Source: Chitinophaga pinensis (lineage in GTDB: Bacteria; Bacteroidota; Bacteroidia; NS11-12g; UBA955). Taken from it: a stretch of 64,000 nucleotides of DNA. This document shows, in pieces, positions 1-64,000 of the stretch. The position numbers and the translations under genes are program-made. The stretch covers positions 32,143-96,142 of the forward strand of contig CAMBXL010000008.1 in assembly GCA_945871905.1 (NCBI GenBank), written 5' to 3'. How positions within the stretch are numbered: position 1 is the stretch's first letter; each line of letters opens with the position of its first letter. The notes under the pieces were generated by a model. The model saw nothing but the letters and a program-made list of their open reading frames with translations. It made no database searches and was not told where the DNA came from.

Positions 1-930
1 TTACTTTTTGGTGCTGTTGGTGCTATCATCGTCTATTTTATTTCTAAAAGTTTCAACTTTAATGAGTTTCTTGTTAAGGTAAAAAACGCAAACTTAGGAT
101 TTATTATCGCTTCACTACTTGTGGGTGTTTTGGCTGTTTTTGTCAGAGCGCTTAGATGGCAATTGATGCTCAAACCACTTGGTTATAAAACTAAAATTAG
201 CAATGCTTATCACTCCACAATGAGTGGCTATTTGGTGAATTTAGGGATTCCTCGCTCTGGTGAAATATACCGTTGTGCGGTGTTCTCAAAGTCGGACCAA
301 GTGCCTTTGAATACTTTAGTTGGTACCGTATTCAGTGAACGTATTATTGATTTACTCATGTTGGCAATTGTCATTTTTTTGAGTGTAATTGTACAGTTTG
401 ATAAGCTTTATAGTTACATTGATGAGGTTCTTTTATCTAAACTTAATGGCCCCATCTTAATAACGCTAGGTCTTGTTATGCTTGTTGGTATTATTGGACT
501 TTTTGTTTTTATCAAAAAGTTTTCTAAGTCACAAAACAAAATAATCGTATTTATCAATGGATTCATCAACGGAATAAAAAGTGTGTTTACGTTAGAACAA
601 CCCATTTTGTTCTTGTTTTATACAGCTTCTATTTGGGTTTGTTATTTGTTTATGACTTACTTCGCCATTATGGCATTCGATTTTTCGGCCGTATTAGGGA
701 TAGGAGGAGCACTTTCTACGTTAGTGTTCAGTACTTTAGGCGTTATTGTTCCCGCACCAGCCGGAATTGCAACGATTAGCAGTATTCAAATTGGGTTGAC
801 CCAAATATATGGTTTTACAGAAATCAATGCAAGCACGCTTGGTGTAGTAATGTTCTTTAGTAATATTCTTATGATTATTTTATCGGGTTCTATCTCGTTT
901 ATAATTATGGCAATTAAAACAAAGGTTTAA
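1..930 (+). CDS. Lysylphosphatidylglycerol synthase TM / flippase-like (UPF0104) membrane protein, 5'-truncated by window edge
   Basis: Frame is open from base 1 (LLFGAVGAIIVY...). RALRW and GIPRSGEIYR...GTVFSERIID motifs, multiple TM segments, VIVPAPAG near the C-terminus. Confidence 0.85.
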   Translation, partial: LLFGAVGAIIVYFISKSFNFNEFLVKVKNANLGFIIASLLVGVLAVFVRALRWQLMLKPLGYKTKISNAYHSTMSGYLVNLGIPRSGEIYRCAVFSKSDQVPLNTLVGTVFSERIIDLLMLAIVIFLSVIVQFDKLYSYIDEVLLSKLNGPILITLGLVMLVGIIGLFVFIKKFSKSQNKIIVFINGFINGIKSVFTLEQPILFLFYTASIWVCYLFMTYFAIMAFDFSAVLGIGGALSTLVFSTLGVIVPAPAGIATISSIQIGLTQIYGFTEINASTLGVVMFFSNILMIILSGSISFIIMAIKTKV

Positions 931-937
931 TTTTTTT

Positions 938-1432
938 ATGAGTCACCACCAATTAATACAGTCTAAAATTCATACATTGGAAACGCTATTGCCAATAGTT
1001 GAATCATTAAAGAAACAAAATAAGTCGATTGTATTTACCAACGGTTGTTTCGATATTTTGCACAAAGGACATGTTGATTATTTGGCAAAAGCAGCCGACA
1101 AAGGGGATTGTCTAATTGTTGGGATAAATACCGATTTTTCTGTTAAACGCTTAGGGAAATCGACTTCTCGGCCAATACAAGACGAAGAAGCTAGGGCGTA
1201 TTTAATTGCCGCTTTGGAAAGTGTGTCTTATGTAGTTTTATTCAATGAAGAAACTCCTGTTAATTTGATTAGTTCTATTCTCCCTCACGTTTTAGTTAAA
1301 GGGGCCGATTACAAACCTGAGGCTATTGTAGGCTATAAGGAAGTTGTTGAGAATGGCGGTCGAGTAGAAACCATTGCCTTTATTGATGGATATTCCACAA
1401 CAGCAATTGAAAATAAAATCAAAAACGCTTAG
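938..1432 (+). CDS. rfaE2: D-glycero-beta-D-manno-heptose 1-phosphate adenylyltransferase (stand-alone HldE C-terminal domain)
   Basis: VFTNGCFDILHKGH (HxGH), GINTD, RPI..E.AR, LVKGADY and GYSTT motifs. Confidence 0.9.
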   Translation: MSHHQLIQSKIHTLETLLPIVESLKKQNKSIVFTNGCFDILHKGHVDYLAKAADKGDCLIVGINTDFSVKRLGKSTSRPIQDEEARAYLIAALESVSYVVLFNEETPVNLISSILPHVLVKGADYKPEAIVGYKEVVENGGRVETIAFIDGYSTTAIENKIKNA

Positions 1433-2046
1433 TCTTCTTGATTGATTCCAATGGTTATACCTGCCTGAATGACCGATTTTGCAGGGCCCATTTCTAAATA
1501 AAAACTGCTTTGTTTGTATATTTTTTGTCTCCATCCAATGGTGGATTCCAATCCTAATCGATAGATATTGGGTAGTGTGATACTCACTGTATTACTTGGA
1601 AAATCTGATTCTGTGGTAAAACGACCAATCCTGTATCCCACACCAAATCCAACATAAAAGGCTGTTTTTGGATGTTTAATTGGGTCTAATAAATGGTAGT
1701 TGACTCTAGCGTTAATGGCTAAATTATTACTTTTAATAGTAGTCTTGTTGTTGGCAATAGTACCTAGGGTGGTGTCGAAAATGATTTCATTGTACGAGAC
1801 TTGATAAGCCATGTAGTTAATACTAGCCCCTAATCCAAAACGTGAATTAATCTTGTTTTCATATTTTAGGTGGTATGGTCCCGTCCCCGTAGATGAAAAT
1901 GAAGTTTTGTAATTGAACTGATTGAAATAAAATCTTGGGATATTAGGGGAACCAATGCCCACACTAATATTGTGTTTGCTGTGTTGTGCCCAAATTGAAT
2001 TGGAACACAATATCAAAAGCAAAAATGCAAAAAGATTACCTTTCAA
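1429..2046 (-). CDS. Hypothetical outer-membrane beta-barrel protein
   Basis: Likely TTG start at 2046, overlapping the pyrC stop. Signal peptide ending in WAQ, alternating aromatic beta-strands (FYVGFGVGY, FYLEMG). Confidence 0.6.
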   Translation of the reverse strand: MKGNLFAFLLLILCSNSIWAQHSKHNISVGIGSPNIPRFYFNQFNYKTSFSSTGTGPYHLKYENKINSRFGLGASINYMAYQVSYNEIIFDTTLGTIANNKTTIKSNNLAINARVNYHLLDPIKHPKTAFYVGFGVGYRIGRFTTESDFPSNTVSITLPNIYRLGLESTIGWRQKIYKQSSFYLEMGPAKSVIQAGITIGINQED

Positions 2047-3367
2047 ATTCAACTCTTTGTCCATTAGGGTTTGAATGTAGTATGCCATTTTCATAAACAG
2101 GAACACCATTAATTACAGTGGTATGAATTCGGTAGTTAAAAGTATGATTCTCAAACGGACTCCATCCACATTTGTAAAGCAATTCTTCTTTTTTTACCAA
2201 TTGTGGTTTGGGTTGAACCAAAACTAAATCAGCAAAATAACCTTCTCTGATATAACCTCTTTCTTTCACATTGAAAAGTATGGCTGGATTGTGGCACATT
2301 TTCTCAACAATCATTTCTTTGCTGATTTTATTCTGATGATAAAAATCAAACATGGCTTGAATGCTGTGTTGAACCAAAGGACCACCCGAAGGAGCTTGAG
2401 CGTATGCTTGGTTTTTCTCGTCAAACGTATGAGGAGCATGGTCAGTTGCTATAACATCAATTCTGCCATCTAGTAACGCTTCCCAAATTTTTGAACGGTC
2501 ATTAGCTGTTTTTACAGCAGGATTCCATTTGATGAAATTGCCTTTTTCCTTATAATCTTCATCCGAAAACCACAAGTGGTGAATACAAGCTTCTGAGGTT
2601 ATTTTTTTGTCCTTTAATGGGATTTTATTGGTAAATAATGTCGTTTCAATGCCTGTAGAGATATGTAAAATATGAAGACGGGTGCCGTTCTTTTTAGCTA
2701 ATTCTATCGCCATGCTACTGCTTAGGTAACAAGCTTGTTCAGAACGAATAAGCGGGTGGTGATGGATGTTTAATTGTTGATTACTTTCTGCCAAATAATG
2801 TGCTAAATTGTTTTTAATGGTTTGTTCATCCTCACAATGGGTTGCAATAATAGTGGGGGCATTGGCAAATACTTTTTCTAATACAATTGCATCATCAACC
2901 AACATGTTGCCCGTGCTACTGCCCATAAATATTTTGATGCCACAAACTGTTTTAGGGTCGGTGCGCATTACCTCGTCATAATTGTCATTGGTAGTGCCCA
3001 TAAAAAAAGAATAATTGGCAAAAGCATTTCTTTGAGCTATGGCATATTTATCTGCCAATAATGCTTGTGTAACGGCTTGCGGAGATGTATTGGGCATTTC
3101 GAAAAAGGTAGTCACTCCACCTACGGCTGCCGCTCGACTTTCTGTCATAATATCCCCTTTGTGGGTTAATCCAGGTTCTCTAAAATGGACTTGGTCATCT
3201 ATGGCACCCGGCATTAAAAACAAGCCTTCTGCATTAATCTCCTTGGCATGTGGGTCATTGATGGTTGAAGCTATTTTTTCAATCCTGTCGTTTTGTATTA
3301 ATACGTCTAAAACTTCCGTTTTCCCTTCATTGATAACATGGGCTTGCTTGATGATAAATTTTGACAT
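2036..3367 (-). CDS. pyrC: Dihydroorotase (amidohydrolase superfamily)
   Basis: PGAIDDQVHFREPGLTHK, EMPNT, KWNPAVK, IATDHAPH motifs. Start taken at MSKF (ORF track starts at 3385). Confidence 0.9.
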   Translation of the reverse strand: MSKFIIKQAHVINEGKTEVLDVLIQNDRIEKIASTINDPHAKEINAEGLFLMPGAIDDQVHFREPGLTHKGDIMTESRAAAVGGVTTFFEMPNTSPQAVTQALLADKYAIAQRNAFANYSFFMGTTNDNYDEVMRTDPKTVCGIKIFMGSSTGNMLVDDAIVLEKVFANAPTIIATHCEDEQTIKNNLAHYLAESNQQLNIHHHPLIRSEQACYLSSSMAIELAKKNGTRLHILHISTGIETTLFTNKIPLKDKKITSEACIHHLWFSDEDYKEKGNFIKWNPAVKTANDRSKIWEALLDGRIDVIATDHAPHTFDEKNQAYAQAPSGGPLVQHSIQAMFDFYHQNKISKEMIVEKMCHNPAILFNVKERGYIREGYFADLVLVQPKPQLVKKEELLYKCGWSPFENHTFNYRIHTTVINGVPVYENGILHSNPNGQRVEFER

Positions 3368-3423
3368 TGATGCAAAATTAAACAAATTAATAATAATAAA
3401 ATTAACTTAATTTTGAAAAATAA

Positions 3424-5727
3424 ATGAGACGAAAAGTCAATCATATATTGAATAAAACAGGCCATTTTCTGTATGGACTAGTTTTGATTTTTGTGTTGCT
3501 CAATTGGCTTGTTCCGTTTCGTTTTTCTGTCGATTATTCTAAAAGTGTCTATGCCAAGGATGGTGAATTATTAGGGGTTTACCTAAACAAGACTGACAAG
3601 TGGCGATTGCATTCTTCCATCAATGACGTTTCTCCTTTGTTTTTAAAATCAATACTTTTAAAAGAGGATAAATGGTTTCATTACCATTGTGGTTTTAATC
3701 CTGTTTCAATCATTAAAGCGGCTTTTAATAATACAGTTTCTGGACAAAGAAAAGGAGGTGCATCCACTGTTACCATGCAAGTGGTTCGACTTATAAAACC
3801 GCAAAAAAGAACCTATGTCAATAAATTGATTGAGCTTTTTAGAGCAGTCCAATTGGAATACCAATTTTCTAAAAATGAGATATTGGAAATGTATATTAAT
3901 TTATTACCCTACGGTGGAAATATAGAAGGGGTAGGGAGTGCCACTTATATTTATTTTGGCAAGTCGCCTCAAGATTTAAGTTTGTCGGAGTGTGTTACGT
4001 TGTCTATTATTCCCAATAAACCAAGCAGTTTGAATATCAAAAAAAATCAAGCAGCCATTCAAGTAGCCAAAAATAAATGGATAAGAAAATTATCGCCTTT
4101 TTTAAATTTATCTAAATCAATTATTGATGATGCGTTGATGGAGCCTATGTCAATAAAATATTATCTAATGCCCAAAACTGCCCCTCAGTTTTGCAACCGA
4201 TTACTAGCCTCTAATGCAGAATTAAATAAGTATTATTCTACCATTTCATACCCATACCAAGTTCAAGTTCAACTTTTGTTAAATCAATACGTAGAAAAGT
4301 TGAAGGAGAAAAACATTAACAATGGTAGTTTAATGGTGATTGAAAATAAAACAGGCAACGTTTTGGTGTATTGTGGGAGTAATGATTTTAACGATGCGGA
4401 ACACTTTGGTCAGGTGGATGGAGTAAAGGCACTTCGTTCTCCCGGGAGTACATTGAAACCTTTTTTGTATGGTTTGTCTTTTGAAATGGGTTTGTACACG
4501 CCTGAAACTGTATTGCTTGATATTCCAGTGAATTTTGCAGCATACACTCCCGTTAATTATGATGAAACTTATAACGGTAAAATTAAGCTTAAGGAGGCTT
4601 TGGTTCAATCTTTGAATATTCCTGCGGTCAATTTGTTGAATACTATAGGGGTAAAAACGTTTAAGGGATTTTTGAAAACGAGCGGATTTTCAAATCTTCA
4701 GTCACAAGAATTGGGATTAAGTTTGGCATTGGGTGGTTGTGGTGTCACTTTGGAGGAACTTACTATGGCTTATTCTATGTTTGCAAACGAAGGTGTTTTG
4801 AAAAGGAAACAATTTCTAAAAGCAATGAACAAGACTCCTGTAAATCCTGTGTTAAGTCCTGCCGCCTCTTATTTGGTTAGTTCAATATTACAAACCGTGC
4901 AAAGGCCTGATTTGCCCTCTCAGTTGTTTAACTCTACATTCAGAATACCTAAGGTTGCATGGAAAACAGGAACTAGTTTTGGAAGGAAAGATGCATGGGC
5001 TATAGGTTATAATAAACAATATACTGTTGGTGTGTGGATTGGTAATTTTGATGGCGAAGGGGTTGCTTCTTTAAGTGGAGGTGAAATTGCAACACCCTTA
5101 CTGTTCGAAGTTTTTAATACTATTGATTACAATTCAAAAAAACAATGGTTTAGTGAACCTAAAGGTATTAGTTATCGAGCGGTATGCAGTCAAACAGGTT
5201 ATATTCCTTCTTCGGATTGTATTCAAACAATCAATGAACCTTATATCGAAAAACAAACAATCCAAAAAATATGTCAGCACAGTGTGCGCTTGAAAGTCAA
5301 TAAGGATAGTTCCCTCTATTTCTGTAACAGTTGTATCGAGGACAATCAATACATTGAAAAAATATATCCAAATTTGCCTGCAGAATTAATCAATTATTAC
5401 GAACAAGAAAAAATCGTTTATAAAAAATGGCCTCAGCACAATCCAAGTTGTCAAAGAGTAGAAACTGAAGGGGAATTGAAAATAGTGTCGCCGACCCATC
5501 AGTCGGAGTATTTGGTGGAAGAAAATTCGGACAGTAAATTAATGTTAAACGCCTCTGTTGACCATCAAGCAAAAACAGTTTATTGGTATATCAATGACAA
5601 GTTGATAAGTCAATCAAATCCTAATCAAGCCGTATTTGTGAAAATGCCACTTGGGAAGATGAAAATAACTTGTAGCGATGATTTGGGTCGTAAACAAGTG
5701 GTTTATATTACCGTTAAAAACTTTTAA
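3424..5727 (+). CDS. pbpC: Penicillin-binding protein 1C (transglycosylase + transpeptidase + C-terminal domain)
   Basis: EDKWF, GGASTVTMQVVRL, YGGNIEG transglycosylase motifs; SPGSTLKP (SxxK), SLN, KTGTS transpeptidase motifs; PBP1C-type C-terminus. Confidence 0.9.
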   Translation: MRRKVNHILNKTGHFLYGLVLIFVLLNWLVPFRFSVDYSKSVYAKDGELLGVYLNKTDKWRLHSSINDVSPLFLKSILLKEDKWFHYHCGFNPVSIIKAAFNNTVSGQRKGGASTVTMQVVRLIKPQKRTYVNKLIELFRAVQLEYQFSKNEILEMYINLLPYGGNIEGVGSATYIYFGKSPQDLSLSECVTLSIIPNKPSSLNIKKNQAAIQVAKNKWIRKLSPFLNLSKSIIDDALMEPMSIKYYLMPKTAPQFCNRLLASNAELNKYYSTISYPYQVQVQLLLNQYVEKLKEKNINNGSLMVIENKTGNVLVYCGSNDFNDAEHFGQVDGVKALRSPGSTLKPFLYGLSFEMGLYTPETVLLDIPVNFAAYTPVNYDETYNGKIKLKEALVQSLNIPAVNLLNTIGVKTFKGFLKTSGFSNLQSQELGLSLALGGCGVTLEELTMAYSMFANEGVLKRKQFLKAMNKTPVNPVLSPAASYLVSSILQTVQRPDLPSQLFNSTFRIPKVAWKTGTSFGRKDAWAIGYNKQYTVGVWIGNFDGEGVASLSGGEIATPLLFEVFNTIDYNSKKQWFSEPKGISYRAVCSQTGYIPSSDCIQTINEPYIEKQTIQKICQHSVRLKVNKDSSLYFCNSCIEDNQYIEKIYPNLPAELINYYEQEKIVYKKWPQHNPSCQRVETEGELKIVSPTHQSEYLVEENSDSKLMLNASVDHQAKTVYWYINDKLISQSNPNQAVFVKMPLGKMKITCSDDLGRKQVVYITVKNF

Positions 5728-6538
5728 TAATCAAAATAGGTAAATTGGCAAAGGGTATAACCTTATTGGAAATGCCTAAATTATAAATGCGTTCATACAG
5801 ACTTAGTTCATGTGTAAAAAAGATAATCATATCACAATCATTTTCTTGTAGATACGAGATAATTCCGGTGGGGATGTCATCGTTTTTTAAGAGATGATAA
5901 TGGATTTTAGGGTATAATTGTTTGTCTACGAATTTTTTGAAAGCAAGTTCTATTTCATTGGTCTTTTCAAGTTTTTGTTTGCTTACATGAACTATTTCAA
6001 TGTAGGCGTTGAAAAGTAAAGCGAAAGGAATGGCGGTGTTTAATTGATATTCAATTTCACTTAGATTGGCAGGCAACGCTATCTTTTTTATTGGATTAAA
6101 CAGCGTGTTACCGGGGATAGCAATTACAGGCACTGAAGATCGGTTAATCACAGAAAGAGTAATACTGCCCATGATGATGGATTCAATGCCGCTTCTGCCG
6201 TGGGTTGCAAGAACAACCATGTCACACTCAGATTTGTGAGCAAACTGACATATTTCAACGTCTACTTTGGGAGCATGTGAAATATGGTATTGAATGTTTT
6301 TTAAATTCGGGAATTCCTTTTGTAAATCAGTAACCATTAGGTTTAGTTCATTTACGCCGTCATTTTCCAACAAATCATCTAGTTTTTTTGAGTTAAAAAC
6401 CCCCGATTTAAGCATCATCGGTTGGTGAATGACATACAATAACTCTAAGTCCATCAATAAGTAATTGGCGAGGGCAGCGGCATATTTTAAGCCATTGATA
6501 GAGATTGGACATAAATCTGTAGGTGCAAGAATTTTCAC
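5714..6538 (-). CDS. Universal stress protein (tandem Usp domains)
   Basis: ILAPTD start, DMVVLATHGRSG...MGS..SVI...VPVIAIP, second degenerate Usp domain. Confidence 0.85.
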   Translation of the reverse strand: MKILAPTDLCPISINGLKYAAALANYLLMDLELLYVIHQPMMLKSGVFNSKKLDDLLENDGVNELNLMVTDLQKEFPNLKNIQYHISHAPKVDVEICQFAHKSECDMVVLATHGRSGIESIIMGSITLSVINRSSVPVIAIPGNTLFNPIKKIALPANLSEIEYQLNTAIPFALLFNAYIEIVHVSKQKLEKTNEIELAFKKFVDKQLYPKIHYHLLKNDDIPTGIISYLQENDCDMIIFFTHELSLYERIYNLGISNKVIPFANLPILIIKSF

Positions 6539-6615
6539 ATAAAAAAATAAGTTTACGAAAATAGAGTCAGCTGTAAATAAAGAAAATGACCTACATCAGT
6601 ATTTTGTTATTTTTT

Positions 6616-6954
6616 TTATAGAATAGTTAATTCTTTGGACGGGTCCCAAAAAACCTCTTTGAAGTTCGTGATTTGGTTTTCTTCGATTTTTATCCCTTCT
6701 TGTGTGAGTAAATCTGCCATTTTATTTCCGCCAAAATGACTTTTTCCTGTCAGTAATCCGTTACGGTTTACCACTCGGTGCGCTGGTATTGAATAGGATA
6801 GATGATGCGAAGCGTTCATGGCCCATCCAACCATTCTGCTCGATTGTTTACTGCCCAAATAAGCCGCAATTGCTCCGTAGGATGTTACTCTTCCCTCAGG
6901 AATTAATTCCACAACTTGATATACAATTTCAAAAAATAAATTATTTTTATTCAT
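6616..6954 (-). CDS. MGMT family / alkyltransferase-like DNA-binding protein (YbaZ type)
   Basis: IPEGRVTSYGAIA, SRMVGWAM, IPAHRVVN. The catalytic Cys of PCHR is replaced by Ala, so ATL-type. Confidence 0.85.
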   Translation of the reverse strand: MNKNNLFFEIVYQVVELIPEGRVTSYGAIAAYLGSKQSSRMVGWAMNASHHLSYSIPAHRVVNRNGLLTGKSHFGGNKMADLLTQEGIKIEENQITNFKEVFWDPSKELTIL

Positions 6955-6971
6955 AGAGAAAACCATTTTGG

Positions 6972-6994
6972 CAAAATTATTGTCTGTATATTTG
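6972..6994. promoter_or_regulatory. Back-to-back Bacteroidota -7 promoter elements
   Basis: TAATTTTG on minus (6972-6979) and TATATTTG on plus (6987-6994), between divergent genes. Confidence 0.6.
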
Positions 6995-7019
6995 CTAAAA
7001 AACCTTACAATATTAATTA

Positions 7020-8639
7020 ATGAAAAGAATATTTCTATTTAAATCGTTTGTTTTCGCCCTTTTAACCCTTTTATCTACGGATATTTTATGGGCACAAAAG
7101 TCAGGAAAAAAAGAAACAACAGCACCAGCAACCCAAGTTTCTAACCCAACTGTAACTTCTCCAACTAGCTCAACTTCCGATTTTGATTACAAAAATCCGG
7201 GTAGGGCCAAAGGGAATTATTCTATTAAAGTTAAAATTAAAGGATTGCAAAATGTGCCACTGTACCTTGCCGATAACTTTGGTGACAAAAATTACATGAG
7301 AGATACCTGTATTTTAGATGAAAATGGGGTAGGTGTCTTTACAGGAAATCCTAAACTACAAAGAGGTTTGTACCTTATTGTATTTCCAAGTATGGCATCT
7401 TACTATGAGTTACCTATTACAGATGATCAAGATTTTTATTTCGAAGCAGACACTTCCATGGATGAGTCCAAAGTTAAAGTAACAGGTTCTGAGGAAAATG
7501 AGGCTTTTGCCCAATTTCAAGGAAAAATGTACAGCTATGGCAGAGAAAGATACAAGCTTGACCAAGAACTTAAAAAAGCAAAAGAGTTGAACAATACCGC
7601 ATTATCAACTTTTGTAAAAGCTCAAATGGATTCAATGGACAAGTTGAACTTTAAAGTTAGAGAAAATTATATTGCCCAATATCCAAACCATTTGTTAACC
7701 AAAATTTTTAAAGCATTCCAACCCATTAAGTTTCCTGAAAATGTAAAGTTGGATTCTATGCAGGAGTATTATTTTTACAAAACCCACTTTTGGGACAATA
7801 TAGATTTTACAGAAGATGGATTAATTCGTGCACCTAAAGGTTTATTGGTGAATAAATTGAATGATTTTATTGACAGAGTAGTGTTCCAAGATCCTGACAG
7901 TTTGGTTTCTGCAGTGGATCAAGTATTAGGAAAAACAATCATCCATACAGAGATTCAAAAGTATTTTGTTCAATACCTAACCACGAAGTTTCAAGACAGA
8001 AAAATAATGTGTCAAGACAATGTAACGGTACACATGATTAATACCATTTATTGTCAAGGGAAAGCGTGGTGGTATGACGACACTGCTAACTTAAGAAAAA
8101 TGTGTGAAGAAGCCAAAAATGCAACGCCAACCATGTGTGGTAAAATAGCGCCCAACCTTAAAATGCAAGACACCAGTGGCCGTTTTCATATCCTGTATGA
8201 AAAATTAGGTAAGGTTACAATCCTGTTTTTTTACGACCCTACTTGCGGACATTGTAAAGAGGTTATACCTATGGTGAGCAAGGTTCACAAAAAATTGAAA
8301 AACAAAGGGGTTGTTGTTTATGCGATTTCTACAGAAGGAAAATATGCTGAATGGAAAAAAATGATGCAAGTTAATCCGGATGTGAGTCAATGGATTAATG
8401 TATGCAAAACAGATCGAAATTATCCGTGGCCTATTTACCGTCAAGACTATAACATTACCGCCAATCCAACTTTGTTTGTGTTAGATGAAAATGCTAAAAT
8501 TATAGGCAAGAAAATAGATGAACATCAATTGGAGTTTTTTGTAGAGTCTATTCTATACGAAAAAGGATTGATAGATTACAAACCGACGCTTCCAAAAGAG
8601 AAGCCAGCCAAACCAAGCACAACCGAAGCGAACCAATAG
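7020..8639 (+). CDS. Exported thioredoxin-fold (TlpA/redoxin) protein with DUF4369/DUF5106-like N-terminal domains
   Basis: Signal peptide, YKTHFWDNIDF..GLIR segment, FFYDPTCGHC (CxxC), PTLFVLD. Confidence 0.75.
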   Translation: MKRIFLFKSFVFALLTLLSTDILWAQKSGKKETTAPATQVSNPTVTSPTSSTSDFDYKNPGRAKGNYSIKVKIKGLQNVPLYLADNFGDKNYMRDTCILDENGVGVFTGNPKLQRGLYLIVFPSMASYYELPITDDQDFYFEADTSMDESKVKVTGSEENEAFAQFQGKMYSYGRERYKLDQELKKAKELNNTALSTFVKAQMDSMDKLNFKVRENYIAQYPNHLLTKIFKAFQPIKFPENVKLDSMQEYYFYKTHFWDNIDFTEDGLIRAPKGLLVNKLNDFIDRVVFQDPDSLVSAVDQVLGKTIIHTEIQKYFVQYLTTKFQDRKIMCQDNVTVHMINTIYCQGKAWWYDDTANLRKMCEEAKNATPTMCGKIAPNLKMQDTSGRFHILYEKLGKVTILFFYDPTCGHCKEVIPMVSKVHKKLKNKGVVVYAISTEGKYAEWKKMMQVNPDVSQWINVCKTDRNYPWPIYRQDYNITANPTLFVLDENAKIIGKKIDEHQLEFFVESILYEKGLIDYKPTLPKEKPAKPSTTEANQ

Positions 8640-8654
8640 TTATTTATTTTGATT

Positions 8655-8685
8655 CAAGAAAGCCAGCATTTAGCTGGCTTTCTTG
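8655..8685. terminator. Bidirectional intrinsic terminator
   Basis: CAAGAAAGCCAGC-ATTTA-GCTGGCTTTCTTG between convergent genes. Confidence 0.8.
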
Positions 8686-8688
8686 TTT

Positions 8689-9366
8689 TTAGATACCCAA
8701 AGCTTTTTTGCCTCGGTTGTATATTTCACCAAATCTAAGGCTAAATCCATAGGTGTAAAAGGGTCCTGAATATTGAGGGGCAAATGTGGAAATACGGGTG
8801 CCTGCACCAGCGCCAAACCACAACCACCATTTTATTTTGTAGCTGGCATAAAAACCAACTTCAATAGGCATTGTAAATTCTCGTTTAAATTGTAAGGTTT
8901 TTTTGGAGTTGTATAACTGATCCCAACCTGTCCCTAATCCAATGGCAACGGGAAAGGTTAAGCGCCAACGTTTTGAGTTGTAAAAGTAATATTCGCCCCC
9001 AATATTAAAATAAGCAGTACCATAGGTCGAATTTATCGTGTTGGAATCGGTTTTTCCGAATTCAGCAGTTGGGTTGTCGTAAACCCTACTTTTATCTCCC
9101 AATGTGGAGTAATAGCCTAAAAATAAGTTGGTTCGGTTGTTGAAAGAGTAACCGGCTTGTAACCCAAACATTTTTAAGTTTAATCCTTGTATAATGCTGT
9201 TTTTGCCATCCAAACAAATGTAAAACTCCTTTTTATAAGTTAAATCCTTACGAATACTATCCACTATTCCCAACTTAAAATTCACTTTGTTTTGTGATTT
9301 TAAGGGGTTATTCGCCATAACAAGAACAGCAGTAAGTATAAGAATGCGTTTCAAAATAAGTAACAA
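8689..9366 (-). CDS. Hypothetical exported, probable beta-barrel protein
   Basis: TTG start, N-terminal hydrophobic leader, aromatic/glycine-rich beta-strand pattern. Confidence 0.55.
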   Translation of the reverse strand: MLLILKRILILTAVLVMANNPLKSQNKVNFKLGIVDSIRKDLTYKKEFYICLDGKNSIIQGLNLKMFGLQAGYSFNNRTNLFLGYYSTLGDKSRVYDNPTAEFGKTDSNTINSTYGTAYFNIGGEYYFYNSKRWRLTFPVAIGLGTGWDQLYNSKKTLQFKREFTMPIEVGFYASYKIKWWLWFGAGAGTRISTFAPQYSGPFYTYGFSLRFGEIYNRGKKALGI

Positions 9367-9411
9367 AGAAACACTTTAAATTACAAAAAAATGATTGCAT
9401 CTTTGTAACAA

Positions 9412-9978
9412 GTGTTGATAGTTGTAGAGATAGTGTCTTTTTTATTAACTTTCGTGTATTTGTATTATGCTGAAAAGTTAAACCCCTACGCTTGGCTGTT
9501 TGGTGTTTTGGCTTCTTGTTGTAGTGTCTATTTTTTTTACCAAATCGGTCTTTGGGCCAGCCTTTGGCTCAATACCATCTATTTGGTTCAGGGGGTCAAT
9601 GGTTTTGTAAAATGGAAGTTTTTTTTGAAACAAACCAATCCTTTGAATAAAGTGACTATAAAAGGACATCTTTTTATTGTACTTGGGATAGTGGTATTGA
9701 GCGTTTTGTTGTATCAGGTTTTATTGCCTTTCCCATCAATTAAAATGAATTATTTTGATTTGCTTTTGGCATTAGGTTCCATTACTGCTACCTATTTAGA
9801 AATTCAAAAGGAGGGGTCTTGTTGGAAATATTGGATTGTATTTAATCTGGCTTATGCCGTTTTATACTTGTCTCAATCGTTGTACATCTATGCTCTTTTA
9901 ATGCTGCTGCTGTCCATGTATTCATTTAGAATCAATCAAATATGGATGCACAAATTAAGGTTAAATAAATTGTCCTAA
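9412..9978 (+). CDS. pnuC: PnuC-family nicotinamide riboside/vitamin transporter
   Basis: NPYAWLFG, YLVQGVNGFVKW, SITATYL, CWKYWIVFN pattern. Confidence 0.75.
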   Translation: MLIVVEIVSFLLTFVYLYYAEKLNPYAWLFGVLASCCSVYFFYQIGLWASLWLNTIYLVQGVNGFVKWKFFLKQTNPLNKVTIKGHLFIVLGIVVLSVLLYQVLLPFPSIKMNYFDLLLALGSITATYLEIQKEGSCWKYWIVFNLAYAVLYLSQSLYIYALLMLLLSMYSFRINQIWMHKLRLNKLS

Positions 9979-10587
9979 GGCCAATTTTAAACCCACAAGT
10001 AAAAAGATAATTCCCGAAATCCTATTCACCCAAATAAACCATTTAGGTTGTATGAATGGTTTTATTTTATAGGCGCCGTAGGCAATTAAAAACTCAATCA
10101 AAAAGATACTGACCAAACTACTTGCAAAAAATACAATTTTGTCGTTCAATTGGTAGTCGAAACGAATAGTAAGCATGGAGCTGATAGTAAGCCAACTGAA
10201 AAAATTAACTGGATTTACAATATTGATTAAAAAGCCATTGGAGATGAAATAAAAAACAGAATTATTAGGATTGTCGAAAGCAATGCCTTCTTTGATGTTT
10301 ACGTTTTTTTTGAAGAACATAAATAGCCCCATAAGTGCTAAAATACTACCTCCCGAAACGGAAATTAAAAGTTCGTATTGTTTTAAGAACACAGCAAATC
10401 CGTGACTTAAAAGCGCTAAACTAATAAAGATGATGTCACTTGCTATGACCCCCAAAGCAATGTAAACACCTGTTTTGTAACCATAAATCAAACTGTTTCT
10501 AATAAGGGCAAAAAAAACAGTCCCAAGCATTAAACTGAGTGCTATGCCTGTTACAAAACCTTGGAATGAACATGTCAAAAAATGCAT
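9961..10587 (-). CDS. LysE family translocator
   Basis: GTVFFALIRNSL.YG..TG..IALGV..SD, GFLINIVNP. Confidence 0.8.
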   Translation of the reverse strand: MHFLTCSFQGFVTGIALSLMLGTVFFALIRNSLIYGYKTGVYIALGVIASDIIFISLALLSHGFAVFLKQYELLISVSGGSILALMGLFMFFKKNVNIKEGIAFDNPNNSVFYFISNGFLINIVNPVNFFSWLTISSMLTIRFDYQLNDKIVFFASSLVSIFLIEFLIAYGAYKIKPFIQPKWFIWVNRISGIIFLLVGLKLALGQFI

Positions 10588-10633
10588 ACTTAAAATTATT
10601 TTATTAAATGCTTAAAATAAGCTTTGCAAATTA

Positions 10634-10641
10634 TAACTTTG
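10634..10641 (+). promoter_or_regulatory. Bacteroidota -7 promoter element upstream of rbfA
   Basis: TAACTTTG 10 nt before the rbfA ATG. Confidence 0.55.
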
Positions 10642-10651
10642 CAATTGAATA

Positions 10652-11023
10652 ATGAGCACAAGAATAGAAAAATTTAACAGAGAGATTCAGCGTGAATTAG
10701 GCGTTATCTTTCAAACCAAAACCAATGATTGGTTTGGAGGCGCTTTTGTGACCGTAACCGAAGTTAGCTCAAGCCCTGATTTAAGTTATGTAAAGGCTTA
10801 TTTAAGTATTTTGAATGCTCCAAGCAATCAAGTTATATTTGCTATTATTCAGGATAATAATAAGTTGATAAGAAAAGAATTGGCCAATAAAATCAAAAAT
10901 GCAGTGCGTATTATTCCTGAATTGCAGTTTTTTGAAGACGAAAGTTTGGAAAAAGTAGCCAAATTTGAAAAAATATTCGAAAACTTAAGAAAAGAAAGAG
11001 AATCTCGAAACACAGAAGAATAA
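10652..11023 (+). CDS. rbfA: Ribosome-binding factor A
   Basis: VTVTEV..SPDLSYVKAYLS, IRKELA..I...VRIIPELQFFED. Confidence 0.92.
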   Translation: MSTRIEKFNREIQRELGVIFQTKTNDWFGGAFVTVTEVSSSPDLSYVKAYLSILNAPSNQVIFAIIQDNNKLIRKELANKIKNAVRIIPELQFFEDESLEKVAKFEKIFENLRKERESRNTEE

Positions 11024-11033
11024 CTGAACTAAA

Positions 11034-11837
11034 ATGCCTGATTCTTGTAATACCGATATTTTTTCTCAATCCTTGGACAATCACTCATGGTTGAGACGGT
11101 TTTATCACTATTTCTCTGATAATTTATTATTAAAAAACAAGATTTTAAAGCGTGAAATAGCCATTTGTAGTAAACGTAAAACCAAAGTTCAACACGTTTT
11201 TTACCCTGGTTTTGGTATTGGGCAGTTGCTTACTTTGTTTTATAATAAGCAAAAATACAATGTGTTTGCTATAGATTGTAACCCAAGTTTTGTGTCTAAA
11301 TCCACCACCTTTTTACAAAGCGAAAGTGTTAAAAATATTTATTGTAAAACAGAAAATGTGACCACTTATGTCAAACCCGAAAGTTTTGATTTGTCGCTGT
11401 GTGTTAATCTTCTCAATTATATAGAAAATGATGTAGAGGTTCTCCAAAATTTTTATACCAATTTAAAAAGTCCCGGAGTGTTGGTGTTATTTAACTCGAG
11501 CAATTATGCCGACCAAAGGGATACTAAGCTCTCTACAGGGATATACAAAGACAACACTTACCGCTTGGGATATAGTTTGGTTGAAATTAAAAGTAAGTTA
11601 AAACAAGCAGGTTTTGCTAAAGTAAAAGCTCGATATGTGTATGGTTTCCCGGGAGTATTGAGTTGGAAATTAACCACAGGGTGGCCTTCGTATGTCATCA
11701 AAAAATCGAGTTTGTTTTTTGCTTTCTTGCCATTGTATGTGGTTCTTGCCATTGTTCCCGTTTTTGTACTTAATCTTTTGGATATAGGCTTCCCTCATAC
11801 CAAGGGCAAATGTATTGTCGTAAAAGCGTTTAAATAA
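11034..11837 (+). CDS. Class I SAM-dependent methyltransferase-fold protein (degenerate motif I)
   Basis: VFYPGFGIGQ, VFAID, FDLSLCVNLLNYIENDVEVLQNFY..LKSPGVLVL. Confidence 0.7.
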   Translation: MPDSCNTDIFSQSLDNHSWLRRFYHYFSDNLLLKNKILKREIAICSKRKTKVQHVFYPGFGIGQLLTLFYNKQKYNVFAIDCNPSFVSKSTTFLQSESVKNIYCKTENVTTYVKPESFDLSLCVNLLNYIENDVEVLQNFYTNLKSPGVLVLFNSSNYADQRDTKLSTGIYKDNTYRLGYSLVEIKSKLKQAGFAKVKARYVYGFPGVLSWKLTTGWPSYVIKKSSLFFAFLPLYVVLAIVPVFVLNLLDIGFPHTKGKCIVVKAFK

Positions 11838-11838
11838 T

Positions 11839-13041
11839 TTGGCATTTTCACAATTCATAGCGTTTCGGTATTTGTTTGCCAAAAAGAAAAGAAATGCCAT
11901 CAATATCATTTCATCTATTGCTGTTTTAGCATTCACAGTTTGTACCACCGCCTTAATTATTATTTTAAGTACCATGAACGGTTTCGAAGAATTAATTTTT
12001 TCGATGTACAATAAATTTAACCCCGATATTAAAATTACACCTATCGAAGGTAAGTTTTTTGAATACCAATCAACCCTTGCTAAAGTTAAAAAAATAGAGG
12101 GAGTGGCATTTGTAATGCCTAGTTTAGAAGACCATGCCGTAGTGAGAAATCACGACTATCAAACGATTTGTACTGTAAAGGGGGTTGATGACCGTTATTT
12201 TAAAATTAATGATTTAGAAGGTCGAATTTCTGAAGGTGAAGCTTTGTTAAGCGAAAAAAATGTACCATTGATGGTTTTGGGATCAGGCGTAGGAGTTAAG
12301 GTCAATGCCTCAACAACAGGTCCCTTCAGTCAGTTAACCGTTATCACACCACGAAGAGGCGATTACAGTGTCAGTGACCCTGAAGCAGTCAATCAGTTTT
12401 TGATACAACCCTCGGGACTGATTACACTTGATGAAGCCATAAGCAATAAGTATGTTTTTGTTCCAATGTCCTTTGCCGAACAACTTTTTGAAACCAATGG
12501 GAAAGCAAGTTCCCTTGAAATAAAATTACACAAAAATGCCAATGAGGAAAAAGTGTATCAAGCCATTCAAAATCTATTAGGTAAAGAATTTAAAGTTCAA
12601 AACAGAATGGAACAGCAAGCCACTTTGTACAAAATGTTTAAAAGCGAAAAATGGGCAAGTTTTGCAATTCTTACTTTTATTCTACTCATAGCGGCCTTCA
12701 ATGCACTTGGCAGTTTGACGATGTTGGTTATTGAAAAAAAAGAGGATATTTCTACATTGATAAGTATGGGCGCATCCAAACGGATAATTCAAAAAATATT
12801 CTTTTCCATAGGGTTTCTAATTTCCTTTTTTGGAGCATTTTTAGGTCTGTTGATTGGTTTAGGTTTGGTTGCTTTGCAACAATCTACAGGTTTTATTAAA
12901 ATGCAAGGAGCCATAGTGGACAGTTACCCCGTAAAAATAAAAGGGGAGGACATTCTTTTAGTCCTGTTTACGGTATTATTTCTCGGATTAATCGTTGGGA
13001 TTTTGCCAGCCCGAAAATCAGTTTCAATTGTTAAAAAGTAA
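11839..13041 (+). CDS. FtsX-like / LolC-E type ABC transporter permease
   Basis: IAFRYLFAKK, STMNGFE, IAAFNALGSLTMLVIEKKEDI..L.SMGA. Confidence 0.88.
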   Translation: MAFSQFIAFRYLFAKKKRNAINIISSIAVLAFTVCTTALIIILSTMNGFEELIFSMYNKFNPDIKITPIEGKFFEYQSTLAKVKKIEGVAFVMPSLEDHAVVRNHDYQTICTVKGVDDRYFKINDLEGRISEGEALLSEKNVPLMVLGSGVGVKVNASTTGPFSQLTVITPRRGDYSVSDPEAVNQFLIQPSGLITLDEAISNKYVFVPMSFAEQLFETNGKASSLEIKLHKNANEEKVYQAIQNLLGKEFKVQNRMEQQATLYKMFKSEKWASFAILTFILLIAAFNALGSLTMLVIEKKEDISTLISMGASKRIIQKIFFSIGFLISFFGAFLGLLIGLGLVALQQSTGFIKMQGAIVDSYPVKIKGEDILLVLFTVLFLGLIVGILPARKSVSIVKK

Positions 13042-13106
13042 TGGAGATTTCGTCAGAACTTTTTTTAAATCAATCTGTTGAACTATTACTTTTGTATCCA
13101 TAAGCT

Positions 13107-14780
13107 TTGAGTCTATTCCAAACCAATATTAACGCTATCGTTTCAGGCCTTTATGCTCATGGAATAAATGATGTAGTGATCAGTCCAGGAAGTAGAAATG
13201 CGCCTATTATTATGGCATTTGTTAGACACCCACATTTTCAATGTTGGTCTGTCCCCGATGAAAGGTCGGCGGGATTTATTGCGTTAGGAATTGCAAAAGC
13301 TCAACAAAAACCTGTGGTACTTTTGTGTACCAGTGGTTCAGCTTTGGTTAATTACTATCCAGCCATTGTCGAAGCTTACTACATGCAAGTGCCTTTGATT
13401 GTGATTAGTGCCGACCGACCTGAAAAAATGCTAGACCGTTGGGATGGGCAAACCATTCATCAATTTGATATTTTCAACCGCCATGTTTATGGGTCGTACC
13501 AAACCCCTGAAAATTTGGATGTTAATCAGTTCACTAAAATATTTGAAATCACAGACCAACTTTATTTGCAATGCAATGAAGCTATCAAAGGACCTGTTCA
13601 CCTGAATGTGCCTTTGCGTGAACCTTTGTACGAAGCAGCAAAAACTGTTTTTGAATATCCCCATTACAAGGTTGTGAAAAAAGCAGAAGTAAATGAAGTA
13701 GAATGGGAAATAGGGATAGATTCTGAACATTTCTTTCAAGATTTTCCTAAAGTGATGGTTTTGCTAGGGGCCAATGACCCCACTGATGCATACAGTGAAC
13801 TTAAGGAAATGGTGGATTACCGATTTGCGCTTGTTATTGCCGATGTTATATCGAATGCGCATGCTTATGGGACTTTCAAAAATATTGAATTGTATTTGCT
13901 CTCTGCCACTGAAGCGCAAAAGAAAATGTTGGCTCCCGATTTGTTAATCACAACAGGGCAAATGATTATCAGCAAACCATTAAAACAGTTGCTAAGGTCT
14001 AACCCTCCGAAGCAACATTGGCATATTGCCGAAAATGGATACTGTGCGGACCCGTTTTTCTCGGAACCGCAGGTTTTGCAAATGAATCCGCTCGACTTTT
14101 TTAAGCAGTTTAAAAAATATTTACCGCAAGTGCCTTCAAAATATGTGTCTGATATTTCGAATAATGTAGAACAATTAAAGGGTAAAATAAAATGGTCGCA
14201 GTTTGGAGAATTGTCTGCCATAACTGAAGTATTAAATGCCCTTCCAGAAAAGATTGGGCTGCATTTGTCAAACAGTATGACGATTCGAAATGTCTCTTTT
14301 TTAGGCGAATACATTAAAGAACATTGGTGTGTTTATGGAAACAGAGGCGTAAGTGGTATTGATGGATGTACAAGTACGGCCGTTGGAATGGCTATTGCGC
14401 AACCCCATTTATTACAGGTGTTGATTACAGGCGATGTTGCCTTTTTTTATGACATTAATGCTTTTTGGCATTCGTATTCAATCCCTAACTTTAAGGTCGT
14501 TTTAATGAATAATTCTGGAGGAGGAATTTTTGATATTATCGATGGGCCAAGCCAATTGCCAGAACTGAATCCATACATTAAAACACCTCATCAATTCAAT
14601 GCAAAAGACATTGCAAACCATTATAAATTGAATTATTTTTGTGCAAATGATAACAACAGTTTGAAGGATGCATTAAAGGCATTTTTGCAAAGTGAAACTT
14701 GTAGCATTTTGGAAATACAGACAGATTCAATAAGCAATCAATCAATTATTAAAAATATAAAATCTATACAATATGAGTAA
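13107..14780 (+). CDS. menD: SEPHCHC synthase (menaquinone biosynthesis)
   Basis: [58 protein letters not shown]. Confidence 0.95.
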
Positions 14781-15594
14781 AAGAGAATGGCAGACGATTA
14801 AGGAATACGACGAAATAAAGTTCGAGTATTTTGAAGGAATCGCAAAGATTACGATTAACAGACCGCGTTATCACAATGCATTTACCCCTAAAACTAACAT
14901 GGAAATGATAGAAGCGATGGATTATGCACGTGAACATCAAGATATTTGTTGCGTGGTTTTGACAGGCGAGGGCGACAAAGCATTTTGTAGTGGTGGAGAT
15001 CAAAATATTAAAACATTGGGAGGATACAAAGACGAAGCTGGAATTCCCCGTTTGAATGTGCTCGACTTACAAAAAAGAATCCGTTCACTTCCTAAACCCG
15101 TTATTGCAATGGTAAATGGTTACGCCATTGGTGGTGGCCATGTTTTGCACGTAGTGTGCGACTTAACCATTGCTTCAGAAAATGCTAAATTTGGACAAAC
15201 AGGTCCTAAAGTTGGTAGTTTTGATGGTGGGTTTGGTAGCAGTTATTTGGCAAGAATAGTGGGGCAGAAAAAAGCAAGAGAGATTTGGTTTCTGTGCAGA
15301 CAATATTCAGCTCAAGAGGCTTTCGATATGGGTTTGGTAAATAAAGTAGTGCCTTTTGATAAGTTAGAAGATGAAGTGGTAGAATGGTGTCACGAAATGA
15401 TGCTAAAAAGCCCTATGGCATTGCGTATGATTAAATACGGACTGAATGCAGAGTTGGATGGACAAGCGGGTATTCAGGAGTTAGCAGGAAGCGCTACTTT
15501 ATTGTATTACTTTACTGAAGAAGCACAAGAAGGTAAAAATGCCTTTTTAGAAAAACGCAAACCAGACTTTACAAAATATCCTAAGTTCCCATAA
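14773..15594 (+). CDS. menB: 1,4-dihydroxy-2-naphthoyl-CoA synthase
   Basis: [43 protein letters not shown]. Confidence 0.95.
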
Positions 15595-15618
15595 TACTTA
15601 CAGGACTAATATCAAATT

Positions 15619-15653
15619 AAAAGGCTAACTCTAAATGGAGTTAGCCTTTTTTT
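15619..15653. terminator. Bidirectional intrinsic terminator
   Basis: AAAAGGCTAACTC-TAAATG-GAGTTAGCCTTTTTTT between convergent menB and the TauE gene. Confidence 0.8.
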
Positions 15654-15665
15654 GTTTCAAATGCA

Positions 15666-16439
15666 TTAAATAAATCCTAATGCAAGACCGATAGAAATTA
15701 CAATTAAGAATACCGCAACCATTCTTTGTATCCAAATAAAAGTAACTTTTTTTAGTAAGCGATGACCAATTACAGCACCCATAATAGCAGCTGAAGTAGA
15801 GCCTACAAGTAAGGGCAAATGCCCAATAAGTTGTTTACTGAATAATTGTGAACTGTATAAACTTAAACGACTTAAATCAACAAAAGTGGAAACCACAACG
15901 GCGGTTCCAATAAATTGTTCTTTGCTTAAACCTGCTTTTATTAAAAATGCAGTTCTAAAGGCTCCTTGATTGCCACTTAAACCACCAAAAAAGCCACTAA
16001 GTATTCCACCTAAAGGAAGTTTATTGGGACTAAATGCTAGAGTCTGAAAAGAAGGAGTGAGGTCGAGTATGGCAAAAAAGATAAGAAGGATAGAAACTAA
16101 GAATTTGAAAGGATAGACAGAGAAGTCATGATTAAACAATGAATACGAGTACAATGGGGGTAAATCTTTGAAATAAAGCATAAGAAAAGACCCTAATACT
16201 GCGAATAGAACGGCAGGAATTCCAAATTTAATTAAAACCTCTTTTTTGGCATGCTTACCTACTAGTATAAGTTTAAATAAATTGTTAAATAAATGTACAA
16301 TCCCTGTTAATGCAATGGCAATTTCAACAGGAAAGTATATCATCATAACAGGAGTTAGCAAGGAGCCCAATCCAAAACCTGAAAAAAAAGTCAGTACTGA
16401 AGCGAGAAAAGCTAGGGTACAAAGAAGTATCAATTCCAT
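15666..16439 (-). CDS. Sulfite exporter TauE/SafE family protein
   Basis: FSGFGLGSLLTP, GGILSGFFGGLSG.QGAFR. Confidence 0.85.
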   Translation of the reverse strand: MELILLCTLAFLASVLTFFSGFGLGSLLTPVMMIYFPVEIAIALTGIVHLFNNLFKLILVGKHAKKEVLIKFGIPAVLFAVLGSFLMLYFKDLPPLYSYSLFNHDFSVYPFKFLVSILLIFFAILDLTPSFQTLAFSPNKLPLGGILSGFFGGLSGNQGAFRTAFLIKAGLSKEQFIGTAVVVSTFVDLSRLSLYSSQLFSKQLIGHLPLLVGSTSAAIMGAVIGHRLLKKVTFIWIQRMVAVFLIVISIGLALGFI

Positions 16440-16488
16440 ATTTGTTCGATTTTTAACAGATCGAAATTGAGTTAAGCGTTACAAACTC

Positions 16489-17031
16489 TTATTTTAACTG
16501 AAATGAATTCAAGAATTCATTAATAGAAGCATTGTTGTCTTTGTCTGCTAAGGTAATAGTTTGAAGTATGTACATTTTGTTTTTTACTAAATAAAGTCTC
16601 ATTCTGATAAAAGCAGCACCATCGCCATAATCAACCTTAATTTCTCTGCCCGGGTATTTGTCAATTGAAATGTTATTTTCTGACAATAGTTTGCCTTTAA
16701 CATTTTTTACAGCACCGTCTATGGCACCTCTGAACATATTTGAAATTAATTCGGCGTCATTTGAATCAATAGTACTATCGGGATATTCGGTAGAAATAAT
16801 ACCATAAACCAAGTTGTCTTCTGTACCTGTCTTAGAAGCGTCTAACATATGTATATGCATGGTTAAGTTGCCTACAGCTGAATTCACCACTTTTGTTTCA
16901 TAGGTTGGTTTGCTTGGGAATTTAGCTTTAAAGTCGGCTACTTCATAGATTTCCCATTGGCTGGCATTGGTAAATCCGAATGAAATAAAGAGTAGAGATA
17001 ATACTGCTGCTAGAGATTTTAACTTTTTCAT
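16489..17031 (-). CDS. Hypothetical exported protein (PsbP/DcrB-like pattern)
   Basis: Signal peptide, F.AKFPSKP, YPGREI, R.YLVKNKMYILQ. Confidence 0.55.
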   Translation of the reverse strand: MKKLKSLAAVLSLLFISFGFTNASQWEIYEVADFKAKFPSKPTYETKVVNSAVGNLTMHIHMLDASKTGTEDNLVYGIISTEYPDSTIDSNDAELISNMFRGAIDGAVKNVKGKLLSENNISIDKYPGREIKVDYGDGAAFIRMRLYLVKNKMYILQTITLADKDNNASINEFLNSFQLK

Positions 17032-17041
17032 ATTAAAGGAA

Positions 17042-17548
17042 TTATATTGGTTTATTTATGACTTCAATTTTACTCAAAAATTTTTGAATTTCTATGTTTT
17101 TTTTGGTGCCTATTAAAACCCTTTTTCCGTTTTTAAGCGTAATGTCTATCCCTTGATTGCCAGAAACATTGTATGCCATCCCTTTTCTACCATAGCGAAT
17201 ACCCCAACCGCCAAATTCTTTGATAGGACTGTATTCTCTCACTTCGCAGTTTGCAATGTCACTCCATAAGTAGGAGGTAAATCGTCTGGAAAATGGAATA
17301 AACTTAAAGTGAATGCCTTGGTCATCAATTCGAGTTTGTAATCCTATGTTCATAAATAACAAAGCAAATAAAGTGAAACAAATATATAAAATAATAATAC
17401 CGGTATCACTCAATGGTTTGTCGCCCCAAGGGGTTCCTGTTATCAATTGAGACAATAGTCCATATAATATTAATACATCTATGCCCCCAAGTAAAATCAA
17501 AATCCACCATTGTCTGAAATATTGTTTTTCTGTAATTATTTCCTTCAT
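17042..17548 (-). CDS. Hypothetical membrane protein (DUF6141-like)
   Basis: EKQYFRQWW, TM helices, REYSPIKEFGGWGIR..AYNVSGN.GI, LIGT. Start taken at MKEII. Confidence 0.65.
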   Translation of the reverse strand: MKEIITEKQYFRQWWILILLGGIDVLILYGLLSQLITGTPWGDKPLSDTGIIILYICFTLFALLFMNIGLQTRIDDQGIHFKFIPFSRRFTSYLWSDIANCEVREYSPIKEFGGWGIRYGRKGMAYNVSGNQGIDITLKNGKRVLIGTKKNIEIQKFLSKIEVINKPI

Positions 17549-17558
17549 ATCTGTAAGT

Positions 17559-18245
17559 TTATTGATTGCCAATTGTTTGAAGTTCGTCGGATGGATAAAT
17601 GGCAAATCCAGGTTTGTTTAGTAACGCTATGTTAACCATTGCTTTAGCCACAGTTTTTGCTTCTATAGCTTTGTACTTTTTTAAAGTGCCTATTAAAAAC
17701 AAAGATAAAACAGGTAAAATATAGGTGGCTAATTTCTCACCTAATCTAAATTCTTTTCTATCTCCCAAAAGTAATGAAGGTCTTAAAATGGAAACCGAGT
17801 TAAAAGCTGATTGCTGAAGAAACGTTTCAATTTCTCCCTTCGTTTTGAGGTAAAAATTAGTTGATTCAAGGTCAGCCCCCAAAGATGAGATTAACAAAAA
17901 TTGCTTAACATGATTGTTTAATGCCATTTGTGCAAATTGTTCGGGATATACCACATCCACTAGCCTAAAATCTTCTTTACTGCCTGCTTTTTTGATTGTA
18001 GTACCCATGGTGCAAAACATTACATCGCCATTTACAAAAGGTTCTATCGTTTTTAAATCATTAAAATCAATGAGGTGTTCTTCGATTTTGGGATGTAAAA
18101 TTAAACAAGGACGTCTATTGAACACAATGACTTTTTCGAAATTTGGATTTGATAATAGCTGAATCACAAGATGTGAGCCAATTAAACCAGAACTACCAAT
18201 GACTAAAGCCGTTTTTTTTGAGTTTAAATCTACAGAGTTTGACAT
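17559..18245 (-). CDS. NAD(P)-binding oxidoreductase (TIP30/YraR-like)
   Basis: ALVIGSSGLIG, FCTMGTTIKKAGS, SSLGA, FYLKTKGEIE, RPSLLLG. Confidence 0.85.
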   Translation of the reverse strand: MSNSVDLNSKKTALVIGSSGLIGSHLVIQLLSNPNFEKVIVFNRRPCLILHPKIEEHLIDFNDLKTIEPFVNGDVMFCTMGTTIKKAGSKEDFRLVDVVYPEQFAQMALNNHVKQFLLISSLGADLESTNFYLKTKGEIETFLQQSAFNSVSILRPSLLLGDRKEFRLGEKLATYILPVLSLFLIGTLKKYKAIEAKTVAKAMVNIALLNKPGFAIYPSDELQTIGNQ

Positions 18246-18330
18246 GTCTTTAATAAATTCAAATTTAACTTAATTCTATAACAGTCCCTTTTTTGGTAGT
18301 CTATTTTTAAAGCGGATTTGTCGTATTCTT

Positions 18331-18996
18331 TTAACTTAAAGCTTGCTTTTGTCGAAGCAATTCGCCTTTAATCGCATTTTCAAAAACCAAATCCTCTTGA
18401 GCTCCTGAAATAAAAAATTTGTCATTGAATAAAAAATGAGGAACTCCTCTCAAACTAATGTTTTTTGATTGGTAAATGTCGTTATCAACGGCCTCAGAAT
18501 AGACAGTGCTATTTAAAACTTCCTTGGCGTTTTGTGTGTCCAAACCCACCTTTCCAACTGCTGAAATTAAGTTTTCATGATTTGATAAATCAATGCCATC
18601 GGTAAAATAAGCTTTCATAAAGGCTTCTTTTAATTCAGAACTTTTGTTGAATTCTTTCGACCATTGTAAGAGTCTGTGAGCATTAAAAGTATTAAAAACC
18701 ATGGATTTATCCAATTGGAAGTCAATCCCATACTGCAAGCCCTGTTGTTTTAAGTATTCATTCATTCCTTGCATTTGTTCAGCAGAAATATTCTTTTTCT
18801 TCATTAAATAATCCAAAGAAGGATATGCTTTTTCAGTGGGTAAATCTGGGTCAAGTTGATAACTGCGCCAAATGATTTGTACTTCATCTTCAATATTAAG
18901 TTTTTCAACCACTTGTTGGATTTTCTTTTTTCCAACGTAGCAGAATGGACAAACGATGTCGCTCCATATTTCAATGTTTATAACGGGATTTTTCAT
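18331..18996 (-). CDS. DsbA family oxidoreductase (FrnE-like)
   Basis: IEIWSDIVCPFCYVG, NTFNAHRL, GVPHF, ISGAQ. Confidence 0.88.
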   Translation of the reverse strand: MKNPVINIEIWSDIVCPFCYVGKKKIQQVVEKLNIEDEVQIIWRSYQLDPDLPTEKAYPSLDYLMKKKNISAEQMQGMNEYLKQQGLQYGIDFQLDKSMVFNTFNAHRLLQWSKEFNKSSELKEAFMKAYFTDGIDLSNHENLISAVGKVGLDTQNAKEVLNSTVYSEAVDNDIYQSKNISLRGVPHFLFNDKFFISGAQEDLVFENAIKGELLRQKQALS

Positions 18997-19000
18997 TGCT

Positions 19001-19357
19001 TTATTTTTTGTTTTTTGCGAAATTTTCTTCGATTCTAAATTTGATAATTTCTTCAATCAGTGAATATGGAATGGCTTGGTTTAGTGGAAATTGAACCGAT
19101 CCTTTGCCTTGTTTGTATGCCAAAATTTTTTCTTTAAAAGCTTCGTGACCAGTGGGTGTCGCATAAAATCCAATGTGATTTTTGTAGGCAGCAAAGTAAA
19201 CCAAAGGCTTACCATTTGTTTTGTAAGCAGGCATTCCATAAGAAAAATCTTCCTCGGAATGGGGTGCATTTTGTTTGATTAGTTGATGGATTTTGAGTAG
19301 AATTTCTTTAGTAAAAGTAGGAAAACTATCAATATAAGCTTCAGTTTGAGCGTGCAT
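19001..19357 (-). CDS. DUF1801 (YdhG-like) domain protein
   Basis: YIDSFP, SYGMPAYK, LVYFAAYKNHIGFY, KGSVQFP. Confidence 0.85.
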   Translation of the reverse strand: MHAQTEAYIDSFPTFTKEILLKIHQLIKQNAPHSEEDFSYGMPAYKTNGKPLVYFAAYKNHIGFYATPTGHEAFKEKILAYKQGKGSVQFPLNQAIPYSLIEEIIKFRIEENFAKNKK

Positions 19358-19363
19358 ATTGGC

Positions 19364-19723
19364 TTAAATTTTCTTTAAATCTTTACAGGTTAATGCATGT
19401 TCTACATTGCCGGTGTTGAGCGTTCCTGAAGGTTCAAACAGTAGTATTATTGCTTCGTTTTCTGCCACAGGTCGATGTTCTACTCCCTTGGGAATAATAA
19501 TATAGTCGTTTTCCTTTATGTCTAGTGTTTGGTCTCTTAGTTCCATTTTAAATTGACCCGAAACCACCAAGAACAACTCATCTTCATTGTCGTGTTTATG
19601 CCACACAAATTCTCCTTTTATCTTGGCCAACTTGACTTGTTGCCCGTTCAACTCTCCAATAATTTGAGGTTGCCAATAGTTGTTAATCAATTTGGCTTTT
19701 TCATGCAAATTCCCTTTTGTCAT
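19364..19723 (-). CDS. Cupin domain protein
   Basis: GEFVWHKHDNEDELF, IPKGVEHRP. Confidence 0.88.
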   Translation of the reverse strand: MTKGNLHEKAKLINNYWQPQIIGELNGQQVKLAKIKGEFVWHKHDNEDELFLVVSGQFKMELRDQTLDIKENDYIIIPKGVEHRPVAENEAIILLFEPSGTLNTGNVEHALTCKDLKKI

Positions 19724-19733
19724 TTTAATGGTT

Positions 19734-20156
19734 CTATGCTGATGGGCTTGAATTTCGATTTCCTATTTTTATAGCCAAATAAGTCATGGGAATATAGGCC
19801 AATACGAGGTCGGTAATATTAAACCATAGAGGAGAAGGGAGCATGAAAATGTTAGCTGTTCCACCCAATAAAAAGAAAATACCTACAGTCCATGCAAACT
19901 TGATTTGATGTGTTGCGGCAATTCTAAGTGCAATTATGACACCAGCAAAAGTCCCTATAGCATGGGCTAAAAAGGGCATTATAAAATGCTTGGGTTCAAA
20001 CAAATGAATACCTGCTTTTAAACCTTCTAGGGTTTTTACATCTACACCATTCGGTGGAGGAATTATAGAGTTGCTGATGTTAATAATACTCATGTTAACA
20101 AGGCTACCAATGACAATGCCAAGTATGACGGCTAATATATTTTTAACTATTTGCAT
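19734..20156 (-). CDS. Hypothetical membrane protein
   Basis: KNILAVILG.VIGS.VNM, PFLAHAIGT, DL.LAYIPM. Start taken at MQIVK. Confidence 0.65.
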   Translation of the reverse strand: MQIVKNILAVILGIVIGSLVNMSIINISNSIIPPPNGVDVKTLEGLKAGIHLFEPKHFIMPFLAHAIGTFAGVIIALRIAATHQIKFAWTVGIFFLLGGTANIFMLPSPLWFNITDLVLAYIPMTYLAIKIGNRNSSPSA

Positions 20157-20160
20157 GATT

Positions 20161-20520
20161 CTAAGGGGTTCTACTGTCTTTCCAAACCAATTCTTCATTG
20201 CTTCTTTTATTAAAAAAATCCACACATTTTCCATCACCACCGCCCATTATTCCGCCATCAGGTCTGCAACTCAATTGGCATTTTTCATTGAACAATTCAC
20301 TTGGGATATCAAAACATTTGGCTGGGAAATAATAAACCGTTTCGCCATTGTATTGGTATTTCCATACCTCACTAGGTGGATTGCTGGGAGGAGATTTTAG
20401 TATCTCGCGAATTTTACTTTTAACACAACTTGGCGTATTAGATGGCGTTTCAATCTTTTTACAATTAAAAGACAAAAGGATTAAAGTTGTTAAAAGCAGA
20501 GTGTTTAAGTAAATTTTCAT
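20161..20520 (-). CDS. Cys-rich lipoprotein (DUF6970-like)
   Basis: Lipobox LSFNC, YQYNGETVYY, C.PDGG..GGGDGKC.DF. Confidence 0.65.
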   Translation of the reverse strand: MKIYLNTLLLTTLILLSFNCKKIETPSNTPSCVKSKIREILKSPPSNPPSEVWKYQYNGETVYYFPAKCFDIPSELFNEKCQLSCRPDGGIMGGGDGKCVDFFNKRSNEELVWKDSRTP

Positions 20521-20680
20521 TGAAGCTTGAACCAATTTTAAAAACAAATATAGTTAATTATCTAAAATTCTGTTGATTTTATTCAATAATGTTAAGGAAG
20601 TATTCCAATTTCTAGAAGTGGCCACAACGCCTAACTTATTTTTAATCCATTGATTGCTTAATTTCGTGTTGCCATATCCA

Positions 20681-22069
20681 TTAGGACAATATTTTCATGT
20701 CAATGTTTCGGTTTTTTTTATTGGTTTTTTGAACAATAAAGTGTGCGATTATAAGAATACAAACAAAACTTAATAACCATATACTTCTTGAATTCAGTCG
20801 TGCTAATACATTTGCAAAAGTTGCTGTAGTAAAAGCATTGATAAGGGTAAATGCAAAAGTCCACAAAAACAATAAGAAATAGGTTCTGTTTTTGGAAATG
20901 TAAAGGATTAATACGCTTGCTATCAATAATAAGTAAAAGCTAATTTTATATAAATTATTAAAAAAGTCAAACGCTAAAGTGCCTTTGTTTTGTCTAGTGT
21001 TATTAAACTCAGGAATACTGTTTGGATAGTTGTTCTTTATCGTGTTGTAAACGCCCGATTCTGTATTAAAACCAACGATGCCATCACCGACATAGGTCAG
21101 TAAAAACTGCTGATAAGTGGCTTTTATGCTTTCTATAAAGTGCATTCGCAGGTAGCGTCCTTCGGTCAGTGTACCTTTAATAATTTGCTTGTACTCGGTA
21201 GGGTCTTGATACCAACCACCCGATTGTGCAAAAGGACCATTGGGTAACCATATAAAATCCCAAGCATGATTAGGAAGCTCCGAACGATAAAGACATATTT
21301 TATATGAATGGGTCGAGCATTTGTCATCTAAATAAGTTTTTAGGATGCCGTTTTCTGAAAGTTTCCCCATTAAATAGATATGGCTTAAGTGGTTAGGCGT
21401 AAATCCATTGCCTGCTTTGTAATTTGTAAAGCAAACGATTAACCATGAACTTAGGCACAATGCCATTACCATCATAAATCGCTTCAACGAAATTCGATAT
21501 TGATTTGTAAAAAGATTAATGATAAATAGAATGAATATAAAGACTATACCCGAAATTAAATTTGAGTTGTGACTAATTATACTCAAAATAATAAAGAAAC
21601 CATAAAGGGCCATTTTTTTCTTATCAGTGGTGTTTAAAAACAAAAGAACAGACAAACCTAAAATGGGTGTAAACAAGTCGGGCATTATTTGTGCCACATA
21701 CCAAGGTGCTTGAGTTAACAAGCTAGTAGCTGCAATTATAAAGAGTTTGTTTATAGGAGATAATTGAGGGAAAAAACAAGAGATGAAATTACCAATTAGC
21801 AAGGCAAGAATTAAAGCTTGACAAACAACGGTCCACCATAAAGAATTTGAAATAGAAATAGATTTGATAAACCAACTGTAAAAAACGGGTCTATCGCCGG
21901 GTATTTTGTTGTTAAAAGCATGTTCAATGTATGCGCTACTGTCTGCTGTAAACAAAGGGAAGTGATTGTAAATCAATACCCAAAGTAAACACAATGTTGC
22001 TATCGCAAAGCTAATTATTGAATAAAAAGAGAGCTTGTTTTTGGCGATATATTTTAGCTTTTTTAGCAA
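20681..22069 (-). CDS. Hypothetical polytopic membrane protein, possible GT-C fold glycosyltransferase
   Basis: N-terminal TM then ADS..Y...DRP.FY loop, IMPD motif, about 10 TM segments and a large periplasmic loop. Confidence 0.45.
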   Translation of the reverse strand: MLKKLKYIAKNKLSFYSIISFAIATLCLLWVLIYNHFPLFTADSSAYIEHAFNNKIPGDRPVFYSWFIKSISISNSLWWTVVCQALILALLIGNFISCFFPQLSPINKLFIIAATSLLTQAPWYVAQIMPDLFTPILGLSVLLFLNTTDKKKMALYGFFIILSIISHNSNLISGIVFIFILFIINLFTNQYRISLKRFMMVMALCLSSWLIVCFTNYKAGNGFTPNHLSHIYLMGKLSENGILKTYLDDKCSTHSYKICLYRSELPNHAWDFIWLPNGPFAQSGGWYQDPTEYKQIIKGTLTEGRYLRMHFIESIKATYQQFLLTYVGDGIVGFNTESGVYNTIKNNYPNSIPEFNNTRQNKGTLAFDFFNNLYKISFYLLLIASVLILYISKNRTYFLLFLWTFAFTLINAFTTATFANVLARLNSRSIWLLSFVCILIIAHFIVQKTNKKNRNIDMKILS

Positions 22070-22106
22070 TGATGAAATGGATAAAGAGGTCTAATCCCAA
22101 AGGTAA

Positions 22107-22532
22107 TTATCCATTAGGATAGCGTTCTTTCAGAAAATTAATTGATTTGGTCATCAAAGATTGTAACACATCAATATTAATATCAGAAAGTTTGTTGACA
22201 TAAATGCAAGCTTTCCCCATTTTGAATTTTCCCAGGTTTTCTATCCAAGGTAAGTGCTCTTCTAATCCTGAAAATACATAGAGAGAAATAGCCGCTTTTC
22301 TGGGTGAAAAGCCAATTAACGGCGCATCTCCAGAATGACCGCTTTCGTATTTGTAATGGTAATTTCCAAAACCAATGATACTAGGGCCCCACATTTTGGG
22401 TTCAAAACCCGAAATGGATTGCATAATAGAAATCAACGCATAACTGTCCTCTTTTTTTAAATCGTTTTGGGCAAATGATTCTATAAAATCAGTAACAGCT
22501 TGATTGGTATAATTCGTTTTATTTTGTGCCAT
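22107..22532 (-). CDS. DUF1801 domain protein
   Basis: PKMWGPSIIGFG.YHYKYESG..GD, FSPRKAAISLY, LGKFKMGKAC.Y. Confidence 0.85.
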   Translation of the reverse strand: MAQNKTNYTNQAVTDFIESFAQNDLKKEDSYALISIMQSISGFEPKMWGPSIIGFGNYHYKYESGHSGDAPLIGFSPRKAAISLYVFSGLEEHLPWIENLGKFKMGKACIYVNKLSDINIDVLQSLMTKSINFLKERYPNG

Positions 22533-22675
22533 CTGTCAATAAGGTAAATTCAAAAACAAAAATATTACTTTTAACTCTTTTTCAAGGCATTAAAATGCTT
22601 TAATTGTAAAATGGTTAGAATATAAGTTGGGAATATTTAGAATTTGATTGTCAAATTAAATCCCAATTAATGAAA

Positions 22676-24115
22676 CTAAGAAAGTGCTTTAATGACTTCT
22701 GTATTAACTGTTTTAGGATCTGCTTTGCCTTTACTTGCTTTCATCACTTCACCTACAAACAGCCCTAAAAGACCTTTTTTTCCGTTTTTATATTCCTCAA
22801 CTTTGTCAGGATATTTGGCCAATACTTCCGCAATGATACCCGAAATAAGATTGACATCATTGGTTTGTATTACATTAAGTCTTTCGGCTATGGAAAGTAC
22901 AGATTCATTTGGATTTTTGACCAATTCAGGAAAAACAAGTTGACTGGCACTGCTGTTACTCAATTTATCTAGGTCAATCAAAGCAATCAATTCAGCAATT
23001 TTGGAGGCATTCAAATGAAAATCATTGATATGCATTGCTTGTTCATTTAAATAGGATTTTATCGTTCCCAAAGTCCAGTTAGCCGCCGATTTGTAATTGC
23101 TAGTGTGTTCTGTGATATTCAGGAAGTAATTGGTTAAATCTTTGTCCTCAGTAATGGTTTTGGCATCATATTCAGGAAGAGACAACTCGTTTTTTAAACG
23201 GTTGTACAATTGGTGAGGAAGGGAAGGTAAGCTTTCTGTAAGTTGTTGTAAATAGGCATCGCTTACAATAAACGGAGGTAGGTCAGGCTCAGGGAAATAG
23301 CGGTAATCATTGGCAGCTTCCTTGGTTCTCATACTGAAAGTTTGTCCTTTCAAAGCGTTAAAACCACGGGTTTCCGACACAAAGGTTTGACCACTATTGA
23401 GCAATTCTGTTTGTCTGATAATTTCACTCTCTATAGCTCTTTTAACGTTGGAAATAGAGTTCATGTTTTTGATTTCGACCTTAGTTCCAAAAGTTGTAGT
23501 TCCCACAGGGCGAATAGAAACGTTGGCATCACAACGCAAGGAACCTTCTTCCATGTTGCCATCACAGATTCCTAAATATCGCACCAATTTTCTCATTTCA
23601 CTGACATATTCATAGGCTTCCTCTGCACTTTTTAAGTCAGGTTCACTTACCAATTCTATCAAAGGAACGCCTGCGCGGTTGTAATCAACCAAAGTGTCAT
23701 TTAAATCTTGGTCGTGCATGCTTTTTCCGCTGTCTTCCTCCATGTGTATGCGAGTAATACGAATGGATTTTTCTTCACCATCTTTGTTTTTGATGCTTAC
23801 AAAACCACCTGTACAAATGGGAGTTTGGTCTTGCGTTATTTGGTACCCTTTAGGCAAATCCGCATAAAAGTAGTTTTTTCTATCAAAACGGTTGTTGCGA
23901 GTAATGTTACAATTCAACGCCAAACCCATCATAATCGCTTTTTCAATAACCTCTTTGTTATGCTTTGGTAAAGTGCCGGGATGTGCCAAAGAAATAGGGC
24001 TAACTTGAGTGTTTGGTAATGCGCCGTATTCCGCTAGGTCACTGCAATAAGCTTTACTTTTTGTCAGTAATTGTATGTGTATTTCTAAACCAATAATGGC
24101 TTCGTAAGTGGTCAT
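22676..24115 (-). CDS. gatB: Asp/Glu-tRNA amidotransferase subunit B
   Basis: IGLEIHIQL, RKNYFYADLPKGYQI, RIHMEED, DYNRAGVPLIE, DYRYFPEPD. Confidence 0.97.
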   Translation of the reverse strand: MTTYEAIIGLEIHIQLLTKSKAYCSDLAEYGALPNTQVSPISLAHPGTLPKHNKEVIEKAIMMGLALNCNITRNNRFDRKNYFYADLPKGYQITQDQTPICTGGFVSIKNKDGEEKSIRITRIHMEEDSGKSMHDQDLNDTLVDYNRAGVPLIELVSEPDLKSAEEAYEYVSEMRKLVRYLGICDGNMEEGSLRCDANVSIRPVGTTTFGTKVEIKNMNSISNVKRAIESEIIRQTELLNSGQTFVSETRGFNALKGQTFSMRTKEAANDYRYFPEPDLPPFIVSDAYLQQLTESLPSLPHQLYNRLKNELSLPEYDAKTITEDKDLTNYFLNITEHTSNYKSAANWTLGTIKSYLNEQAMHINDFHLNASKIAELIALIDLDKLSNSSASQLVFPELVKNPNESVLSIAERLNVIQTNDVNLISGIIAEVLAKYPDKVEEYKNGKKGLLGLFVGEVMKASKGKADPKTVNTEVIKALS

Positions 24116-24166
24116 ATTATAATTGCAAATTTAAGGATTAAGAAGGTAAAAAAAGAAGCTTGATTT

Positions 24167-24508
24167 TTATTTCAACTTTTCATTGTTTAAATGCCTCTGA
24201 TTGTCTCTTTGAGTTTTTTTCTCCATATTTTTGGCAAACGCCTCGTTTAGGTCGATCCCCGTTTGATTTGCCAAACAGATTAAAACCCATAATACGTCGG
24301 CCATTTCATCCCCCAAATCATGTTTTTTATCACTTTCTTTGAAAGATTGTTCGCCGTATTTACGGGAAATAATGCGAGCTAATTCACCCACTTCTTCCAT
24401 TAATATCGCCATATTTGTTAACTCATTAAAGTAGCGAACGCCATGTTTTTTGATCCATGCATCTACTAATTCTTGAGCTTCATTCAGGTGAATAGGAGGG
24501 GTTGACAT
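24167..24508 (-). CDS. MazG-like nucleotide pyrophosphohydrolase
   Basis: LMEEVGELAR, DEMADVLWV.ICLAN. Confidence 0.88.
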   Translation of the reverse strand: MSTPPIHLNEAQELVDAWIKKHGVRYFNELTNMAILMEEVGELARIISRKYGEQSFKESDKKHDLGDEMADVLWVLICLANQTGIDLNEAFAKNMEKKTQRDNQRHLNNEKLK

Positions 24509-24515
24509 GGTTTTA

Positions 24516-25454
24516 TTACTCTTGTGCCGCTAACCAACGTTCGGAATCCAAGGCAGCCATACAGCCACTTCCTGCAGCAGTAACTGCCTGACGGTATATT
24601 TTGTCTTGGGCATCTCCACAAGCAAAAACACCCGGAATATTCGTGTATGTGGAATCTACTTTAGTTATTAAATAACCTTGTTCATCCATGTCCAACTGAC
24701 CTTTGAAAATACCGGTATTAGGTGTGTGACCAATGGCCACAAAGAAACCTGAAACCTCTATTTCCTGGGTACTTTGATCCACATTGTTTTTTATTCTAAC
24801 GCCAGTTACCACTTGGTCGCCTAGTATTTCATCTGTTTCTGAGTTGAAATGGACCACAATGTTTGGGGTATTTAACACACGGTGTTGCATGGCTTTAGAA
24901 GCTCTGAATTCATCACGTCTAACAATCATATGTACTTTAGTACAAAGTTTAGCTAAATAACTAGCCTCTTCACAAGCGGTATCGCCTGCACCAACAATGG
25001 CAACATCTTTACCTCTGTAAAAGAAACCATCACAAACAGCACAAGCACTAACGCCACTGCCATTCAATCTTTGTTCACTTGGAATTCCAAGCCATTTTGC
25101 ACTTGCACCTGTCGCAATAATAACAGTTTGGGCTAAAATAGTTTTGCTTTCATCGGCAATACAAACAAAAGGACGTTGACTAAAATCAACTTTTGTAATT
25201 AATCCATAACGAACGTCTGCACCCAAACGAACGGCTTGTTTTTTAAAATTATCCATCATTTCAGGTCCCATAATGCCATCGGGATATCCTGGGTAATTCT
25301 CTACATCGGTTGTAATGGTCAATTGACCACCCGGTTGTAATCCTTCATACATCACCGGTTTCATATCAGCTCTAGCGGCATAAATGGCTGCTGTAAATCC
25401 TGCAGGACCACTTCCTATAATTAAACACTCAACATTTTCTACTTCTTGATTCAT
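24516..25454 (-). CDS. trxB: Thioredoxin-disulfide reductase
   Basis: IIGSGPAG, GGQLTITTDVENYPG, SACAVCDGFF, RQAVTAAG. Confidence 0.97.
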   Translation of the reverse strand: MNQEVENVECLIIGSGPAGFTAAIYAARADMKPVMYEGLQPGGQLTITTDVENYPGYPDGIMGPEMMDNFKKQAVRLGADVRYGLITKVDFSQRPFVCIADESKTILAQTVIIATGASAKWLGIPSEQRLNGSGVSACAVCDGFFYRGKDVAIVGAGDTACEEASYLAKLCTKVHMIVRRDEFRASKAMQHRVLNTPNIVVHFNSETDEILGDQVVTGVRIKNNVDQSTQEIEVSGFFVAIGHTPNTGIFKGQLDMDEQGYLITKVDSTYTNIPGVFACGDAQDKIYRQAVTAAGSGCMAALDSERWLAAQE

Positions 25455-25582
25455 GCTGCAAATTAAGAATTAAATTTTGAATATTGAAATATGCAAAGTA
25501 ACACAATTGAAAAAAAATTGAAAAAAGCTATTTTTGGGATATATTTTCACTTTTTTTTAAATAATTTTATTAATTACAAATG

Positions 25583-25616
25583 AAAAAAAAAGTCCATCAC
25601 AATGATGGACTTTTTT
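25583..25616. terminator. Intrinsic terminator of the nqr operon
   Basis: A-tract/AGTCCATCA-CAA-TGATGGACT/T-tract just downstream of nqrF. Confidence 0.8.
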
Positions 25617-25635
25617 ATATAAAGTAGTGGTTTTA

Positions 25636-26964
25636 TTAACCTCCGAAATCATCGAATGCCACATTTTCTTTAGGAATACCCCAATCATCACACATTTTGA
25701 TAACGGCTTGGTTCATCATTGGCGGTCCACAGAAGTAGAACTCAATGTCTTCAGGTGATTTGTGTTTGTTTAAATATTCGTTAATAACGGCGTTATGAAC
25801 AAATCCTGTAAATCCGTCACCTTCAGTGTCATTAACATCTTTTTTGTTAACCCAATTGTCTTCTGGCATTGGTTCACTTAGTACCACATGGAATTTGAAG
25901 TTAGGGAATTCTTTTTCGATTGCTCTAAATTCATCGATATAGAACAATTCACGTTTACTTCTACCACCGTACCAGTAAGTAACAGTTCTATCTGTTGTTT
26001 TCAAGGTGTGGAATAAGTGGAATAAGTGTGAACGTAAAGGAGCCATACCAGCACCACCACCAACGTATAACATTTCTGCTTTTGTTGGTTTAATAAAGAA
26101 CTCACCATAAGGACCTGAGATAGTTACTTTATCGCCTGGTTTGCAACCAAACACATATGAAGAACATATCCCTGGATTTACATCCATCCAAGCATTTTTA
26201 GCTCTGTCCCAAGGCGGCGTAGCAATACGAATATTCAGTTTTACAATGTTTCCTTCAGCAGGGTGGTTGGCCATTGAATATGCTCTGAAAATTGGTTCAG
26301 GGTTTTTCATTTTCAAGTCCCACAATTTGAATTTATCCCAATCTGGTCTGAACTTATCATCACCAGCAGGATCGCCAGGTAATGGTTTAATATCCATGTC
26401 TTTGAAAGCAACTTCACACTGAGGAACATCCACTTGAATGTATCCACCTGCTTCGAAGTGTAAGCTTTCGCCTTCAGGTAATTTAACAACAAACTCTTTA
26501 ATAAATGAGGCAACGTTGTAGTTAGAAACCACTTCACATTCCCATTTTTTAATACCAAAAATTTCATCAGGAATTTGGATTTTCATGTTGTTTTTAACTT
26601 TTACTTGGCAAGTCAAACGAACGCCTTCTTTTTGAGCTTTTCTGTTGATGTGACCCGTTTCAGTTGGAAGGATATCTCCACCACCTTCAGAAATCACACA
26701 TTTACACATGGCACAAGTTCCACCACCGCCACAAGCAGATGGTAAGAATATTTTTTCGTTAGCAAGAGCCGTTAACAAAGTTCCGCCTGCAGCCACAGTG
26801 ATAGTTTTTTCATTGTTAATTACAATTTGTACATCCCCTTGTTGAACCAAGTATTTGGCAGCAAAAATGAGGACTAAAACCAATGCTAGAATAACAACGG
26901 TTGGAACTACCCCAGATAAAATCAATGAAGTAGTGTCAATGTCTAATAATATATTTAAAATCAT
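25636..26964 (-). CDS. nqrF: Na+-translocating NADH:quinone reductase subunit F
   Basis: [12 protein letters not shown] 2Fe-2S motif, [28 protein letters not shown]. Confidence 0.97.
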
Positions 26965-26974
26965 GTTCGTTCTA

Positions 26975-27604
26975 TTATTTTAATTCGAAACCCATAAAAC
27001 TTAAAAACCCGAATGCCATTAAACCAACGATGATAAAAGTGATACCTAATCCTTTTAAAGGTGCAGGTACATCGCTGTATTTAAGTTTTTCTCTGATAGC
27101 AGCAAGTGCAACGATGGCAATCATCCAACCAATTCCTGAGCCTAAACCGTATACAATAGGTTCACCTACGTTTGTGAATCCTTTTTGACTCATAAACAAG
27201 GCTCCTCCTAAAATCGAACAGTTAACAGCTATAAGAGGTAAGAATATACCTAGAGTAGAATACAAAGCAGGGCTTAATTTTTCAACTGCCATTTCTGTTA
27301 ATTGCGTAAATGCCGCAATAACTGAAATAAACACAATAAAGGATAGGAAGCTTAAATCAAGAGTAGCAAAGCTTGGGCTTATCCATTCCATAGCTCCAGG
27401 ATTAAGAAAAAACTTTTCAATAGCCCAGTTAAGTGGAACAGTAAAACCAAGGACGAATATTACGGCCATACCTAAACCAAAAGCAGTTGATACTTTTTTG
27501 GAAACAGCCAAGTAGGAACACATTCCCAGAAACACTGAGAATATCATGTTATCGATAAAAATCGATTTAACAGCTATATTAATTAATGAATTTGCAATAA
27601 GCAT
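26975..27604 (-). CDS. nqrE: Na+-NQR subunit E
   Basis: [35 protein letters not shown]. Confidence 0.95.
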
Positions 27605-27626
27605 AATGTTTTTTTTAAAAAGTTAT

Positions 27627-28292
27627 TTATTCTGTTTCTCTGTAACCGTTTCTTGCTCTTTGAGCCCAAATTAATAATCCAATTAGGATGGCAGCACCAG
27701 CTGGAATCATCATAACTCCGTTACCAATAAACGGAATACCTGCTGCTTCAAATATTTTGAATCCAAATAATGAACCTGAACCCAATATTTCTCTAAAAAA
27801 TGCAAGAACCATTAAGATTAATCCATAACCTAATCCATTTCCAATACCATCAATAAATGAAGGAATTGGTTTGTTTGCCATAGCAAATGCTTCTAGACGT
27901 CCCATTACAATACAGTTGGTAATAATTAAACCAACGAATACAGAAAGTGTTTTGGAAATATCATAGACATAAGCTTTCAAAATTTGGTCAACTAAGATAA
28001 CAAACAATGATACGATAGCTAATTGAACAATGATTCTGATTCTTGATGGAATCGTATTTCTTAATACAGAAATAAACAAATTAGAAAATGCAGTAACAAA
28101 AGTTAATCCTACTGACATCCAGAATGCTGGTTCTAATTTTACTGTTACTGCCAAAGCTGAACAAACTCCTAAAATTTGAACTGTTACTGGGTTGTTTCCA
28201 TCAAGAGGGTCAGTTAATAATTTTCTATTTTTCTTAGAGAAAATGGATTCTCTTTTTTCTTTTACAACGGGTTGTGCTGTTGTTGTACTCAT
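27627..28292 (-). CDS. nqrD: Na+-NQR subunit D
   Basis: [33 protein letters not shown]. Confidence 0.95.
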
Positions 28293-28294
28293 AA

Positions 28295-29029
28295 TTAGAT
28301 TTTTGATTTTTTTGATTTAATAAATTGTTCGTAAGCACTCAAATAGTCTGCTAACATATCGTTAACACCTATTGCTGTTTTAGTAGCACCACTTAATCCA
28401 TCTACAGCATGTGGATCATTTGAGTAATCATTACCTTCTCCTTTTTTCATGACTACAGGAACTAAATTGTCTCCTTCAAAGATGCTTTTACCAGCGTATC
28501 TGCTGTAAACAGCTTCATCATCAGTGATTCTTGCACCCAAACCAGGCGTTTCTGCTTTGTGAGAAAATACGATACCATTGATAGTAGATAAATCTTTTTT
28601 CAATGAAATGTAAGCAGATATTTTATCCCATAAACCTTTTCCACTACTTGCCAAAACAAAGAATTCTGTTTCGTTGGGATTGGTTTCAGATGAAATTTCA
28701 AAAACTGGATATAAACGGTCTTTAGCTGGTTTTTTGTTTTCAGCGTCAACATTAATATCAACTACATTTTTGCCTTCAACTACTTTACCAGAAAAGTCAA
28801 CTACATACCCTTTTACTCTGCTGTTGTATGTTGCTTCAACTTTCTCCGGAGTCCAAGTTTCGTCTAATTTAATAATGGTAGCCAAGATTTTTTTCTTTCT
28901 ATCCAATTCGATATTGGCATCTTGAGCTGGTTTTAGTATAGATGCAGCTAAATATAAAGCTGTTCCACATACTAATGTAACTATACAAGTGTATAGTATT
29001 ATGTATACGTTTGAATTTTTATTTGACAC
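28295..29029 (-). CDS. nqrC: Na+-NQR subunit C
   Basis: [25 protein letters not shown] (FMN attachment motif). Confidence 0.93.
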
Positions 29030-30194
29030 GGGCTAACCTCCTTTTTTTATTAGAATCTATTACAAAATAATCGATAAGTGGAGCCAATACATTGAATAAC
29101 AATATGGCCAACATCATACCTTCTGGATACGCAGGGTTCCAAACTCTTAATATTACAGTGAATGCACCAATTAGTAATCCATAATAGATTTTACCAATAT
29201 TGGTTTGTGCAGCACTTACAGGGTCAGTTGCCATGTAAACAGCACCAAAAGCAAATCCACCCATTAATAAATGAGACAAAGGATTAGCCGCCATGTAAAT
29301 ATTGTTTAAATGTAAACCTGAATTTAAGGAATTCATCATTAATCCCATCGCAAATCCACCAATGAATACAGAAGCAATAATTCTCCAACTGCCTATTCCT
29401 GTAAGTATTAATATCAATGCACCAATCAAGATGGCAAGAACAGAGGTTTCTCCGATGGAACCTTGCTCCAAACCAACAAACATTTCCCACATTGATGCAG
29501 TAGCTACTTTGCCTTCACCATATAAACTTAATGAGGTTGCACCGCTAAAACCATCAACTGCATCGTTCCTATTGGCAGCTACCCATAAAAAGTCACCATT
29601 TGATAAGTACTCTCCAGCCATGTATGCTGGATAAGCAAAGAATAAAAATACTCTGGCAGTTAAAGCTGGATTTAATAAGTTCATTCCAGTACCACCAAAT
29701 ACTTCTTTACAAACTACCACTGTAAAGGCTGTTGCTACACCAACCATCCACAATGGAATAGAAGGAGGTAAACACAATGGAATTAACATACCTGTAACTA
29801 AGAATCCTTCGTTAACTTGGTGACCTCTAATTTGTGCAAATATAAATTCAACGGCCAAACCAACAATATAAGAAACCGCAACAATTGGCAATACCACAAT
29901 AGAACCTTCTATCATGTTTTCAAGTAGGGTAGATTCAATTCCTAAGGCTCTGAAATGTTGGTAACCAACGTTCCAAATACCAAAAAGTAGGGCAGGAATC
30001 ATAGCAATAACGACAGTAAACATCGTTCTTTTTAGATCGATACCATCTTTGATATGTGTACCACCATGAGTCGTATGGCCGGGTACAAATAAGAAAGTGT
30101 CAATGGCATCAAAAGTGCTTCTTAATTTTTCGTATTTACCACCCTTGTTAAACTCAGGGCGTAAACGATGTAAGACTTCTTTTAATTTATTCAT
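29019..30194 (-). CDS. nqrB: Na+-NQR subunit B
   Basis: DLKRTM, KEVFGGTG.NLLNPA, DGFSGAT, MATDPVS, PEGMMLAIL. Confidence 0.95.
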   Translation of the reverse strand: MNKLKEVLHRLRPEFNKGGKYEKLRSTFDAIDTFLFVPGHTTHGGTHIKDGIDLKRTMFTVVIAMIPALLFGIWNVGYQHFRALGIESTLLENMIEGSIVVLPIVAVSYIVGLAVEFIFAQIRGHQVNEGFLVTGMLIPLCLPPSIPLWMVGVATAFTVVVCKEVFGGTGMNLLNPALTARVFLFFAYPAYMAGEYLSNGDFLWVAANRNDAVDGFSGATSLSLYGEGKVATASMWEMFVGLEQGSIGETSVLAILIGALILILTGIGSWRIIASVFIGGFAMGLMMNSLNSGLHLNNIYMAANPLSHLLMGGFAFGAVYMATDPVSAAQTNIGKIYYGLLIGAFTVILRVWNPAYPEGMMLAILLFNVLAPLIDYFVIDSNKKRRLARVK

Positions 30195-30201
30195 GGATAT
30201 A

Positions 30202-31554
30202 TTATGCTTCTTTTTCTAAGTATGTTAAACCTGATTCTATTATTTCTTGAATTGGGGCTTTTGATGTGCAAATAAATTCACACAATGCCATGTCTTCAGG
30301 ACCAACTTCATACAATCCTAATGATTCCATATTCTCAATGTCATTTGCCATACAAGCTTTAATTAATTGCAATGGCATAATGTCCATTGGTAATACTTTC
30401 TCGTAATCGCCTGTTACTACAAATGCTCTTTCCTCACCGTGCATGTTGGTGTTTACCTTGTATTTTTTCTCAGGGAAAATAAAACTAGGCATAGTCATAG
30501 AAAGACTTGGACGAGGATAAGATGGAAGTAACCATCCTAAAAACTCTTCGTCATCACCTTCTGGAATTACAGTTACTAAACTGTCATAATAGCCTAAATA
30601 GCTATCAGCACTTATTTTATTTCCTGATAATACATTTCCTGAAATTACTCTTTGGTTTCCAGCTTGTAAATTGTGGTCTAATAGACTGCTTACGCTTGAA
30701 CCAATTAGCATTTCATAATATTGCTTGTTAATGACTTCTGAACCTGCAAGTGCAACTAATTTTCTAGCATCGTATTTGCCTGTGTTGAACAAACGACCTA
30801 CAATTAACACGTCTTGTGGGTTTATAAACCAAACGATATCATTTTTTGTAACAACAGGATCAAGGTGGTGAATTTGAACTCCAACATTTCCACTTGGATG
30901 TGGACCGTCAAAATAGGTTTTTACCACACCATGAGCGTGTTCTAAAGTATCACAATTGTTAATTCTTTTAGATAAGTTAAGATATACTTTACCTTCAGTT
31001 AATTTAGATAAAGCATCTATCCCTGCTTGAAAATCCTTTGATTGCCCATTCAATATGTAGTTATAATCAACACCTAAAGGCGCTGAATCAAAACCTGAGA
31101 TAAAGATTGAACGCGGAGGATGATTAGTATCAGCAATTTTATTGAACGGTCTTTGACGCAATAAAGGCCAAACTCCACTCGATAACATTTTGCTGCTAAC
31201 TTCTTCTTTTGTCAATTGTTTAGGGTCAGCAGTTCCAAAATCTTTGTAACTTGACTGAGCATCAGAAAGAATAACAATTTCCTGAATTACACGTTTTTCA
31301 CCTCTTTTGATTTCAATGACTTCTCCACTCACCGGCGAAGTGAACACGATTTGTTCATTTTCTTTGGCATAAAAAAGTGGGTCACCAGCTTTTACTTCAG
31401 AGCCTTGCTCTACAATAAGTTTTGGTGTAATCCCTTTGAAATCAAGGGGTTTGATTGCGAAATTTCTTGAAATTTCATTCTTCTTCGTAAACCTAAGGGC
31501 TTCCCCTTCTAGTTTAATGTCGAATCCTTTGGTTAATTTGATAGTCTTGGCCAT
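30202..31554 (-). CDS. nqrA: Na+-NQR subunit A
   Basis: IKLTKGFDIKLEG, GPHPSGNVG, LGLYEV.PED.ALCEF.C.SK. Start taken at MAKTI. Confidence 0.95.
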   Translation of the reverse strand: MAKTIKLTKGFDIKLEGEALRFTKKNEISRNFAIKPLDFKGITPKLIVEQGSEVKAGDPLFYAKENEQIVFTSPVSGEVIEIKRGEKRVIQEIVILSDAQSSYKDFGTADPKQLTKEEVSSKMLSSGVWPLLRQRPFNKIADTNHPPRSIFISGFDSAPLGVDYNYILNGQSKDFQAGIDALSKLTEGKVYLNLSKRINNCDTLEHAHGVVKTYFDGPHPSGNVGVQIHHLDPVVTKNDIVWFINPQDVLIVGRLFNTGKYDARKLVALAGSEVINKQYYEMLIGSSVSSLLDHNLQAGNQRVISGNVLSGNKISADSYLGYYDSLVTVIPEGDDEEFLGWLLPSYPRPSLSMTMPSFIFPEKKYKVNTNMHGEERAFVVTGDYEKVLPMDIMPLQLIKACMANDIENMESLGLYEVGPEDMALCEFICTSKAPIQEIIESGLTYLEKEA

Positions 31555-31745
31555 TGCGTAAGGCATTTTTAAAAACGCACGCAAAAATATAATTTAAGTT
31601 CAATAAAACAAGGTGTAAAATAAAAAAGTTTCAATCTGTTTTTATTAATGATTGTGAATTGATTGTTTGTTAATAGTTTAATGTCCGAGAAACTTATTTT
31701 AATTTAAAATGTTTAAATTTGCATTGTTATTTAACCTCTTTTAAT

Positions 31746-32975
31746 ATGAAATTTATACAATCAATAATTCTCTTCTTTTTTATCTCTTATGTATTCACTG
31801 TTAATGCCCAATTCAATGAAGTTAATATCAACATGAGTAAGGGAATTCAAAGTGGTTTGAAACTAAAAGTAAGAAACTTAAATAAAGAAATTGCATTCCA
31901 AGGGGTTACTGAAATATTGTCTGATAAAAATTCTGCGCTTGTTCCTGTCTTTAACTCTGAGGAAGAGATATTTTTCACTAACTTGAGTTTACCTTTGGTA
32001 AGTAATTTAAAATGTGCTCTTTATGGTATTTTTTCAAATCAAGATTCTTCTTTTGTAATTTGTGTAGCGACTGAAGAAAAAATGATTAATTCCAATAATT
32101 CACTCAAAGAAATGATAGGCGTTCAATCGCTATGTTTGGAAGTAAAAAAACAAATTGAAAAAATCATTAAAGCTCAAAAGATTGATTCATTGAAACTCAA
32201 AATATCTCAATTGGAAATTCAATTCCAAAAAGTGTCTGATGATATTGATAAATTAAATAGAGTTGTAAAGATTGATAATAAAGACGCTGCAAAAGATGAA
32301 AAATCAGCAATTAAAACTAATGAACAGTCAAAATTAACGGTTTCTGAAATTGAACAAACTAAACTAAACATTGAAAGTCAACAAAAAGAAATCAATGATT
32401 TTCCAATTGATCAATTGGAAAATGAAAACAAATTCAAAAATGGCAATATTGCCTCGAGCCGAAAAATGATCAAAAAACTTGGCAAATCTAACCGTAAATT
32501 AAGCGATAAAATCATCAATGAACGAACAGAAATCGAAGTGAATAAACAATTGATTTTGAATGCGAAAGACAATGTTAATGAAATTAAAAAATTAAACAAA
32601 TCTCAGTTGAAACATGAAAGTAAAATTAATAAGTATCAATCGCAAATTGATTTTAACAAACAAAACATTCAATTGAAACGTGTTGAAATAAACAATGACA
32701 GTATTGTGGTAAGACGCAATGAAAAGAAAATGGACGATTTTGATATCAAAGGTCGTCAAAGAGAAGTAAACAAACTAATTAGCAAGCAACAAGACCTTGA
32801 AAAAAAGAATCAAAAACAAAAAACTAAAATTGAAACAACTTCGGCTGAAGCTGAATTGAAAAGAAAAGAAGCTGAAGCCGCTCTAGTTAAATCAAATGCT
32901 TTGCTCACCAAACAACTAAGTCTGAAAGAAGATATTGAACTACTTAAATCGGAATTAAGATTGCTCGAACGCTAG
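31746..32975 (+). CDS. Exported protein with long coiled-coil C-terminal region
   Basis: Signal peptide ending in VNAQ, then a globular segment followed by ~270 aa of K/E/Q/N-rich heptad-like sequence. Confidence 0.6.
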   Translation: MKFIQSIILFFFISYVFTVNAQFNEVNINMSKGIQSGLKLKVRNLNKEIAFQGVTEILSDKNSALVPVFNSEEEIFFTNLSLPLVSNLKCALYGIFSNQDSSFVICVATEEKMINSNNSLKEMIGVQSLCLEVKKQIEKIIKAQKIDSLKLKISQLEIQFQKVSDDIDKLNRVVKIDNKDAAKDEKSAIKTNEQSKLTVSEIEQTKLNIESQQKEINDFPIDQLENENKFKNGNIASSRKMIKKLGKSNRKLSDKIINERTEIEVNKQLILNAKDNVNEIKKLNKSQLKHESKINKYQSQIDFNKQNIQLKRVEINNDSIVVRRNEKKMDDFDIKGRQREVNKLISKQQDLEKKNQKQKTKIETTSAEAELKRKEAEAALVKSNALLTKQLSLKEDIELLKSELRLLER

Positions 32976-33748
32976 TTGACTCCCATTCCAAATAAGGCAA
33001 AATCATATTTTACAGGGTCTTTAGGGTCGAACTTCTTTAACTTTTCAGTTAGATAAACAGCATTTTCCCAACTGGTTTTTTCCTCTTTTAACAAGTTTAG
33101 TTTTAATGCCTGCCTGATAACGTGCACATCTAATGGACAAATCAATTGTGAGGGTTTTATTTGCTCCCATAGTCCAAAATCTATTCCCTTTTCATCCTTT
33201 CTAACCATCCATCTCAGAAACATGTTTAGTCGTTTACAAGCACTCCCACTGTCGGGGTAAGCGATGTGTTTTTTGGTCCGACTTACAAAATAAGGACTCA
33301 TTTCAAAACTTTTGCGAAATTGGTTTAGCCCATTTTTAACATTAGTGTCTTTGGGTTTTACCCCTCCCGAAAAAGCCTGTTCTAATCCACCATGGTTTAA
33401 ATACAAATCTTTTAAAAAACCAATAAGACTCAATAAGTCGGTGTCGTTAAATGTTCTGTGAACAAAGCCTAAACAGGCTTTTAAATCGATTTCTTGGTGT
33501 TGTGTGATAAATTGAAAAGGCTTATTCTCGAATATTTCAATCAATCGGTGTGCGTTTTTGATTATGGTTACCCTTTGTCCCCAAGAAAGGATACTTACCA
33601 AAAATCCCATTATTTCAATGTCTTCTTTTTGTGTAAATAAATGAGGAATAGAGAGAGGATCATTTGCTATAAATTCCGTTTGGTGATGTCGCTCATAGGC
33701 TTCATTGAGAATACTCTCTAAGGATTTAGAAGTCATTTTTGCTCCCAT
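32972..33748 (-). CDS. TIGR02757 / DUF2400 family protein
   Basis: FIANDP.SIPH, SACKRLNMFLRWMVR, CPLDVHV, DP.DPVKYDFALF. Confidence 0.9.
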   Translation of the reverse strand: MGAKMTSKSLESILNEAYERHHQTEFIANDPLSIPHLFTQKEDIEIMGFLVSILSWGQRVTIIKNAHRLIEIFENKPFQFITQHQEIDLKACLGFVHRTFNDTDLLSLIGFLKDLYLNHGGLEQAFSGGVKPKDTNVKNGLNQFRKSFEMSPYFVSRTKKHIAYPDSGSACKRLNMFLRWMVRKDEKGIDFGLWEQIKPSQLICPLDVHVIRQALKLNLLKEEKTSWENAVYLTEKLKKFDPKDPVKYDFALFGMGVN

Positions 33749-33749
33749 T

Positions 33750-35885
33750 TTATCTAATTAACCGAACGACTCCATTCACTTTTTTGGTAAACTTAGTTGC
33801 ACTATTGGTAAATTCATAAATGTAATAATAGGTGCCGTCTGAACATGGTCTTGAGATGTCATTATTAACACAACCATTCCAAAATTCTTGCTCAGGATAA
33901 GTAAATTCGTAAACAATTTCTCCCCATCTGTTGTAAATAAACCCTCTTAATTGGTCGAATCCAATCATTTTGACCTCAAAGAAATCATTGATTTCATCTC
34001 CTTGGGAATTTCCATTTAATAGTTTGAAAGGTGTAAACACATTGGGGATGATTAAATTATTTGAGTCGCAAGAAATAAAGGTCAATTGAAGTGTGTCTGA
34101 ATAAACACAATTGTTGGAATCCGTAACCCTTACCCAAACTTTTTGACTTGCATTAAGGGTCGTTTTATTTGATGTGGAACCGTTACTCCATAAATAAGTG
34201 GCTTTAGGTAAATTGCTAGGTTCAAAAGTGATTAACTTTCCTTTACAAATTAAACTGTCTTTGCCAAGTTCGAAATATGGTTTTTTGTAAATCTCGATGG
34301 TTTTAGAAATGGAATCCTGTTTGCATCCAGCATTGTTAGGGTATTGAATCGCCACTTTTAAATTAAAAGTACCAACCTTGTTGTATTGTTTGCTTACAGA
34401 ATCACCTACAGCGCTGCTACCATCGCCAAAACTCCAATTGAAAATGGCCAATGAGTCTGACTGGGCTTTGAATGTAAATTGGTATGAACTGTCACAGGAT
34501 GAGAGTTTATTGTCGCTAAATGTTAATTCTGTTTCATTGTTGACATAGTCGCTTGACAAGGCAGTGGCGTAACTTTCGTCTCTTCCCATTGCATAAATAT
34601 AAGCTTGAAATCCAGTTTTTGATTGTAAAAAATAGTTTAAACTTGGATTCATTGTCAATGTTCCAATCATTTTGCCGCATTTTTCGCTAAAACGAGAGGT
34701 ATCTATTCTGGCACTGTTTAAGGACAATTGCCACAATTTCCCTTTTTCTGCAACTATGCCCAAGTAAAACTCACTAGGGGTAGAAGAATTGTTTGAAATA
34801 TTGGAGGTGGTGGTGTAACTAAACCCAACTTGAGTGGTGGTTTGATTGTCGGGTAATAATGCCATCATACTTGGATTCCCTAAGCTGTTGGGATGGCCAT
34901 TGCATCCTCCGCTTCTCATCAGTTGTGTTACAGATATTTTTTTATTAGCCTGAATACAAACAGAATTATTTGCCGCTTCCCTAGATTTCAAAACTTCTCC
35001 TTCATTCAATATCGCCACAAGATTGCCGTCAACAATAATATTGGTGTTATTTTCTGTTGCCGTAACTTGGTAATTGTAACCATCTAAATTCCCTACAAAT
35101 GGAATGGTTGTGTAATTATTGCCAAGGTATTGAAGTGGAATGGTTTGGTTATATAAATGGTCGCACCCTCTGCATGAAGTGTTGTTATAATCGACGAAGG
35201 AACACATGGCACCTTCGAATACTGCAAACTTTTTACATCCCGACGTATTCCAAATTTTAGTGCCTGCAAAAGATTGACTGTCTTGTGCTTGCGCTCTGTA
35301 TAGTTGACCTTTATTTAAGGTAACCTGAAACAAGAGGTTTTTACTCAAACTGGTTTTAGAGTCAGCAGTTGGTAAAATATTGATTCTAACGCCGTCCTCT
35401 AACGCCACCACTGTAAATAAACTATTGTTAGAAAGGCCTATAGATTGGTCACCACGAATAGTATTGATATAATAAATGGGGTTATTAGGGATTTTTTCAG
35501 TTGGAATAATAGAACTCATGTCCGTGCTATTAAGTGCATTATTCATAGCCATTAAGGTAATAGGTTCCAAAGCGGTAATTAAAATACTTCGACTGGGATT
35601 AAACAAAGAGGCGAGGGGAGAGCCAGAACTTCTGAAATAGTTTATTTGAGTGTCTCTGCCCCATATATTGAAAGTTTCAGTATAAGTTGCACACGTTACA
35701 GTGACCCTGTTTTTAGGAGTTTTGGAATGAATGACAAAGGAGATTTTTTCGAAGGTAAAATAGTTGTCTAAAAAACAAAATCTAAATTCTTTGCCGTCAT
35801 TAAAAACATTAGTTTGAGCATTCAATGGATTTTGAACAAACCAAAAGCAAATTAATAAGCCAATAAGAAAGTATTTTTTACGCAA
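33750..35885 (-). CDS. T9SS type-B (CHU_C / gliding motility-associated C-terminal domain) protein with IgGFc-binding-like and PKD domains
   Basis: GKEFRFCF, DHLYNQTIP..YLG..Y, WSFGDG (PKD), IPNVFTP...GDEINDFF, IYNRWGEIVY. TTG start at 35885 is suggested by the TATATTTG element at 35902-35909. Confidence 0.8.
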   Translation of the reverse strand: MRKKYFLIGLLICFWFVQNPLNAQTNVFNDGKEFRFCFLDNYFTFEKISFVIHSKTPKNRVTVTCATYTETFNIWGRDTQINYFRSSGSPLASLFNPSRSILITALEPITLMAMNNALNSTDMSSIIPTEKIPNNPIYYINTIRGDQSIGLSNNSLFTVVALEDGVRINILPTADSKTSLSKNLLFQVTLNKGQLYRAQAQDSQSFAGTKIWNTSGCKKFAVFEGAMCSFVDYNNTSCRGCDHLYNQTIPLQYLGNNYTTIPFVGNLDGYNYQVTATENNTNIIVDGNLVAILNEGEVLKSREAANNSVCIQANKKISVTQLMRSGGCNGHPNSLGNPSMMALLPDNQTTTQVGFSYTTTSNISNNSSTPSEFYLGIVAEKGKLWQLSLNSARIDTSRFSEKCGKMIGTLTMNPSLNYFLQSKTGFQAYIYAMGRDESYATALSSDYVNNETELTFSDNKLSSCDSSYQFTFKAQSDSLAIFNWSFGDGSSAVGDSVSKQYNKVGTFNLKVAIQYPNNAGCKQDSISKTIEIYKKPYFELGKDSLICKGKLITFEPSNLPKATYLWSNGSTSNKTTLNASQKVWVRVTDSNNCVYSDTLQLTFISCDSNNLIIPNVFTPFKLLNGNSQGDEINDFFEVKMIGFDQLRGFIYNRWGEIVYEFTYPEQEFWNGCVNNDISRPCSDGTYYYIYEFTNSATKFTKKVNGVVRLIR

Positions 35886-36028
35886 GTTTTCAGAATTTGT
35901 GCAAATATAAGTTTGACTAAATAGTTTTATCTTATAATTTATTAACTTTGACGACAAATTAGAAGTAAAAGTTGTATTTAGTTTTTAATTTGCCACTTTA
36001 TTTAATATAAAACAATTAACCAATAAGA

Positions 36029-38887
36029 ATGAAAAAGATTTATTCAATGAGTATTGCCATCTTGTTTATGGCTACCAATTTTGTACACGCTCAGAGTACA
36101 GCCACTTTAGTAAAAAAAGTGGAAGCACAGCCCGGAAAGCTCGTTATTCCATACGAAAAATACCGTTTACCTAACGGTTTAACAGTTATTATTAACGAAG
36201 ATCACAGTGATCCAATCGTGCATGTTGAGGTAACTTACCACGTAGGTTCAAACAGAGAAACACCAAGAAGAACTGGATTTGCCCACTTTTTTGAACACAT
36301 GATGTTCCAAGGTTCACAAAACGTTGCAGACGAAGAGCATTTTAAAATAGTTCAAGGTTCGGGTGGAGACATGAACGGAACCACTAACCGTGATAGAACT
36401 AACTATTTTGAAACAGTTCCTAGCAATATGTTAGAAACGGCATTGTGGTTAGAGTCTGACAGAATGGGTTTTTTATTACCAGCCTTTACTAACAAGAAAT
36501 TTGAAACGCAAAGAGCTACGGTAAAAAATGAAAAAGACCAACGTTATGCCAATGGATACGGTATGTTGCCAGAAATTCAAGACCAAACCATTTACCCATA
36601 TGCTCACCCATACAGCTGGCAAACAATTGGTTATGTTGATGATTTAAACGCAGCCGATTCTAATGATTTGAAAAATTTCTTTTTGAAATGGTATGGTCCT
36701 AACAACGCTATTTTAGTGATTTCGGGAGATGTAAATACACAAGCAGCATTGCAAATGGTAGAAAAGTATTTTGGTTCTATCAGTAGAGGTGTTGATGTGC
36801 CTGCATTATCAAAAAAACCTGTTACTCTAGAAGAAGTAAAAATTAAAAATGTTGACAGTAAAGTGCAATTGCCACTTTCTAGTATTACTTACCCAACAGT
36901 GCCAACTTTCCACAATGATGAAGCTGCACTTGATATTTTAGCTAGTATTTTAAGTGATGGTAAAAACTCATATTTATACAAACAATTCGTTGACAACGGA
37001 AGTGCTTTACAAGCTTCATGTTCAAACAGTACTTATGAAGTTGCTGGTGAATTCAATTTCATGATTGTTACTTATCCTGCTATGATGGGAGGTTTAAGTG
37101 AAAAAGAAATGAGAGAAGAATTAGCGAGAGCTTTACTGGCTTTTGAAGCACAAGGTTTTTCAGACGAAGATTTAAAAAGAATCAAACAAACTTACACTTC
37201 AAGATATTTTGGTATTTTGGAAACAGTAGCATCAAAAGCAAGTGTATTAACCTCATACGAAATGTTATTGCCAACGCGTGATTTTACAATTCAAGATGAT
37301 ATTAACAGATACGAAAAAGTAACAAAAGCGGATATAATGAGAGTTTACAATCAATATATCAAAGGTAAAAACTACGCTTGTGTTAACATTATGCCTCATC
37401 CAGATTACGTAAACAATAGAAATGCTAAGATTAAACCTTACGAAAGTGAAAATCCTTATGCAACAGTATCTCCTGATAAAACAGCTTACCAAGGTTTAGT
37501 TTACAAACCAAATGTGGACGCACCAGGATTTGACCGTAGCAAAAAACCAGTAGTTGCACCAGCAAAACCAGCTATTGTTCCTGAGTTTTTCAAAAACAAA
37601 TTTGAAAATGGGTTACAAGTTGTAGGAACAAAAAGTTCAGAAACACCAAGAGTATACATCAACATGGACATTAAAGGTGGTCACTTGTTTGAAGTAGGTA
37701 AAGTGAAAAATGGTACTGCTGTTATGCTTGGTATGATGATGAATGAAGGAACTACTACCAAAACTGCATTGGATGTTGAGAATAAATTGAAAGAATTAGG
37801 TAGTGAAATAAACTTTAGCAGTAATGGAAATAACATGTCTGCTTATGTAGAATGTTATAAAGATAAAGTTTCTGAGACTATGCAAATTTTTGAAGACCTA
37901 TTCTTCAATCCTGCATTCAACGAAAAAGATTTTACTACCAACAGAAAAGCTTTGTTGCAATCTATGGAGAACAATGCTTACGATGAAAACTATTTTGCTA
38001 GTAAAAAATTCAATGAGATGTTATATGGTAATGACAATCCAATTGGCGTAATGGCATTGTCTGATTACAGCGTTGCTAGTAAAATTACAATTGCAGATTT
38101 GAAAAACTACCACTCTAATTTCATGTCGCCTAACTTAGCTTCAATTACTATTATTGGAGATATAGATGAAGCAACAGCTCTTCAAAACTTAGCGTTCTTG
38201 AAAAAATGGGAAAATAAAAAATTAGAAATCCCAACTTATAATAAATTCCCTGCTTTAACTGCTCCACAAATTTTATTGGTCAACCAAGATTACGCAAAAC
38301 AAACCAATATAACAATGGGTTACAGATCGATTCCTTCAGAGTTTTTTGGTGATTATTATAAAGCATCAATTATGAACTTTGCTTTTGGTGGAGCCTTTAA
38401 CAGCCGTTTGAACCTAAACATAAGAGAAGACAAAGGTTGGACTTATGGAATTCGTTCAGGTTTCCGTTCTCCAAGTATGGGTTATCCAAGTACATTTATT
38501 GTGAGTGCAGGTGTAAAAGCTTCTGCTACAGATAGCTCAATCATAGAGGTTTTAAAAGAAATGAAAAACTATGCTACGAATGGTATCACTGATGAAGAGT
38601 TAGATTTTACTAAAAAATCATTGTTAGGAAGTGATGCATTAAAATACGAAAGTCCAAGTGATAAATTAGGATTTTTGAGCACTATAGTTCAATACAATTT
38701 AGATAGAAACTACAATGCACAAAGAGCAGAAATAGTTAAAAACATTACAAAAGAAGAAATCAATGCATTAGCTAAAAAATTGTTAGCTTTAGATAATTTA
38801 GTCATCATGTGTGTAGGCGATGATTTGAAAATCAAAGAAGGCTTAGAAAAATTAGGCTACGGCAAAGTAAAAGTAATGAAAATGTAA
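36029..38887 (+). CDS. M16 family zinc protease (insulinase/PqqL-like), single-chain
   Basis: GFAHFFEHMMF (HxxEH), NGTTNRDRTNYFE, WYGPNNA, RLNLNIREDKGWTYG. Confidence 0.92.
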   Translation: MKKIYSMSIAILFMATNFVHAQSTATLVKKVEAQPGKLVIPYEKYRLPNGLTVIINEDHSDPIVHVEVTYHVGSNRETPRRTGFAHFFEHMMFQGSQNVADEEHFKIVQGSGGDMNGTTNRDRTNYFETVPSNMLETALWLESDRMGFLLPAFTNKKFETQRATVKNEKDQRYANGYGMLPEIQDQTIYPYAHPYSWQTIGYVDDLNAADSNDLKNFFLKWYGPNNAILVISGDVNTQAALQMVEKYFGSISRGVDVPALSKKPVTLEEVKIKNVDSKVQLPLSSITYPTVPTFHNDEAALDILASILSDGKNSYLYKQFVDNGSALQASCSNSTYEVAGEFNFMIVTYPAMMGGLSEKEMREELARALLAFEAQGFSDEDLKRIKQTYTSRYFGILETVASKASVLTSYEMLLPTRDFTIQDDINRYEKVTKADIMRVYNQYIKGKNYACVNIMPHPDYVNNRNAKIKPYESENPYATVSPDKTAYQGLVYKPNVDAPGFDRSKKPVVAPAKPAIVPEFFKNKFENGLQVVGTKSSETPRVYINMDIKGGHLFEVGKVKNGTAVMLGMMMNEGTTTKTALDVENKLKELGSEINFSSNGNNMSAYVECYKDKVSETMQIFEDLFFNPAFNEKDFTTNRKALLQSMENNAYDENYFASKKFNEMLYGNDNPIGVMALSDYSVASKITIADLKNYHSNFMSPNLASITIIGDIDEATALQNLAFLKKWENKKLEIPTYNKFPALTAPQILLVNQDYAKQTNITMGYRSIPSEFFGDYYKASIMNFAFGGAFNSRLNLNIREDKGWTYGIRSGFRSPSMGYPSTFIVSAGVKASATDSSIIEVLKEMKNYATNGITDEELDFTKKSLLGSDALKYESPSDKLGFLSTIVQYNLDRNYNAQRAEIVKNITKEEINALAKKLLALDNLVIMCVGDDLKIKEGLEKLGYGKVKVMKM

Positions 38888-38912
38888 GATCGTTTTATTT
38901 TGATTTAATTTT

Positions 38913-38945
38913 AAAAAACCGACATCAATTGATGTCGGTTTTTTT
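38913..38945 (+). terminator. Intrinsic terminator after the M16 peptidase
   Basis: AAAAAACCGACATC-AATT-GATGTCGGTTTTTTT. Confidence 0.85.
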
Positions 38946-39112
38946 GTTTAAAGGGTTTATGTAGTGAAGAGTGATTGTTTAGTTGTTGAGGTGTTTAGTT
39001 GTTTATTTGTTTAAAGGGTTGAAAAGGTTTAAAGGGTTTAAATGTTCCACGCCGATCAGTGTGATTGTTTATTTGTTTAGGTGTTTATTCGTTTGTTTGT
39101 TTAAAGGGTTTA
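38943..39112. repeat. 8-mer-periodic low-complexity direct repeats (two 50-nt units, 45/50 identical)
   Basis: Units at 38971-39020 and 39061-39110. TTTAAAGGGTT occurs four times. Confidence 0.8.
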
Positions 39113-39117
39113 ATTAT

Positions 39118-39277
39118 CACCCACTAGGCTGAGCCTAGCCACTTGAGTTATTCAGCTATGCTGAATAGTACCGAAGGGTGTCAAAAAGGTTAGATTGTCA
39201 TCGGTATAGACGCCATGCTTGGCGTCTGTTAATTAGAAATTCCAATAGTCATTATGGAAAATTTTGTCCTCAAAATT
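39118..39277. repeat. Stack of short palindromes (REP-like)
   Basis: CTAGGCT-G-AGCCTAG, TATTCAGC-TAT-GCTGAATA, AGACGCCA-TGCT-TGGCGTCT, AAATTTTG-TCCT-CAAAATTT. Confidence 0.7.
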
Positions 39278-39296
39278 TATTCAGAATCTATTAATG

Positions 39297-39324
39297 GCTG
39301 TCATACCGACAACGGAGGTATCTC
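39297..39324 (+). repeat. Element X, copy 1 (REP-like hairpin)
   Basis: GCTGTCATACCGACAACGGAGGTATCTC, 22/28 identical to the inverted copy at 39932-39959. Confidence 0.75.
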
Positions 39325-39475
39325 GGTTCTCATTGATAAGCTGCCTGATAAAGTTAATAGTTTCCTGAAGCCTCTGGAGGTTAATAGTTAATGGTTTTAA
39401 AATTCATAAATCAAAAATCCTTCTTAGGTTTCCAAAGGTGCCATTCAATGCGGTGGTTTTTGAGGGTGAACGAAA

Positions 39476-39610
39476 ACTGTGCGGAGGCGTCCACGAATGG
39501 CGCGAAATTTTAATTTGACAGCTTGGGGAGCTGGTGTGTGTGTTAAGGCAAATTGAAGTTTTTCATTCGTGGTGGGTTTTTTGCTTACTTTTTTCTCATA
39601 AAAAAGTAAG
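39476..39610 (+). repeat. Element Y, copy 1 (structured repeat / candidate ncRNA)
   Basis: CCACGAATG/CATTCGTGG stem, inner AAATTTTAATTTG/CAAATTGAAGTTT stem, terminal CTTACTTTTTT/AAAAAAGTAAG hairpin. Confidence 0.65.
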
Positions 39611-39710
39611 AAAGAGATTAAAAGTAAATGAAGATTTTATCGCAAAACCGTTAAAATTTGAGTTAAGGTTTTAACTCCGAATGAAATTTTATCTTAACTT
39701 TAAAATCTTT

Positions 39711-39850
39711 TTTCTTTTGATGTTAAAAGAAACAAAAACCACCACCCAATCAAAAATTCCGTTTTTGTGGCTGCAGGCTCGGCTGCCTATCCACAAAAGG
39801 GAATTTTCACGCATTGGCTGTTCCGAGGCTTCGGAACACAGCCGCACGGT
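39711..39850 (-). repeat. Element Y, copy 2 (inverted)
   Basis: Reverse complement shares ACYGTGCGG, AATG.CGYGAAA and TGGTGG-TTTTTG-TT(A/T)CTTTT...AAAAG with copy 1, with equivalent stems. Confidence 0.65.
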
Positions 39851-39931
39851 AACTTAAAAAAAGTTGGAATAAGGTATGAAAAAATGGAGTCGTTAAGAAG
39901 CTCTGGTTCATTTAATAAAAGCTGTCAGGAA

Positions 39932-39959
39932 GAGATGTCTCCTTTGTCAACATGACAGC
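39932..39959 (-). repeat. Element X, copy 2 (inverted)
   Basis: Reverse complement GCTGTCATGTTGACAAAGGAGACATCTC. Confidence 0.75.
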
Positions 39960-40088
39960 AGGGAAATAGTGGATAGTCCGAATAGCTATCGGGAAATGGT
40001 TTCACGCCATTCAGCGTGTGGTTAATAGTTTTAAAAATCTTCAATCTTTACGTTCTATTGATATCTAAAGAGTAAAACCCAAATAGAA

Positions 40089-42941
40089 TTATAACCCAAT
40101 CGATTTATATAAAATATCGTGGATTTTGATGCGGTAATTTCCGTTTATTAGTTCCTTGTTTTCCTCATCAGGACAAATGCGATTACTTAAAAACACAAAT
40201 ACCAAATTATATTTAGGGTCGGCCCAAGCACATGTACCTGTAAAGCCCGTATGGCCAAATGTCAATGGACTGCCAAAAATACTTGCAGGACTTGTATTGC
40301 CACTAAAATCGGGTTTGTCAAATCCCAATCCACGACGGCTGTCTCCTCTTTGATAGGCAGTAAACCTTTGTATTGTTGATGATTTAATGTATTCTTTGCC
40401 TTTGTATGTGCCACCATCATTAATCATTAGCATCAATTGTGCTAGGTCTTGAGCATTCGAGAAAACTCCCGCATGTCCACTAACTCCTCCCAACATTGCT
40501 GCCCCTGGGTCGTGAACATAGCCGCAAATTTCTTGTTGCCTAAACAATCGGTCCATTTGTGTAGGTGCAATGTTGTTGCGATCATGTATTTTCCATGGAT
40601 TATATCCCATGCTATTGAGTTGCATCGGTTTGTAAAAATGTGTTGAAACATACTCGTCTAATGCTTGTCCTGTAATATTTTCAACGACTAATTGCATCAA
40701 CATTAACCCCAAATCACTGTAGCGATAGACTCTTGATTCAAGTGGTGAAGTAAAAATTCTTTTGTAAAGTGTGTCTTTGTTTGCTTTGAGCATAAAGAAA
40801 TTATCAGCTACTTTAATGCAATAGGCTGAATCTTCTTTAGCGCAATAAATACTATCAATAAATGGCAAGGTCTCTTTGTAAAAGGGAATCCATGCCTTTA
40901 GACCAGCTCTGTGTTGAAGCACTTCGCTGATAACAAGTGAACCTTTGTTTGTTCCTATGGCTTGTGGCACATAGTCGCCTATGGTTTTGTTTAAATCCAA
41001 GCGCCCTTCGTCAAAAAGTTTCATAACAGCCAATGTAGTAGAGGCTATTTTAGTAATAGAGGCAATGTCGTAAATAGTTTGTTCGTTTACTCTTGTAGAT
41101 TTGTCATAATTGAGATGTCCAAATGATTTGTTGTAAATAACTTGACCATCTTTAATCGCAATAATTCGACATCCCGGCGCTCCTTTTTTGTCAATTAATT
41201 GAGAAACAATAGGGTCTATGTCTTTTAATATGGTAGAATCCACCCCTAAAGCGTTGGCTTTGTAGTTTTTGGTTGTTGGTAGATTTATTGTTGGAGTTTG
41301 TGGGGTAATAAAAACAGGTAAGGTTCCAACAGGTTTGATGATGCCATAAAGAACATCTGCACTTGCTTTCTGAAAATAACTTAAGTCTTCGTAGGCATTA
41401 ATTAAGGTTATATTTTTGTTGAACTTTGCCAATACATAAGGATTTGCAAAATTCACAACGATTAATTTCTTTTTGTTGGCCAATTGGTTGATAAATTGAA
41501 TATCGGTGTTTTCAAAACCTGCCGTTTGTTGATTCCATACTTTGGGTTGGTGCAAACTAATAATAACCTGTTTGTATTCGCTAAGGCTAATAATGGCTTG
41601 GTTTTGTTTGCTAAGCGGACTGCCTTTAGCCAAACGAATGACTTTAACATTGTCGTGTTTTTTGAGGTATTCACTCCACATAGATTGGTCTAAATCACCT
41701 ATTGTGACAAGTGCGGTTTTCTCATTCTTATTAATCGGAATTAAGTTTTTACTGTCTGAGAATAAGGTAATGGTTTGATTGGCTATCGATTGAATAAGGG
41801 CTTCATTTTCTTTGCCTTGCAAATCAATCGTTAATGAATCAAGGTCGATTGGGGCGTAGTTGTTTAAACCTGCAAATTCTTTCCATTTTAGTATTTTTCT
41901 GACCCTGTGGTTCAATTCGTCTTCAGAAATTTGCGCATTTAAAATAGCGGATTTTATGAGTTCAAATGCCAAGGGTACATTTTCGCTAAAAAGCAAAACA
42001 TCGTTTCCTGCCAAAAAAGCTTCAAGGTCAACATAACCTGGGGCAAAGTGTTTGGCAACGCCTTTCATATTCAGCGCATCTGTAAAAACAAGACCTTCAA
42101 ACTTCATGGTTTGTTTCAATAAAGTATCAATAACAAATTTAGAAAGAGAAGTCGAGCGGTTTGGTCTGTTGTCCAAAGCGGGATATTGAAGGTGTGCAAC
42201 CATGATGGAGGCCACTCCATTTTTTATTAATTCTCTAAATGGATAAAGCTCTAAAGTGTCAAGCTCTGCTAATGTTTTGTTTACAACAGGCAAGTCCTTG
42301 TGAGAATCTATAGAAACGTCACCGTGGCCAGGAAAATGTTTGGCACAAGAGAGAACACCTTCGCTGAGCATTCCATTGCTGTAGGCGGTTCCAAACTTTG
42401 CTACTTTTTCTTTTTTATCACCAAAGGCCCTGAAGCCAATAATGGGATTGTTTGGATTGTTGTTGATATCAATATCTGGGGCAAAGTTGATATGAATACC
42501 TAGTCGTTTACATTGTTTTGCCAAGGCAGAACCGTATTGAAAAACCAGAGAATCATTAGGTAAAGCCCCTAAAGTGATGGCATACGGAAACTTTTGAGTG
42601 TTTTGCAAACGCATAGAAAGTCCCCATTCTCCGTCAATTCCAATCATTAGAGGCGTGTTTGAAAGAGATTGGTAGTAATTGGTTAAATACGCTTGTTTAA
42701 GAGGACTGTTTTGAAAAAAAATCAATCCTCCGATGTGGTATTTTAAAATTAACTCTTCTATTTGTGCGGTGTGACTTGCTTCTTTGTTTGAATAGGCTGC
42801 CACCATAAATAACTGACCGATTTTTTCGTCGATTGTCATTTTTTTCAATTGGTGGTCATACCAAAAATCGGCATCTTGTGCATTGGATTTGAGGGCACAA
42901 AATAGGAGAGAGGCAAAAAGAACAAATCTATAGATAGTCAA
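40089..42941 (-). CDS. GH3 beta-N-acetylglucosaminidase fused to a beta-lactamase-family serine hydrolase
   Basis: IGIDGEWG, NFAPDID, KHFPGHGD, FTDALNM; C-terminal DIASITK (SxxK), YSDLG, GHTGFTG. Confidence 0.92.
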   Translation of the reverse strand: MTIYRFVLFASLLFCALKSNAQDADFWYDHQLKKMTIDEKIGQLFMVAAYSNKEASHTAQIEELILKYHIGGLIFFQNSPLKQAYLTNYYQSLSNTPLMIGIDGEWGLSMRLQNTQKFPYAITLGALPNDSLVFQYGSALAKQCKRLGIHINFAPDIDINNNPNNPIIGFRAFGDKKEKVAKFGTAYSNGMLSEGVLSCAKHFPGHGDVSIDSHKDLPVVNKTLAELDTLELYPFRELIKNGVASIMVAHLQYPALDNRPNRSTSLSKFVIDTLLKQTMKFEGLVFTDALNMKGVAKHFAPGYVDLEAFLAGNDVLLFSENVPLAFELIKSAILNAQISEDELNHRVRKILKWKEFAGLNNYAPIDLDSLTIDLQGKENEALIQSIANQTITLFSDSKNLIPINKNEKTALVTIGDLDQSMWSEYLKKHDNVKVIRLAKGSPLSKQNQAIISLSEYKQVIISLHQPKVWNQQTAGFENTDIQFINQLANKKKLIVVNFANPYVLAKFNKNITLINAYEDLSYFQKASADVLYGIIKPVGTLPVFITPQTPTINLPTTKNYKANALGVDSTILKDIDPIVSQLIDKKGAPGCRIIAIKDGQVIYNKSFGHLNYDKSTRVNEQTIYDIASITKIASTTLAVMKLFDEGRLDLNKTIGDYVPQAIGTNKGSLVISEVLQHRAGLKAWIPFYKETLPFIDSIYCAKEDSAYCIKVADNFFMLKANKDTLYKRIFTSPLESRVYRYSDLGLMLMQLVVENITGQALDEYVSTHFYKPMQLNSMGYNPWKIHDRNNIAPTQMDRLFRQQEICGYVHDPGAAMLGGVSGHAGVFSNAQDLAQLMLMINDGGTYKGKEYIKSSTIQRFTAYQRGDSRRGLGFDKPDFSGNTSPASIFGSPLTFGHTGFTGTCAWADPKYNLVFVFLSNRICPDEENKELINGNYRIKIHDILYKSIGL

Positions 42942-42955
42942 TTTTTAAAAAAGGG

Positions 42956-43723
42956 CTAAAAGTTTGGCTTACGTTTGTTTAAGAAAGCATCGGTACCTTC
43001 CTTAAAATCATTGGTACCAAAAGCGTGCCCAAATTCATTAATTTCAGTTTCAAAACCATTTTTAGAGTGGTCGAAATGGTCATTTACACATCTTATAACC
43101 TTTGCAATAGCCATAGGAGATTTAGTTTTTAGTTTGTTTAAAATTTCAAAACATCTAGGCAGCAAATCTTCGATAGGCACTACATCATTTACCAAACGGT
43201 ATTCCAATGCTTCATTGGCAGAAATAGCATCGGCACTTAATAAAAGTTCCATTGCTTTGCCCTTGCCTACCAATTGTATTAATCTTTGAGTGCCACCGTA
43301 ACCCGGAGGAACTCCTAGGTTAACCTCAGGCTGACCGAATTTAGCATTTTCAGAGGCAATTCTAAGGTGACAAGCCATAGCAAGTTCGCAACCACCACCC
43401 AAAGCGAACCCATTAACGGCAGCAATGACAGGTTTGCTAGATTGTTCAATTGTATTCATTACAGCATGGCCATCGGCAGACATTTTACGACCTTGTTCTT
43501 CGTTGAAGTTGACAAACTCTGAGATATCAGCACCAGCAGCAAAGGCTTTAGAACCACTTCCTGTGATGATAATGCCTTTAACTTCTGTGTCATTTTGTGC
43601 CGCAGACACAGCTTGTTTTATTTCTTGTAAAGTTTCAATATTCAAAGCATTGAGTTTACTTTCTCTATTGATAGTAATAGTTTGTATGTGATGTTCAGTA
43701 ACGGTTAGTATATTGTTGTACAT
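42956..43723 (-). CDS. Enoyl-CoA hydratase/isomerase family protein
   Basis: AFAAGADI, AVNGFALGGGCELAMAC, FGQPEVNLG..PGYGGTQRL. Confidence 0.92.
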   Translation of the reverse strand: MYNNILTVTEHHIQTITINRESKLNALNIETLQEIKQAVSAAQNDTEVKGIIITGSGSKAFAAGADISEFVNFNEEQGRKMSADGHAVMNTIEQSSKPVIAAVNGFALGGGCELAMACHLRIASENAKFGQPEVNLGVPPGYGGTQRLIQLVGKGKAMELLLSADAISANEALEYRLVNDVVPIEDLLPRCFEILNKLKTKSPMAIAKVIRCVNDHFDHSKNGFETEINEFGHAFGTNDFKEGTDAFLNKRKPNF

Positions 43724-43768
43724 AGTGTTGCAAATTTAAGTTAAAAACTGTAATGTTGTAAAAAACTC

Positions 43769-44941
43769 ATGAATAAACTGCGATTTTATCTATTTCTACT
43801 TCATTTTTTCAGTCTGTCTTTGGTATTACAATCTCAATCTGTGAAGTCGATTGTTAAAAATGTTAAGAAAAATCAAAAGTCATACAAAGCTTATGAATTA
43901 AAATATGAATCGAATTTTAAGTTTTTTGACCATAGTGATACAGATTTTTATTATGTTCATCAAAAAGCCAAGCATACACTAGGTGCAATGGATTTAGGGT
44001 GGGAATTGAAAACGAATTCAAAAGATACTATTTTAAATGCCTATGATGGCAATCAAATAGTTTACAAATCTAATTATGCGAATGTCTATTATTTGTCAAC
44101 TTTGAAAGAGTCATTGAAGCAATTTAGCTATCAAAAAAATAACTTAACCTACATTCCTATTCGTTATAAAATTAATTACAAGGAGTTTGAATTGGCAGAT
44201 ATAAGTGAGCAATATTATATTTTAAAAGAAACAGATTCTTCAAAGGATGAAACTTTAGATATTGCCTCAACGATGTTGACGATTTTACATGTCAACAAAC
44301 AAACCTATTTTATTGATACCTTTCAACAGTGGTTTTGGATGACAGGGCAGGTTCAATACAATAAATTGGTTTTAAAGTCGATACAAAGTCTGAACAAAAC
44401 GGAAGTTAATAAATTGGAAAAAGAGGTAGATTCACTCAAACGTCAATTAAGAACTTATGTAAATGGAGATTCTTTGTGGAAAGCGAACCGAAAAGATGAA
44501 AAGAAATTGATAGAAAAAGGAGATAGTTTGCCTTTGTTTAAAGCCAAAGTTTATGCAAGCAATGATTCTTTCTTTTTCTCTGTCCCTAAGGATTCTATCG
44601 TAATCTTAGATTTCTTTTACACTTCGTGTGGTCCATGTATTGCCGCCATTCCTCACCTTAAGGAAATAGACAGTTTGTATAAAAACAAAGGTGTTGCAGT
44701 AATGGGAATGAACCCCATGAAAAATGATTATCCCAGATTAGAACGGTTTGTCAAATACCACGGTATCAATTACCCAATTTTATTGGTAGAAAATGAAGTT
44801 GCAAGCAATCAGTTTGGTATAATCGGCTATCCCACATTGCTTATTATCAAAAACAACCAAGTCGTTTTTCAACAACAGGGCTTTTCAAAAGAATTAAAAG
44901 ACGTCATTATCAAAGAACTCAATCAACACATTAAGAATTAA
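43769..44941 (+). CDS. TlpA-family disulfide reductase with N-terminal extension
   Basis: Signal peptide, VILDFFYTSCGPC (CxxC), GYPTLLII. Confidence 0.8.
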   Translation: MNKLRFYLFLLHFFSLSLVLQSQSVKSIVKNVKKNQKSYKAYELKYESNFKFFDHSDTDFYYVHQKAKHTLGAMDLGWELKTNSKDTILNAYDGNQIVYKSNYANVYYLSTLKESLKQFSYQKNNLTYIPIRYKINYKEFELADISEQYYILKETDSSKDETLDIASTMLTILHVNKQTYFIDTFQQWFWMTGQVQYNKLVLKSIQSLNKTEVNKLEKEVDSLKRQLRTYVNGDSLWKANRKDEKKLIEKGDSLPLFKAKVYASNDSFFFSVPKDSIVILDFFYTSCGPCIAAIPHLKEIDSLYKNKGVAVMGMNPMKNDYPRLERFVKYHGINYPILLVENEVASNQFGIIGYPTLLIIKNNQVVFQQQGFSKELKDVIIKELNQHIKN

Positions 44942-44943
44942 AT

Positions 44944-45582
44944 ATGTATTTTTCTCCAATTTTTCATGGCCTTTGGCAAGGATTTTTCATCAGTATTTTA
45001 TTGTTTGGGCCTGCTTTTTTCAAGTTAATACACACCAGTATTCAAGATGGGTTTAAGAAAGGTGTTTTTTTGGCTTCGGGTGTCTTTTTCAGTGATTTGT
45101 TGATTGCAATGCTATGTGTATTTGGGGTTGCTGATTTTATGCAAGAACCTGCCTTCCAAAAACTATACAGTTTGATAGGAGGAGTGTTGCTAGTGATGAT
45201 GGGGGTTAAGTCGGTACGACATCAATACAAGGCATTTTTGAAATCTTATTCAGAACGTGTACCTCCAAGTAAAAATATTTTCAATGGATTTTGGTTAAAT
45301 CTAATCAATCCTTTTACCTTGATATTGTGGTTAAATGTTTTGGGGTCTATAAGCTTGAAATACGCAGGAGAGGCAGAATATAAGGCATTATTAACCGTTA
45401 ATTTAATAACTATCTTATTGGTATTGTTTTTAATGGATGTTCTAAAAGTGTTTTTATCACATTTGATTGGCAAGAAATTAAATTCTAGGATATTTTTCAC
45501 CATTAATAAGTATTTCGGGATTTTATTAGTCCTCATTGGTGCAGGATTTTTGGCACGATTTATCACATTGGTGATTAAATAA
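44944..45582 (+). CDS. LysE family translocator
   Basis: FGPAFFKLIHTSIQ.GF..G..LA.GV..SD, GFWLNLINP. Confidence 0.8.
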   Translation: MYFSPIFHGLWQGFFISILLFGPAFFKLIHTSIQDGFKKGVFLASGVFFSDLLIAMLCVFGVADFMQEPAFQKLYSLIGGVLLVMMGVKSVRHQYKAFLKSYSERVPPSKNIFNGFWLNLINPFTLILWLNVLGSISLKYAGEAEYKALLTVNLITILLVLFLMDVLKVFLSHLIGKKLNSRIFFTINKYFGILLVLIGAGFLARFITLVIK

Positions 45583-45652
45583 GTAGCCTTATTAAAAGAT
45601 TTTTTTAAAATATCATAATTAATGAATATTATTGCCCTAAATAAAAAAAGAT

Positions 45653-47065
45653 ATGAGTTCAAATAATACAGTTATTGATGCGATTGAGAAACAGGGAACT
45701 GTTTTCGGTCATCCCAAAGGTTTGTTTTTGTTGTTTTTTACTGAATTATGGGAAAGATTCAGTTATTACGGAATGCGTGGTATATTGATGCTTTACATGA
45801 CCAAATTATGGGCAGAAAATGGTTTAAACATTCCCGAAGATTCAGCTTCTCTTATTTATGGAACATTTACAGGCTTTGTTTATTTTACTCCATTGTTAGG
45901 TGGTTGGATTGCGGATAAATTTATTGGTCAAAGAATGGCAATTACTATAGGTGGTTTAACCATGGCAGCAGGACAGTTGACTTTGTTTGCTATGGGTAAC
46001 CATGCAGGTTTAGTTATTGGTTTGGTTTTATTAGTGATTGGAAATGGATTTTTTAAGCCTAATATTTCAACCATAGTTGGTCAATTGTACCGCGAAGGAG
46101 ACGAAAAAAGAGATTCAGCATTTTCGATTTTTTACATGGGGATTAACTTGGGTGCTTTATTAGCTCCTTTGGTTTGTGGTTTCCTTGCCGAAGAATACTT
46201 CGCTGTTAAAAGTGCAGATGGAACTGCTATTCTTTCTTATGGATTTAAATACGGGTTCCTAGCGGCAGCTATTGGAATGATAATGGGGCAAATTGCTTTT
46301 AATTTATTGTCCAAAAAATATCTTTTAACCATTGGTGAAAAACCAGTGAAACATGAAGAGGGTTCAGAAGAAAGTATCAAAAACAAAGCACCGTTAACCA
46401 AACAAGAAAAAGACAGAATTACAGTTATCTTTATTTTAACTGCATTGGTTATTTTCTTTTGGGCAGGTTTCGAACAAGCGGGTTCATCATTGACGCTATA
46501 TACTGATAAATATATTGACAGATCTGCTTTTGGAACAATTATTCCAACTACTTATTTCCAATCAGTAAATCCATTGTTCATAGTGTTGCTAGCTCCATTG
46601 TTTGCTTGGTTTTGGACATCTAAATTTGGTAAAAAATTAACCACACCTATCAAAATGAGTTTGGGTATGATTTTATTAGGCGTAGGTTTCTTGTTTATGA
46701 TTATTGCCACTGGTGAAGTCGTAAAAAGCGGTGCAGGAGATGCCGAAGTTGTGACACAGAAAGCTGCCTTAATCTGGTTATTATTTACTTATTTTTTCCA
46801 TACAGTAGGGGAATTGTGTTTATCACCAGTAGGTTTATCAGTTGTTACCAAATTATCACCACCAAAATTAGCGTCATTGTTAATGGGTGTTTGGATGTTA
46901 TCGTCTGCGTTTGCCAATTGGATTGGTGGATTTGTGGCATCGTATGTCAACAGATTAGGTGCTGAAACGATTTTTTATTCAATAGCAATCTTTGTTATTG
47001 TTCTTGGTTTGTTAATGTTACTATTAGCGAAAAAACTAAGTTCAATGATGCATGGTGTCAAATAA
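45653..47065 (+). CDS. POT family proton-dependent oligopeptide transporter
   Basis: HPKGL, ELWERFSYYGMR, GNGFFKPNIS, FYMGINLG, GELCLSPVG. Confidence 0.95.
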   Translation: MSSNNTVIDAIEKQGTVFGHPKGLFLLFFTELWERFSYYGMRGILMLYMTKLWAENGLNIPEDSASLIYGTFTGFVYFTPLLGGWIADKFIGQRMAITIGGLTMAAGQLTLFAMGNHAGLVIGLVLLVIGNGFFKPNISTIVGQLYREGDEKRDSAFSIFYMGINLGALLAPLVCGFLAEEYFAVKSADGTAILSYGFKYGFLAAAIGMIMGQIAFNLLSKKYLLTIGEKPVKHEEGSEESIKNKAPLTKQEKDRITVIFILTALVIFFWAGFEQAGSSLTLYTDKYIDRSAFGTIIPTTYFQSVNPLFIVLLAPLFAWFWTSKFGKKLTTPIKMSLGMILLGVGFLFMIIATGEVVKSGAGDAEVVTQKAALIWLLFTYFFHTVGELCLSPVGLSVVTKLSPPKLASLLMGVWMLSSAFANWIGGFVASYVNRLGAETIFYSIAIFVIVLGLLMLLLAKKLSSMMHGVK

Positions 47066-47092
47066 ACGATAGTTTTAAAATAGTTAAATTAT

Positions 47093-47123
47093 AAAAAGTC
47101 CCGCTTTTAAGCGGGACTTTTTT
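47093..47123. terminator. Intrinsic terminator
   Basis: AAAAAGTCCCGCT-TTTA-AGCGGGACTTTTTT. Confidence 0.85.
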
Positions 47124-47364
47124 ATTGTATTAGGAATGGAGTTGTTTGCGCTCTTCTATTTCTCTCTCTTATGTTTCGGTCCTTCAGTGTATTCTTTGCC
47201 AGACTCTTTCTTTACGATAGAGTAATCGGTATAATCACTATAAGATTTGGAGTAAAAATCGTAAACATTTGAGAAAGGAGAAGCAGAAGTTGAGTGTAAG
47301 CGAAAAACTGTTGGAAAACTATCACCTTTCTCTAAAAAACACCTTGATTATAAACTTAAATCAA

Positions 47365-47937
47365 TTAATAATACTGGCATAATGCCAATCCAATCAGAAG
47401 AAACAACGCTTCACCACTAATAGATTTATTCCCTTCCTGTTTTTGAATGGATTGTTTAATTGATTTAATCGCTATGGTAATTTGATTTTCAACCGTTTTG
47501 GGAGTAATGCCCATTATTGCCCCAATTTCTTTGTTACTTAATTGTTCTTTTCGGCTCAAAATGAAAATTTGTTTACACTTGCGGGGTAACTTGTCAATGG
47601 TTTTAAAAATTAGTTGTTCCATTTCTTTGCCTTCCATCTGTTGTAAAACGTTAGCATTGTTATTGGGGATTGACATAAACACATCTGTTTGTTCAAACAC
47701 CATTCTTTTTTTCTTCAAAAAATTAATGCTTTTGTTTTTTACAACCGTGTATAAGTATGATTTAATAGAATCATCTAACGCAAGTTGATCGCGTTTTTCC
47801 CATAGGGCTATAAAAGCATCATTTACAATTTCGCTAGCATCTTCTTCATTTTTAACATATTGCAAGCAAAACCAATGCAACGCTGAATGCCATTTTTTAA
47901 AAAGTGTTTCAATATGTTGATACTCAGCGCTGCTAAT
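47365..47937 (-). CDS. ECF sigma-70 factor (Bacteroidota type); start codon uncertain
   Basis: EEDASEIVNDAFIALWEKR (region 2), LP.KCKQIF.LSR..QLSNKEI..IMGI..KTVENQI (region 4). First canonical start is TTG at 47880, but the frame is open to 47949. Confidence 0.85.
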   Translation of the reverse strand: MSSAEYQHIETLFKKWHSALHWFCLQYVKNEEDASEIVNDAFIALWEKRDQLALDDSIKSYLYTVVKNKSINFLKKKRMVFEQTDVFMSIPNNNANVLQQMEGKEMEQLIFKTIDKLPRKCKQIFILSRKEQLSNKEIGAIMGITPKTVENQITIAIKSIKQSIQKQEGNKSISGEALFLLIGLALCQYY

Positions 47938-47981
47938 AGTTTTGTTTAGTTAAGGCGTTGTTACAATGTATGAAAAACAGG

Positions 47982-50180
47982 CTAGTTGGCCATGTCGCTG
48001 ATAAATTGAAGGCGCATTAGTTGTAATTCTTCATAGGTAAAATCATTGTCGAAAGCATTTACCGCTTGGTCCAAATCATCTTCTTCTTGTGATTTAAAGT
48101 AGCTGAATATTTCCTCTTGGTATTCTTCTTCTATGATTTCGTCAATGCAGTATCTTAAGTCCAAGCTAGTACCATTAGTCACCATTTGCTCAAGTTCTTC
48201 CATTAATTCTTCATAACTCATGCCATTACTTCTGGCAATATCCTCAAGCGCCATTTTTTTGTCAATATTTAAAATGATGGCAATTTTCTTTTTCGATTTT
48301 TCACCTGATGTTTTTACAACTACATCCAATGGACGGTCAATGTTATTTTTCTTAACATAATCTTCAATGTATTCTATGAAAATTTGACCATATTTTTGAG
48401 CTTTGTTTTTTCCAACCCCATGAATTTTTTCTAACTCGTCCATAGAAATAGGATAGCGTGTTGCCATGTCATCTAGGGAAGGGTCTCCAAATATAACATA
48501 AGGAGGAAGCCCTACTTGTTTGGAAACTTTTTTTCTTAAATCCTTCAGTTCACGCATTAACACCACGTCAGCAATACTGTCCATTACTGCGTTTTCAAAA
48601 TCATCATCAGTTACGAATTGGAATTCGGTATCCATAGCCATTGCATAATTTTTTGGAGATTTAATGGCATTTAATCCTTCTTTGGTTAAACTAATTAGGC
48701 CATATTTTTCGATATTCTTATGGATAAAATTATTAAGTAACCCTATGCGAATAATCCCTTTCCAAAATACCTTGTCTTTGTCTTTCCCGACCCCAAACAT
48801 TGGTAATTTATCATGACCGTGGTCTTTAACCGAATCGCTTTTTTTGCCAATAATGAAGTTAACAACATGCGATATCGGCATTTCACTTTTAAGTGAATCT
48901 ATGGATTGTAAACCGATAACCACTTCATTTGTTACATCTGTTTTTGGTTTAGGGTGACGACAATTATCGCACATTTTATTGCAATTTTCCTCTTCAAAAC
49001 TCTCGCCGAAGTAATTTAATAAGGTACGTCTTCTGCATTGGGAGCTTTCGGCAAATGCACTGGTTTCGTCTAGCAAAAGTGTTCCAATTTCTCTTTCAGC
49101 AACGGGCTTGTCTTTCATAAACTTCTCAAGCTTTTCAATATCGCTTGGGTTGTAAAACAAAATACAGTCGCCTTCCATACCATCTCTTCCGCCTCTACCA
49201 GTTTCTTGGTAATAGCCTTCCAAACTTTTGGGAACGTCAAAGTGCATCACAAAACGAACATCAGGTTTGTCAATACCCATCCCAAAGGCAATAGTAGCCA
49301 CTATAACGTGACAATCTTCCATAAGGAAGGCATCTTGATTGTGAACACGGGTTTTGGCATCCAATCCTGCATGGTAGGGAAGCGCTTTAATGCCGTTCAA
49401 GTTGAGCATTTCAGCAATTTCTTCCACACGTTTACGACTTAAGCAATAGATAATTCCTGACTTTTCAGGTCTATTTTTTATAATGGTAATAATGTCTTTA
49501 AATACTTTTTCTTTGCTACCCTTTGGGCGAACCTCATAATATAAGTTGTCTCTGTTAAAAGAAGATTTATAAACTTTGGCAGATAGCATGCCTAAGTTTT
49601 TTTGAATATCGCTTTGAACTTTAGGTGTAGCAGTTGCAGTTAGAGCAATCATAGGAACATCGTTAATGGCTTTTACCATTTCTTTTATTCTTCTGTATTC
49701 TGGCCTGAAATCATGTCCCCATTCACTGATACAATGCGCTTCATCTATAGCAACAAAAGAGATTTCCATGCTTTTTAGGAACTCTATTGTTTCTTCTTTC
49801 TTTAAAGTTTCAGGTGCTATGTAAAGAAGTTTTGTGTTTTTTTGTTGCATATCTTCCTTCACTTTAGTGATTTCTGTTTTGGAAAGCGAAGAGTTTAAAA
49901 AGTGAGCTATGTTGTCGTTCTCGCCAAAACCTCTGATACTATCAACCTGATTTTTCATTAAAGCAATTAGGGGAGAAATAATGATAGCAGTTCCGGGCAA
50001 CATTAATGCTGGAAGCTGATAACACAAGGATTTTCCGGCTCCTGTTGGCATAATTACAAAACAGTCTTCACCTCTTAAAACACTATTAATTACGTCTTCT
50101 TGATTTCCTTTAAATCCATCAAAGCCAAAAAATTCTTTGAGTGCTAATTTTGCATCTAACTTAGATTGGGTACTGGTCAT
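47982..50180 (-). CDS. recQ: ATP-dependent DNA helicase RecQ
   Basis: MPTGAGKSLCYQ, DEAHCISEWGHDFRP, YYQETGRGGRDG, Zn-binding Cys cluster, HRDC domain. Confidence 0.97.
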   Translation of the reverse strand: MTSTQSKLDAKLALKEFFGFDGFKGNQEDVINSVLRGEDCFVIMPTGAGKSLCYQLPALMLPGTAIIISPLIALMKNQVDSIRGFGENDNIAHFLNSSLSKTEITKVKEDMQQKNTKLLYIAPETLKKEETIEFLKSMEISFVAIDEAHCISEWGHDFRPEYRRIKEMVKAINDVPMIALTATATPKVQSDIQKNLGMLSAKVYKSSFNRDNLYYEVRPKGSKEKVFKDIITIIKNRPEKSGIIYCLSRKRVEEIAEMLNLNGIKALPYHAGLDAKTRVHNQDAFLMEDCHVIVATIAFGMGIDKPDVRFVMHFDVPKSLEGYYQETGRGGRDGMEGDCILFYNPSDIEKLEKFMKDKPVAEREIGTLLLDETSAFAESSQCRRRTLLNYFGESFEEENCNKMCDNCRHPKPKTDVTNEVVIGLQSIDSLKSEMPISHVVNFIIGKKSDSVKDHGHDKLPMFGVGKDKDKVFWKGIIRIGLLNNFIHKNIEKYGLISLTKEGLNAIKSPKNYAMAMDTEFQFVTDDDFENAVMDSIADVVLMRELKDLRKKVSKQVGLPPYVIFGDPSLDDMATRYPISMDELEKIHGVGKNKAQKYGQIFIEYIEDYVKKNNIDRPLDVVVKTSGEKSKKKIAIILNIDKKMALEDIARSNGMSYEELMEELEQMVTNGTSLDLRYCIDEIIEEEYQEEIFSYFKSQEEDDLDQAVNAFDNDFTYEELQLMRLQFISDMAN

Positions 50181-50308
50181 TTTTTTTATTTTTTTATCGT
50201 CTGAAATAGTACACTAAATTAATATGGAGCAAACCATATTACCAAATCTTTTTTTAATAAATTTTTAGTATCATTTTTTAAGTTAAATTTGCAGGCATTT
50301 AATCATTC

Positions 50309-51283
50309 ATGACCGAACGAAACTTAAATTCAAGCATTATACAATATGGTAAGCAAACCATTTATGAAGAAATTAATGAAGTTTCTAAATTGGCCGATTA
50401 TATCGATGATGCTTTTGTTGAGGTTGTTCAATTAATACTTTCTAGCAAAGGCAGAGTAATAATGTCTGGAATTGGTAAAAGTGCCATTATTGGTCAAAAG
50501 ATAGTAGCTACTTTAAACTCTACAGGTACACCTGCTGTTTTTATGCATGCAGCTGATGCTATTCATGGTGACTTAGGCATCATTCAAAAGGATGACGTCG
50601 TTTTTGTGATTTCTAAAAGCGGAAACACTCCTGAAATAAAAGCTATCGTCCCCTTGGTCAAACAATTTGGGAATCCTTTGGTTGCTATTGTTGGAAACAC
50701 TCAATCTGTTTTGGCGCTTTCTGCTAATTATATTTTAAATGTTACAGTAAGTAAAGAAGCTTGCCCGCTAAATTTAGCTCCTACAACCAGCACAACTGCA
50801 CAATTATTGATGGGAGATGCGCTTGCTGTTACTTTGCTTAAATGTCGCAATTTTTCCTCTCAAGATTTTTCTAAATACCATCCCGGTGGTACATTAGGAA
50901 AACAATTGTACCTTACCATAGGTGAATTGGCGGCACAAAATGAAAAGCCTGCAGTGGATGAAAATGTACTTATTAAGGAAGTGATTTTTGAAATATCTAA
51001 AAAAAGAATGGGCGCAACGGCTGTAATAAGTCAAAATATGGCAATAGGGATGATTACCGATGGGGATATTCGCCGTATGATAGAACACACAACACAATTA
51101 GCTGATATAAGCGCCAAACATATTATGTCATCAACGCCAATTACCGTTGATAAAAATGAGTTGGCAGTATCTGTGATTGCAGTTTTAAGAGAAAAGAAAA
51201 TAAGTCAAATAATAGTATTGGATAATGGCGAATATTTCGGCATGGTTCACATACACGATTTTAATAAAGAAGGTTTACTATAA
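50309..51283 (+). CDS. kdsD: KpsF/GutQ family arabinose-5-phosphate isomerase
   Basis: GIGKS, AIHGDLG, ACPLNLAPTTSTT, F.KYHPGG.LG, CBS pair. Confidence 0.93.
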   Translation: MTERNLNSSIIQYGKQTIYEEINEVSKLADYIDDAFVEVVQLILSSKGRVIMSGIGKSAIIGQKIVATLNSTGTPAVFMHAADAIHGDLGIIQKDDVVFVISKSGNTPEIKAIVPLVKQFGNPLVAIVGNTQSVLALSANYILNVTVSKEACPLNLAPTTSTTAQLLMGDALAVTLLKCRNFSSQDFSKYHPGGTLGKQLYLTIGELAAQNEKPAVDENVLIKEVIFEISKKRMGATAVISQNMAIGMITDGDIRRMIEHTTQLADISAKHIMSSTPITVDKNELAVSVIAVLREKKISQIIVLDNGEYFGMVHIHDFNKEGLL

Positions 51284-51286
51284 ATA

Positions 51287-52387
51287 ATGGAGAAAGATAA
51301 AAACAGTTATGTAGTGATAATGGCTGGCGGCATAGGAAGCCGTTTTTGGCCTTTAAGTAAAAAGAGCTATCCAAAACAGTTTCATGATATATTGGGTGTA
51401 GGTAAATCTTTATTAAGGCTTACTTATGAGCGCTATTTATCGGTTATTGAGCCTGAAAATATATTCGTAATAACGAATGCTAGTTACACAGTATTGGTAA
51501 ATGAACAATTGCCTGAATTGCCAATTGCTAATATCATAGACGAACCTGCCTCTATGAATACTGCCCCTTGTGTGGCTTATGCTAGTTTTAAAATATATGC
51601 TCAAAATCCTTTAGCTAAGTTGGTGTTTGCTCCTAGCGATCACCTAATTACTGATGAAAATGATTTTGTAAAAAACATCAAAAATGCTCTTAAGGTGGTC
51701 GAAAATAATGCTTTATTATTAACCTTAGGGATAAAACCCAATCGTCCTGATACTGGTTATGGCTATATTCAGCATGTTGACAAGCCAATAAAAGCGAATA
51801 AAAGTGTGTTTATGGTTAAAACATTTACCGAAAAACCTTCGCTAGAATTGGCGCAAACTTTTTTGGAAAGTGGTGATTTTATGTGGAACAGTGGTATTTT
51901 TATTTGGAAAGCCAAAGATATTATTGATGAATTTGAGTCGCATCAACATGATATGTATGAGATCTTTAAAAAAGGCATGAAAAAATACAATACCTCACAA
52001 GAGGCAGCCTTTATTAATAAGTATTACCCCTTGTGTAAAAGCATTTCTATCGATTATGCTATCATGGAAAAAACCAAAATTGCGTCTATCATTCCTGTAA
52101 ACTTTGGTTGGAGTGATTTGGGAACTTGGAAATCTTTATACATGCTCAGAGATAAAGATGAAAATGGGAATTTATTACATGGCAAACATATTAAAGTATA
52201 CCGCACTAACAATTCATTGATAATGCAAGAAAATTCTGACGATAAATTAGTGGTTGTGGAGGGTTTGCAAAATATGTTAGTGGTGGATACTCACGATATA
52301 TTGTTTATTAGTCATATCGAAAAAGAACAAGAGGTGAGAGAAATAACCTCTGATATCAAAGAAAAATACAAAGGAAGATATACCTAA
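51287..52387 (+). CDS. manC: Mannose-1-phosphate guanylyltransferase
   Basis: IMAGGIGSRFWP.S, PKQF, NTAPC, PSDH, F.EKP, WNSGIF, WSDLGTW. Confidence 0.92.
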   Translation: MEKDKNSYVVIMAGGIGSRFWPLSKKSYPKQFHDILGVGKSLLRLTYERYLSVIEPENIFVITNASYTVLVNEQLPELPIANIIDEPASMNTAPCVAYASFKIYAQNPLAKLVFAPSDHLITDENDFVKNIKNALKVVENNALLLTLGIKPNRPDTGYGYIQHVDKPIKANKSVFMVKTFTEKPSLELAQTFLESGDFMWNSGIFIWKAKDIIDEFESHQHDMYEIFKKGMKKYNTSQEAAFINKYYPLCKSISIDYAIMEKTKIASIIPVNFGWSDLGTWKSLYMLRDKDENGNLLHGKHIKVYRTNNSLIMQENSDDKLVVVEGLQNMLVVDTHDILFISHIEKEQEVREITSDIKEKYKGRYT

Positions 52388-52442
52388 AAGGGAATGTTCT
52401 TAATTTGTGTAAACTTTGTTTAATCATTTTTAAACAAAATGA

Positions 52443-52472
52443 TTTGTTTTATTAAATCTTATTTTATATTTG
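52443..52472 (+). promoter_or_regulatory. Bacteroidota sigma-70 promoter (-33 TTTG / -7 TAnnTTTG)
   Basis: TTTG at 52443-52446 and TATATTTG at 52465-52472, directly upstream of the riboswitch. Confidence 0.7.
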
Positions 52473-52479
52473 CACCCGA

Positions 52480-52675
52480 TAACGGTTCTTTTTTGTAGAT
52501 GTTTACTTATAAAAAAGATTAAAAGGGAATTGGGTGTAAGTCCCAAACATTTCCCGATGCTGTAAGTTTTTGCATTGTTTATTCAATGCCCTTTTTTTGA
52601 AATAATAACCACTGTTGACTTTGTTGATGGGAAGGTTCAAAAAAAGCAAAAAAACAAGTCAGAAGACCTGCCTTT
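52480..52675 (+). promoter_or_regulatory. Cobalamin (B12) riboswitch
   Basis: GGTTC...AAAAGGGAA-TTGGGTGTAAGTCCCAA...CCCGATGCTGTAAG...CCACTG...GGGAAGG...AAGTCAGAAGACCTGCC, upstream of a TonB receptor. Confidence 0.93.
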
Positions 52676-52782
52676 GTCAAACAAATTTTCAATGCTTTCG
52701 GAGAAAAGGCAAGAAAAGGTAAGTGTCATACATTTGTCATTTCGTTTTTTTTCTATTGTATTGATTTTAAAGAGAAATTAAA

Positions 52783-54678
52783 ATGAAAGGTCTATACATC
52801 ATCTGCTTGTTGTTTTGCCAAGGACTTATCCTTGAGGCACAAAACCTCAACGACACTTTGTTGTTGAAAGGCTATGATTTTAAATGGACTAAATCCAACC
52901 ATCCCACCGGAACCCTATCTATTTCTTTGCCTTTTGGTGAATCGCAAACATTAAGTGATGCCATTGGTAGTCAAACTTCTCTTTTCGTAAAACAGTATTC
53001 ACCAAGCAATTTAGCCACAGTTTCTATGCGTGGAATGGGAGCGCAACATACTTCAATGCTGTGGAATGGAATTAATTTGCAGAGTTGCATGAATGGACTC
53101 AAGGATTTGAATCTGATTCCTTTGTTTTTTATTGATGAAGCAAGTATTGAAACTGGTGCAAACTCTAGTTTAATGGGACACGGAACCATCGCAGGAACAG
53201 TGCAATTGAAAAACCAATTGGAGAATGAAAAAAGAATAAAATTGGATATAAATAGAGCTAGTTTTAACAATCAAAGTATCGGATTCTCAATTTCTGGAGT
53301 TAATAAATACTTTAAACACCGTACTCGAATTGTTTACAGGTCGGGAGAAAATGATTTTGAATTTGTTAATTATTTTAAAAGAGAATTGCCCATTGAAAGA
53401 ATTCAAAACAACCAATTGAAACAGATGGGTTTGATGCAAGAATTTTCGTGGGTTATAAAAAAACATTCTTTTTATTTCAATACTTGGTTGATGCAAACAA
53501 GTAGAAATCTTCCAAGTCCCACAGGTGTCGTTAATAATTCTAATGAGTACCAAGAGGATTTTAACTACAAAATGTATTTGCAACACCAATTCAAAATATC
53601 TGCTAAAAGCAAGTTAAGCCAAAAGCTATGTTACATTGATGAATTTCTCAACTATTATAACAATGCCTTATTGCCTTCTCATAGTCGTTCTAAGTCTGCC
53701 ATTTTGGAATCTGAATGGAACACGCAGTTAAACCCCAATCTTGAATTTACAAGCAATGCCAACTTTACCCACCAACTTGCTTTTTCTGATGGGTATCGAA
53801 TGGGCGTAACCCGAAATGTGTTTACTTTGTTTCAAAGATTAGATTGGTACAATAATTCTCGCCGAAATAAACTTTCATTTTCTGTTCGTGAATTGTTTTA
53901 CGACAACAGAATTGCACCTCTTTCACCTGAGTTAGGGCTCGAAAAAAAGCTGAGTAAAAAATGGATGTTGAAATCAAATGCTGCCCTTAGTTTCCGTTTA
54001 CCAACTTTTAATGATTTGTATTGGCAGCCGGGAGGAAATGGTGATTTGAAGCCAGAAAAAGGCAGAAAAGCAGAAGTAACCGCTTTGTATAACACACGTC
54101 ATTGGGAGTTTTCTGTAACAGCCTTTAAACATGTGGTTGAAAATTGGATCATGTGGTTGCCAACCCAAAGTGCTGCTATTTGGATTGCCCAAAATGCTAA
54201 ACAGGTCAAAAGCAATGGACTAGAGTTTAACCAAACCCTTCATAAAGCATTTTTTCAAAAACATCATTTTAGAGTTATAACGCGATACCAATTTGTAAAA
54301 ACTATAAATACAGAAACCTACCAAAATCAATTGGTGCAGTTAGGAAAACAATTGATTTATACGCCTAATCACACCGGTGTTTTGAATCTGGATTACAGAT
54401 ACAAGTCTTTTAATGTATTTGCGGAATCACAATATATTGGAGTGCGATACTCTCAGTCTGACCAACATATTAACAGCAAGTTGGACGACTATTTACTCTT
54501 TAATTCTGGTGTTTCTATACGATTGAATACCAAACGACACCAAGGTACTCTTGTGTTTGCGGTCAAAAATATTTTCAATCGCACTTATCAAGTCATGGAA
54601 AATAGACCTATGCCTCTCAGAAATTATCAATTAACTTTAAAAATAAATATCAATTATGACTCAAAAAATCAACGTTAA
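52783..54678 (+). CDS. btuB: TonB-dependent receptor, BtuB-like
   Basis: Plug motif S.RGMGAQHTSMLWNGI.LQS, LSFRLPTFNDLYW..GGN.DLKPE, KNIFN..YQ...RPMP.RNY; riboswitch context. Confidence 0.85.
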   Translation: MKGLYIICLLFCQGLILEAQNLNDTLLLKGYDFKWTKSNHPTGTLSISLPFGESQTLSDAIGSQTSLFVKQYSPSNLATVSMRGMGAQHTSMLWNGINLQSCMNGLKDLNLIPLFFIDEASIETGANSSLMGHGTIAGTVQLKNQLENEKRIKLDINRASFNNQSIGFSISGVNKYFKHRTRIVYRSGENDFEFVNYFKRELPIERIQNNQLKQMGLMQEFSWVIKKHSFYFNTWLMQTSRNLPSPTGVVNNSNEYQEDFNYKMYLQHQFKISAKSKLSQKLCYIDEFLNYYNNALLPSHSRSKSAILESEWNTQLNPNLEFTSNANFTHQLAFSDGYRMGVTRNVFTLFQRLDWYNNSRRNKLSFSVRELFYDNRIAPLSPELGLEKKLSKKWMLKSNAALSFRLPTFNDLYWQPGGNGDLKPEKGRKAEVTALYNTRHWEFSVTAFKHVVENWIMWLPTQSAAIWIAQNAKQVKSNGLEFNQTLHKAFFQKHHFRVITRYQFVKTINTETYQNQLVQLGKQLIYTPNHTGVLNLDYRYKSFNVFAESQYIGVRYSQSDQHINSKLDDYLLFNSGVSIRLNTKRHQGTLVFAVKNIFNRTYQVMENRPMPLRNYQLTLKININYDSKNQR

Positions 54679-55696
54679 AATCTTTTTCTTTCTATCATTT
54701 TTATTGGCATTCAGCGCGTGTACGAAAGATGAAAAAATCACAGTAGAGGCCGACAACTATAAAGGAGTTTTTATAGTGAATGAAGGTGGTTTTAATAAAT
54801 CAAATGGAAGTATAGGTCTTTACAAACCGGGTACAAATGACTATTTTGATGCCTATAAAAAAGCCAACAATCTTCCATTAGGGGATGTAGTTCAATCAAT
54901 GAGTTTGCTCAATAATAACTACTATATAGTGGTTAATAATTCCAACAAAATTGAAGTCGTTAATCAAACAAGTTTCAAAAATACAGGAACTATTAATTTA
55001 ACTTCACCACGTTATATTTTCAAAGTTGATGCGAATAAAGCGTATGTAAGTCACTTGTTCTCAAATGAACTAAGCGTAGTTGATTTAAATTCTAATACGG
55101 TGGTTTCTAAAATTAATATTAACCATTGGAGTGAACACATGAGTGTGGTAAACAAAAAAGTATTTGTTGGAACTAATTCTAATAAAGTAATGGTTGTGGA
55201 TGCTGTTAATCAAGTATTGGTAGATTCTATCGTTATTGGTAAAGGGATTAATAAAATATTGGCATTGCCAAACTCAAAACTATTGGTTTTCAATACTGGA
55301 GATGTTGACTGGAATTCAGGCGCAGTAAAAGAAAAAGGGCGTTTAAGTGTTGTTTTAGCTGATTCAAACAAAATCGAAAATTCTATTGAATTGAGCAGCG
55401 GTAGTTATGGCGGTTCTATTATTTATAACTCCAAAACTGGAAAAGTATATTACTCATTTGGTGACAATAAAATATATGAATACACCGAAAATGCGACGCC
55501 AGTATTGTGGTTGGAATTGCCTTCAGGACAATCTATTTATGGAATGAGTCTTGATGAAACCAATCAACAAATTTATATCTCAGATGCTGGAGATTTTAAT
55601 GCGGCAGGTAAAGTTTATGTTTATGACCTGTCAAAAAAATTAATCAAAACCATTACAGCAGGGATTGTTCCAAATGGGGCTGTTTTCAATTACTAG
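54656..55696 (+). CDS. btuG: Surface beta-propeller lipoprotein, BtuG/YncE-like
   Basis: Lipobox FSAC, VFIVNEGGF, LGDV.QSM, YIVVNNSNKIEV, SPRY, IYISDAGDF, AGIVP. Confidence 0.75.
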   Translation: MTQKINVKIFFFLSFLLAFSACTKDEKITVEADNYKGVFIVNEGGFNKSNGSIGLYKPGTNDYFDAYKKANNLPLGDVVQSMSLLNNNYYIVVNNSNKIEVVNQTSFKNTGTINLTSPRYIFKVDANKAYVSHLFSNELSVVDLNSNTVVSKININHWSEHMSVVNKKVFVGTNSNKVMVVDAVNQVLVDSIVIGKGINKILALPNSKLLVFNTGDVDWNSGAVKEKGRLSVVLADSNKIENSIELSSGSYGGSIIYNSKTGKVYYSFGDNKIYEYTENATPVLWLELPSGQSIYGMSLDETNQQIYISDAGDFNAAGKVYVYDLSKKLIKTITAGIVPNGAVFNY

Positions 55697-56774
55697 GTTC
55701 CCATTTCTGATTGGGGTATTGTCTTTGCTAATATGGGCTTGTAATCCATTGCCTTCATCAAAACCCGATGGAATCGCTTACGGCAAAGTGCAGTATTCCA
55801 AACAGTTTGGTTTTGCAGAAACCAAGCAAACGCAATTTCTGTTTTTTGTGAACAATAAAGACACGCAATGGATAGAGATTGAAAAAAGTAAATTGAAGGA
55901 AAAACAACCTCGAATTGTGGTTCTTTCTACGGTTTTTGCTGGATTTATTAATGAACTCAATGCACAAGAATGTATAGTTGGGGTCGATAATATCAATTAT
56001 TACTACGATTCTGTGCTACACGCTCAATTTGGCCAAAATTTAATGATAGAAGTAGGAGATGAGGGGCAAATAAACGAACCTAAATTATTGGCTAGTAATC
56101 CTGATTATGTTATTAGTAGTGGATTTAATACGCTCAACAAGGCATTCAAAGAAAGGTTGAAACAGCAGAATATTCAATTGATAGTTTGTGATAACTACAA
56201 AGAACAAGACCCCTTGGCACGTGCTGAGTGGATTAAGCTGTTCGGGGTTTTGTTAAACAAACAAGCAAAAGTAGATTCATTGTTCAACAGTGTTTGCGAC
56301 AATTATCATCAAATTCAAGCAAAGGTTAAATTGCAAAAAAACCAAGTAAAGGTCATGACCGATGCTATGTTTTCTGGTGTTTGGAACGTGCCTGGAGGCG
56401 ATTCTTACTCAGCAAAATTGATTAATGATGCTGGAGGATATTATGTATTTTCTGATTTAAAACCCTACTTTTCATATCCATTGGATTTGGAAACGGTAAT
56501 GAAAAAAGCTCAGAATTCGGATGTTTGGATACATGTAAACGTGTTTAATAGTTTGAATGAAATGGAAAAGTCTGACAGTCGTTATGCTTTTTTCAAACCA
56601 TTTAAGAACAAACAAGTTTACAACTACAGCAAAAGAATAAAGGCAAATGGAGGTAATGATTATTGGGAAAAAGGAGTGGTTCGTCCCGACTATATTTTGA
56701 GTGATTTGGCTCAAATTTTCTCAAATTTCAAATTTTCTAAGGATAATTTGTATTTCTATACAAAGCTTGATTAG
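55674..56774 (+). CDS. btuF: ABC-type substrate-binding lipoprotein, BtuF-like
   Basis: Lipobox IWAC, EQDPLARAEWIKLFG, W.VPGG.SY.AKLI.DAGG, DYWEKGV.RPD..LSDL. Confidence 0.7.
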   Translation: MGLFSITRFPFLIGVLSLLIWACNPLPSSKPDGIAYGKVQYSKQFGFAETKQTQFLFFVNNKDTQWIEIEKSKLKEKQPRIVVLSTVFAGFINELNAQECIVGVDNINYYYDSVLHAQFGQNLMIEVGDEGQINEPKLLASNPDYVISSGFNTLNKAFKERLKQQNIQLIVCDNYKEQDPLARAEWIKLFGVLLNKQAKVDSLFNSVCDNYHQIQAKVKLQKNQVKVMTDAMFSGVWNVPGGDSYSAKLINDAGGYYVFSDLKPYFSYPLDLETVMKKAQNSDVWIHVNVFNSLNEMEKSDSRYAFFKPFKNKQVYNYSKRIKANGGNDYWEKGVVRPDYILSDLAQIFSNFKFSKDNLYFYTKLD

Positions 56775-56799
56775 ATTTGCTTTTTAATTTATAAAGCGC

Positions 56800-58194
56800 T
56801 TGTTATTCAATTCTTGGATATTCTTTTTGTTTCTGCCTTTGGTGTTTTCGGCCTATTATGTGTTGCCGCATAACAAGCGATGGATATTGTTGCTAATTGC
56901 TTCTTATGTTTTTTATGGGTGGTGGCAATGGGAATTTACACTGATAATTCTATTGTCAACTTTAATTGATTTTGTTTGTGCCCAAAAAATTGATGCCATA
57001 GAATCTCCTAAAATAAGGAAACGATGGCTAATTTTAAGCTTGATTTCTAACTTAGGAATATTATTTCTTTTCAAATACTTTTATTTTTTTTTAGGGAGTA
57101 CAGATTGGGTTCAACAAATGGTTCATCCTCATCAAAAAATTAGAGATTTTGTTGACTTTTTTGGGAAAGCATTACCTGTAGGGATTTCATTTTATACTTT
57201 CCAAACCATGAGTTACACGCTCGATGTGTATTATAAAAGAGCAAAACCTGAAACCAATTTAGGTCAATTTGCTTTGTTTGTGTCTTATTTTCCACAGTTA
57301 GTAGCAGGTCCCATTGAGCGATTCAATCATTTGAATGAACAACTCAAAGAAAAACATAAAATTAGCTATGCCCAATTACAACAAGGGTTTAGATTAATGC
57401 TTTACGGTTTTTTTGTCAAAATGGTAATTGCAGATAATTTATCATATACAGTGACTTCTGTTTTTAACGAACCAAGTAAATGGCCGTTTTATTGGAATTG
57501 GGTTGGCGTTTTTTCTTTTTCATTTCAAATTTATGCCGATTTTTTTGGCTATTCTCTAATAGCACAAGGGGTTGCTAAATTAATGGGGGTTAATTTGATG
57601 GATAATTTCAACCGCCCATATTTGTCAAAGTCTATTTCTGAGTTTTGGAAAAGATGGCATATTTCTCTCAGTTCATGGTTTCGAGATTATCTTTATGTGC
57701 CTTTAGGAGGCAATAGAGTTAAGCATGGTAGATGGATTTTTAATGTGCTATTGGTGTTTCTGCTAAGTGGTTTATGGCATGGAGCCAATTATACTTTTAT
57801 TATTTGGGGTGGTTTACATGGTTTGTATTATTTAATAGAAAGATTTTCACCCGTTAAAATTAGAGTTACTTGGTTGAAAGGAACATTGACTTATTTGTCG
57901 GTTGTGTTTGCTTGGATATTTTTTAGAGCCAAAGATTTAACAGAATCTTCACTCGTTATTAAAAGCTTATTTGGAATCAATGATGGCGAAAGGCAGTTGG
58001 ATACACAGCCCTTTATTTTTCTTTTGGTTTTATTGTTTGGATTGCTCGAGTTGCACCGCAAGGATTTGAGATTTGATGCTTATTGCAATCGTTACAATAG
58101 CATACAACGATGGACTTTGTATTGCTTTATGCTATTTTGCATTTTGGCTTTGAGCGGTACAGAATATCAACCGTTTATTTATTTTAGATTTTAA
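56800..58194 (+). CDS. MBOAT family O-acyltransferase (AlgI/DltB-like)
   Basis: MLFNS, LPVGISFYTFQTMSY, FPQLVAGPIER, SEFWKRWHISLS, SGLWHGA. Confidence 0.93.
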   Translation: MLFNSWIFFLFLPLVFSAYYVLPHNKRWILLLIASYVFYGWWQWEFTLIILLSTLIDFVCAQKIDAIESPKIRKRWLILSLISNLGILFLFKYFYFFLGSTDWVQQMVHPHQKIRDFVDFFGKALPVGISFYTFQTMSYTLDVYYKRAKPETNLGQFALFVSYFPQLVAGPIERFNHLNEQLKEKHKISYAQLQQGFRLMLYGFFVKMVIADNLSYTVTSVFNEPSKWPFYWNWVGVFSFSFQIYADFFGYSLIAQGVAKLMGVNLMDNFNRPYLSKSISEFWKRWHISLSSWFRDYLYVPLGGNRVKHGRWIFNVLLVFLLSGLWHGANYTFIIWGGLHGLYYLIERFSPVKIRVTWLKGTLTYLSVVFAWIFFRAKDLTESSLVIKSLFGINDGERQLDTQPFIFLLVLLFGLLELHRKDLRFDAYCNRYNSIQRWTLYCFMLFCILALSGTEYQPFIYFRF

Positions 58195-59246
58195 TGGAAA
58201 GCAATTCACTGAAATACCTCATTTACAAGTTAATAGCTGTTATTGTTACAGTGGTGGTGAGTGCTTTTGTTTACAAGTCCATTTATTGGGAGCCTGAATT
58301 GAAAGATCAAGGGCACATGTTATTCAATTTAAGGGAATTTCAGTGGCACAATGACGTTTTGTATATTGGGGAAAGCTCTAATTACTGGGTTGCGCCCGAA
58401 GATGATGACAAACGAACTATCAGCGACATGATTAACGATAGTTTGGATGGTATGCGCCTAAGTGGTATGCAAGTTCCTGCCTATCATGCAGGGATGTTTT
58501 TGCCAATTATTGAACACATTGATACTTCAGCTAGGGTCAAAAAATTAGTTGTGACAATGAACTTAAGGTCGTTTGACAAACCATGGATTTATTCTGGTCA
58601 GGAGACGGCTTTGTTGCGTTCCAAATGTTTTTATTACACTTCATCGCCGTTGTACAACAGACTGTGTGCGGCATTGCAATTTCATGCACAACCAAGTGCC
58701 GAAGAACAAGAAAATAATATGTTGCACTGTTTTGAGTTTGATACGTTGAAAGTAGATTTTCCGTTGCCTTTCAATACGATTAAAACATGGTGTGAACAAG
58801 AAAAATTCCCGTTGCCACAAGGGGGAGAGGATTTTCCTAAAAGAGTTTTGGCCGACCATTATATCAAAGCTTATGCCTTTCAAATTGATGTCAATACCAA
58901 TCCTAGAATTAAGGATTTTGATAGAATTGTGGAAGTGTGCAAAGCCAAAAATATCAAATTGTATTTTAATCTTTTAGGAGAAAATATAGAATGGGCAGAC
59001 AGTTTGGTTGGAAAAGAATTGGTGTACTTTATGAAAGCCAATCGCGATTTACTAGTAAACCGTTACCACAAAAATGGAGTAACAGTTATTGATAATCTAG
59101 AAAAAATTCCAGGCGATTATTTTGGCGAAAAAGACTGGACTACAGAGCATTACAATCAGTATGGAAGGCTGATAGTGTCCAATAATGTGGCTCGTGTTTT
59201 GATGGCTGATTATTACAAAGAAAAGATTATTAAAGTTGGTAAATGA
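58194..59246 (+). CDS. SGNH-like / DltD-AlgJ-like acyl-transfer partner protein
   Basis: N-terminal TM anchor, VLYIGESS block-I-like motif, C-terminal TTEHYN; translationally coupled (TAATG) to the MBOAT. Confidence 0.55.
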   Translation: MESNSLKYLIYKLIAVIVTVVVSAFVYKSIYWEPELKDQGHMLFNLREFQWHNDVLYIGESSNYWVAPEDDDKRTISDMINDSLDGMRLSGMQVPAYHAGMFLPIIEHIDTSARVKKLVVTMNLRSFDKPWIYSGQETALLRSKCFYYTSSPLYNRLCAALQFHAQPSAEEQENNMLHCFEFDTLKVDFPLPFNTIKTWCEQEKFPLPQGGEDFPKRVLADHYIKAYAFQIDVNTNPRIKDFDRIVEVCKAKNIKLYFNLLGENIEWADSLVGKELVYFMKANRDLLVNRYHKNGVTVIDNLEKIPGDYFGEKDWTTEHYNQYGRLIVSNNVARVLMADYYKEKIIKVGK

Positions 59247-59280
59247 TAATTATTAAACAAAATTAATTATAATTGTAAAT

Positions 59281-59919
59281 ATGAAATTTACGTTTGCCAA
59301 CTCTCTAAATAGAACAGGTTTTAAGCAAAATTATTTACTGTGGATTATAACTGTTGTATTTACTATTGTTTGGGCAAATTCATTGATTTGGACCAGCGAT
59401 ATTAACAATTGGTTGCTAGAAAATGCTTTGACATTTTTATTTCTTGTCGTCTTGTTTCTTTTCTACAAAAAGTATCAATTCAGTGACTTAACTTATTTGT
59501 TAATTGGTTTTTATCTTTGTTTACATGTTTATGGTTCTAAGTATACTTATGCCGACAATCCTTTTGGTTATTGGCTGCAAGACGTGTTTCAGAGTGAGAG
59601 GAATCATTACGACAGAATTGTACACTTTAGTTTTGGTTTTTTGTTGGCTTATCCCATGCGTGAATTGTTTTTGAAGTGGTTTCAATACCCTAAAATGGTG
59701 GCTTGGATATTGCCAATTGAAATTACTTTATCAATAAGTGGTTTGTATGAGTTGATAGAATGGGCTGTTGCGGATGTTTTTTTTCAGGAACAAGGCGTTG
59801 CTTATTTGGGGACACAAGGGGATATTTGGGATGCCCAAAAAGATATTTTTCTTGCATTTTCAGGAGCTTTGTTGTCAACCAGTATTGTTTCTATTCTAAA
59901 GAAAGTAATCAAGAACTAA
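59281..59919 (+). CDS. DUF2238 (YjdF) membrane protein
   Basis: NWLLEN, YTYAD.PFG, RNHYDRIVHF, YELIEW, GTQGDIWDAQKD. Confidence 0.88.
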   Translation: MKFTFANSLNRTGFKQNYLLWIITVVFTIVWANSLIWTSDINNWLLENALTFLFLVVLFLFYKKYQFSDLTYLLIGFYLCLHVYGSKYTYADNPFGYWLQDVFQSERNHYDRIVHFSFGFLLAYPMRELFLKWFQYPKMVAWILPIEITLSISGLYELIEWAVADVFFQEQGVAYLGTQGDIWDAQKDIFLAFSGALLSTSIVSILKKVIKN

Positions 59920-59977
59920 TTTCTATTAAGTTGCATAATCTTTTTTCTATCCTATTTGTTTATTGCTTTATCCATTC

Positions 59978-60760
59978 ATGAACTCATACATATTAATTAC
60001 AGGCGCATCCACAGGAATAGGCGCAGAAATGGCCAAACAATTGGCAGAGAAAAAATACAATTTGATTTTGGTTGCTCGAAGTGAAGATAAACTTGAACAA
60101 CTTAAAACAGAACTAATCAGTAAATACCAAATAGAAGCCGTTGTTATACCCTCAGATTTGTCACAAATAAACGGGGCACAGCAACTTTACAATGAATTAA
60201 AATCGCGCCAATTAAATGTAACACATTTGGTTAATAATGCTGGTTTTGGCGAATATGGTCATTTTGTTGAAACCTCCTTGGAACTTGAATTAAATATGAT
60301 ACAAGTTAATGTTACAAGTTTAGTTGTACTTACCAAATTGTTTGCACAAGACATGGTAAAAAATGGGGCAGGTAGAATTATGAATGTTGCCTCTATAGTG
60401 TCTTTTATTCCTCTGCCTTATTATGCCATTTATTCTTCAACAAAAACTTTTGTTTTGGCATTTTCGGAAACTATAGCGGCAGAATTGGAAGGAACAGGTG
60501 TCGTTGTTACTACACTTTGTCCTGGCGCGGTTGAAACCCCCTTTCACACTCCCCAAATGCGCCAAACTATGGCGATGAAACTGAATCAACCTATCTCTGT
60601 TCAAGCATTGGTTAGGGAAGGGGTTCAATTGCTTTTGACTGGTAAAGGGAAAAAAGTAGTCGGTTTTATCAATTGGTTAAGCTCCAACTTGCCAAGAATA
60701 CTGCCCGATGTGTTGATGATGAAAATAAAAAAACAAATAGCTAGTCCTTATAAAAAATGA
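59978..60760 (+). CDS. Short-chain dehydrogenase/reductase
   Basis: ITGASTGIG, LVNNAGFG, YSSTK (YxxxK), CPG. Confidence 0.92.
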   Translation: MNSYILITGASTGIGAEMAKQLAEKKYNLILVARSEDKLEQLKTELISKYQIEAVVIPSDLSQINGAQQLYNELKSRQLNVTHLVNNAGFGEYGHFVETSLELELNMIQVNVTSLVVLTKLFAQDMVKNGAGRIMNVASIVSFIPLPYYAIYSSTKTFVLAFSETIAAELEGTGVVVTTLCPGAVETPFHTPQMRQTMAMKLNQPISVQALVREGVQLLLTGKGKKVVGFINWLSSNLPRILPDVLMMKIKKQIASPYKK

Positions 60761-61560
60761 TTTTAATTTCCTTTATCTCTCAATTAAAAGCCAGAAATGA
60801 GTTTCTTTTTTATTATGGAATTCTCTGTTTTGTAGCGGCTCTCTTTTTCTTGATTATGAGTAAAGTTTCGCCGGTCCAATACAATCATGTCAGCGCTTGG
60901 TATAAACCCTTTAAGTTTGCCTTTTCTACTTTTACTTTTGTTTGGGCTATGGCTTGGTATTGTTATTATTTGCCAGATTTTAATGTTCCATTGTTCAATT
61001 GGTCCATTTCTCTTTTGCTTGGTTTTGAAATTGTCTATATTGCCATAATGGCTTCTCAGGGAAAGGCATCGCACTACAATGTGAGCTCTTCATTTTTTTC
61101 AATCATGTATTCAATGATGGCTTTGGCAGCCACTCTTGTTACGCTATACACCGCTTATGTTGGACTCTTGTTTTTTACAAATTCTTTTCCCGAATTACCT
61201 CACTATTATTTGTGGTCTATCCGATTAGGGATTCTAATATTTGTGGTTTTTTCTTTCGAAGGTTTTTTAATGGGTAGCAGAATGAATCATTCGGTCGGTT
61301 TATTGAATGACAATTCCACAATGTTTATTTTAGGGTGGAGTAAAAAAGTGGGCGATTTGCGAATAGCGCATTTCATTGGAATGCACGCATTACAAGTTTT
61401 GCCAATTCTCTCTTTTTATATCCTCAAAAATACAAAACTAACTTGGTTTTTTGCATTCTTATATGTCTGTTTAGCTTTGTTTGTGTTAATACAAGCCCTT
61501 AATGGAAAACCATTGATGTCTTCAAAATCTCCTGATAACAAGGTTCATATAGACCAATAA
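60757..61560 (+). CDS. Conserved hypothetical polytopic membrane protein
   Basis: WYKPFKF, Q..ASHYN, GWS...GDLRIAHFIGMHALQ.LP; about 7 TM segments. Confidence 0.65.
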   Translation: MILISFISQLKARNEFLFYYGILCFVAALFFLIMSKVSPVQYNHVSAWYKPFKFAFSTFTFVWAMAWYCYYLPDFNVPLFNWSISLLLGFEIVYIAIMASQGKASHYNVSSSFFSIMYSMMALAATLVTLYTAYVGLLFFTNSFPELPHYYLWSIRLGILIFVVFSFEGFLMGSRMNHSVGLLNDNSTMFILGWSKKVGDLRIAHFIGMHALQVLPILSFYILKNTKLTWFFAFLYVCLALFVLIQALNGKPLMSSKSPDNKVHIDQ

Positions 61561-61588
61561 TGTTTAATCTATTGGATAAATAGCGTTT

Positions 61589-63193
61589 TTACGGTTCGAT
61601 ACTGATTTTTTGAGTAATTTTTTCTGACTCAGTTTCAATGGTTAGTAGGTAAGTTCCCCCTTTGTCTAAGTTTTTGAATTTACGCTGAAATGTATTTTCT
61701 CCAATAACAACATCATTCAATTTTTTCTCTTCAATTTTCTTGCCTTCTGTATTGTAAAGCGTGATTTTTACTTTACTCAATTGGGTTAAATTAAACGTAA
61801 CTACAAAATTACCATTATTAGGATTGGGTGATACCTGAAGTTTTAGCGTGCTGGTACTTTGTTTATTCAACTGATGTAAATGACTTGTTTTGTCTTTGCT
61901 CACATACACTTTAAATATTTGACTGCTAGCGCTACTATGAGTGCCATTATTGGTGAAAAATATATTGGCACCTGTGCTACTGATGCCGCCATAAATATAG
62001 CCAACAAGTGTACTATCATCACTTAACTCGTCTAATTTAATGACTTCATTTTGGTATATAGAAACATTGGGTACTATAATAAATTCCGCGCCTGCGCCTA
62101 ACAAACTTGGCATTTCTACCATAAGTTTATATTCCGACATTATTCCTTTAGAATCTCTTGTAACTCTAGCTATTGTTTTTACAAAAGGAACATTGTTGTC
62201 TTGAATTAAAACCCCCATACTATCGTAATATTGAGCAATGCCTCCAAAAAAAACATTGTGCATTTCGTTTTTAGAAGCCGAATACATTGGCAAAACCGCA
62301 CAGTGGTATTGGTTGTAATATTGCTGAAAGTTATTGTTAACCACATAACCAACGCTGTCAATGTTTACGCAATTTAAGTAGGGTAGGTCTGCCCCCACTT
62401 GAAAGACACCCGAAAAAGCAGTGATTCCCTCTGTGCCATCCGTAAGGATTTGCGGAACTGCATTGTAGTCGCGGCGGTGCAAATTGTTGGCATCTGTAAT
62501 AGTTGGTAAATGGCTAACAGAGATGGTCGTTCCATTGTCGCTAATATTAAATTTGCGAGTGGCATTGGTATAAACTTGTGTAAAAGTTGGATTGCCCATG
62601 GGATTGTAGTTGCCATCAAATTTGTTGCCACCAATCAAATAATAAGTATTGTTTATTTTCTTTAAATGACCGCCAGTAACCGCGAATTCTGGGTCGCTTA
62701 TTTGTCTTATAAGTCCACTAATCGAATTGCCTGTGATGACTGCATTTATTAGTTCTTCAACCTTTAAAGCACTTAATTTATCAAAGGTTTTTCTTGAACT
62801 TGTTGCATTGTTAAAACCATAGCCGCCAATGAGATATAATATATTGCCATTTTGATGAAACTCCATATTTGTAGAGCTCAATTGTTCTTGAATGTCGACC
62901 GAAAGAGAACTCAATGGAGCCGTCCATTTTTGTTTTGAAACGGGGTCAACAACGATAATCTGATTGTTGTTACCTGCTACATCAAAAGCTGCAAATGGCT
63001 GCCTACGGTGTAATCCGTCTAATCGCCCACCAACTATGAGCCATTTGCCATTGTGTTGTGCAAAAGCAAAAGATTGAAGGCCTCCCAAACCATCAATATT
63101 CATAGGAACGATGGATATATTAAAAGGCGCCGTTTGTGAATGGAGTGCGATGCTGAGTAAAAATACGAAAAGAGTAAGTAGTTGTTTTTTCAT
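61589..63193 (-). CDS. T9SS type-A cargo protein with kelch-like repeats
   Basis: Signal peptide; GG dipeptide repeats (IVGG, LIGG, VTGG, FFGG, IYGG); C-terminal SPNPNNGNF...LYNTEGK...GTYLL.I sorting domain. Confidence 0.8.
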   Translation of the reverse strand: MKKQLLTLFVFLLSIALHSQTAPFNISIVPMNIDGLGGLQSFAFAQHNGKWLIVGGRLDGLHRRQPFAAFDVAGNNNQIIVVDPVSKQKWTAPLSSLSVDIQEQLSSTNMEFHQNGNILYLIGGYGFNNATSSRKTFDKLSALKVEELINAVITGNSISGLIRQISDPEFAVTGGHLKKINNTYYLIGGNKFDGNYNPMGNPTFTQVYTNATRKFNISDNGTTISVSHLPTITDANNLHRRDYNAVPQILTDGTEGITAFSGVFQVGADLPYLNCVNIDSVGYVVNNNFQQYYNQYHCAVLPMYSASKNEMHNVFFGGIAQYYDSMGVLIQDNNVPFVKTIARVTRDSKGIMSEYKLMVEMPSLLGAGAEFIIVPNVSIYQNEVIKLDELSDDSTLVGYIYGGISSTGANIFFTNNGTHSSASSQIFKVYVSKDKTSHLHQLNKQSTSTLKLQVSPNPNNGNFVVTFNLTQLSKVKITLYNTEGKKIEEKKLNDVVIGENTFQRKFKNLDKGGTYLLTIETESEKITQKISIEP

Positions 63194-63237
63194 TTTAAGC
63201 AATTATTTTAAACAAAATTAAAATAAATAAACAGATA

Positions 63238-63261
63238 CTTATGTAGCATTTGTTACATAAG
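63238..63261. promoter_or_regulatory. Dyad-symmetry site CTTATGTA-N8-TACATAAG (operator or terminator)
   Basis: Perfect 8-bp inverted repeat upstream of a TAATTTTG element (63213-63220, minus strand). Confidence 0.45.
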
Positions 63262-63277
63262 GTTTTTTGAATGAAAC

Positions 63278-64000
63278 TTACTCTTCACCCATGTTTTTAA
63301 GTTGCATGAGTAATGTATAGGATCCTTTCGTTACAAAAATATCATCGGCTGTATTGGCTGAATTAGGAATACTAATTTGGGTTAGTCCATTGTCGCTTGT
63401 TCCTGAAATAATTTCTATCATTTTGAAAGTAGTAGGATTTTGCTGTATAAATACATATTCCTTACTTTCATTTTTGACAATAGCCTCATTAGGAATGGCA
63501 TACTCTAGTGATGATGCCACATCAATTTCTGCATTCATATACATCCCCGGAATTAAAGTTTGGTCTTTCGTATTGAATGTGCAATAAACAGTTAATGACC
63601 TGTCTGCTGAAATGTCCTTGCCTATTGTTTGGATTTTTCCTTTGAATTTCTCTTGACTAGATTGGTTTGAATATGCAATGATATCTTGTCCAATTTTGAG
63701 CTTATTAATGTCTTTTTCAAACACTGTTAATGACAAATACAAGTCACTAGGATTGGTAAGTTCAAATAGCACTTCGGTTGGGCTCACATATCTTCCTATT
63801 GTTGTTTTTACCGATCTTACAAATCCGTTAATAGGAGAGTAGATTTTGATATTGCGGGAAAGATTCGTTTCATTGAGTTGATCAGGATTGATTTGAATCA
63901 ATTTAAGTTTCTCGGACAAGGACTTTATCAGTATTTTTTGACTTAAATAAGTTGCTTCAGCATTTTCGAAGATTTTGTCGCTTGTCGCTTTGTTGGTGTT
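63278..64000 (-). CDS. RND efflux periplasmic adaptor (CzcB/CusB-like), 5'-truncated by window edge
   Basis: Frame is open to base 64000 (NTNKATSDKIFENAE...). IYSPINGFV, GRYVSP..VLFEL, L.PGMYMNAEI, VTKGSY.LL. Confidence 0.88.
   Translation of the reverse strand, partial: NTNKATSDKIFENAEATYLSQKILIKSLSEKLKLIQINPDQLNETNLSRNIKIYSPINGFVRSVKTTIGRYVSPTEVLFELTNPSDLYLSLTVFEKDINKLKIGQDIIAYSNQSSQEKFKGKIQTIGKDISADRSLTVYCTFNTKDQTLIPGMYMNAEIDVASSLEYAIPNEAIVKNESKEYVFIQQNPTTFKMIEIISGTSDNGLTQISIPNSANTADDIFVTKGSYTLLMQLKNMGEE

Follow-up and report, generated by a model that had tools for sequence, protein, structure and literature searches.

The DNA studied here, called the window below, is a stretch of 64,000 nucleotides with a G+C content of 35%, and its genes have their nearest public relatives in uncultured freshwater Bacteroidota/Bacteroidia. 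Between two convergent genes, one for an M16 peptidase and the other for a GH3/beta-lactamase fusion, there is a gap of 1201 bp (38888-40088). A preliminary description saw no credible coding sequence there, and this holds: the open reading frames of the gap, none longer than 62 amino acids, have no match in Pfam. Scanning for tRNA and tmRNA genes gave none. Comparison with Rfam, at the gathering score and with E values up to 10, yielded nothing but hairpin-like noise for the gap as a whole and for the elements X and Y presented below; the sole match at gathering score in the window, a cobalamin riboswitch, lies outside the gap. A scan for sigma-70 promoters and terminators, with models that are ill-suited to Bacteroidota promoters, produced no more matches than expected by chance. 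Folded as single-stranded DNA, positions 39290-39965 reach -104.9 kcal/mol, against -71.7 +/- 4.6 in shuffled sequences (z = -7.2).

The preliminary description had singled out in this gap a mirror-symmetric nest, X> Y> hairpin <Y <X, made of two pairs of inverted elements around a central hairpin, and had proposed a composite non-autonomous mobile or structured-RNA unit, built by successive insertion of one doublet inside another. The features recognized now are collected in Table 1, where L numbers designate the loci used for comparison. The palindrome located just past the peptidase gene is kept in the orthologous loci L004 and L103; it looks like a bidirectional terminator, placed outside the repeat mosaic.

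Table 1. Features of the gap and its two neighbouring genes, with positions in the window and occurrences in other loci
Feature	Position	Strand	Copies and remarks
M16 peptidase gene	36029-38887	+	Left neighbour of the gap
Perfect 16+16 palindrome, A/T runs either side	38913-38944	.	Just past the peptidase stop; 100% complementary
G+T-rich direct repeats: GTTTAAAGG 9-mers and ~90-bp duplication	38946-39114	+	L098, L017, L004, L041, L103
CACGCC-N6-G(C/T)GTG hairpin module	39036-39079	+	Within the G+T-rich block 38946-39114
M4 hairpin module (CCCACTAGGCTGAGCCTAGCCAC...)	39114-39150	+	~9 copies in related mosaics: L098, L065, L085, L017, L084
M5 hairpin TATTCAGC-TAT-GCTGAATA	39144-39190	+	L041 (98% identity), L004
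M6: TGTCAT tag, then AGACGCCA-TGCT-TGGCGTCT hairpin	39194-39245	+	L004, L103
M7: AGTCAT tag, long loop, TTCAGAATCT	39241-39292	+	~9 copies, including L041 (two), L065 (two), L017, L004
Xa unit	39296-39362	+	10-13 copies in related loci
Xa hairpin core TGTCAT ACC GACAACGGAG GT ATCT	39299-39323	+	Tail is CTCGGTTCTCATTGATAAGCTGCCTGATAAAGTTAATAG
M9: GTTAATAG ... CCTC-TG-GAGG ... GTTAATAG	39353-39390	+	Two places in L017
M10: A-rich leader, then CCATTCAATGCGGTGGTTTTTG	39396-39467	+	5-6 copies: L085, L084, L065, L103 (two), L108
Ya extended unit	39471-39663	+	L085, L017, L121, L128, L129 (two), L130, L131, L133
Ya core	39471-39592	+	
Ya A/T hairpin	39581-39613	+	
Ya tail		+	With GAGTTAA end
Central perfect palindrome GAGTTAA-GGTT-TTAACTC	39660-39677	.	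3' ends of the Ya and Yb extended units, meeting tail-to-tail
Yb extended unit	39672-39855	-	L108, L085, L129, L133, L128 (partial)
Yb core	39727-39855	-	
Yb A/T-rich hairpin and tail		-	Tail homologous to the Ya tail
Xb unit	39905-39959	-	Commonest module, 17-18 copies in related loci
Xb TGTCAT-tagged hairpin core	39933-39957	-	Tail CTCTTCCTGACAGC pairs back with the GCTGTC head
M16 modules: CGATAGCTATCG palindrome and CACGCC-ATTCA-GCGTG hairpin	39974-40031	+	L017, L041, L098
GH3/beta-lactamase fusion gene	40089-42941	-	Right neighbour of the gap

The modules of the gap do not recur in the remaining 62.8 kb of the window, and a BLAST search of plasmids with the nested block gave no match. The gap was also compared by BLAST with the intergenic regions of the three closest MAGs (JBIPNH01, JBILJV01 and JBBAKM01) and with strain contigs. 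Between 38964 and 40031 nearly each base was matched by modules of other intergenic regions, 0.6-1.3 kb long, in the three MAGs; only 39593-39671 and 39856-39903 had no counterpart among MAGs and strains, and metagenome contigs later supplied a match for the former. The gap comprises at least 12 repeat modules, including three (A/T)GTCAT-tagged hairpins besides X (M5-M7), of which M5 is a TGTCAT-tagged unit in its relative in L004 and has a degenerate tag in the window. The related MAGs hold many such mosaics of 0.6-1.3 kb, many between convergent genes and others between tandem or divergent ones, and small open reading frames overlapping them have no Pfam match. The early view of the gap as an array of multi-copy hairpin repeats, similar to BIMEs, is thus borne out by the recurrence of its modules in mosaics of related Bacteroidia genomes. 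Nesting of small elements within others is observed as well: a 23-nt hairpin (AGTCCCGC...GCGGGATTC) sits inside most copies of Yb, the window's own excepted, and inside one copy of Ya, and one Ya copy is interrupted by a GGGGAGGGCC... element. Taken as a whole, the reading that we favour, and that we hold to be probable, is that the gap is a BIME-like intergenic repeat mosaic typical of its lineage, combining X hairpins of the Ssn class with structured Y repeats. At least 12 families of short hairpin repeats, several of them strand-biased, would accumulate and be reshuffled in long gaps near gene ends.

X was first reported at 39297-39324 (+) and 39932-39959 (-), as a pair that had diverged in sequence while keeping its stem. 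It is indeed there, and well beyond chance: the arms, of 28 nt each, are 79% complementary and differ by compensatory changes in the stem (ATACC/GGTAT versus ATGTT/GACAT), and the 64 kb of the window contain exactly two occurrences of a degenerate X motif, with 0.01 expected. When one genome per species was scanned with the pattern TGTCATRYYGACRAMGGAGRYATCT, at least 155 matches were obtained in at least 116 stretches; among the matches listed nearly all belong to Bacteroidota (Chitinophagaceae, Cytophagales, Flavobacterium, Runella, Hymenobacter), and some of the genomes scanned hold many copies. Viral contigs scanned for X and for Y gave no match. The layout, TGTCAT-RYY-GAC..GGAG-RY-ATCT, is that of an oriented hairpin with a 5' (C/T)GTCAT tag and an ATC tail, the stem comprising either 5 bp with a loop of 9 nt, or 8 bp, two tandem G.A mismatches included, with a loop of 3 nt. 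Three variable positions of the stem covary in the 155 matches listed (GCC/GGC in 59 of them, GTC/GAC in 30, ACC/GGT in 14, ATC/GAT in 5), and the combinations that depart from Watson-Crick pairing are mostly G.U (G.T) on the tagged strand. In the X-bearing loci listed, adjacent X units no more than 150 nt apart have their tags outward in 39 pairs, inward in 32 and in tandem in 35. Inverted doublets, anticipated at the outset, are also seen in L004.

Repeats of this type have been met before. CGTC-tagged REPs are reported from Bacteroidetes, where no (tyrosine) transposase was found to go with them (Di Nocera et al., 2013; PMC3733652). They have an unpaired CGTC tag, often TGTC, a stem starting with A-T and T-A, a short unpaired tail and frequent inverted dimers with a conserved spacer; X has the CGTC/TGTC tag, the AT start of the stem, the short tail and the inverted dimers. 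Stems in the families described there have 8-9 bp and loops 4-5 nt; X would reach 8 bp through its two tandem G.A mismatches. Another parallel leads to Neisseria, where SsnA, a GIY-YIG protein with 94 amino acids and a single domain, binds single-stranded DNA of the NTS repeat (CGTCATTCCCGCGMAVGCGGGAATCYRG) and cuts just upstream of it; cleavage of single-stranded DNA and an effect on transformation have been shown for Ssn, and SsnA homologues across bacteria are flanked by related motifs, or SRMs (Chenal et al., 2025; PMC11893778). NTS reads CGTCAT-stem-loop-stem-ATC (sequence CGTCATTCCCGCGMAVGCGGGAATC; PMC11893778). Like X, NTS and SRMs are oriented, with a (C/T)GTCAT tag, a short stem, a loop, a stem and an ATC tail; they come as many copies clustered intergenically, and they flank small single-domain GIY-YIG genes homologous to SsnA, which in the case of X is seen in other Bacteroidota genomes. 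The two are not identical: the covarying stem of X has 5 bp, with a conserved segment GAC-GAA-GGAG after it, whereas the stem of NTS has 7 bp, and the window has no ssn gene. The search string published for SRMs, HGTCWYN(0-2)YYVSBRHN(0-5)WNVSBRGN(0-2)RNCYNB (PMC11893778), matches canonical NTS, but neither X arm of the window nor the commonest form in Bacteroidota, and it finds only 3 matches in the 844 kb of X-bearing loci listed. X is therefore a variant which that string misses. A string search of the literature for the X core returned nothing relevant.

The proteins encoded beside X point in the same direction. All open reading frames of at least 100 amino acids from the 116 X loci listed were clustered, and a profile search followed. 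The largest protein cluster is a GIY-YIG family of about 100 amino acids, and frames of 94-110 amino acids with the Pfam domain PF01541 are present in 7 of the 116 X loci listed, from seven genomes. An X-like unit lies within ~100 nt of the frame in six of the seven; the gene is bracketed by X on both sides in L045, L078, L018 and L124, the arrangement in L045 being X> gene <X with tags outward. All seven proteins match the SsnA orthologue of N. gonorrhoeae (E values from 3e-27 to 2.5e-15, 34-44% identity), itself located by tblastn as a 94-aa protein among seven exact NTS copies in 1.6 kb. The spatial association that PMC11893778 defines by an SsnA homologue with E < 1e-10 is thus observed for X in other genomes. 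For these proteins Pfam yields PF01541 only, a PDB sequence search a weak UPF0213 match (1ZG2), and NCBIfam nothing above cut-off. Profile searches for ssn/GIY-YIG genes found none in the window, in agreement with the initial remark that it encodes no enzyme for the repeats, nor in ~130 kb of lineage loci or in the metagenome loci; neither the window nor the lineage loci revealed a gene for another nuclease or for a transposase. Of the two kinds of gene that the preliminary description had suggested looking for beside the repeats, a small GIY-YIG homologue of Ssn does adjoin X in other genomes, while no link with a RAYT was found.

Because its layout is like that of NTS and because the proteins associated with it match the Neisseria SsnA orthologue, X is best classified, on sequence grounds, as the Bacteroidota version of the Ssn-related motif, which also places it in the CGTC/TGTC-tagged class of REPs. 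The X arms would be TGTCAT hairpins of the class that small single-domain GIY-YIG Ssn nucleases recognise as single-stranded DNA; an Ssn homologue encoded elsewhere in the genome would bind and cut X in trans, and X would spread, or be maintained, via single-stranded intermediates. We infer this trans-acting Ssn of the source organism from the association of X with Ssn in other genomes. To our knowledge, transposition by Ssn has never been shown. The puzzling symmetric structure of the gap can now be placed in a known framework, that of tag-hairpin repeats served by Ssn GIY-YIG nucleases, which seems to hold throughout Bacteroidota and there to include a motif variant outside the published string; current counts of Ssn-related repeats in Bacteroidota are probably underestimates.

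The suggestion that X and Y could form an undescribed repeat system is to be abandoned for X, in view of its CGTC/TGTC-REP and NTS/SRM architecture, and retained for Y, which is a new, lineage-restricted structured repeat, absent from Rfam. The Y pair is real and diverged: in local alignment the left half and the reverse-complemented right half score 40, against 20.8 +/- 2.5 for dinucleotide shuffles, and the cores are refined to the limits of Table 1. Its members represent two subfamilies, Ya and Yb, of a structured unit of ~190 nt, arranged tail-to-tail in the gap. They have common end motifs (ACYGTGCGG ... ATTSG(G)GTGGTGG, then T-rich sequence) and homologous tails. Nine full copies and one truncated copy of Ya are present in related MAGs and metagenome contigs, and so are five copies of Yb plus a partial one. 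A two-anchor Y pattern retrieved seven stretches of metagenome contigs, five of them true (L128-L131, L133) and two due to chance (L127, L132), and nhmmer profiles of Ya and Yb, run against the 116 Bacteroidota loci listed, found the close lineage only. The limits of the units are given by single copies: lone Ya units in L128-L131 stop at positions equivalent to 39650-39663, and a lone Yb in L108 starts at 39672. The central hairpin, confirmed to be perfect, exists because Ya and Yb both end in GAGTTAA and meet tail-to-tail; with an inner pair made of diverged Ya and Yb repeats in this arrangement, the junction would automatically be palindromic. Junction, tails and Yb recur together in L129 (81% over 280 nt), where the other side carries the core of a third Y-type, Yc. 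M10, often immediately 5' of Ya, continues into this Yc in the orthologous gap L103. Other loci have the order <Yb M10-Ya> <Xb (L085, L133) or a lone Y, and Ya is followed by <Xb in five loci. In Y there is neither a tag nor a target duplication, and its ends lack inverted repeats. A MITE, be it Y or the whole block, was considered and rejected: Ya and Yb units occur alone, without a partner, their flanks have no duplication, and what looks like a duplication next to the X arms belongs to the X units themselves.

Is the nest one unit? The preliminary description had it so, and this part of it does not survive, since the order of the modules differs among relatives and X doublets occur without Y in the closest strain. 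The mirror nesting is one instance of a lineage-wide mosaic, and no conserved entity. A nest built as a single composite non-autonomous mobile element, with a Y doublet inserted as cargo in the loop of an X doublet and X> ... <X as its ends, mirroring X> ssn <X, would account for several observations. At the orthologous place in the closest strain, L004 has two compact and intact X doublets (4944-5027 and 5108-5193), with 28-nt arms, a 28-nt loop and no Y; loop-like sequence is found beside both window arms (39324-39355 and 39897-39934); outward-tagged X units bracket Ssn genes in other genomes; and small hairpins do sit inside other modules. Yet the whole block was not found a second time, and its modules are ordered and oriented otherwise elsewhere. 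The idea that the loop sequence next to the two arms is a target-site duplication must be discarded: a lone Xa in L084, with the same core and tail as the window unit, and lone Xb units in L084 and L103 carry these tails, and the flanking sequence is therefore not a target duplication. Finally, the orthologous gap of another species, L103, contains in this order a first doublet X-1, an M10-Yc unit, a lone Xb and a second doublet X-2. X-1 (96% identity) comes closest to the window Xa, and the sequence flanking the window Xb is similar to that at X-2, which suggests that the window arms derive from two X units, at variance with successive insertion into one doublet. We accordingly give the single-element reading little credence. 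It is most economical to assign the window arms to two adjacent X units, of which they would probably be the outer members, the Y-type units between them having turned over; the mirror symmetry of the mosaic would result from the inverted-dimer habit of the repeats combined with local insertion, replacement and deletion between neighbouring X units.

Y itself could be read otherwise, namely as small structured RNA genes or as cis-acting RNA elements such as terminators or 3'-UTR stabilisers, convergent here with a common terminator region, the surrounding DNA repeats being incidental. The core of Ya (~112 nt) invites this reading, being near-invariant in nine copies from several genomes amid variable flanks and tails, the latter carrying insertions. 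So does its consensus fold, with a 9-bp closing stem then a T-run (a U-run in RNA), a 10-bp second stem with one compensatory change, and a small hairpin (P3) with variants that allow G.U pairing on the sense strand alone. Many conserved sense-strand G.U pairs belong to this fold; the sense strand of Ya reaches -34.0 kcal/mol on folding, the antisense strand -16.4. However, a single-stranded DNA substrate would accommodate G.T wobble equally well, the single compensatory pair of Ya has no equivalent in Yb, where folding shows no strand asymmetry either, and the fold z-scores are modest (-1.8 and -2.1). Comparison of upstream flanks among copies, which differ from one another, revealed no conserved promoter-like sequence; orientation relative to neighbouring genes is mixed; copies are dispersed, some truncated or interrupted by other repeats; and Rfam has no match even at E = 10. 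RNA genes or elements are, on this balance, quite improbable. Under our preferred reading Y is one more component of the mosaic, a compact and highly conserved structured repeat. A bolder reading, which we deem rather unlikely, would have Ya and Yb, together with Yc and M10, as undescribed functional structured nucleic acids travelling with Ssn-type hairpins, the TGTCAT-GAC..GGAG hairpin defining a large Bacteroidota branch of Ssn targets missed by the published motif; Ya and Yb could then act as a non-coding RNA present in many copies, or as the substrate that some enzyme recognises in single-stranded form. Were this true, the Ssn mosaics of Bacteroidota would count no longer as junk but as an organised system of two components.

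Two known kinds of mosaic provide points of comparison. REPINs and BIMEs (Bertels & Rainey 2011; Nunvar 2010) are, like the gap, built of inverted doublets forming long hairpins and of mosaic clusters near gene ends, with a single-copy enzyme expected in trans; X differs from the REPIN/RAYT system in having no GTAG tag and no RAYT association that we could find, and its neighbouring enzyme belongs to a different nuclease superfamily. That the repeats would be spread by an HUH-type RAYT (TnpA_Y1), for instance of the Bacteroidetes-specific subclass 2.6, as are the systems initially cited for comparison, is very improbable indeed, despite their inverted doublets with conserved spacer, their mosaic clustering and the atypical secondary structures reported to flank Bacteroidetes TnpA_Y1 genes (Quentin et al., PMC6006769), given that the tag of X is (C/T)GTCAT, as in the CGTC class, and not GTAG, that no RAYT association was found for this class (PMC3733652), and that the Ssn-like GIY-YIG family is the only cluster found adjoining X among frames of at least 100 amino acids in the 116 loci listed, a survey made by clustering and with a GIY-YIG profile. 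The intergenic mosaics of Neisseria (dRS3/NTS arrays) are likewise made of tag-hairpins interleaved with unrelated repeat families, long, fast-changing and coincident with gene-order breaks; by contrast, the partner repeats are here unrelated ones, Ya, Yb, M4, M7, M10 and others, specific to a freshwater Bacteroidia lineage.

Fast change is also visible at the locus itself. In L002-L006 the peptidase is 98% identical, and the gap, of about 1 kb, has other content, another order and another downstream gene, coding for a Por_Secre_tail protein; in relatives at 77-79% identity the gaps measure only ~130-250 bp and the neighbouring genes are again different. The short gap that was to be looked for in related genomes is seen in more distant relatives, and not in the closest strain. 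From these differences in gaps and neighbours we conclude that the site is a gene-order break with fast structural turnover, and mosaics coincide with gene-order breaks from strain to strain. Short-read assemblies, too, are interrupted by them, a point of importance for the quality of MAGs of freshwater Bacteroidia: a Logan contig with an identical peptidase gene stops at 38942, where the mosaic starts.

A mosaic of hairpin repeats lies between the M16 peptidase gene and its convergent neighbour. On its left lies a G+T-rich block of short runs and a longer duplication (see the table), of a type also found in the related mosaics L098 and L017, and the 9-bp periodicity of its GTTTAAAGG-type runs makes it a candidate protein-binding array. 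This block displays a strong strand asymmetry. On the right, the neighbour (40089-42941, minus strand) is a single ORF of 950 amino acids, coding for an N-terminal GH3 domain and a C-terminal beta-lactamase-fold domain. In the closest strain contigs, L002 and L004, a Por_Secre_tail protein replaces it at the same place, so that the mosaic's right edge coincides exactly with a break in gene order.

Coordinates of repeat modules and other structured features in the window and in loci from other genomes
Feature	Location	Strand	Context
GTTTAAAGG-type 9-mer runs and ~90-bp G+T-rich duplication	window 38946-39114; L004 4408-4493		immediately past peptidase terminator
GGGGAGGGCCTCACCCC ... GGAGAGGGG element	L004 5028-5090; L103 976-1000, 1386-1430; L121 65-110; L084 ~5380-5440		recurrent mosaic module
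23-nt hairpin, AGTCCCGC-loop-GCGGGATTC	L085 975; L108 5241; L129 12915; L133 3476, 3768		inside Y copies
Perfect hairpin, AAAAAGTCCCGC-TTTTAA-GCGGGACTTTTT	window 47098-47125		within 47065-47365 gap
Head-to-tail array of 8 X units, ~41-bp period (X + GAGAGAACCCTCCCGCC)	L082 2343-2655		Chitinophagaceae MAG JACMLY01; extends to contig end
Cobalamin riboswitch (RF00174, 91.5 bits)	window 52466-52689	+	immediately 5' of ORF 52783-54678

In the related loci listed in the table, a further module of such mosaics, the GGGGAGGGCCTCACCCC ... GGAGAGGGG element, frequently sits directly after an Xb unit, one of the TGTCAT-tagged hairpins. The structured Y repeats harbour a module of their own, a 23-nt mini-hairpin that one Ya copy and the majority of Yb copies contain and the Yb of the window lacks: this is an insertion/deletion polymorphism, one repeat inside another. 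Its stem is similar to that of the Neisseria repeat dRS3/NTS and shares GTCCCGC with the perfect hairpin of the 47065-47365 gap, which looks like a bidirectional terminator.

Elsewhere, X units follow other arrangements. Tandem arrays like that of L082 are also found in L022, L076, L078 and L102. On many contigs of the Cytophagales MAG CAWIFH01 (L012, L014, L016, L026, L034, L037, L043, L059, L060, L090, L105, L113 and L125), X lies within a longer repeat, TAAGTGCTTAGACATAAATACATTAAACTGTT-X-TTCCAAGTATAATGCTTCCCAGATG..., that spans at least 140 nt and may be a larger element carrying the X hairpin.

As for nucleases of the Ssn type, the plasmid-collection search placed Ssn-like GIY-YIG genes on replicons of Novosphingobium aromaticivorans, Azospirillum lipoferum, Sinorhizobium and Sphingobium. 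The hosts overlap the carriers of CGTC-tagged REPs listed in 2013 (Di Nocera et al.; PMC3733652), in keeping with the idea that CGTC-REPs are one and the same class as Ssn motifs. Two 2.17-Mb N. gonorrhoeae 'plasmid' records in that collection are evidently chromosomes.

Follow-up and report, generated by a model that had tools for sequence, protein, structure and literature searches.

A multicopy family of structured, mosaic intergenic repeats in freshwater Bacteroidota, seen as a convergent pair between an M16 peptidase gene and a GH3 gene

The window, i.e., the whole 64,000-nucleotide stretch of DNA that was analyzed, contains a 1.2-kb gap between two convergent genes. On its left flank lies an M16 zinc peptidase gene (36029..38887, + strand) with a canonical bidirectional terminator at 38913-38944, and on its right flank a gene encoding a GH3/beta-lactamase-fold fusion protein, beta-N-acetylhexosaminidase-like (40089..42941, - strand). 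A T9SS CHU_C domain is encoded near the gap, and together with the protein matches it assigns the window to an uncultured member of the Bacteroidota. No credible ORF was found within the gap, and the stretch occurs in sequencing runs of metagenomes from lakes, drinking water and rivers. Inside the gap sit two copies of an element, here called Y, which face each other. Directly 3' of the M16 terminator, a G/T-rich 78-nt tandem duplication (GTTTAAAGGGTT..., 78% identical) occupies 38946-39113 and is kept in the related loci L128 and L137.

Copy A (copy 1) extends over 39467-39618 on the + strand and copy B (copy 2) over 39859-39700 on the - strand, with ~85 nt between their facing 3' ends. A preliminary description of this stretch had listed a series of motifs common to both units, and on re-reading the sequence all of them were present at their positions in each copy. 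The motif ACYGTGCGG reads ACTGTGCGG at 39476-39484 (+) and ACCGTGCGG at 39850-39842 (-); AATG.CGYGAAA reads AATGGCGCGAAA at 39496-39507 in copy 1 and AATGCGTGAAA in copy 2; and TGGTGG, the T-run and the A/U terminal hairpin are seen in both. The compensatory stems that had been described also exist: the outer stem is CGAAT/ATTCG in copy 1 versus CCAAT/ATTGG in copy 2, the next stem is AAATTTTAA/TTGAAGTTT versus AAAATTCC/GGAATTTT, and copy 2 carries the additional GGCTG-TTCCGA/TCGGAA-CAGCC hairpin.

The core of copy 1, of subfamily A (39467..39583, +), was defined by sequence, fold and a covariance model match of 131.3 bits. It begins at the 5' end with AACGAAAACTGTGCGG, continues with a short P0 hairpin (GGA-GGCG-TCC), P1 (CCACGAATG/CATTCGTGG), a GCGC bulge and P2 (GAAATTTTAATTTG/CAAATTGAAGTTTT), whose 32-nt apical part is conserved, and ends in GGTGGG and the T-run. 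Its terminal A/U-rich hairpin (39576..39618, +) is made of the T-run, GCTTACTTTTTT / AAAAAAGTAAG with arms at 39584-39594/39600-39610, and an A-rich tail. The core of copy 2, of subfamily B (39731..39859, -; defined likewise, 88.8 bits), has the order ACCGTGCGG, a long P0 hairpin, P1 (CCAAT/ATTGG), a GCGT bulge, P2 (GAAAATTCC-TTTTGTGG / CCACAAAA-GGAATTTTT), GGTGGTGG and the T-run, and its terminal A/U-rich hairpin (39700..39735, -) reads TTTCTTTT-AACATC-AAAAGAAA, with arms at 39711-39718/39725-39732 and flanking T/A runs. The spacer between the convergent copies (39614..39699) holds moderately conserved downstream blocks, i.e., AATGAAGATTTTATCGCAAAACCG for A and its reverse complement motif for B, together with a small hairpin, GAGTTAAGGTTTTAACTC.

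RNA folding z-scores against dinucleotide shuffles were -2.65 for copy A and -2.96 for copy B. The covariance model scores of copies A and B (131/89 bits) correspond to E-values of ~1e-34 and ~1e-22 in the 64-kb window; since both copies were in the model-building alignment, these scores express the fit to the family model and are not an independent test. The covariance model gave no third Y copy in the 64-kb window, and no second copy of any gap module was found elsewhere in it. Taken alone, the short motifs occur at chance frequency within the window, so the case depends on the whole units and on their homologs.

Independent homologs, the collection of which had been proposed as a check on the preliminary description, were found in other genomes and in metagenome contigs. 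Pattern scans, BLAST and a covariance model for which 17 copies were aligned revealed a total of ~25 Y copies in 14 loci. A first, looser motif pattern was run over species-representative genomes, where the matches listed were mostly chance matches in high-GC genomes and included at least six true copies (five type A, one type B-like); a stricter pattern yielded eight further copies in metagenome contigs. In viral contigs the loose pattern gave two matches, both due to chance, and the refined patterns gave none; the plasmid and phage collections contained no match to Y. The carriers are freshwater Bacteroidota with ~34-36% GC and DNA ~90% identical to the window, with the exception of L041, a more distant MAG whose GH3 protein is 75% identical. 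Relatives of copy 1, ~95% identical, are present in L118, L137, L096, L132 and others, and relatives of copy 2 in L124, L126 and L128 are 93-99% identical from P1 onward. At the orthologous GH3 loci of relatives L001-L004 (74-90% protein identity), Y is absent from that site. A literature search returned no description of such a repeat family. The Y pair consists of one member of subfamily A (+) and one of subfamily B (-), in a multicopy family of structured modules, ~120-150 nt long, that is lineage-specific.

The preliminary description could not assign the element to a named family, and this agrees with our searches. At the gathering score, Rfam 15 recognized in the window and six related loci only tRNAs and, elsewhere, a cobalamin riboswitch; at E<=10, the interval 38800-40200 gave only scattered chance matches of simple hairpins to miRNA/sRNA models, and a tRNA/tmRNA search found nothing on the Y elements. 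The cobalamin riboswitch (RF00174, 91.5 bits) is located at 52466-52689 (+), directly 5' of an ORF at 52783-54678 and a series of co-oriented ORFs. A riboswitch or cis-leader assignment of Y was rejected because no co-oriented gene lies downstream, with the window copies facing each other and the element standing after the gene at most loci. Integron attC sites were likewise rejected, as the copies are scattered in ordinary intergenic DNA, with neither arrays nor an integrase in the loci and flanking ORFs examined.

Comparison of the homologs separates subfamily A, subfamily B and L041, which constitutes a third diverged lineage. All three have a common order: a 5' single-stranded stretch ending in GUGCGG, a P0 hairpin of variable length, the long P1-P2 hairpin, GGUGG, 5-6 U residues and an A/U-rich hairpin. 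P1 and P2 are separated by a 3-4-nt bulge inside the constant GCGYGAAA, and the unpaired motifs (GUGCGG, the GCGYGAAA bulge, and GGUGG with its U-run) are constant while the stems change. Across the 20 pairs of P1-P2, standard pairing was found in 97.9% of alignment cells, and both sides were changed in 8 of the 20, a count that is inflated by a one-base shift of the MAFFT register between A and B in P1. In 500 column shuffles, neither the observed P1-P2 paired fraction nor the covariation score was reached, and when the partners were slid by 1-3 columns, P1-P2 pairing fell to 38-62%. At one P1 position, A has G-C, B has C-G and L041 has A-U. The lineages are only ~72-74% identical overall, yet they keep this architecture through two-sided pair changes. 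Within subfamilies there are additional one-sided C-G to U-G changes and one double change (L014), but a few pairs are broken as well; mismatch-creating changes are about as common there as G-U-creating ones. The sense strand folds more stably than the antisense strand, by 3-20 kcal/mol, in all 16 copies tested.

These results bear on three claims of the preliminary description. Covariation does hold in the sense that the stems are kept by compensatory and G-U changes in the homologs, but about three diverged lineages stand behind it, not many; its independent information comes from these ~3 lineages and depends partly on the alignment register. The 'inner variable hairpin' differs between the two subfamilies and is ~95% conserved within each, and is variable only in the former respect. 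The proposed selection on single-stranded structure is supported by a strand-specific fold and by stems preserved across homologs.

As DNA, Y is repetitive. In three metagenomes, contig depth over Y was several-fold to ~30-fold that of flanking single-copy genes, which implies ~4-30 Y copies per genome: in X1 the genes had a depth of 10.8, the A halves 157 and 40, and B 28-64; in X5 the genes had ~3 versus 94 for the element; and in X10 ~7 versus 140-200. Copies occur singly, in convergent A/B pairs (the window, L062 twice, and L126), in divergent pairs (L058, L132 and L130) that have a common central region, and in L132 as a tandem A-A with a 286-nt period. Nested insertions are present, including two terminator variants with added inserts; one A copy has its P2 split by another repeat module, some B copies have a small hairpin in place of GCGTGAAA, and some Y copies are truncated. 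In L062 (1182-1360 and 3302-3450) and L126 (9880-10043 and 13930-14090), read in the orientation of the B copy, long 5' parts of unrelated sequence are fused to the B 3' domain. These long 5' parts are ~150-200 nt, mutually dissimilar, non-coding and without an Rfam match; they are closed by a covarying stem (GCTATAAC/GTTATAGC versus CTATATC/GATATAG) and have a constant CTAATGYTAACARTGCGTGAAAA junction.

Presence at orthologous sites is variable. On the GH3 side, L118 has A and lacks B; on the M16 side, L128 has B and a different body behind an A-type upstream block, and L137 has A without B. Both L128 and L137 carry a T9SS cargo gene at the position where the window has none. L096 carries an A copy 3' of the POT transporter gene; the sequence at this position in the window is unrelated. 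The Y elements themselves are 90-96% conserved, about equal to the neighboring coding DNA, with the remainder of the gap being unalignable. All 24 tabulated copies are intergenic, at least 14 of them downstream of a co-oriented gene, and their neighbors are diverse and often accessory, such as Hachiman, Panacea-type antitoxin, AbiEii and T9SS cargo proteins. In L126, within 10027-14685, a Hachiman pair (HamA 10758-11696 and helicase 11693-13939) has Y copies on both sides; a Y copy beside this pair, at 10352-10514, is split by another repeat module. The Y DNA behaves as a non-autonomous cassette that has been gained, lost, nested, truncated and recombined between ~90% identical relatives; it sits at the borders of variable genes and, in L062, immediately next to duplicated tRNA-Arg 3' ends. 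With multiple copies and variable presence at orthologous sites, the 'mobile structured repeat' half of the earlier interpretation is well supported; the 'ncRNA' half is an inference.

Two companion modules accompany the pair. A conserved upstream block, P_A (39399..39466, +; AAATCAAAAATCC...TTTCCAAAGGTGCCATTCAATGCGGTGGTTTTTG), stands before six of the 14 type-A copies. In L128, at 7087-7345, the type-A upstream block is followed by a different ~170-nt body with a similar end, CATTGTGG...CTTTTT plus an A/U hairpin; this body may represent a third body type with common 5' and 3' modules. The second module, X, is a hairpin repeat of which the window has a left half (39291..39345, +; GCTGTCATACCGACAACGGAGGTATCTC...) and a right half (39916..39965, +), the latter of a kind that follows most type-A copies in relatives. 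In the window 570 nt, including the Y pair, separate the halves; in relatives (L118 660-747 and 827-910; L137 9300-9385, 9465-9545 and 10125-10205) and elsewhere in the same genome they are adjacent, forming one ~85-nt hairpin, and contigs joining 39335 to 39917/39920 unite them. The X repeat is REPIN-like, with ~11-fold depth. Between their M16 and GH3 genes, relatives carry a T9SS cargo gene with X-type repeats on its flanks. Since the X halves are adjacent in relatives, the window cluster looks like the product of recombination or deletion between repeat copies in which the T9SS gene was removed, and this deletion explains the half-hairpins better than a role as terminal repeats of the cluster. 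A 26-nt direct repeat (GTTAATRGTTTTAAAAWTC..AATC, 85%) at 39387-39412 and 40021-40046 encloses P_A, both Y copies and the right X half. Small palindromic modules at 39209-39228, 39978-39993 and 40002-40017 (GACGCCATGCTTGGCGTC, CCGATAGCTATCGG and CACGCCATTCAGCGTG) are found again beside Y/X repeats in L118, L128, L133 and L137. The Y family is one component of an intergenic repeat mosaic that a small set of freshwater Bacteroidota carries.

A coding reading of Y was rejected: an indel lies in the ATG region common to A and B, frameshifting indels separate copies, and the long variants contain stops. The '...NVIANANNA*' frame at the junction of the long B variants was discarded as well, given in-frame stops upstream. 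A type I toxin-antitoxin with a small hydrophobic ORF was also considered and dismissed, as the possible GTG-started peptides vary in length and frame among A, B and the terminator variants; changes in A-run length shift the frame, and the small hydrophobic peptides after GGTGG are not frame-conserved.

The fold of Y is most likely used as RNA, judging from a strand-specific structure with conserved G-U pairs, constant unpaired motifs and coding-like conservation, from the P_A block before six A copies and the different L128 body with a 3' end of the same type, and from the L118 copy that is antisense to its neighbors. We prefer a reading, to which we give about an even chance, in which the copies are sense-transcribed modules whose RNA hairpins form or protect transcript ends and whose constant motifs are bound by a partner, with the DNA spreading as a non-autonomous cassette. 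RNA would then be the single strand that matters. Sense transcription of each copy would start in its own upstream block or result from read-through of a co-oriented neighbor, and the transcript would fold into the long bulged P1-P2 hairpin followed by GGUGG-U5-6, which together could form or protect the 3' end. A protein or RNA partner may read the constant unpaired motifs, and the convergent A/B pair might be a module that insulates convergent genes or ends the transcripts arriving from both sides. Against this reading stand the ~3 lineages behind the covariation, the frequency of mismatch-creating changes inside subfamilies, and the finding of no terminal inverted repeats, target duplications or transposase for Y itself in the copies and flanking ORFs compared.

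It is possible, though rather doubtful, that the copies are stand-alone sRNA genes instead, each with its own promoter and producing ~105-150-nt trans-acting 'sibling' sRNAs, where the constant single-stranded motifs are seed or protein sites and the spread is a gene-family expansion carried by surrounding repeats. Such genes would account for P_A before six A copies and before a different body with a like 3' end, and for the common central region of divergent <-A B-> pairs, but a sigma-70 promoter scan of the elements was not above chance and the B copies lack a promoter consensus, with no conserved Bacteroidetes-type promoter evident upstream of them. A TTTG box occurs 1-10 nt upstream in ~10 of 14 A copies, loosely placed and from only ~3 independent upstream types. 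The L118 copy is antisense to both neighbors, so read-through cannot give a sense transcript there, which favors stand-alone genes. The 3' end, on the other hand, is non-canonical. A terminator scan found no canonical intrinsic terminator above chance on the Y elements, although the neighboring M16 and POT genes use canonical ones; a U-run lies 5-7 nt beyond the P1 stem, and the A/U terminal hairpin has no U tail. The terminal hairpin was therefore rejected as a canonical intrinsic terminator, the U-tract being absent on its 3' side and the T-run preceding it and able to pair with the A-rich tail. Unpaired motifs that stay constant while stems vary would suit sRNAs; copies truncated or split by nested insertions, and B 3' domains fused to unrelated 5' parts, would not. 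No window sequence was detected in RNA runs among the runs listed, the estuary metatranscriptomes gave no Y match, and the RNA-Seq-labelled run X22 (assembled contigs) was uninformative, its element/gene depth ratio being about equal to that of a DNA-like run. These RNA results, the promoter findings and the non-canonical 3' end count against the preferred sense-transcribed reading as well as against stand-alone sRNA genes.

It is also conceivable, but unlikely, that the fold matters only for mobility, with hairpins and unpaired motifs acting as recognition or cleavage signals for an ssDNA transposase or recombinase, such as a RAYT/IS200-IS605-like HUH enzyme or an integrase in trans. Single-stranded DNA hairpins are also expected to show G-T pairs and strand bias, and because ssDNA transposition favors strand-specific G-T hairpins as well, this alternative stays live. 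Multiple copies, presence/absence polymorphism, nesting and the association with REPIN-like X hairpins speak for it, as do the borders that Y forms with duplicated 3' ends of tRNA-Arg. A tRNA-Arg(CCG) gene in L062 has its final 29-45 nt repeated twice downstream (542-570, 783-811 and 2901-2929 for the 3' end and its repeats), with a type-A copy directly after each repeat. Such a pattern is the mark of site-specific integration into the 3' end of a tRNA gene, and the arrangement looks like small integrative islands in tandem that lack an integrase. ORFs for an HTH-Panacea antitoxin and for a 114-aa product occupy the DNA between these tRNA-Arg repeats. A purely DNA-level role is harder to reconcile with the 26 different flanking ORFs scanned, none of which encodes a transposase, RAYT or integrase, and with the copy borders compared, which have neither a fixed target nor sharp common ends, and no common short target duplication. 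The conserved block starts with AACG/GTGCGG and ends in the A/U hairpin and downstream blocks without matching ends. Y also greatly exceeds REP and IS605 end hairpins in length and complexity, and its stems show compensatory maintenance in the more distant L041.

A bolder view, which we regard as quite improbable, is that Y elements are self-contained, promoter-bearing sRNA cassettes that spread like mobile elements and mark, perhaps regulate or recombine, the borders of defense, toxin-antitoxin and T9SS-cargo islands; the competing P0 and extended-P1 pairings predicted for the CC/GGUGG segment would be a switch deciding if the hairpin extends as far as the U-run. That Y has no function, its copies being recent neutral duplicates of junk DNA and its stems the remains of an ancestral palindrome, is very improbable in spite of the low diversity inside each subfamily and the mismatches, insertions and truncations of some copies, because three lineages ~72-74% identical keep the architecture through two-sided pair changes and Y is as conserved as coding DNA next to unalignable intergenic DNA.

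To our knowledge, the structured non-coding elements of Bacteroidota have been cataloged only poorly, and Rfam contains nothing resembling the Y family. With 10-30 copies per genome and a preserved multi-stem fold, the family offers a tractable case for how repeats turn into RNA regulators, or the reverse. It marks exchange hot spots of accessory genes (defense, toxin-antitoxin and secreted proteins) in abundant lake bacteria and is a practical warning for genome assembly and binning in these organisms. If it is only selfish DNA, Y is an ordinary addition to the bacterial mosaic repeats.

Several known systems can be compared with Y. Sibling sRNA families (Qrr, LhrC and csRNA) have 2-7 copies with demonstrated promoters, terminators and transcripts. 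Y resembles them in its paralogous ~100-nt units with common constant single-stranded motifs and variable stems; it differs in having 10-30 copies, many of them damaged and without a canonical terminator. Like MITEs, Y is multicopy, non-coding and variably present at orthologous sites, but it has no terminal inverted repeats, the inverted arms of P1/P2 being internal. REPs are simple palindromes of 20-40 nt with a 5' tetranucleotide, mobilized by RAYT, and in E. coli BIMEs/REPs are intergenic, often 3' of genes or between convergent genes, and are thought to act on transcripts as hairpins. Y is also a multicopy, intergenic mosaic of palindromic modules in varying order and orientation, and the X hairpin beside it, with two inverted ~35-nt arms, is similar to a REPIN. 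In contrast to REPs, Y is a multi-stem unit of 120-150 nt whose bulge is conserved and whose unpaired motifs are constant; it has no sequence similarity to them, and shows neither a 20-40-nt palindrome nor a RAYT in the flanking ORFs scanned. The pneumococcal BOX and neisserial Correia/NEMIS elements are modular intergenic repeats of ~100-200 nt with predicted RNA folds, strain-variable and without their own transposase, that may contain signals resembling promoters or terminators; Correia elements end in inverted repeats of 26 bp and have a duplicated TA, and BOX has the fixed order A-B-C. Y is likewise modular, multicopy, intergenic, predicted to fold as RNA and variable between relatives, in another phylum, with no sequence relation to them and without the Correia-type 26-bp ends or TA duplication. 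Greater in length and complexity than the repeats of these systems, unrelated to them in sequence and lacking their defining ends, Y is a new family of structured, multicopy, mosaic intergenic repeats whose behavior is comparable to that of BIME/REPIN, BOX and Correia elements.
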